A stretch of DNA of 64,000 nucleotides from Yuukianura sp. NJ FZ-2021. Its lineage: Eukaryota. The position numbers were made by a program, and so were the translations under genes. The notes under the pieces are model-generated. The model was not told where the DNA came from. It searched no databases and worked only from the letters and a program-made list of their open reading frames with translations. This document shows, piece after piece, positions 1 through 64,000 of the stretch. Numbering within the stretch: the first letter of the stretch is position 1; the number at the start of each line of letters is the position of its first letter. The DNA is taken from positions 9,672,001-9,736,000 of the forward strand of contig CM102287.1 of assembly GCA_046563655.1 (NCBI GenBank), written 5' to 3'.

Positions 1-1027
1 ATTCTTGACGACGACATGTCGCTACTTCTGATGTCGCTCCGGAAGTCATTGACCTTCGACTTGACCTTGACCTGCTTGATTCTGCTCGTTTCTGTCTGGA
101 TGGGGATGAAGGCTGTTCCAGAAGATATTCGGGAATGTTTAGCGGCAGTTTTTGAAAAAGGAGGAAAGGCCGGTTGAGGTCAAGGTCAAAGACGAGGTCA
201 AGCGGAATTTGGTGTCCAGTGTGATTTGTTATGCTGAATTCTAATTGGACGGTTTCTGGAATACGGTCTTCTGATTGGCCAATCATTCTGGTCATGTTTA
301 TAGAGTAGAAGTTGCGATGTTTGGTCCAGCGGAAGTGATGATGCTAGGATTTTCAAAATTTGAATTTCAAGAATTCTAAAAACTGGATTTAAATTTTCAA
401 AATTTTCAATTTTTTAAAAACCTGTTGAGTTGTTCTAAAAGTGACGTGCAGAGTCACTTGAGCAGGAACAAAACCTGGATCTTGTTGGACATCTTTTCGA
501 AGTGTAAAGAGAAGCCGAATGGAATGGAAATCGCTTAAATTTTGACCAACTGAACTCAAGTTGTAAAAGGCTGTTCCATCTAGGATTCAAAATTTTTCAA
601 AATTTTGAAATTTCTTTTTAAAAAACGCTTAAGAGTTTAAATAGAACATTTGATTAGGCGGAACATGAAAGATTTTAGCGGCAAGCTTTTAAGTTCAGTG
701 AATTGCTAATTTTGTGGTTTGTTTATTTTAAATTGTTTAAAAAATTGACAACTTACGATGAAATTTTGATGGAAGAACGCTTTGAACTAAAGTTTGATGT
801 CCGGTCAAGTGATTTAGCATTTGACCTTGACCTGCAGAGGTCAAGAGGTCAAATAACTTAAGCAAATACACTGGAGGTGTTGATCTTGATCCATTTTGGG
901 GCAAATTGAGACGAATCGCTGATTCGCTGAAGCGCTGAATCGCTGATGAATGTCGCAGATGAACGAACGACAAAATGTCGCTCACGAGGCAGAGCAAAGT
1001 CAACGCTTGACTCACTTTCAGCGGCAT
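1..1027 (-). CDS. TGF-beta/BMP superfamily ligand precursor (3' end outside window)
   Basis: Exons 1027-757, 579-422 and 343-<1 join in frame at GT-AG. N-terminal hydrophobic signal (ALTLLCLVSDILSFV), prodomain motifs PPVYLLKLF and FYNLSSV, furin site RQKR, then the start of the mature domain (..ATCRRQE) at the window edge. Confidence 0.8.
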
Positions 1028-1777
1028 TCGTTTTCGAAATTTCAAAATTTCAGAAATACTTTTCCAAAAGATTTTTCAAAATTGAAATTTTGGAAAATTT
1101 TTGAAGTCAACTCTGTTCGAGGAATGAAACTGAGAGGAAGGAGGCACAGGTAATAAACTTCTTTTTTCTTTCTGCTTCAATCTGCGTGTGACTTTTAATT
1201 GTTCTCGGTGACAATTAATTAAGTTAAACAATTTGCAAATTTGCAATTTCAATTTGCAAATTATTGGCAGAGACTTTATAACATTATAACTTTTTAACAA
1301 TGAGGAAGGATGGTCCAGAACCGTCTCGAATGTTTCAATCTTTGCCCTTGCAAAAGAAGACTTTAACTTTGCCAATTTTTGCAAATTTGCAAATCTTACT
1401 CATTTTTTTAAAATGGAACTGTGGGAACTGGGTATTTGGTAACTTGATCTCTACTTAACATCTCATCTCTGATCTGCATCTTTTCAAATCTCTTTTTTGC
1501 AAATTCACACCAACAATTTAAAAATTTCTTAAATTATTTACAAAAACTTAAATGAAAAAACTTTAAACATTTTTGAAAAAAAGTTAAGCAAAAGTGAAAG
1601 TGAAAGAAATTGGATTTTTACAAGTTAAAGTTTTTAAAGGTAAATTTTCACATTTTTATTAAATGTTTAAAGAAAGCTCATTCGACAATTATTGGTTTTT
1701 GACTTAATTTAGTAATGAAAAATGTTGATTTTTGGATTGTTGATGATTTGGTTGTTGATGTTTTCACTGTTGCTTGT

Positions 1778-3505
1778 TTAGCACTTCGAGCCTTTTCCTC
1801 TCTTGACACGACGCTTCTTTTGAGGAGTGCAGGACTTGGATTTCGAAACTTTCCGAACTAAAAAATTAAAACAATTAGTCAATTAATAATCGAATTAAGT
1901 TAATTAATTGAAAAGTTAAGTTAATTAAAAATCGGTTTAAATTGTTTTACCTTTTTTCGTCGGACCACATGCAGATGCACGTGACCGACGACGTTTACCT
2001 CCTTTCCCTCCCGCCGACGAACGACCAGTTCTGGATCCTGAGGTCAAAGGTCAAAGGTCAAGTTTTTTAAAATTTTGAAAATCTTGAAAATGGACAATTT
2101 GAAAACTTACGTCGGCCTCCCTTTCGTCCGCCTCTCTTGGTCGGAGTGCAGCTTCCTCCTTTGGAGTTCCTCCGGCTTCCGGATCCTGAGGTCAAAGGTC
2201 AAGTTTTTTTTTAAATTTTGAAAATCTTGAAAAATGGAAAATTTGAAAACTTACGTCGGCCTCCCTTTCGTCCGCCTCTCTTGGTCGGAGTGCAGCTTCC
2301 TCCTTTGGAGTTCCTCCGGCTTCCGGATCCTGAGGTCAAAGGTCAAGTTTTTTTTTTTTTTTTTTAAATTTTGAAACTGGACAATTTGAAAACTTACGTC
2401 GGCCTCCCTTTCGTCCGCCTCTCTTGGTCGGAGCGCAACTCCCTCCTTTGGAGTTCCTCCGGCTTCCGGATCCTGAGGTCAAAGGTCAAAGGTAAAGTTT
2501 TTTTAAAATTTTGAAAATCTTGAAAATGGACAATTTGAAAACTTACGTCGGCCTCCCTTTCGTCCGCCTCTCTTGGTCGGAGTGCAGCTTCCTCCTTTGG
2601 AGTTCTTTCGGCTTCCGGATCCTGAGGTCAAAGGTCAAGTTTTTTTAAAATTTTGAAAATCTGGAAAATGGACAATTTGAAAACTTACGTCGGCCTCCTT
2701 TCCGTCCGCCTTTCGGAGTGCAACTGCCTCCCTTTGAACGTTTCCTGGTTTTGCTTCGTCGCACTTTCTTGCCAGGAGAACAGGAGCCTTTGCTGGATTT
2801 GCGCTTGCGCTGCTTCTTGCCAGGAGAACAGGAGCCTTTGCTGGATTTGCGCTTGCGCTGCTTCTTGCCGGGAGAGCAGGAGCCCTTCGTTTTTCTCGGC
2901 TTCTTCTCCTGGTTTGTAGGGGAGCAGGAGGCCTTGGTCGTTTGAGGCTTCTCTTCCGGTGGACAAGCCGAAGCTGACTTCCGACTTTGGCGCTCGTCGG
3001 TTCCACCTTCAGCGTTTTTCAGAGCATCCTGCTCCCGTTTCTTCTTCAGTCGCTCGCTGTGACGCGTAGGGTTGCCTCCTTTCGGGATTTTCTTCACGCT
3101 GTGAAAAAACAAGGTCAAAGGTCAACAGAGGTCAAAGGTTAAGAAAGGTCAAAGGTCAGCAGAGGTCATTTCACTTACACCCTGCCTGTCTTGGGCCCAC
3201 TTTTGCTCTTCTTCCCTCCTCCACTGCTTTTTGTGGACCTGTTGAGGTCAAATAAGGTCAAGTTCAAGGTCAAAAGTGGAGTAGAGGTCAATGACTTACT
3301 GTGCTCGCGACTTCGGTGGGTCACAGGCCATCTCGGAGTCGCCGGAGTCATTGGCCTCTTCCAAAAACGTCGAAGGCGTACGCCCAGTTCCAGTTTGTCC
3401 AGATTCTTCGACTAAAAACAGATTAATTGAGTTTACATTAATTGAATTTACTAATTTACTAGTAGTTTGGAAGATGTTCTGTGACGAGTTCTTACCTTCT
3501 GCCAT
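1778..3505 (-). CDS. Highly basic K/R/G/S-rich protein, protamine-like / sperm nuclear basic protein candidate
   Basis: Ten exons (3505-3496, 3411-3300, 3238-3179, 3098-2689, 2621-2547, 2472-2398, 2329-2255, 2185-2111, 2037-1951, 1857-1778) splice in frame. Repeats GSCSPGKKQRKRKSSK and RSGSRRNSKGGSCTPTKRGGRKGGR; many S/T-P-x-K motifs; AATAAA near 1655-1660. The gene model is solid; the function is inferred from composition. Confidence 0.7.
2031..2700 (-). repeat. Tandem array of near-identical 143-149 bp units, each one 75-nt exon plus one intron
   Basis: Directly visible: repeated ggatcctgaggtcaaaggtca...gaaaacttacgtcggcctcc units. Confidence 0.95.
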
Positions 3506-3703
3506 GTCCCACTAAACGATTCACTTTAAATTAAGATGCAGGTCAATGAACTTTGACCTTTGGTCAATGAACTTTTGGTATTTGAAGAACGAAGGAAACA
3601 AGTTGGATCGGTGAGAACCAAAACGAAAATGACTTGGGGAATTGCTGTTGGCAGCCCTTTTATAGAAAATCTGAGGAATAGGATTTGGCTTCTTTTACTC
3701 CAA

Positions 3704-3770
3704 AGGTCAATAACCTTTGGGAGGTCAATGACCTTTGGGAGGTCAATGACCTTTGGGAGGTCAATGACCT
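3704..3770. repeat. 18-bp tandem repeat of AGGTCA-a-TGACCT (IR1 palindrome) between the divergent genes
   Basis: Three perfect copies (3722, 3740, 3758) and one imperfect copy (3704). Confidence 0.9.
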
Positions 3771-4243
3771 TTTGCTTTTTTGCAAACTTTTTGCAACAAG
3801 TAAAACAAACAAAGATTTGATTTGGTGGCTATAGCGTCCACTTGGTGGCGTCCCAATGTGGAATTTGGATTTGAAAAACCCGGTTTTTGGAAAAATAGCT
3901 TTTGGAGCCAAAACGAAGGTCAACAATGAAAATGCATTGAAGTTGATGTTGGCTCATTCGTTAATTGGTAATCAGTGAATTAATTGGAACATCCTGGACT
4001 TTTGGAAATACTGGAAGAGGTCAAACACATTGTACTGAGGCAATACTTGGACTAGATTTGGAATTAAGGTGATATTTACCTTGCTAACAGCTGTTATAGT
4101 TAGTTATGTTTTTGGATTATTTATTGGATTAATGTATTATATAATAGGATTATCTAATACTAAAATTGCTTTGAATATGCAGGCTACTGGACCGTGTCAT
4201 CATTAGGACCAAGATCTAACTTTTATTGAGGTGACTAATTAAT

Positions 4244-5422
4244 ATGGAAGATCAGAAGATGACCGCACCGCCAGTGCCACCGCCGCGTACTCCGATCAAA
4301 GTAGAGCCAGGAACGACAGTCAAACCAAGTCCATCGAAGAGACAGAAGGTTGACGACGAAAACGAAGTAGCTGACAATGTCAACATCAAGAAAGAGCCTT
4401 TGGACTTGGATCATATCAAGACCGAACAAGATTACAAATCAGTTCCACAAGAAGATAGCGACGAGGAGGACAAATCGTCGGAGGAAGTTCGACGCAAGGC
4501 TCCGATTCAACTTCGTGTTGGTGACATTTTTCATATGGCTAATCACAATCCATACCAACATAAATTCGGAGGACGGGACTTCAGTGGGACAAATGGAACA
4601 TTTCCAAGAGAAACTGACCCTGGTGTGCTGGCTAGACGGTACAAACAAATCGAGTACGGCAAAGGAACTCCGGAATACAAGCAGTACAGAAATGCTGTTC
4701 CAAGGTGAGTCACTAATCGTAATCATGACGTTTTCCTTAACTAATCGATCTGTGTTTATATAGCTAACATGCAAAAATACGGCAGTGTGGATCTAACTTG
4801 ACAGATTTTTATCTTTCATCAGCAGTTTTTCGGATTCCACGAGTTGGATCCTAACCTTTCTCACACTTTTTAGCCAAATCAGCTGTTTTAAAATCGAAAT
4901 TCCAACGTTTTTTTTTTTGTTTGCAGAGAGGAACGACTTCCGCAGCATCCAAAGACTCCCAATCTCAATCGGAAGTACAGTCGTCGTGCCTGGGACGGTT
5001 TGATTCGTCTCTGGCGTTGCAGTTTACACGTCTGGGATCAAGATCCGGAAGAGGCCCAACGTCTCCTCAGACTCCGTCGACAGCAAATTCAAACTGGATC
5101 TTACTCGTCAACTGGCGAATCAACTTCCACTGCTTCCTCGGTCATGGGAGATGGTGAAGGCTCAATCTTCTTTGAAGAAGATCCAGATCAAACTCTGTTG
5201 GAATTCAAGGTCAAAGTGGAGGAAGAAGAAGAATTCAAGGTCAAAGTTGAACAAAATGGAACTCCAGTGACTTCATCTGCATCATCTCCTGATCAAAATG
5301 ATGTCAATCGATCATGGTATGATGAGACCCTTGAGTATGAAAATGATTACCTTGACATCAATGCTCCAAATGTCGAAGAGTTTGAAGTGAAAGTCAAGAC
5401 AGAGGTCAAAGGTCAGGAATGA
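4244..5422 (+). CDS. SLBP: Histone mRNA stem-loop binding protein
   Basis: Exons 4244-4704 and 4927-5422 give [69 protein letters not shown], the SLBP RNA-binding domain. Confidence 0.92.
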
Positions 5423-6006
5423 GGTCAAGGTCAAGCGTAAGACCGTCCAGTTTATACATTTCCAAAGTAAATATTATAATAAGTTAAGTCAGATTTACAT
5501 TTTATAATTCAGATTACTAACAATAAGCAGGAAGGTATTAATAAGGCTTAAATTTTTAGATTTGGACATTTTTTTTCTTTAGATTTTTCTTCGTTTTTGG
5601 AAATACTAGTGTTGAAATTTCGAAATTTTGGAAAGCTATTCACGATTGTTTTCCTTGTTAAATTTGTTAAAACTGAGTTCATTTCAAATTAGAAGTTATA
5701 CAGATGAAATTAAAGGATGTTTTTACATTTACGAATCAGTTTATTAAGCTAATTACTTTAATTAATTATTTTAATTACTAGTTAATTATTTTAATTACTA
5801 ATTAATTATTGTTCTAATTTCTAGGGAAGTACGAGTAATTTGACAGAAAGAGCATCTCATTAATTAACTTGATTGCGGAAGATTCTGGAAATGATTGATG
5901 TTTGGTGCATTTCACATGCGTTGAACGTGGTTCCATTTTTGAGCTGTTTTGCCTTTTTGTGATCATAGACCGTTTCGTTTCACAATTCCGGAACGAAACG
6001 ATTTTT

Positions 6007-7787
6007 TTACGTCTCGAGACCGTACGGTATTGCCCCGTTTCGCCAGTGTCGCATCCGACCAGCTTCGTTCCACAAAATGAATCCAAGGAGCAGTCCAATC
6101 GCTAAGCCCAAAACGGCCATAGCCAGACCAAGACCAGCCACTGCTCCTGGAATACAAAAAATCGCTGATTCAGCGATTTCAACTCAAATCGCTGAAATCG
6201 CTGCTTCTGGAATTACCTGATGTGTATGTGGCTCTGCCCACTGAAATTTGTTTCCCACGGAGACTTCTGTTGAACGACGGGTGAAGGGCTCTTGGAATTG
6301 ACACAAGGGAGCCGCGCTGCAGCGACACGAGCTAGAAATTTTCAAAAATTGAAAAGTTTTTTGGAAAATTTTCAAAATTTTCGAACTTACCATGTGCTCC
6401 GTTCTTTCATTGTTGAGATCAACTCGGAACGTGACTTCGTGTCGGTTCGTGACGTCACGAAGCATTCGGTAAGCTTCGGTAAAAGATCGGTATACGATTG
6501 TCTGTGAATTGTTGGAAGAAGAAAGTTCTTGAAAATGGAGTATTTGGCGCAGGGAGAACCAAAATGCTGACAGTCCACCGCTCCACTCATTCAACTTAAT
6601 CACAAATTCACAATTAATCGATTAATTAAACATTTTAATCGATTAAAATCGTTTTAAATCAGGTGCACCCTACAGCCAGATCTGTGACACGCAGAAGTGA
6701 TATCCCAGCGAGTCCAGCCACTGTTCTCCGGATTGATTCGACCTGATAGGTTCCAGTTTTGAGCTTAGCATATGGAGCTGGAAAAAATCGATTACTTTTT
6801 ACTTTCGATTACTTTTTCTTCGATTTTCGATTACTTTTATAAGTTTAATGTCCTACCTTGTAAAATTATTCTGAGAAGCAGCGTCGTCTGGTCAAGACAT
6901 TCGCTGACATCGGGATGTCCAGCGGAGTTGGTCGTCGGATCCAAAATGTCGTCGGTCGCCGCAGAGTCTGCGTAGATGTTCGACATTGCTATGAGTTGTG
7001 GTCGTGCTTCTCTGGAATATGTCGCCACGGAGAGCGGGAGATTCGAATCATTCCCAAATCCAAATTCAGACACGAATTCACCCAGACTCTCGTGCAGCCA
7101 AATGTCCGTTTCCAAATTTCGGATAGATCGCTGAAAAAAACGTAATTTCAAAAAATAAATAAAATTTCAAAAAAGTATTTTTTAAAATGTTCTGAATTTT
7201 AGTTTTTACTTTTCCCCAGTAGTTGACAAATGCCGGGTCAAAGTTCAGGAGAAGCTTGGCATGTTCCAGAATGAATCTCTTGAGAGTATGAGAGGTGAGT
7301 TCGAATTCGTTGTTGATCGGTTCCACGATACAGTCTCGCGTACCGTCTTTTCCTTTGGAAATCCGAAACTCCAAACCGGATCGAAAATCTCGCAGAATTT
7401 TGGCGTAGAACCAATCAAACCGATCTTCCTTCGTTGGAATATCCAGCTTATGGACAACGATTTTCTCGGTTCGGTCCACATGCAGTTTCCACAACTGACG
7501 ACGTTGTTCCTACAATAAAAAATCAAGGTCAAAGGTCAAAATGGATCAAAGGTCAAAGGTCAAATGGGGTCAAAGGTCAAGTTTACCTTCAAAAATATTG
7601 TCTCGATGGACACAGTGAATATGTCTGGAAAGAGGGGTGCCTTTGGTGGAAAAGTGTCCAGGGGGTAAAGGTCATGACACAGCAATCCTGGCTCTTTCTT
7701 GACTTCTTTTCCAGGTTGCTGGACACAAGCCTCTAACAAACTGATCCACAAACACAAAATGACGGAACACGAATACCAAGGGCCCAT
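6007..7787 (-). CDS. Type I membrane protein with a probable ependymin/LolA-fold-like ectodomain
   Basis: Signal peptide MGPWYSCSVILCLWISLLEA; seven in-frame exons; ectodomain pattern ..DFRSGLEF..DC..YWGKRSIRNLETDIW..; C-terminal TM YTSGAVAGLGLAMAVLGLAIGLLLGFILW and a short tail. The fold call is an inference. Confidence 0.6.
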
Positions 7788-8112
7788 GTCCCTTAACTCT
7801 TCAGTAAGTGATCCCTTAGCCTTCTAAATTAACTTTAACTCCCATTATGTTAACTAGCATAGTGTTAATCGATTAACACAACGATTTAAACTTTAGATTT
7901 TTGTGTCTTCCAGTTTCCTGGATACAAAGTTGAAGACTGCGCCGCTGTGCTTTCTTCTGCTCGGTTTCTAAGAGAAAGTTTTGAATGGATCGATAATCAG
8001 AGTCAAGGAAGCATCCACTTCTGTATGCTGGGAAACTGTAATTCCACCACTTCTAAAACATTTGGACAAATTGGACAACCCAAGTCAGGAGTTGTTGACA
8101 TCATCAAAAGTA

Positions 8113-8738
8113 ATGAGATTCCGGACATATGGACTTACAGCGATGCTGTTAAAATCAACCACTTCCAAGTCAACCAACGACGCTTCGCGTCAACTAGAAA
8201 GTAATTTCTAGAAAAACAACGTCATTGACGTCAAATGCAGGAATCTATGCTTGTTATTCCAATAGCAATAACTATGTTTTAATTTCATTTTAGTAGGTTT
8301 TTGATGTGTAAATAATCATTAGATGCGGACTTGGCAGAGTCCTGGAAAGATACCCGCCCAAAAGCTTCCCCCAGAAATGAAATGATACCCGGCAAAAAGC
8401 TTCATCCCGAAATGATTCCCGCCCAAAAGCTTCCGCCAGGAATGATACCAGGCAAAAAGCTTCATTCTGAAGTGATACCCGTCAAAAAGGTTCCTCCTGA
8501 AGTGATATCCGTCAAAAAGGTTCCTCTGGAGCTCATGCCAGCCAAAAAGCTTCCTCTGGACTTCATCCTACACAAAAAGGTTCCTCTGCATTTACCCGTC
8601 AAAAAGCTTCCTCTGGACTTCATGCCACCCAAAAAGGTTCCACCGGATTTTATACCCACGAAAAAGCTACCTCTGGACTTCATACGCGCCAAAAAGGTTC
8701 CTCTGGAGCCTCCCTTGACACAAAAAGTTAAAAAATGA
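8113..8738 (+). CDS. Possible orphan Lys/Pro-rich repeat protein
   Basis: ATG at 8113, donor at 8201 and acceptor at 8322 join in frame to the ORF carrying about 11 decapeptide repeats (E/D-M/F-I-P-x-K-K-L/V-P-x). No recognisable homology. Confidence 0.35.
8378..8705 (+). repeat. Degenerate 30-bp tandem repeat (about 11 copies)
   Basis: Recurring aaaaagcttcctctgga / aaaaaggttcctc at about 30-bp spacing; one unit is 27 bp, so the frame is kept. Confidence 0.85.
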
Positions 8739-9006
8739 AGAGTAATGTGAAGCAGCTGCTGCAGGTTGCCGTCGCTAGGCGCAGAGCAGTATCGATTTTG
8801 TGCTGGATGCGTACAGGAGGGCTTCCCTGCTCCAGGCCTCTCCAGTCTTGTCCAGGAACGGAGCAAAACAACATGCTGGAACACCACCAAAGTTGAAATC
8901 GCTCATTGACAACTGGAAACATCTCGTCGCTGGAATTTTAGTGAAAGCGTGAAGCTGATTGGCCCTTGGGGGGTTGATTTTTGTTAATCAAGAGCGGACC
9001 AACATC

Positions 9007-9583
9007 ATGCATGGCGTTTCGGTCCATTCGGCACTGGCCATCAAGCGCCAGCGGAAGAAACGTGCCTTCAGCAGTAGCAGCAGCGGCAGGAGTCGTCGAA
9101 GGGCCCCTACGACCTCAACCTCAGACTCCTCCCTCCAGTCCTACTTGGAACAAGAACCTACCACGGCCAACAAGGTAAGAGGAAAAGCGACATTTCAGTT
9201 TTTATGGCGACATTTGACCTTCTCTGGCGACATTTCAGGTCATGGGCACAATCACAATGCTACATATTGGGACAATCTTTACGTTGATTGGAGTACTTCT
9301 GGGATTAGCCACGCTGCTTACTAAACAGTCGCCAAGCGAAATGGCAGAACTCATCGGTTAGAATTTCAAAAATGAAACATTTCAAAATTTTGATTTTTGG
9401 ATTCAAAATTTTGATTTCAAAATTTCAGGAACTGGAGTGATCTGTCTCGTGATCGGATTGTTCCTGATCGTGCTGAACAGAATTTATGCAAAGCGAGAAG
9501 ACCAAGACCTGGAAGCCTACGTTGAGTCTCGGCTGAGTCGGAACAAAGACGGGGACAGACCAGCAGACACTGCCATTGTCTAG
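9007..9583 (+). CDS. Small uncharacterised two-TM protein
   Basis: Exons 9007-9174, 9239-9356 and 9429-9583 in frame: MHGVSVHSALAIKRQRKKR..., TM1 MLHIGTIFTLIGVLLGLATLL, TM2 LIGTGVICLVIGLFLIVL, tail ..DLEAYVESRLSR..TAIV*. Confidence 0.8.
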
Positions 9584-10787
9584 AATTGGTCAAAAAATTT
9601 GACCTTTGACTTTTTGGAGGTCAAAGGTCAAGGTCATTCAACTATTTAACTGGATGTGGCTTCCAGAGCACGCAAAGACAAAGAATTTGTCACTTCCAAC
9701 TTTTCTTAAAAAACTTAAATACTCTCCGCATTTTGTAAAAAAGACAAACGTTTTCTCTCCTTGTATAACAAAAGTTACTAACTTAATTATTTAATTAATT
9801 GAAATTAATTGTAATTAATTAATTATAATTCATTACGCTTCATTACAACTTGTATACTCGAAAACTTTTAGCTGCCTAAAAAACCTTTGCACTGAAAAGC
9901 TAACTATGCTTGCTCTAAATTCCAAAAATGCACAAAACCTCAACGCTGCCTTTTGAAAGTGGTCCTCAAATTTAATTGTAAAATGCACAATTAACTTTTG
10001 ACTTCTAATTAAATGTATTAAAACTAATTATTTAAATATTGAGCATGAAATTAAATAAGTTATTTAAACTGGGCTGGACCCCGCGAACCAATTTTTACAC
10101 TCTTTTGTTCTTTCTATCAAAAATTGTACATTTTCACTTTCACTTTTTTGAAACCTACGATTGTAAAATTCTAATGTTCAAAATTGTGTAACTTTGTAAA
10201 TGTTTTGTGGTCAAAATTGTGAATGTCACTTTTGTCATTGACGCTTTTGCATGCCTTTTCAGTTTTTAGATTAAAAAATTCGTTTAGAACATTCAATTTA
10301 TTCTAGGGAGGAAACGGGATTTAAAAAGAAGAAAAAAGAAAGTGATTTGCATCTCCAGCTGCTTTCCCTAAACAACAAAAATCCAATTTCACTTTCACTC
10401 CATTTCTCTTCTGTCTCTGGGCGAAACACTCATTTTTTTAATAAACTCTAAACGTTCATGTGTAATTCATAACCAAATTGAAGTGAAAAAAAAATTTTTT
10501 GAAGTGAAAATTTTTGCAAATTCTGATCACATGCCAAACATTAAGTTTTTCATTTAAAAGATTGAAACTTTTTCAAAAAGAGAGAGAGACAATACTTTTT
10601 TTTTTAAATTTGAAGCCATGACACTGTTTTTCCGATTTTCGATAGAAAATTGTTAAAAACGGAAAGTTTGCAGCAAATTCTAAAGACGTGTCGTGCTGAG
10701 AGACGTTTTTAGGTCAACATTTTTCGAACTTTTTTGGTCCTTTTTACTTTTTTTGTTGACCTAATTACATGTTGATCAGTTTGTACA

Positions 10788-11990
10788 ATGTGTTGTTGGT
10801 GTTGTTGTAAATGTTGTGAACACAGTATATTGTTTTGTGACAGAGATGCTCCCTGTAACATTGACTTTATTCCACAAACTAAGCAGGAAGAAGATGATTT
10901 TGACGGAATTGACCCCGATGACCTTGAAGGTCAAAAGGTCAAGCGAGGAGAGTGTCGCAGACGGTGGAAATGGCGTCTAAAACGCAGTTGTGTACGTTGC
11001 TGCACTTTGTATTGGCGTAAAGACCCCTGCGCATGCCTCGAAGGCAGTCCAAGCGGCACTTGCTACTTGAGACACAAACCCACGCCGTGGTGTGGACTCA
11101 TGATACTTTCACTCACCAAAATGGTAACTACAAAAACTTTTTAAAATAATCAAAATTTTGAACTTTTTTGAAAATTTTAGACTACTTTTTTGGTCTTTGG
11201 AGTCCTTTATTTCCTGGAAGCATATGAAAACTACTTCATTGCTTTTCCGGCTGCGTCTCGAGAGCGTACTGTTCTCAGAGGCGAGGAGTGGATGGACCCT
11301 GATGGCTCGAGGCGAATTTTACGCAAAATTGAACAAAACAGGCAACTCCATCTTTGTAAGGTCAATGACCTTTGACCTTTGACCTTTGACCCCTAACTTA
11401 TGACCTTTACTTCCAGTCATCATGAATGCAGCCTCAACTCTCCTTTTTTCTATTCATGCTGTGCTCTACTTCATGATTCTACTTGCCACTTGCTGCGTAA
11501 GTTTTAACTTCCGATTACTTCCGATTTTCCGATTATTTTCTCCTAGGACACTTTGGTTTCTTGCATTTTGGGTCAAAATTTTTTAAACTTTTGAAATTTT
11601 TTGATTTTTTTGCAGCGTTATCTCGTTTGTGGATTTTGCTTTCTGTTGATGTGGTTGATTCCAGCACTTTGTGTAATTTACCAACCACTGCACTTCCATG
11701 TAACTCCTCACGACCATTTTCAAATCCCGCGCAATTACTCTGCCATTGTGGCTGCCAAGGCTCATAGTCTAGATGAATCCAACTTCTACCGGTGGGAACT
11801 GTACCTTATCTGGGGCATTTCATTGGTTCTCGTACCTTATGAAATATGGCTACTCATTTGGCGCATGCGGAATGTCAAAGTCCAACGCCTCAAGCGTTTG
11901 GGCTACATCGTCGAAGATTCAACTGAATTTCTGGTAATCCAACATCCTAAGAAGCCCATTTTACCAAAAAACCGCGGAAATCGATTTTAG
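10788..11990 (+). CDS. Uncharacterised four-TM protein with a Cys-rich N-terminus
   Basis: Exons 10788-11123, 11181-11355, 11417-11496 and 11616-11990 in frame; four hydrophobic segments; starts MCCWCCCKCCEH. Confidence 0.65.
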
Positions 11991-12433
11991 CACAGGATTC
12001 CTGAAATCGATTTGAGGAAAAAATCGCTCAAACAGATTTCAACAAACTTGCTCAAAACGATTTCAACAAAAATTGTTGAAATTGAATTCCTTGAAGAACT
12101 TTTGTGCTTGGTTTGAAGAAATAATAGCTGAAATCGATTTTTGGCGGAATTCGTTGTAATCGATTTTTCTGTAATCGAAATCGTTTTGCAGGTAGACGCG
12201 ATTGAACCGAAAACGGGTGAAGTTTTTCTGGTTGAAGAGCCTGATGCTGTTTTTCTTGCTGGACAAGAACTGATGCTGGGTAATCGAAGTCTAACTGAAT
12301 TTGAACTGAGAGTGGACAGTGCAGAAATCGAACCAAAAAATCAACACGCCCCAAGAAAATCAATTAAATTCAAAAAATAATATAATATAAATAATGAAAT
12401 TTTAATTAATATAAATAGATTTATAAATAAATG

Positions 12434-13055
12434 TTAGCCAAACGTCGGAATGACTTCTTCAGTAAAAAATGGAGTTGGAGTGTCATAGTATTCATAAAAA
12501 ACTTCGTCTTGAGGACAAGAGCAGAAGCACTGCGCATTGGCAGAGCAGAGACTGTCACATCCTGTGGGACAATTGTTGACACATGACCAGGGGTGACATC
12601 CGTATCCAGGAGATCCACCAAGGACAGGTCGTGGACGAGATCCGTCCATAAAAGGACGAGATCCGTCCACGAATGGACGAGGTCTCGTCAGTGGACGGAA
12701 TGGACGTTGCCGTCTTTTCATTGGTCCAGCATGAACCAAAGTCATTGGTTTTTCCAGAACAACCGGTCCGTCCAAAATCGTTTCCTCCAAAGCTCCGCCC
12801 AGAAGTGCTTTGCCCATACGGTTTCGCGGAGTCTTGAATTTTTTAAATTCTAAAATTTCAAAAAATGAAAATTTAAAAAAAAAAATTGAAAACTGAAATT
12901 GAAATTTTGAAAACTTTACCAACTGGGGATGTAATGACTTCGTTATTGCTTATTTCTGGGTTGTTTAGAGTTGACCTCGCCGCTGACAGGTCAATGAGCA
13001 GCAGAATCCAGATCAGGGCCGTAACGCTTCCGACATTTGATCGCAGTGGCGTCAT
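12434..13055 (-). CDS. Secreted precursor with a Pro/Arg-rich segment and an 8-Cys defensin-like domain
   Basis: Exons 13055-12920 and 12849-12434; signal ..VTALIWILLLIDLSAA; KRR site; RPF repeats; CHPWSCVNNCPTGCDSLCSANAQCFCSC; acidic tail. Confidence 0.75.
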
Positions 13056-13104
13056 TTTCAAAATTTGGAACTTCTGAAGTGAAGTTAGAAGTGTCTGGGG
13101 AGCC

Positions 13105-13112
13105 CTTTATAA
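13105..13112 (-). promoter_or_regulatory. TATA box of the defensin-like gene
   Basis: TTTATAAA about 50 bp upstream of the ATG at 13055. Confidence 0.5.
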
Positions 13113-13720
13113 AGAAAGATGAAGTACCCTCTCGAGTTTCATGTGCTGTGTTTAAGGGCTCTTCCGAAAAATAGCAACTTAACGGCTTACTATTACTCTA
13201 ACGGTTCACACTTACAGATTCCGTTGAGAAGTTCAATCACCTGACCTACTTTCAGTTTTCTAAAAACAGAATTTAAAAAAAGTGTTTTGAAAAGTGTGAA
13301 AACAAAGATTTCAAAAAATTAGTTAAAAATTTTTGAAAATTTTGAAACATTTTACCACCGTTCGTCCTAACTTCAAAGTTCAGGGGAATTTTAGATCTAT
13401 TTTTTTCATAAAATAAGTCCATCGGCGGTTAAACTTCTCAAAATCAAAACGTAAAATTTTATTACGAACTTCAAAATTTCACGTTGAAGTGAGCAAAAAA
13501 AGTTACACTGCTTGTTTTAAAAAGTTTTTGGAGCAGGTTTTTTAAAAAGGTTGTTCTAAAAAGCTATTTGTCTTTCCAACTTTTTAGTTATGCTGAACAA
13601 TTTTCGCTAATTTCGAACATGTTTCCTGAGGTTTCAAAAAAACATTGATTTTTTTTATTGGATGATTTGAGAAGCGTTAAATTTCTAAGTAGAGGTCAAA
13701 GGTCAAAGTTCAAAGGTCAT

Positions 13721-16700
13721 TCAAAAGTCGCAAATGAAATTGGCCAAATCCAGTTCCTCGAAATCTGCTTTTCGTACTTCTGCAATCAACTTGTTATTGA
13801 ATCTCCCGGAAGAGACGAGTCGAACGGAAGTAACTCCACAGAAAATCCGAGTGTAGGGACCTAATTCAAAATTTTGTAAAAATTTCAATTTTTTTTTCAA
13901 AATTTGAAAAGTAAAGTTGAAGTTGAAGTATTACCAGGCTGTGGGTCATGTCCACAAAGTTGTTGGACAACATTCATTTGCGAAGTGTCAAGTCCAGCTG
14001 AGCCTCCAATCTCCACGTAGTCACTCATTCCTCTCTTTGCACACTGTAAAACCAAACAAAATGAAAAAATGAGCCTTTTCTAAAAAGTTTTTCAAAAAAG
14101 TTTTCAAACTTTGAGTTTCACGGGATAGTTTTTAGACAGACAGACTTTTACGGACAATTAAGGTGAAAGTAAAATGAGGAGGAAAATGGAGCAAAGAATT
14201 ATAGACAATGTTCGCGTTTTAGAAAAATTTCGAAAAGACCGGACTTTAAAACGTCTTCTTTTTTTGAAAAACTTTGTTCAAAATTTTGAGATTGACATTT
14301 TCCAAATTGGTTTCATTTTGAACATCTCCACTTTTGCATCAATTTCCGCCTCCTGTTGGATGTCCAAAATGTCAAATGTCAAATTTCATAAAATTTTGAC
14401 ATCCGAAGTCACCTACAATAATCTACGACATTCCTTCGAAAAAGTGAAAGCGCGGGAGAAATTTTTTCATAAAAAAAAGTATCGCGGTTGTCACTTTTTA
14501 TCATTTTCTGTTTTAGTTTAATTGGATTTTCAGTGCACGCAAAAAAATTACAGCGCAGCGGTGCTAGTAAATGTCGCTACGAAAGTTTCATGTTTGACAA
14601 TGACTCTTGGTCAGAACGGTCACTTTTAGAGTCATGACTCTTGACTCGTGAGTCATGAGTCAAATAGACTCATGTACTCATTTTAAGCGTGTATTAAGTG
14701 GTTTTAGGTTCATGACCTGCGTTCCTGTCTCTGATTGGTCAATTTCCGATGACTCTTCTCCAATGAGGTTCCTCGTTTGTACTCTCCCACGGTTCTTGGC
14801 CTGCTTCTGCACAAAAGTTTTTCAAAAAAAACTTTTTCCAAAATCCTTTTGATTAAAAATTTTTTAATTTGACAAATTCAGTGAAAAAAGTATGCGAAAA
14901 ATTAAAATTGGCGAAAAGTGAAAGTTTTTTAGAAAAAAGTAAAAAGTTTTTGAGGAAATTGCAATTAAAAAGCGCCAGCTCGTGTGGTTCTCGTTTTCAT
15001 TTTAATTAATAACAAAGCACGAATTCCATCCTTGTGTGTTCAGGATGTCATTTCCTTAGTTTTGAAAATAAGTTGCTGCGGGAGGTCACGAAAAGCAAAA
15101 TTTCAATTTTTTTTTCAAAAAAGTTGTTTCAAAAAACATTTTTTGAAAAAATGCTACTAACCTTGTGTAGAGTTCCGGTGTGACCTCTGACCTCAACTCC
15201 CGTGCTGAGGAACAAAAGTCGAATTTTGGCATGAAACAGGGCCGTCACGGAGCAGTTGACTTCTTGTCCATGATTCTCTAGAGTGTAAATGGCTTCCACA
15301 TTTTCAACCAAAATGTTACAGGCTGCAAAAAAGTCGAAAACAAAAATGTCGAAACTAAACTTTCGAAAAAGTGGTACTCCATATTCTTACGTCTTGGATT
15401 GATGAGATGCTGAACACGTACTGAAAATCCTTGTCCATAAGCAGGGATTCTATATTGAACCAGTGCAGCGTTCTGTCTAAAAAATGTACAAACCCGATTT
15501 TTTCAAAATTCTGCTCCATTTGACTCAAATCGAAAGTCATTTTTTAAAAGCTTTTCTAAAACGTTTTTTCTAACTTTTTAAAAAAGTGCTTATGTCAGAG
15601 CATAACTTACGAAGACACAAAGCTTCTTCGACTTCGTTCTTCCCGTCCACAGAATTCGTTGAATCTTGAGCCAACGTCTTTTTCATGGTCTCCCACGCTT
15701 GGAAAAAGCTCCCCATTCATCTCCCATCCATCCACGACCTTTCCAAAATTTCAGGTTTCAAAATTTTGAAAAAAAAAAATTGAAACAAATTGTCTCGTAA
15801 CAAATATCATGTGTTAACTCAAGCTTTAAAAAGTATGCGGGAGGTCAACACGTTACTTTCTCCTTTTGTTCAATTTTTGATTGAATTTGGAAACTATTTT
15901 TAGAATTTTGTCTTCTTTTGTTCAATTCTTGAAAATTCTTGAATTTTTTAAAAACTATTTTTAGAACAGTGTCTCCCGAGACGTTCATTTTGTCTCATCG
16001 TGCATAGCTTTCCGTCTTCAAGTGTCCTGTTTTTTTTAAGCTAAAAAGTCTCATGAATAGAAAGAGAAAGCAAACTCGTTTCAAAATTCAACTTCATTCA
16101 AAAATCCTGTTCAGGATTTTCCAGTTGAAATGGGCCGCTTTTCAAATTTGAAAAAGAGCGGGCATCCGCCCTCTTAAAATTGAATACAAAATGTGGACCC
16201 TCTGGCTCCAGGGACAAAGTTGTTCAAAATTAAAAAGAGTTTGGCGTTTTTTAAAAAATGGATTTCAGAACAGGATGTCATTCATTCCGTCTTCACTGCG
16301 AGCACGGAGCATTAATAGAGAAAGATGAAAGTCAAAAGTGTGTGGGTTCAAAAACGGATTTGAATTTTAATTTTTTCATTTTAAACTTTTTAAAAAAGAT
16401 TGAAATTTTTAAAATGTTGGTTCATGTGCTTACACTTATGAGTCCTTCCTGTTGACAGTTGACATTGAGGTATTCGATTGTAACGCGAATGAATTTGTTG
16501 GGGTCAGCAAGGAGAAAGAGACCACAAGTAGTAGGTGATCCTTTAGATTTGTAGTGAAACACGCCTTCTTCACTTGACACTGTCACGCAGTCTGTCAAAA
16601 TTTTGAAAATCAAAAAAATAATATTTTTTTGAAACTTTTTTTTTGAAATTTTATAGTGACTCACCAGTGACCAAATGGAAAGCCCGCTGCTCCTCTGCTC

Positions 16701-19700
16701 TGATTACCTCACCGCTGGAGATCTGCAAAAAAAAAAAGAAAAAAATAGAAAAAAAAGTTGGAGAAAGCGGGGAGTCTTCAAATTTTCAAAATGTTGTAAA
16801 AAGATTGATATTTTTGTATTTTCTCTTTCAAATTTTCCAAAAAATGAGAAAAATCCATCAATTGGATTATGTTTACGTGTAACTTTAAGAAATTCATCGT
16901 TTCATTATGAAAATGGATTCCTCGAAATCTACTTTAACTCAAAAGTGTTTTCTTCGTTTTTCAGCTTTCTACAAAATTAGTCCGATTCTCAAAATTCACA
17001 GGTTAAGCGTAGGTTTTAAGTTATGTAGAGCTTTCAATGACAAAAAGTAGAAGCCCGCGCTATTGATTGGAGTTTTACGGTACTCACTTGACGCTTGATT
17101 GATCATTTGATTGTTTCCTCCTTCCTTTCACAGAATTACAATTTTGTATAGTCAAGTATACTACGTCTAAATGCTGTTTTTATTATTTAAAAGACGCTCC
17201 TATTGGACAATGCAAACAATCCTAGGAAGTAATTGGACAGAAAACAAATCGACAATAATCAAGTAGAAAATGAAGAAGAGAAAGCACTTGAAGGAAACAA
17301 TTGGCACGGAACACTTCTGGACGGAGTTTTTTAAACCGCAAGTGTCATGCTCATCAGTGTTATAGACGAAAGTGGACGGTTAGAGAACTTTCGACTATGA
17401 CTTTTGACTAAGGACGGTTCTAAGTCCGTCCAGATTCATAAAGTGCACAAAATTCCGTCCAAAACAGTCCTATTTCTATCAATTGAAAACAGAAAAGTTT
17501 CTTTTTCGCTTTTATTTCCGTTCCTAGCTTTTCCGCTACTCATCTGCACGCAAGCAGAGAAACAAAAAGGAAATTTAAAATTCCCGCATTTCCGTTCTTC
17601 TGCTTGTTCAAAAAAGAAAATGGCGGGATTCTAGAAGACGTCATTGTCTCAGTAAATCACAATTAAGCTCTGGAGAGCGACGGAAAGAAGCCACTGGGGG
17701 ACAAACGAAGCGGAAGATTTGCAATTCCGAGATGGCGACATTTACAACCCTTAACCTTTGCAATGATGTCGCCATGTCGCCAGAGTGACAAAGGACTTCA
17801 TCACCATAAAACCGCAACTGAGAAATAACTTTTCGGAATTGGGTCAATTAGCTCTGTTCTTCCAAAATCGTAAAAATAGAAACATTAAAAGAGCTAACAC
17901 TTTCTCCCCTTTCACTTTTGGCGCCAAAAAAAATAGTTCAAAGTGCATGACAAACGTTTTTGGCCAAATTCCAAACCACACAAAAGCTTAAAGTCTCCCG
18001 CTGTTTCCGTTTTAAGTGGTTTGACACGAGGAAGTGAAACCAATCAGAATTTTAAGAAGAAAAAATCCGATTTTTTTTTGAACACTCGTGAGTTTTTCCA
18101 AACTTTTTCAGAATGAACAGTTTTCCATATCTACAATATAATGAAATTTTCGGTTCACTCGTAGATGTTTGTAAAATTTTGAATCGGTACAAATTTTGCA
18201 CAGATTCTTCATTTTATTTTGCATAAAAATTGCTCTGCTGATTGGTCCTTTCATATTGAGATTTTCGAAAAACATCCCCGTTTCTAACTTTTTCCTCGCG
18301 GAAGACAAAATTCGCGCAGCGGATTTCCGTTCACGAATTTCGTGGAACTTTTTCTTTAACGTGTCGGAAGTGTCGTGTTAATCAAAGCCAAACCACAAAG
18401 ACTTTGTTGTCTCCTACCAACCTACGATTACACAATAATCCTTTTGTAAAAGCCTATTTTAAGCCTATAAAATTTTATGTAATTCTGGTTTTGAAAAGTC
18501 GGCGTTAATTAATTTCCTGCCGCCGCCTTTCACTCGAAGTGTTCTGATTGGTTAGGTTAACATAACCTGATTGATGATTGACGACATGCATGACATTGTG
18601 CTCATTTTTGGAAATGTAAATGTAGGTTGAGGTCTTTGTGAAGAAAAGTACTGAATGCGTAAATCCCATCAGCTTCCCACGCCCTCAGATGACAATCATT
18701 CAGCACAAGGTCAGACAGTCCAAATTTCATACAAAACTGACAAGAAAAAGGTTTTTCTGTCTCCAACTTGGTTTTTTAGGAAACAGGCAATATTTTTTGG
18801 AAAAACGGGACAAAAGAGAAAGTCGTTTGACGCAACAAGTGAATTGGCCATTTTCCTTGGCCTGGACTCTCTCTTGACAAATTGCTTCTTTTGTTACAAG
18901 GAGGAATGAGAGTTTATTTAATATATTTTATTATATTATATTTATATATTATTTTATTGTGGTGAAGCGCACAGTGGGCGACAAGTAGAGAAATGACCGC
19001 AAGGAAAAATCGGGAAGAATCTATAGAAAAGGATTTATGACCTCCGTGGGTGAAATGATCAAATGTTGTTTGGCAAGCCAATGGCAGCTTGTGCGGAAAC
19101 AGATGGACCGATTGCAATTAAAAACTAACCTAATCTAAAATAAAACTAACCTAATCTAAAACAAACTAACCTAATCTAAAAAAAAATCACACAAGCCAAA
19201 CTTGGACGGAGTAAAGAGGACCGTTTCGAAAAAAAAAATTGAAGGGAAACGGGGCAATGTATTATTCTTTTTTCAGAAAACGAACCGTGAATGAAATTCC
19301 GAACAAGTTTGACTTGTAACGGGTGACAAATTTTGGGTGATTTTTTTTCGAGTGACAATACTATTCCATTTCCAATCGTCAATGTTATTTGTGTGATATT
19401 TTTAGAATTTGTATAGAAAGTGAAAATGTTGCAACTTTTTTTGATCTTTTGAGAAGACAAGATAGGACAAAGAAAAAAAAAGTCAATTGTGCCTTGGCAT
19501 TATAACTTTTTTTTGAACAAAAATGTGTAGGAGGAACACATTTTCACCATTTTCACTTCCTGGAAAGTTGAAAAAAAAAGTGCAAAAGCTTTTCGGATTT
19601 TTTGAGAAAAAAAAAGTGCAATATAGCTTTTGCGATTTTTTCGAAAAAAAAAAGTGCAACAGCGTTGCTGACTTCTTCGAAAGAAAATCTTACCTCATAA

Positions 19701-19933
19701 AGCACAATACATAAAATTGGAAATGGTTCAAAGATTCTGACGTAATGAATGTTTTTTTTTTAAATTTTTTGAAAAAGTGATTTTTTTTTAAAATGAAAAA
19801 AGTTGAAAAAGCTTACGTGTTGCGGAAGTGCCGAAGCAGCGGGAAGCCCTTCGCTGCCCCACCAAGCTCCACCGAACAAAAAGACAAAAGTAATGAAAAG
19901 AACAGTGTTGATTTTACTGGAGAAGTGTTGCAT
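13721..19933 (-). CDS. CRHBP: Corticotropin-releasing factor-binding protein (arthropod type)
   Basis: Signal exon at 19933-19817, then in-frame exons giving DCVTVSSEEGVFHYKS..CGLFLLADP, VVDGWEMNGELFP, SSQNAALVQYRIP..GFSV, CAKRGMSDYVEIGG, FCGVTSVRLVSSGRFNN. Confidence 0.92.
19121..19180. repeat. Three copies of a ~20-bp AAACTAACCTAATCTAAA unit
   Basis: Directly visible in CRF-BP intron 1. Confidence 0.85.
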
Positions 19934-22900
19934 GACGACTTGTTTTGACTTTTAAAATTTCAAAATTTTGAAACTTTGTGGGAAATTTGAAAACTGAAAG
20001 CAATGAACCTGTGGAACTGGAGGGTGAGAGCGTTGAAAACGGAATGAAACTTTCCCTGCTCCTTTCACTCACTTTTCACCAATCTTGAGTCCATTCTTTC
20101 TCCACTCTTCACTCCATCTCCAACCACCGACTAACAAAAACACAAAAAACTACATTTTCAAAAAAAGTTCAAAAAATTTCGAAATCAATGAACTTGTAAC
20201 TCAAACTATGAACACTTGTTATTACTTACTTATGTTTGTCAACAGGTTTTCCACCCACTTTCTCTCTGTGTTATAATGACGTTTTGTTGTTTTTCTTGAA
20301 TGTATTTTCGGTGTTTTTTGTGAGTGTTTTCGGTGTTTTTTGTAAGTGTTTTCTTTACTTGAGGTTTTAAAACTTGAGTGTTTTTTTTTCTTTTCTCCAT
20401 TGGGAGATAGTAAGATTTGTAATAAAACTGCGTTTAACACTGAAATCATCGCACGTGCTGCAGGGAAGGAATGAATGGGATCAGGAAAAAAGCAGAAAAA
20501 ACGAAAAAAGCAAAAAGTAAAAAAACGAAACAAGCAGAAAAGTACAAAAGCTCTTTTCGAAAATGGGTTAGAATTGCAAGGAGCTTACTGCATCGTCGTC
20601 ACGAAAAATGACAAAAGTAAAACCACACTGCAAACAATTCAAATAACAATTTCACTTCACTTGAGCAGGTAACCGGCTTTCTATAGACTAGAAACGATCA
20701 AACCTGTTTTTCAAAAGCAGACAGTGTGGGAGTGTTACTCGTTTTACAAAATTCAAACAGGCTTAAACCAAAACAGACACCAAAAATGTTGGAAATGAGC
20801 CACAACTTGGCTTTGATCATTTCCAAAAACTCCCACGAGCCAGCAACTTTTCTAAATTTCAATTGCAAATGATTTCATTAACTTCAAACAAACACGGTTT
20901 CATTAAGAGTGGAACAAAGTTCGACCAACCTTGCTCCAAAAAAGTTTTTGAAAACTCCATTTTCGCTACATTTTTAAAACAAGTTTTTTAAAACAAGTTT
21001 TTAAAACAGAAACTTATATAAACACCCACCCACGTATTTAAATCATCCTATTTTTGTCACAAGAGATTCTCAGAATTCAGACTTTACTCCTCTCAGTTTA
21101 TTTTTTCAGCTTGACTAGTTTTACCGTAAATTTTCCAATACTCGTCTACACAAAAATAAGCGCCCGGGAAAAAACTTTTTCATCGTTTTTCTCGTTTTTT
21201 TTTCTTTTCGTTTTTTTGGAAATTTTTTCGAAAGATTCCATCCAATTTGTGTTATTTTGGTTTAATAGGGAACTGGATCCTTTGATCTCGTTGCTCAACA
21301 CCTCTCGTAACTTGGTAATGGTGTGCTAATTACGGTTGATGCAAAAAGAAAGTTTGGTTTTCACCCACGAAGAATCCAGTTCAAGTGAAAGTTGTTTCCA
21401 GGAGACTTGGAATGTGGGATTTTAATTGGGCGAGAATGGATAGGACTTGGAATATATTTACATTATTTATATTATATTATTTGTATTAGTTAGTTGACTA
21501 ATCCACTGAACCAGAACTTCCACATGAACTTCTTGATCCATCACTGGCTTAGAGAGAGTTAGGAAAATGAATGGGATTAGCACCTTAACTCAGCATGGAG
21601 AAAGCAAATGAGCAGCATCTGATGTTACATTAGATTAGATTACTAGATGAGATCAAAATTGGAAAATCCAGTGGCTTAGCAAAACACTTTGAACTGCAGC
21701 GCAAACGCTGAATTTTGAATCAGCTTTATCCCAATTTTCAAATTGAGTGTGACGTTAAAACTGGTTAAGCCTGTGTTTGACGCATTACGGTAAGCCCTAA
21801 CACGTTTTTTTTAATGTTTTGGAAAAACTAAGCAAAACTAGCGAAATTTCAGACAGGCAACAAAAAAAAATCTCCTTTTTTTCAATTTAGAGTGAAAGTA
21901 GAGCTGGTTTTGTTGATAATTGTGTAGGGTTAAGAAGTTTTTAAATTCGGAATTTTTGATTCGGTGAAATGAGTGTCGCCGTTTTTGCTCTCAGGTTCGC
22001 ACCTATGTCTTGGAAGTAAGCTTAACCTAACGGAGTCGTTTGGGGGTGTTGATGGATTTATGTAATTTGAACAGAGCGTGGTGCTGGAAGTCAATGGAGA
22101 TGAATAGAGATTTTGGTATGAAAAAAGTAAAGAAGATTTTGGTGCTTTCTCCGGGCTCCGAAAGTTCCGGTTTTCACACCTTGGAAAAGGAAATTGCCAA
22201 AAAAATGAAAATAAAAACTTTGAGTGTGATCAAAAAAACTAATTTGGAATTTGCAAAAAAGGAGTTAGAAATTGCTTTCATTGAACTAAAAAAAATTCTT
22301 TGAATTTTAGGTGTTTATGGGCTTTAAACAAAAACTTAAACAAAACCTTTGTATGTACAAAATCCCCTTAATTTTGTGTAACTTTTTTTCTTTTAAACTT
22401 TTCAGCAGCAGAAATGTCGAGACTCATCTAGCGGAGAAAGTTCAAAAAATTTCAACCAAAAAGAAGAGCGTTAGACTTTCACTTTCAATTTTCAAAGTGA
22501 AAGCGCGAGATGGCGAAAAACTGTTCACAAGAAAACTTGTTCAGTTTGAACTCAACACTTTCCCGAATTTTGTGAACTGACGATAACTTTTTACATGGCA
22601 ATTTTGTTTTCTCCTAAAAATTTCATGAAACTGAAAATTTTGTGGAAGTTTTAGTATGAAATTGTTTTTTTTTTCTCTAAAATTTGATCGTTCTCAGTTT
22701 TTTCTTTTGAAATTGGGAATAAATTGTTTGGAAATTGGGCAACGCTGTGGCGTTATGCAACAAACGAGAAGATTATTAACTTTCTCCGTTCCGTTTCAAC
22801 ATTTCAACAAGGTTTTCCGTTTCCTATATTTTTTTACACTGAATTTTTTTTTTCTGTTCACTTCGGCACCAAATTGAATTGAGATTCCAATGTAAACAAC

Positions 22901-23522
22901 TTTTTCCAACTTTCTCCCGGGCCAATCATATTCTACAAAAACAGTTTCCGCACGTTCCATCGTCACTTGAAACAAAGTTTTATACTCTCCACAAGTACTT
23001 TTAACAAGCAAAACTTGTTTCGGCAGTCACTTGACCTTTGACCTCCAAAGTTTTTGTCTGCCATAAAGCACCACTTCCATCAGCTTTCAAAAGCACAAAA
23101 AAACTTTCCTTTTAAAACACATTTTTATGATCACAACTCAGCCTGAAATTCAAAAAAAGAAAAAAGAAAAAGATTGCTTGCGTCAAGGCGGTTCACAAAG
23201 ATATTTGAGGTGCATATGCTGTGAAATACGGAAGGAAAATAATAGATCCGATCTAGCCTCTTGTGTTTGTTGACATTGCTTCCCACCGTGGAATGATTGA
23301 ATGTGGGTCCGAGACGTCGGTGGGGCTTTAGTGGGGCAGACAGGTGAGAAGAATAGTGATGGTGGGACGCCTGCGTCGTGGCGGCAGCTTTTGTGTGCAA
23401 AAAGAAAATTGAGTCGGAGTTGCTTTCTTTGCTTTTCACAAGGTTTGTGCTATTCAGCGACCGCAGGGAGCAGGGCGAGGACGCCACAATCAAAGGCGCT
23501 TCCTTCTGGTAAATTTGAGCAC

Positions 23523-23778
23523 AAAAACACCGTGAAAACTCGAAACACCTTAGAAAACACCGTGAAAACTCGAAACACCTTAGAAAACACCGTGAAAACT
23601 CAAAACGCCACGAGACTAGGAAAAACCAAAGAAAACACCGTGAACACTGGAAAAATCAGAGAAAACACTGAAAACTCGGAAACACTGAAAAATTAAAAAC
23701 GTTGAACTTGGAAACACTGAAGAACTGAAAAAACACTGAAAACTCGGAAACACCGTGAAACGCAGAAACACCGTGGAA
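23523..23778 (+). repeat. Degenerating 30-bp minisatellite (AAAACACCGTGAAAACTCGAAACACCTTAG)
   Basis: Two perfect copies followed by decayed aaacac(c/t)g(t)gaa variants. Confidence 0.85.
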
Positions 23779-24789
23779 CCGCTTGTTGGATCTGCGTAGT
23801 ATTGCAGGTGAAAGCAGGTGAGGAATTAACTTAATTACCTCGTTTGCTACACTTTCTCTTTTCCTCCTTAACTTTTACAACCAAACGTTAGCCTAGTCTG
23901 AACTTCTTACAAGAAGGAAGTTAGGTCATGTTTTTTTGGAAAGCTAAGATTGCTTTCTCCTTGGTGAACCTTGTGTAATGGAAGTTTCCTTGCAAAGAGT
24001 GGAATTTCCCAAGTTCAGAAGACGTGAGAGAACTAAGGAGACAGCGGACATGAACAGGATTATTTACCAAAGAAATTCACTAAGGAAGCACACTTTCTTT
24101 ACTTTTTATGGTTAGGTTTTAGGCTAAAGTTAGGCTAACTTTAGGTTAGTCTGTCCCTTAAGTTCCTCTCTCCGCTTTCACTCGAATCAATTGACACAAT
24201 CCCTCAACGGAACAAGAAAAACGTGTGTGGAATTTCCTGGGGTCAAAACAGAAAACGTGGCAAGAAACAACAAAAAAGGCTGCTCAAAATTATCTTTTTT
24301 CATTCTTCTTGCACTAAAACTGACACGACTTTTGAAAATTTTGTAAAATTTTGAAAGAATTTAACTCCAATGACCAAGGGAAATAGAACACCAATAACCT
24401 TATTTTTCGAAAATTAAAGCTACACAAAAATTATAAGAAAAAATAAGTGGCAGTAAGTCCTCGCAAACTAAAAAAAATTAAGCCGGAAATTCATAAAACG
24501 TTTATGGCTGCTGGTTAAAATTTGAATTAGGTCAGTTTCGTTTTACACCAAAAATGTGCTGTTTTTTTTCTGAAATTTTGAAAAATTCAACTTGGAATTG
24601 TTTTTGTTTTTGAAATTCATGGGGATTTGTGTGACGTTGGCCCCCCAGCGTGAAAGTAGCGTGAAAAGTGTGTGATTGATTTCCCTTCTGCCATGCTTTC
24701 TCCGTCTCACTCTGAATTTTTCATGATTCAATTCCATGTCTTCTCCTACTTACTCAACCGTAAGTAATAAGGCTCTGTCTTCTCCTTTC

Positions 24790-24880
24790 TTAGGTTAGTA
24801 TTAGGTTAGTTAGGCTATAGCATTAGGTTGGTTAGGTTGTGGCATTAGGTTGGTTAGGTTGTGGCATTAGGTTGGTTAGA
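24790..24880 (+). repeat. TTAGG-containing repeat (22-bp unit GCATTAGGTTGGTTAGGTTGTG)
   Basis: Multiple interrupted TTAGG pentamers. Confidence 0.8.
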
Positions 24881-26290
24881 TTACTCCCCAACCTTACAAT
24901 CTCCCAAGATACTAGTATTAAGCAGCACTGTGCAAAACCTGTTCTGTTGACTTTTGAACTGACTGTAACTGTGGCCATTGCGGCTTAAATTCCCGCCGGT
25001 AATGAAAAGGAATTATTCAAAAGGCGCAGCCAAAAACCCATTTACTCCAACCCACAGAAGAGTCACTTAAGCCACTTAACGTTACTGTTAATCTAACTGC
25101 AACAATTTCAACCAATCACAATCAAGGAGAGTGGCCAAGGACCAATCACAACTCACCAAATTTATAAAACGAAGGTGTTACGCTCGAATTAAAAAGTTAA
25201 TTAACATGCTGGTTCGCTTGAATTAGAATTTTAGGTTGAATTAAAATGCACAGCACGATCTCGAACTTTCTCCATTTTCTGAAAATTCTGAAACTCTGAA
25301 ATTCTATTTTGAAAATTCCTATTGCTAATAGTATTAAAACATTCTTATTATAAAAATGTAAACTTAAACTAATTGGCCATTATTGGTGTTGCCTCATGTT
25401 GAGAATTTGAACAGATGAGGAAAGAGGGGATAAAAGTCTTGGGAAATCAAAATTGTGGGAGCTTTGATTAATTCAAATTAACTTTTCAAAAATTTAGATT
25501 TCTTGGAACAAGATTGCAAAAAAAAAATCTAATATCTTTCAGTTTTTTTTTTGTAGAGATTTAAATTTTGAGAACAAATTGTGTCCTTGCTTCTTGAATT
25601 CGTAAATGTTTTTTTCTTGATGTTTTAAGTTTGTTTGTCTTAAATTTAATTAAACTCCTATTCTTAGAATTATAAATTGGAAAGTTCAAGACATTCTAAA
25701 TTCGGATGAAAAACTAAAAACAAATCCAAATTGCAAAACTTTTAAAACTTTCTTTCTTCAACAACTTGCGATGGTTTGAAACACTTTGGTTGAAAACTTG
25801 GCGAGGATTTGGACGTTTTTGGAGCTGGAAAATTTCGAAAACTTTTTTTTTAAATGTTGTCGCAAACTGCTTAGCAACTTCCAATTACCGACAGCTTCGC
25901 CTCTACATAAATCACTTCAAATTGGACAAAGGGCCTGTTAACCTAACAAAGTAAATTCTATGTAAGAAACCATTAGTATAATGGTCATTTCCAGCTAGTG
26001 TCAATGACCTTGAAGTTGACCTTTGACCTCTAACGCCGACTTTGGAACCACACATGAACTGAAGACAGAATTGTTAGGCGTGGCAAAAAAAGAACTTTGA
26101 TTCTGAACAGTTTCTAATACAAGCGTTTGTAATTTTCTTTTAGAATCTGAAAGGTCAATGGCCTGGAAGTTGAGATTGACCTCGCCAAGAATCCGGTGCT
26201 ACTAAGGGCTCTGTTTTAAGGGCCCCCTTGTGCTAAGGGCTCTGTGCTAAGGGCCCCCTTGGACTAAGGGCCCCCTTGACTAAAAACACA

Positions 26291-33309
<7,019 letters not shown>

Positions 33310-48240: not shown

Positions 48241-49880
48241 TGTTCAAGATTTCTTTTGCTTTCTTCGAGATCAGCAACAGAAAATTTCCTGTTGGTTTTC
48301 TGCGGATGATTTCCTGTTGAGCAGTAAGTACCGACCGCTTCTTCAACAGAAACTTTTTCTAAAAACTTTGACCTTTGACCTTAGTGCGTCCGTTGACGTG
48401 AACTATTATTACGTCCAGTGGCGACACAAATCAATTGAACAGTCGAAACCGGTCCAAGTTTTGTCACTTTTTCGAAACCAAAAACTGTCGAACTACGTTT
48501 AACTTTTCTGTTTTTGTCAAGACACATCACAAGTTACAATTAAAGTTTTTAGTGCAAATGTGGATTTGGTCAACAGTAAACATGTAAACACTGATCAAGT
48601 ACACACTAACTACTCTGAGTTAGGCTAGTCAAAGTTAGGTTGTGGAGGTATCGGACGCTGTTTGGTGACTGACTTGTTGAGCCAAATGAGTCGTGCTTTT
48701 TGTTCTTGTCCAACTACAGAAACTCTTCAACCCAAAATCCAACGTTAATCCCTGTTTGCATTCTAGAAGCTACACGAAGTGCCCCGATTTTGAGCAGCGT
48801 ACTATTTAGTTTACGCAACTGTTGATGCTGGAGCTGCAGCACAAGGGATTATAAGATGAAGTAAGAAACTGGAAAAATCCTCCTGGAATTTTCTGACGCG
48901 AACGAGTTTTAAAACAAGATTTTTTGGATTTTAGATTTCTACATAACGAAACTAACATCGCTCGTGACAGCATCAACTGCTCCTAAGCTGCTTAAGCACT
49001 TGGCAATTGCATCATGTGAGCTACTTAAGTGCAAAATGTATCACAAGGTGACCTCCGAACCCACGCGGCATCCAAAGGTCAACCACCTTTAATTTAAAAA
49101 AATCAAAAAGTTCCATGCCACGTTCTTAATTTACCTTAAAATTCTAAGAATCGGAGTAAATTTTGAAGGTTCTTGGCTTATGTGATGTTCTAAGATTTTT
49201 GAAAATTAAAAAATTCAACACTTTTTTTTTCAATTTCGATTTTTTCAGAATTGATGGTAGGAATTGTATGGAAGAATGAAACTTTGACCCCACTTTTTCA
49301 AAAGAAATGTTAGAAATTTTCAGGTTTTGGGTTGTTTGAACCGGTGGTGTTTTTGAACAATGGATTTTGGAGGATTTGAAGATTTAGAAACTGGGATAAG
49401 GGAGGGATTGACCTTGGACATTGTCCAGGACATGGACTACGACACATTGTGGACACTTCTGGAAGGCCACTTGAGTAAATGACTAATTGTTAAGTGTCAG
49501 CTGGAGTTTCTGGACACTTGAACACACTTGGACATTAAAAGAACTTACGGGCGTGGTCACTTCCAGGGAAAATGCGTCTTTACATGGGGAAATTCCAGCC
49601 AAAGCAAAATGATTCCCATAAAGTTCCATTGACAAGAGATAAACAAGACGACAAGGTTTAATCAACACGAAAACAACAGAGGATGACTTAATCTAGATGC
49701 AATTAACTAATATTTAATACAAAAATTAACAATTTACTCAAAACAAAACCCATTGTTTTCCCCCCAAAACACAAAACCTACCATAACCACATCAGAGGGA
49801 ATCATTTTGTAAAAATTAATTACAAATTTTAACTAAAATGGCAATTATTAATTAATAATTAGTGATTGTAATTAATTAAG

Positions 49881-52800
49881 TTAATTGTAGAAACCACGTG
49901 AGTGTGGGTATGGGTTCATGGGGCTCGTGGGAACGCAGAATTGAGCAGGAAATGCTGGGAGGAACGGTGGGCCGCGGGTGGCATAAATGTCAGAAGTGGG
50001 TTCACCTTCCATGTCACAGTAGTGGAGCTGAAATTTAAAACACACAATTAAAAACATTAGATAATTAATGCATAGAAAAACTTGTTCAAAATTTCATTTG
50101 ACCTCTACTGGGTCAATTTTTTTGTTTGCAGGGAAGGTCAAAGTTAACAGTTTTCACAAAACCATTTTGATCAGATTTTTTCGTAAAATCGTTGTGAATT
50201 TCCGCAATTTTCACGGAAAAGCGTTTTGAATCTTCACTTTCCGGAGACTCTTGTTGATTTCTTCTTGGAAAGCCGAGTTGACCTTCGTTGTTGTGAAATT
50301 TTTTGTTGACCTTGACCTTGGGAGTTCCACGACGCATGTGCCGACAAGTTTAATGAGTTGAGTGAACCTTGACCTTTACCTGGGATGATCTGCTTTTAGG
50401 TCTTTTTGGATTTGGTAGATTGAGATGCAAATGCCGATTGTCTTCGTAGAGGTCATCCAGTGTCGTGTCACAAGTTTCCGCTGAACGCCGAGCCGACGTG
50501 GAAGAAGTCACGAGGTTTGGCGTCTCCAGTGCTCCTCCAGCACTTCCATAACTCAGCGGCTCCGTCTGCTTCAAAAGAACAAAAAACAATAAATCGTTTA
50601 GCACTTTTGGCTAATCTCTCATGAAGATAGGTCAAAGGTCAACTTTTTTTCTCCTTCCGCTTTTTGACATTTGGTTTAAACACGATCACAGGCGCCAAGG
50701 GCTGTCTTAAAAAGTTGTAGTGCGTAAGTAGCCAAGGATTTCCATGAATCAGGTCAATGGAAAAAAAATTGCGCAATTTTTTTTATTCAAAACTAAAAGA
50801 ACAACGCAATTGGTCAAACTTTTTGTATACTTGCGGCATGGGACAAAAAGACTACAACTTTTTAGTTTTTGATTCATTCGTGGCGCTTCCAGTGCTTGTA
50901 GAGGAAGCGATTAGATTAAGCGATAGTACTCTAGTTACTTCTTCCTTAGTACTCAATTAGTAATTGGCCTTAAGAGTCTGAATCTTAGCTTTTCAGTTCT
51001 CAGGAACATCAAAATGGAAAAGTTGTGGACATCTCGGCGCCTAGCTTTTCTTTAGTTTTAGGAAAAAGTGCCAATTCAGTGCCGCTGCGACGCTGTGACG
51101 CTGCTCGGATGCCTTTTGAACACGTCGAGCGCTGGAATGACGCTTGATCGCCCTAAAAACAACTTTTGATCGCGTAGTAACCTCGATTTTTTTGAGTTTT
51201 GGTCTGGATTTGGAGCTAATCGGGCCATTGTCGAATTGGCTAAAAGCTAACAAAATTAGTGATAACTGGTTTAGAATGCGCTGAACCTTTGCGTCATTGC
51301 GTTTCAGGTCAAGTTGGGGTCACCACGTGTCAACACAGAAGACTATGCACTTGTCACGTAGTGTTTTCAAATCAAAATAAACAATTTTGTTGAAAATTTT
51401 GAAATTTGGAATTTTGAAATTTGTATTTTTGGACTTACGACGTAGAGATTTCCTGCAGCTAGACTTGGATCCACTTGGGCCCAGCGTAAGCGCTCGTCCA
51501 AGGTCATGTGTTGTTGGTACGGGGTCATTTGAGACTTGCCTAAATAACTCATCGCTTGTGAAGCCACGCCTCCGAATAAAGTACGGCTCATGATGGCCGC
51601 TTTTTGCTCTTCACGCTTCCAGCGTCGGCTGGAAACCAAAATTCGCAAATTATTTTCTGCAGTTTTGCTAAGAATTTGCCAATTTGCAAAAATTTTACCT
51701 CCACATGCAAAGACAAGCCAAAGTTAGACCGATGATGACAACAGCAGAAACGGAAGCTCCGATTGCGACGACCAAAACTTCACCGTCAATGTCACATTGA
51801 CTTCCGTAGTAGTTTCCGGCACATCTGAAAATTCAGAGGATTAGTTAGGACTTTTGACTTTTTGACGTTTTGGCTTTTTTGACGTTGATTTTGACTTTTT
51901 TTGACGTTTTTGACCTTACTTGCAAACATTTTGACCATTTTCGATAAGACACTCTCCTCTACCGTTACAATGGACTTTGGCGTTACACGATTCACATTTC
52001 CGACCACTCCGTCGTTTGTCTTTTTCAAATTTGTCGCCGTAGCCTGCGTTACAACGACATTCAAAAGAGCCGTAAGTGTTGACGCACTTGGCTTTTGGAT
52101 CGCAGTCATTCATCTCCGGATTCTCACATTCGTTCATGTCTAAAACGGAAATTCCAAAATTGAAATTCAAAAGAGTCACAAGGTGGAAAAAGTTTTTGAA
52201 TTTTGAAATTCTGACCTGCGATGGCGTTTATAGCGCTGATTGGTCCTTCGACTGTCAGTTGCGACTTTCCAAGGCCGTTGTGGTGCCGTGTGATGCTTTC
52301 AAAAAGTTGTCGCTGAACGTCACGTTTGACTTGATTTGTTGCGACATTTGGAACTTCCTGGAGCAAAACTGTTGAGTTTACGACAGCATGGCGACCGTCA
52401 AATCCAATCGCGTCTAATTTTGCACCGATGTATCCCCCATTACTAGTTGCAGAATCTCCAAAAATTGAATCCAACTGAAATTTTGAAAAGCCAAATTTTT
52501 TAAAAATTAAAATATACTTCTTTAAAAAAAGTTCCGTTTCAAGAACTTACTCCATGTACTGTCTCCCATTCCAGGCTTTGATAAATTTCGGAATTCGGAT
52601 TAAAATAATCTGGATTGTAGTTCAGTTTTTTCTCTCCAAGTTTATCCAACCGAATTGACACCACTAACGCCACGATTGCTAAAATTTTTAAAAAAATGAG
52701 TTTTAAAATTTAAAAACTTTCAAAATTTTGACATTTTCTCATTTTGATTTTCTCCTTTGAAAAAAAAACATTATTTCGACGTTGTAAAATATAGACAAAC

Positions 52801-55800
52801 CTTTGCAACTCTCGCGAAGGTTTAAAAAAAAAACGAAGTAGAAGTAGGGACAATTTCACAATTTGTATATTTTTTGAAAAAAAAATACTCAGGAAAAGAT
52901 GGAGGAAACTTTCGAATCAAATCAGACTGAGACTTGAACAAGAAAATTTAGTTCAAGGGCTTAAATTTTAGACAAACCTTTGCAACTTTCGCGATGTCGT
53001 TTTCTTGCGTATCCTGGACGACACATGCACGAGCTAACGCCACTTTCAGTGCGGCAACTTTCAAATTGTTCAACGTTACATGTGGAGTCATCCCCTACAA
53101 TACAAGTGTCAATTCGCACAGGAGGTGCTGAAGGTCGTCTGTTGTTCTGCGGACGCCGTATTATGCTCGGAGGAGCTCCGGATTTTTGAGACGTCGGAGC
53201 TTGCGATTCGTCGGAACCTGCGATTTTCAAACTCGTTGCGACACTTTTTGCCCCGCTGCTGCTGCTGCTGGTTGCAGGACTTCGGTTTTTGACCCCACTA
53301 GAACTAGAATGACCTTGAGACGATGGTGGGGCAAAAGGATGTGAAGGTGGACCAACTACTCCTGGGTGGCTCTTTGGTGGTGGGGCAGAACTGGTGGCTT
53401 GCCCCACCGTGGGACCGGCGGAGCTACCGGATCCATGTAGATTGAAATACGTTCGTTTTCCATCGATCGACACAAATTGTTCATTGCCATTTGGAGCTGT
53501 GATGATTTCGTGACTGTCTGCAACTATTTGAAATTGGATTAACTTTAAATTATTTTAATTAAATTAAAATATAATAATACATTATAATATGTAAAAATGC
53601 ATACCTGGAAAGGGACGCACAGTGGCTTGATTTCCATATTTTTGCTGAGCTGTGACCGTTACGTCAAAAATTTCCGGCCCTTTGTCTACTGCATCCGCTG
53701 CAACAACTTCTACGCTTCCGAATCCAACGTGACCTTGACCTTGACCTTGGTCACGCTTTGGCAGCTCTTCGTGTAAAACAATTCCTAAAAATTTTTGAAA
53801 AAGTTTAAAAAACTGTTCAAAATTTTGAAAAGTTTGCCTCCGTACTGAATTTGCTGTACTTTAATAAGTTTCAGTTACTTGTTGTGCCTTACCTGGACGC
53901 AGCGGTGGTGTGGAAATGCTTCCAAGACTCGTGCTGGTTCCAATTCCAATGTTTTTCTTATTGTTATTGAAAATGGGGGCGGGGGGTTTCTGAGGGGGCT
54001 GGGTGGAGGTGAAATCGGTGACCTTGACCTTTGAACTTTCACTACTGAAATTAGCCGTACTTCCACTGATTGGTGGTAAGTCGAATGTCTTAGTAGGTGT
54101 GATTTGTGGTGAAGTGGTAGAAGTGACAGAGATTGTTGAAGGTAGGTCGCTGGTTCGAGTCAAGGTAGCTTCAGTTTTGCTTGGTAAAAAAGTGGGAAGT
54201 TCCGAATCTGAATCGGAAGCGGTCGGTTCTAGATTTGTCGTTGGTTCTGCTTCTGCGCCGGCGTTTTGCGCCGGTAAATTTTCGTCTTCGTTGGACGAAC
54301 CAAACGGTTCCCAGATTTTGTTTTTGTCCGGAATGGATCCGTGCAGCATCTTTTCAGCATCTCTCTCATCATCTTCAATTGAATCAGTATGGAGTTGACC
54401 TTGAAGCGAAGTGGGCGGAGCTAAGTGACCTTGACCCCCCGGGGGCTTGGAGGACACTGGAACCAGCAGGGGTTTCTGGGGAACAACTTCTGGTATTTTT
54501 GGAATTTGATGCTGATTCGGTCGTTGAGCATTCGCAGTTTGTTGCTGAGGTACCGGTTGCTGATGGTGCTGAGGTACCGATTGCTGATGTTGCTGAAGTA
54601 CTGGTTGCTGATGTTGCTGAGATACCCCTTGCTGATTCTGCTGAGGTACCAATTGGTGATGTTGCTGAGGTACCAATTGCTCATGTTGCTGAGGTACCGC
54701 TTGCTGATGTTGCTGAGGTACCAGCTGTTGAGGAAGCGGTACGCCTAACTGGTACGGCGGCTCTGGAGTACCGTGACCTTTGACCTGAGTCAAAGCAAAT
54801 GGTGGACCAAGAGAAACAGTTTGATTGGCTGAAGAGTGAAGCAGTTCTAGCGGTATTGCTTCAAATGCCGGACGTTGGTCGGGTGCCGTCGGAATCGGTA
54901 CCGGTGGACCACGGTTGTTAATTCGAGTTGGTTTCGGTGTCGGACTTGTGGTTGAATAAAAAATTGGTTTTGTTGGATTGAACAAATTGTAGGGCCGGTT
55001 GAGCGGAATCTGCGGTGGAGTTGGTTGCTGATTTTGGAAATTTTGGTTTTGGAAGTTCTGATTTTGGAAATTCTGAGCTTGCAAATTTTGATTTTGAGGA
55101 TTCGAACTAACAAATGGCTGCGATTGGCCATTTCGGTTGAAATTGTTTTTATTTTGATTATTGTGAACTTTTCCGCCAAGAAGTTTCACAATTCCGTCAA
55201 TTATGTCTTGGACATCAGGACTTGCTTTTCTGGCCTCCTCCAAATCCAAGTTCCGTTGACCTCTTTGTAGTTGACCTTTTTGTAGTTGGCCTGTTGAACT
55301 TTGACCTTCTGGAAATCTGACCTCTGACCTGCCTTCTGGAAACACAATTCTCGGACTTGTTTCTGATTGGTCAATTTCATTGTCCTGGAACAAAGTTCTC
55401 CCGTTCAGAATCGCTGCTCTTTTGTTAATGTCATGTGAAGAGTGTAAAGCAGAAGGATCTGTAAAATTCACAAACAAAATTTTAAAATTTGAAGAAAATT
55501 GCAAATTTAAAAAAAAGTTTTTCCAAATTCCATTTCACAGAACTACTACTACGAACTGATTACTGTAAACCATTTTTTATAGACTCACTTGCCATTTGAG
55601 GCCAAATTCTCACATGATGGGTCATAACAGGATTCGTTAGTCATTCTACCTCTAAGTACTATTCGGCATGTGCGAATTTGTAAATTGCAAATTCGCAAAT
55701 TGATATTCGCAATTTGCCAATTTAGGACAGGGGATAGTTGGCACAAATGTGCAAAAATTGACATCGAAATGTGAAATATGACAGTCCAAAAGTCGAATCT

Positions 55801-58800
55801 GTCATTTAAGAAAATGAATAGGAATAAATTGGAAATGGGTGGACTCATTTTGAGAATGGTGGGACTCCGGTGGGACTTTGGTGGGGCAAAAGTGGGTCTC
55901 CGTCTGTCATGTCACGTGATGTGATTATAAATTGTGCTGGTAACAATGGATGTGTCTATTTTGAGGCTGAAGCAGAACAATGGAAGTTCTGCTCACAGTT
56001 TCTTCCCGTTCCGTTTCTATTTTGAGGTCAACCTAACGGTGAATTTGAAAGGCTAGGCAAAAGGCGAGAACAAAAACTTGAGTTATAGTCGCCATCATTA
56101 TCATTTTGAAGAAAAAAAAATCAAAGTTTGAAAATTTTCCAAAAATTTCAACTTTTCAGTTGAATCGTTTAATTAATTATTTGCTCAATTAAATTCCATG
56201 CTCCACTTAACGTAAAACTAAAACAAGGTTTTCAAATTTATGAGGTGACTAAAATTTCAATTAAGAAAGGAAACGATTAGTTGATACAATTTTTGAAACT
56301 TTCAAAAAGAACCAAAATGAAATTGATTGAAAAATGAATGAGCCGAAAAATTTCAGAAAATGAATTTCAGAAAATGAAAAATTTCAGAAAATGAAAATTT
56401 TATTTAAATATGGCAACGGCAAAAACGAAAATTGACACCGGAAGTAGCACTGCAACGGCCATTCTGTCCAGCAATTCCGCCGTGACCTTCCACTCTGACG
56501 CTCTTTGAACTTGTTGACCTTTGACCTTGAAATGCATTGCCAAAGCATTGATGCTCTCATCTCTGTCGACATTGTCCAGCGACGTATCCAGCAGTATCTT
56601 GTCATCGTCACTTCCGTCGTCCACTGGCCAATCAAGTCTTAGCGTTTTCGAAACTCTTTTTAGCGCCATTTTCAAACTGGCTGGAATCGCTGATCTCTTG
56701 GCATTCTTGTACCGAAGGTTCAAACTGACGAGAGTAAGCGCCAGCGTCAATATGCTTATGCCAATTGAAAAAGTGATGAAGGTCACCACTTGACCTCTGG
56801 CGACAACAAAAGTCAGCAAGGTCAAACTGACCATGATGTAAGGCAGTTTGTACGGCCCTGTAACTCCGAAGGTCACTAGAGGTAAAAAGAGCAACAAAAA
56901 CAAGGTCAACAGGCTGATTTTCGGTTTTGAGCGGTTTGATTTCAGCAAAATCCGGAACTTGAGTGTCGAAAATTCTTCGGCACAGCAGAGTCCGTCCGGT
57001 TCAATTGTAATAAACGACTCTATTATTCGTTTTTCAGCGATTGTCCAGTGGAGGTCAGAGGTCATTGACCCTTGACCTTGACCTTGCTCTTCTCCAATCA
57101 GATACTTTAGCTCCAGTCCTCTTCTGTCGTAGATCCACGAACGAAACTCAAATTCTAGCCGAACCGAATCCGAACGCTTGCCGAACCACTGTTCCGGAAT
57201 TCCGACTTCCAAGGTCTGACTCAAGGTCATAAAAACTAATCCAGAATGTTCAACACGCAAAAACTCTGAAACGGTTTCAGAAAAAGTCGAAACGGAATTG
57301 AAACAATGCGGATCCGGTTTCCAAATTCGGTTTGCCGGTATCACTAAACTTTCGTTCCAGGAAGCAGGACTCCATGATAGCTGGTCATCTATCCATTCTA
57401 AGTTCAAGGTCAAGTGAACTTCTGCCATGTCTTGGAGGTCATTGACCTTGACCCGATGTAAGTCAAGGTCAAGGTAGGCTGTAACTGGATGTGACTGGTT
57501 CCATACCGGGCGTGTGCCGGGATGTACCGGTTTGAGCAGCTCTTGAACCAGTTTGGCCGAATCCATCGGCATATCGTAGTCCCAGGGCCAAAGGTCAGCG
57601 TTGACCAGGTCAAAGGTCAACAACAAAGTCAGCTGAATCAGTTTTTGACGAAACAATAACATTACAAGGACAAACTTTTTCGCAAAGTTTGCTCTAAAAA
57701 CACAATGTGTACAGCTGCAGAACTGAAGTTGAAAACAAAACAGAATAAGCTAAACTTTTCCTAAATTTTGTTTCTACTGTTTCATTGTGAGTCAAAATTT
57801 TGAAAAAGTGGTCAATTGATGATTATTCAATTGTTACCAGCCATTTCCTCAATTTAGCCTAATTTAACTTTGTTAAACTTAACTTAATTTTAGTTAACGT
57901 GACTTCCCTAAACAAAAGCAAACACAACTTCAAAATCTCTTTTTTGTGTTTTTTTTTAACTTTTGTATAAGTTTCACGCCACGCAAAATTCTCCCAACAT
58001 AAAGCTTGACAAAAAACTTCTTGTTTTTAGGTAATTCTTCTGTTCCTGGAAGTTCACTTTTTAGACATTTAAACCTAACTATGTTTGAATTTCAAATTTT
58101 TTTCAGATTTTTGAAAAGTGGTTTTTTGAAATTTTGGGTATCATAATTTCAGAAAACGGAGAACGTGATGACCCAGTGGAGGATGTTAGCTGTTAATTTT
58201 AGGAGGTCCGTTACTCATCGGTTTGTTGAATTTGAAAAAAAAATTCAAAGTAAAAGTGGTTGGGCAAGTGAACTTTTGAATTGTTAGCCTTTTGCGGTTC
58301 CACTCCCTTGTTCACTCCTCTCATAAATTTATGAGTTTCAAATTTCGAAATTTTATCAATGCAATTTTGTAACTAGTCAATTTTGGATCCATGTAACTTT
58401 GTACTTTGTACTTTGTTAGCTGCGGTTGGTCTGGACCAATGGATTCTTATTGTGCGTCTCCTTTGACTTTGTCTCTTTAATTGGTGTTTGACCAAGGAGG
58501 CAATGACCGCGGCGGTGCAGTACCTTACAACAAACACGGTGCATCATGCGAAAAAGAATCACGTTTGTGCAAAAACTGTGCAAAAAAAAAAGTTTCAACA
58601 AGGTTTCAACTCCCACTTGTTTTGTGCCTTTCCTCTCCGCTTTTTTCAATCAAAAAATACAAAAGAAAAAATTAAATTTCTTCATCTTTTGAACTAAAAA
58701 CGAAGTCTAAAAATGAAAACCCGGAATTTTTAGACACATTTACCACCTGAAATCTAAAGCAAAATTTCGCATCAAATGAAAAAATAAAATTTTGAAATTT

Positions 58801-59055
58801 TTAAACGTCAGTAAAGTGCTTACTTGTAGAGGAAATTTGAGGTAGAAATGCAGTCACGAGAAATACAACACAAAGAAATGAACACACAAATTTTGAAAAA
58901 CTTTTATGAAAAATGGTAATTCCATTTTGGTTTTGCAAAAATCTTCTCCGTAGTTTCCAATTTGTCAAACTTTTTGTACTAATTTCAAAATGTTCTGAAC
59001 ACATTTCCAAATCATTTGTCTTCAAATCTACACCTTCACTGGCTTCTGGTTCCAT
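49881..59055 (-). CDS. pwn: pawn-like single-pass protein (mucin-like region, EGF, SEA, Ca-binding EGF, TM)
   Basis: EIFDVTVTAQQ, FVSIDGKRTYFNL, RIDTCIVGDDSTC..CMCRPGY, SEA-like region, DMNECENPEMNDC.., TM VLVVAIGASVSAVVIIGLTLACLCMW. The first exon (59055-58824) is tentative but has a hydrophobic segment and matches the phase of the acceptor at 55459. Confidence 0.75.
54540..54730 (-). repeat. Coding 24-bp repeat (PQQHQQxV-type, about 8 copies) in the pawn-like gene
   Basis: Repeated gttgctgaggtacc units. Confidence 0.85.
56400..57662 (-). CDS. Intronless divergent pentameric ligand-gated ion channel, nAChR alpha-like subunit
   Basis: 420-aa single ORF; signal peptide; RPVWNQSHP, WIDDQLSW, IWKPD, FRSWIY, vicinal CC in loop C; four hydrophobic segments; EWKVTAELLDRM before TM4. 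Confidence 0.85.
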   Translation of the reverse strand: MLLFRQKLIQLTLLLTFDLVNADLWPWDYDMPMDSAKLVQELLKPVHPGTRPVWNQSHPVTAYLDLDLHRVKVNDLQDMAEVHLTLNLEWIDDQLSWSPASWNESLVIPANRIWKPDPHCFNSVSTFSETVSEFLRVEHSGLVFMTLSQTLEVGIPEQWFGKRSDSVRLEFEFRSWIYDRRGLELKYLIGEEQGQGQGSMTSDLHWTIAEKRIIESFITIEPDGLCCAEEFSTLKFRILLKSNRSKPKISLLTLFLLLFLPLVTFGVTGPYKLPYIMVSLTLLTFVVARGQVVTFITFSIGISILTLALTLVSLNLRYKNAKRSAIPASLKMALKRVSKTLRLDWPVDDGSDDDKILLDTSLDNVDRDESINALAMHFKVKGQQVQRASEWKVTAELLDRMAVAVLLPVSIFVFAVAIFK

Positions 59056-61763
59056 TTTCAAAGAAGATTTTTTTGAGTTTCACCAGCACATTTTAAAATT
59101 TTCAGTTTATAAAAACTTTGCACTTTCTTGATTCTTTTTTTGAGAAACAACATTCGTAAATCTGCATTACGAAACAGACATGCTTAAAATCAAACCTTGA
59201 GAAATTTTGCTTGCTTTAAACTTTAAAACGGCACAAAAATTTGTTCGGTGTTTCAAAATCTAAATTTTTTGATGTTGAAAAGTTGAAAAGTCGGAATTTA
59301 CGCGTGTTTTTGTCAAAGTGGAGATCGATAGAGTGCATTTGGAAGACTGAGGACCGGGCAAGGATCTTTGTAAATTTTTTCAAGTGTTTTCTTGTCCGCT
59401 TGAGGAATTTTACAGGTGAGTTGATTGCTCATCGCCGCAAGGCATTTCCCAAGAAAAGAGGGGCGGGGGTTCAATTCAACCTCCCGTGTGGGGGGTTTTT
59501 GCAATTTTGGTGCAACAATAAAACCCTGACTTCCCTCTACTAAAAAGTTCATTGTTGCTCATCTTAAATTTCATGGTTCCCTTAACTCTTATTCTTTTAA
59601 ACTGCATTTGTAAAATTTACGATTCGCAAAAAATTGGATCACCAAACCTTTTAACTTTTCGCAACAACAAAAGGGAATTGCACCAAAATGCAAAGCAGCA
59701 AAGTGGTGTTCCAGAAAAACGAGACTTTATTGTTAAGCGATAAACCTTGCAGAAACTAAATTTTCGCAAATTCGCACAAAATAGGGAGAAATTGGCACAC
59801 GTAAAAAAGTTCAATACAATTAAATTCAATTTGGAACAAAACGGGACTCAAGATCCTTTTTCCGCCGAAGTTACAACAAAACTATTGTTTTCGTAGAAAA
59901 CAAACAAAAAATGCATTTTTTTGCACTTTTTATGAGTTTTTGCAAACAAGTGTTTTGTTCAGTAAATCAAGTTCATCACGCGAGTAAATAGTAATTGAAA
60001 AATTAAGTTTTGCAGTGTTGCAAAAAATTTCGCAAGCAGACCGGATACGGATGTTTGGAGGAGTGATGAAAGTTAGCAATTAGAAACCATAGTGGGGAAC
60101 GCCAATTTATGTACTCCAATTTGTAACGTATGCAATTTTGCCAATTTTTTTGCACTTTTGCAGTTTCCATTTTTGGGTTTACAAAATACGTCATCACTTT
60201 TTTGCAAGAAGTTTTTGGGGCCAGACGTGTGCGAAATTTGGAATGTGGTGCATATGTATTATTCACGAATCTGCCAAGTCGAAAGAGAAAGTTTGCAAAA
60301 AATGTTTTTTGCAAACTTCCAAAAATTAGCACACCTTTTCCTATTGTGTTTTTGAGCAACAATGTGGAAAGGAAATGGAGAGAGCGAATGAGCGACGTCT
60401 CAATTCAATTTTGTAACTTTTCAAAATTAGTCAACGTTTTTAAAATTTTGGTTTTGGTATGAGAGATATATGAGGCATGAAATTTTCAAAATTTTGAACT
60501 TTTGTCTTCCAGGTGGATTCATCTGCCTCGTTTTCTAAACTTTTCAAGACATTTAAAACGTGTTTGAACAAAAGTGTTAAAACTGGCACCGTGTGGGGCT
60601 TGTTTTTTCAAAATATGAGATTTTTTGAAAAATGATCTCAATTCTTAAAAGAATAAAAGAAAACTAACTTCAACTTGAGTTAAAAGCGGAATCTGAGCTC
60701 AAGAAAACAAAGAACGAAGAGGAATCAATCTTCACACACATGCTTAGAAGAAAACATGAAACAAAAACCACAAAGAACAAAAAGTGAACTTTTTTAAAAT
60801 TTGAATAACACTTTTTTGAAAATAGATCAAAGTTACATCTATTTTTAAATCTTGTTTTAAACAAAGGAGTTTCAGCAGATGCGTCTCGTCTCAAATCTCA
60901 TTTTCAGAAAGTGCTATTTTTCATCATGATTTCACTTCAAGTCAAAACAAAAACTGAAATTGATCTCCAAAATTTCAAGAATTTCTTTTGTTCTAAAAAT
61001 GTTCGAAATTTTGAACAAAAAATTCCGAGCCCCTTAAGGCCCTTCCTGTTTCAAACAAACTGACACTCATGTTCCGTAATTTGAGACTTGGAACCCTTCA
61101 AGGGGTCAAAGGTCAACGCTCATCTTTCACTTTCACACTATCTTTTCTTAAGTACAGATTTTTTTCTTCAAAATTATAAAATTTGAATTTTTTTTTAAAT
61201 GTTTGAAAATTTGAGGTTTGTAGGCCTCTTGTTAGCCACAGGACAGCAGGAAGTCAAATTTTTCCTTGTAAATGTGTTGAATAACAAAACAAAGATGTAG
61301 AACTATTTGATTCAGGAAAAACAGGGGTCCCTTAAGGGGTACCACTGCGGAACGGTGCGTCGTCAATCACGGTGACACCGTGCCACGGTGTCCGACCAGA
61401 AAGGGCCCTCTTGACACGTTCACCGCCTCCAAGCTTGTTCAACATCCCGAAGAACAGCCCCTTAAAGTGTCAATTTTCACTTCCGGTGACTTGGCATCTC
61501 CCTTAAGGGCCCCCTCCTTTCCATAGATTTAGAAGTTACATCCTTAGAGATGTCAAGTGACGAGGAGCATCTGTGGTGTCCCTCCAGGAACTTCCGAAAC
61601 TGACATGCTCATACACTTGTTTGAACACAGAAATCACTTCTCCTGTCATTAGTCATTCAGTTCCTATCCGAATTCGGGACAAACCACAAGTGCATCGTTT
61701 TTAAGCACTTCCAATTCCAAAAAAGAATTGAACTTTTTGAGAATTTTGAACTTTGAAAAAATA

Positions 61764-64000: not shown

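Follow-up and report, generated by a model that had tools for sequence, protein, structure and literature searches.

A lineage-restricted gene with a tandem exon-plus-intron array in Yuukianura sp. and its predicted product, a candidate sperm chromatin precursor

An intact spliced frame, kept under purifying selection, indicates that the stretch of 64,000 nucleotides from Yuukianura sp. NJ FZ-2021 analysed here (the window) carries a functional, lineage-restricted gene for a predicted nuclear and intrinsically disordered protein. With a probability of about 0.5, we propose that this protein is a protamine-like (PL-type) precursor of sperm chromatin, built like Mst77F or bee P2. The gene is real and selected, a good candidate that is easy to test, and its sperm function is a guess from its composition.

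Little is known of the sperm chromatin proteins of arthropods. According to the available part of a recent study, the only arthropod sperm nuclear basic protein (SNBP) sequences were those of Drosophila until six neopteran species were added, and genome mining mostly fails to find such proteins (PMC12216123). In the literature searched, which left most subscription journals outside its scope, no paper on springtail SNBPs was found. With the present gene, for which primers, junctions and predicted peptides can be given, the sperm chromatin question has a specific candidate and becomes testable in a springtail-type lineage. Convergent, orphan SNBPs are an already known kind of protein; what is new is the predicted large Gly/Ser-rich protein made of C-x-P modules, the micro-cassette array that encodes part of it, and a possible nucleosome-docking motif.

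Gene model and exon-plus-intron array

The gene extends on the minus strand from an ATG at 3505 to a TAA at 1778, and the features described below lie on that strand unless another is given. Its ten coding exons, separated by nine GT-AG introns of 61-93 nt, form a spliced frame of 1059 nt in which the only stop is the one at its end, the remaining two spliced frames containing stops; GC content is 57% in the exons versus 28% in the introns. The coding part of exon 1 (ATG, 10 nt, 3496..3505) is followed by exon 2 (112 nt, 3300..3411), which encodes an acidic N-terminal segment and is present in one copy in the whole genome, by exon 3 (60 nt, 3179..3238) and by exon 4 (410 nt, 2689..3098), which contains the tail of a weakly charged region and then six C-x-P modules. 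At the other end, exon 9 (87 nt, 1951..2037) is a diverged module with C-G-P, and exon 10 (80 nt, 1778..1857) brings the final C-T-P module, the terminal Cys and the stop. Upstream of the ATG we located a TATA box (3658..3664) and an initiator-like TCATTT (3627..3632), the predicted transcription start, which gives a 5' UTR of ~125 nt; the initiator consensus used is that of Drosophila. TATA box and initiator at such a spacing are the sole pair on both strands of the window. An AATAAA poly(A) signal (1655..1660) is found 118 nt past the stop.

A tandem array (2048..2711) is formed by the end of exon 4 together with five introns and the four 75-nt exons; for this array, TRF returned a period of 144, 4.6 copies, 91% matches and a score of 1118, the highest of the 86 rows of the window. 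Unit 1 corresponds to exon 5 (2547..2621, phase 1-1), unit 2 to exon 6 (2398..2472), in which C-A-P replaces C-T-P, unit 3 to exon 7 (2255..2329) and unit 4 to exon 8 (2111..2185), identical to exon 7. The pairwise differences among these exons are 5, 2, 2, 3, 3 and 0 nt; the five repeated introns (67, 74, 68, 69 and 73 nt) are mutually different and each of the four exon-plus-intron units is distinct. An assembly slip, whether by collapse or by inflation, is unlikely because the five introns and the four units can be distinguished from each other.

The sequence-only reading had reported four near-identical, symmetric phase-1 exons of 75 nt repeated with their introns, which was borne out (0-5 nt apart, and detected by TRF), and its proposal that the gene grew by tandem duplication of an exon with its intron, a recent lengthening, is supported. 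It had also placed partial copies in both flanking exons. The copy in exon 4 stands, since its last 25 nt match the unit at 22/25 positions (0/500 shuffles), but in exon 9 the likeness is limited to the first 9 nt (8/9), the score of the full exon being reached by 167/500 shuffles. In the same way, a Cys is present in 4/4 units as claimed, but a TPxK site in 3/4, unit 2 being the one that reads C-A-P.

Computed products with 0-4 units are all in frame and range from 252 to 352 aa, with a net charge of +61 to +97 and 10-14 Cys; a tuning of length and charge through exon skipping or copy number is thus a possibility compatible with the frame. All three frames are open over the 75-nt units, and for this reason the open frame in these units proves little. 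This point, together with the lack of any homologue found, would fit a gene that does not work, or an array whose copies multiplied in the assembly, a reading that we consider very improbable given ten exons in one frame, nine consensus introns, the GC difference between exons and introns, the TATA box with its initiator, the poly(A) signal, an excess of silent changes in the modelled frame (see below), and an array of distinguishable units and introns.

Growth of the gene and its broken copy

A separate 48-nt (16-aa) coding repeat had been noticed within exon 4, and its existence was confirmed: TRF gave for 2766-2884 a period of 48, 2.5 copies and 97% matches, the whole repeat (2736..2884) encoding three S-C-S-P-G-K-K modules. 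The middle copy is a hybrid, its first 23 nt being those of copy 3 (23/23) and its last 25 nt those of copy 1 (25/25), which is the signature of an unequal crossover. Two states of this repeat were found in the genome, three copies in the gene (contig C5) and two in the broken copy on contig C8 described below.

The origin of the 75-nt unit can be read from its flanking exons: its head matches exon 9 (8/9), its body (24/35) and its tail (22/25) match exon 4. From these small alignments, on which the growth history rests, we infer that the simplest course would be a duplication that broke within two neighbouring exons and carried along the intron between them, its product being then amplified to four; the 75-nt exon would owe its symmetry to the fact that a single intron was copied to both of its sides. 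The gene would have grown by old internal duplications of modules, by an unequal crossover of 48 nt within exon 4, and by the intron-spanning duplication, which may have joined the beginning of exon 9 to the end of exon 4 and so given the 75-nt exon that was later amplified to four. The locus keeps within one gene a record of three routes by which modules are added: divergence of old copies, an unequal crossover confined to one exon, and a duplication across an intron from which a symmetric exon results.

The mechanism of duplication itself is ordinary, the amplification of an exon with its intron being already a known growth route for repeat proteins. EBNA-LP of EBV, with its isoform ladder, and apolipoprotein(a), with its kringle repeats, are cases of cassette amplification. 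They resemble the present array in that the repeat unit includes introns, keeps the frame and permits a variable length through copy number or skipping. The W1-W2 repeats of EBNA-LP are mentioned in the accessible part of PMC8501971. In contrast to EBNA-LP and apolipoprotein(a), the unit here is just ~144 bp with one exon each, and the gene is a putative sperm chromatin gene. No example of the amplification of an exon-plus-intron cassette in a sperm chromatin gene was found in the literature searched.

The broken copy lies on contig C8 of the same genome (~13,014,500-13,014,900), spans ~400 bp including an intron, and comprises exon 4 without its first quarter, intron 4 and the initial 31 nt of exon 5. 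We rejected it as an intact paralogue, since it begins within exon 4, ends 31 nt into exon 5 and has nothing else of the gene nearby. The DNA on either side of it is unrelated; a short inverted/direct repeat marks the junctions, and one side has a palindromic site rich in A/T. Apart from this fragment, no further paralogue was found in the genome. When a double C-[ST]-P pattern was searched genome-wide, seven matches were obtained, three in this gene, one in the C8 fragment and three unrelated; two of the three unrelated loci were translated and neither has a basic frame.

Comparison of the C8 fragment with the gene over 86 codons revealed 14 nt differences. Read in the modelled frame, these give a pN/pS of 0.25 (p 0.008), as against 2.07 and 2.18 when either of the two remaining sense frames is used; this alignment omitted the first ~13 codons, which contain two 3-nt indels. 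One antisense frame gave 0.32, as expected for a mirror of third positions. Pooling of these differences with those between the repeat copies led to 13 silent and 8 replacement changes (p 0.0006), or to 12:9 with an alternative rounding (p 0.002), for which the C8 comparison taken by itself has a p of 0.047. Although the numbers are small, these values point to a constrained protein, with purifying selection acting on the modelled frame. The exon part of the C8 copy is 5% diverged, but, oddly, its stretch of intron 4 and exon 5 is identical to the gene across 98 nt (p 0.004 if this stretch changed at the rate of exon 4), which suggests that a recombinant allele was the source, by conversion or by capture.

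Composition of the protein and its possible role

The predicted protein has 352 aa, a pI of 11.8 and a net charge of +97, with 32.7% of K+R (K 17.6, R 15.1, G 17.3, S 15.3 and C 4.0%, that is 14 Cys). The residues I, L, V, F, M, W and Y account for 14/352 positions, with one Phe, zero Trp and zero Tyr, and the mean hydropathy of 0.31, against an order boundary of 0.51, places the protein far on the disordered side in a charge-hydropathy analysis. Neither a signal peptide nor a membrane stretch was seen in the protein sequence, which has many basic clusters. It is thus very basic, of low complexity, disordered and without a secretion signal, as are sperm nuclear basic proteins, and the protamine-like composition that had been proposed for it is supported by its K+R content, its pI and its disorder.

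Its layout is uneven along the chain. Residues 1-37 have a net charge of -7, residues 38-110 are moderately basic, and residues 111-352 have a net charge of +92 with 38% of K+R, the mixture of Lys and Arg being that of PL-type proteins; one acidic residue is present in the last 242 aa. Arg amounts to 15% overall and to 20% in aa 126-352, and long Arg clusters are absent. The weakly charged first third has one Cys, the 13 others being at aa 106 or beyond. The basic remainder, rich in K/R/G/S, is organized in 12 modules of the form "basic run - S/A-C-x-P-x-K". The triplet C-x-P involves 13 of the 14 Cys, that is 13 observed versus 0.83 expected, a value that 0/20000 shuffles reached, and with a single 25-aa unit retained the count is still 10 versus 0.71 expected. 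These triplets occur singly, 13-36 residues apart. The precursor-like layout and the fixed C-x-P module are, in our opinion, stronger arguments for a sperm chromatin precursor than the TPxK sites.

Indeed, the S/T-P-x-K/R sites had been taken as a mark of sperm chromatin proteins, a use that turned out to be weak. The protein contains seven of them, a number reached in 13/20000 shuffles (111 with one unit), and 6/8 of the genome's own H1 genes have 5-8 such sites, the two others having 0-1; these sites being common in its own H1 genes, they therefore mark a CDK-regulated basic protein and not a sperm one. In the part of the source at hand, the sperm-histone motif is defined as SP(K/R)(K/R) (PMC9903204), and this strict motif has 0 occurrences in the 352-aa protein, in contrast to the SPKK-type sperm histones. 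As in those of sea urchins and hydrozoans (PMC9903204, in that same part), Ser/Thr-Pro is repeated in a basic context and could in principle be switched by phosphorylation, but the present protein has neither SP(K/R)(K/R) nor a histone fold.

Canonical protamines are described, in the available part of PMC12216123, as ~30-106 aa long when mature and Arg-rich, with Arg clusters and a pI of at least 12. The present protein departs from them by its 352 aa, 15% of Arg, 18% of Lys and pI of 11.8. No winged helix of H1/H5 was found: PF00538 detects eight places in the genome, none of them here, and hydrophobic residues are too few. The MST-HMG box (PF06382) of the protamine-like proteins of Drosophila is absent as well, exons 2, 4, 5, 9 and 10 having no Pfam match. 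Spider protamines and bivalve PL-I derive from H1/H5, and the spider precursors carry the winged helix, as far as the consulted portion of PMC11607694 goes; the present protein may resemble them by a basic C-terminal region freed from a longer precursor, but differs by the lack of a winged-helix domain.

Closer likenesses were found among insects. Mst77F of Drosophila loses ~30% of its length at the N-terminus and retains all 10 Cys, in the part of PMC5133442 that was available. The two proteins are alike in being basic and of chromosomal type, with a first third that looks dispensable and nearly all Cys in the part that is retained; they differ in that Mst77F is shorter, its sperm role is proven, and no sequence similarity was found between them. 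Mst77F is not known to be built of exon-sized tandem repeats. Winter-flounder repeat SNBPs are a further term of comparison, for which the literature search gave no confirmation. For the honey bee (Apis), the accessible text of PMC12216123 describes a P2 precursor with a less charged, disordered segment (aa 1-69) and a charged C-terminus. In general, the insect protamine and protamine-like precursors share with the present protein a disordered N-terminus of lower charge and a C-terminus that is highly basic; some species also have Cys, and the PL type mixes Lys and Arg. In comparison with them, our protein, with its 352 aa, is Gly/Ser-rich, has at least as much Lys as Arg, lacks long Arg clusters and repeats a fixed C-x-P-x-K.

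On this basis we predict that the protein would be synthesized in spermatids, where its N-terminal third, with its acidic start and a nucleosome-docking-like motif, may help loading on histone chromatin before being cleaved off. The basic modules would neutralise and bundle DNA, CDK-type phosphorylation beside the Cys would loosen DNA binding during deposition, and the regularly spaced Cys would form disulfide cross-links in mature sperm.

The same Cys allow another interpretation, namely a basic structural protein with Cys/Pro repeats, of sperm or elsewhere, that stays outside chromatin and is hardened by disulfides, as a component of flagellar accessory structures, of a perinuclear coat or of a mitochondrial derivative. 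C-x-P is the most conserved element of each module (13/14 Cys), and this triplet is found in ODF1 and in the Mst87F proteins of the Drosophila sperm tail; Don Juan and Dhmst101 have Lys-rich repeats that include Cys. Our literature search did not confirm these precedents in fly tail proteins, however, neither for C-x-P nor for Don Juan and Dhmst101, and the available text of PMC9499666 describes ODF1 as high in Cys, with no mention of C-x-P in that text. Cylicins, basic cytoskeletal sperm proteins with Lys repeats and a pI >10 (PMC10684152, available part), are also in its favour, but their repeats are KKD/KKE. As the C-x-P triplets stand alone and form no runs here, and as a net charge of +97 with so few acidic residues suits a polyanion partner, we regard a structural role as unlikely.

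The N-terminal third contains the motif PTRHSERL (aa 71-78; 3047..3070), similar to PPRRSSRL of tardigrade Dsup and to RRSARL of vertebrate HMGN. The arginines of the Dsup/HMGN motif are buried in the acidic patch of the nucleosome, in the part of PMC12487698 that was available. Compared with the RRSxRL core, RHSERL keeps both anchor arginines, the Ser and the Leu, but replaces the second Arg by His and has a Glu inside. The pattern RxSxRL appears in 199/20000 shuffles, a p of ~0.01 that is uncorrected for a motif spotted after the fact, and it occurs nowhere else among the 12,862 ORF residues of the window. It falls outside the region common with the C8 copy.

This motif could make the protein a chromatin coat of the Dsup or HMGN kind, with PTRHSERL docking on the acidic patch and the basic tail wrapping DNA, as a shield or a compaction factor in soma or germ line, the tail length being set by the number of units. 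In favour of it, PTRHSERL shares with the Dsup motif its Pro, Ser and Leu as well as the two arginines that are buried (PMC12487698, in the section consulted), it is the sole match in the ORFs of the window, and Dsup is also disordered, with its motif and a DNA-binding C-terminal region (PMC12480509, available part). In contrast with Dsup and HMGN, the motif here is imperfect by two departures noticed post hoc, it is N-terminal, the repeats are Cys-rich, and no search with exon queries found similarity to either protein. A complex prediction of acidic-patch binding fails for HMGN2, according to the same portion of PMC12487698. We therefore hold such a coat to be rather improbable, and PTRHSERL is also compatible with a sperm chromatin precursor, as a putative loading device.

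A bolder combination, which seems to us quite doubtful, would be a newborn chromatin protein of springtail type, in which a Dsup/HMGN-like docking motif is combined with a basic tail that forms disulfides and can be switched by CDK. In living populations this tail would differ in length, through the number of exon-plus-intron copies and through skipped exons (five lengths that keep the frame, net +61 to +97). The protein would be either the first sperm chromatin protein from a hexapod that is not an insect, using the acidic patch to load before the histones are evicted, or a DNA shield similar to Dsup but of independent origin.

Lineage restriction and gene neighbourhood

Homologues were searched with exon 4 (136/352 aa) or with single exons as queries. 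With these exon queries, none of the 1976 candidates of the search for longer proteins was a homologue (0/1976), the PDB gave 0 matches and the Atlas no usable match, and Pfam recognized 0 families in exons 2, 4, 5, 9 and 10. None of 588 metagenome stretches with the pattern was confirmed (0/588). Among 1.84 billion representatives, four matches, two from amphioxus, one in a fish TMC protein and one unnamed, were discarded as non-basic repeats sharing just an S-P-G period. As far as seen, the gene is lineage-restricted within the reach of these searches, by which low-complexity, fast-evolving proteins are readily missed.

The basic gene is head-to-head, ~740 bp away, with a divergently transcribed two-exon gene for SLBP (histone stem-loop binding protein; PF15247) on the plus strand (4245-5422), exon 2 of which shows 62% identity with a JGI protein that has no name. 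On its downstream side, the basic gene is immediately followed by a ligand gene (1-1027, minus strand), which we take from its motifs to be of TGF-beta type; Pfam found nothing on two fragments of it. The scan for synteny with SLBP gave four loci, of which one, an arthropod contig (L025), was usable; L026 was too short (1.1 kb), and L027 and L028 were dropped as prokaryotic chance matches. L025 preserves the order of the TGF-beta-type ligand gene (29-64% identical to that of the window), SLBP and the next minus-strand gene, and the 2-kb interval between ligand and SLBP showed no match to the basic protein (best E 2.8 in the entire locus, filter off). Lineage restriction, also part of the sequence-only reading, is thus supported by the lack of a homologue with exon queries and by absence from the syntenic interval, the latter in one informative contig. 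The orphan status and this absence fit what is seen for fast-turnover reproductive genes.

The two divergent promoters have between them an 18-bp tandem repeat of 3.8 copies (3704..3772, no strand assigned), placed 40-110 bp upstream from the TATA box of the basic gene and containing three perfect AGGTCAnTGACCT IR1 palindromes and an imperfect one. The IR1 AGGTCAnTGACCT is ecdysone-element-like. As a sign of hormone control this cluster was set aside as weak, since IR1 doublets number 27 genome-wide and none of the five other loci inspected is TATA-proximal. Fly spermatocyte promoters are often TATA-less, and a promoter with TATA box, initiator and IR1 palindromes would also suit a moult-regulated somatic gene.

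Such a gene could encode a somatic or ubiquitous low-complexity protein of nucleus or nucleolus, RNA-binding or forming condensates through its R-G-G and K-G-G runs, possibly regulated by moult or together with SLBP. Every 75-nt unit encodes R-G-G-R-K-G-G-R-R, the SLBP gene is a head-to-head neighbour and the palindromes adjoin the TATA box. However, housekeeping RGG proteins are conserved and have folded domains, regularly spaced Cys being atypical of them, and the basic gene is an orphan without folded domains; it is missing beside SLBP in L025, and the IR1 doublets are not linked to promoters at 5/5 other loci. We therefore find this somatic role improbable.

Several other features of the genome were observed. 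On contig C3, two divergent H1 genes at ~4.64 and 4.71 Mb have 0 and 1 S/T-P-x-K sites and are possible germ-line or replacement variants, and adjacent divergent H3 variants at ~703-706 kb show, for one, many substitutions in tail and fold and, for the other, an insertion of two residues after K27. Contig C7 carries at ~1.573 and 1.608 Mb a near-identical duplicated open frame of 370 aa, which gives us the impression of an alpha-helical enzyme of terpene-synthase type. In the window, an acetylcholinesterase exon is 56-65% identical to insect enzymes, which identifies the animal as an arthropod, and an open frame of 140 aa (8316-8738, plus strand), another basic/proline repeat with ~12 decapeptide repeats P-x-K-K-[LV]-P-x-[ED] and no Pfam match, lies between exons of neighbouring genes. 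An 872-aa single open frame (34290-36908, minus strand) encodes a repetitive, strongly acidic sequence that has a membrane stretch at its C-terminus, and a further open frame (41454-42158, minus strand) contains several AT-hook-like GRPRK motifs and is followed by more long frames, possibly derived from a transposon.
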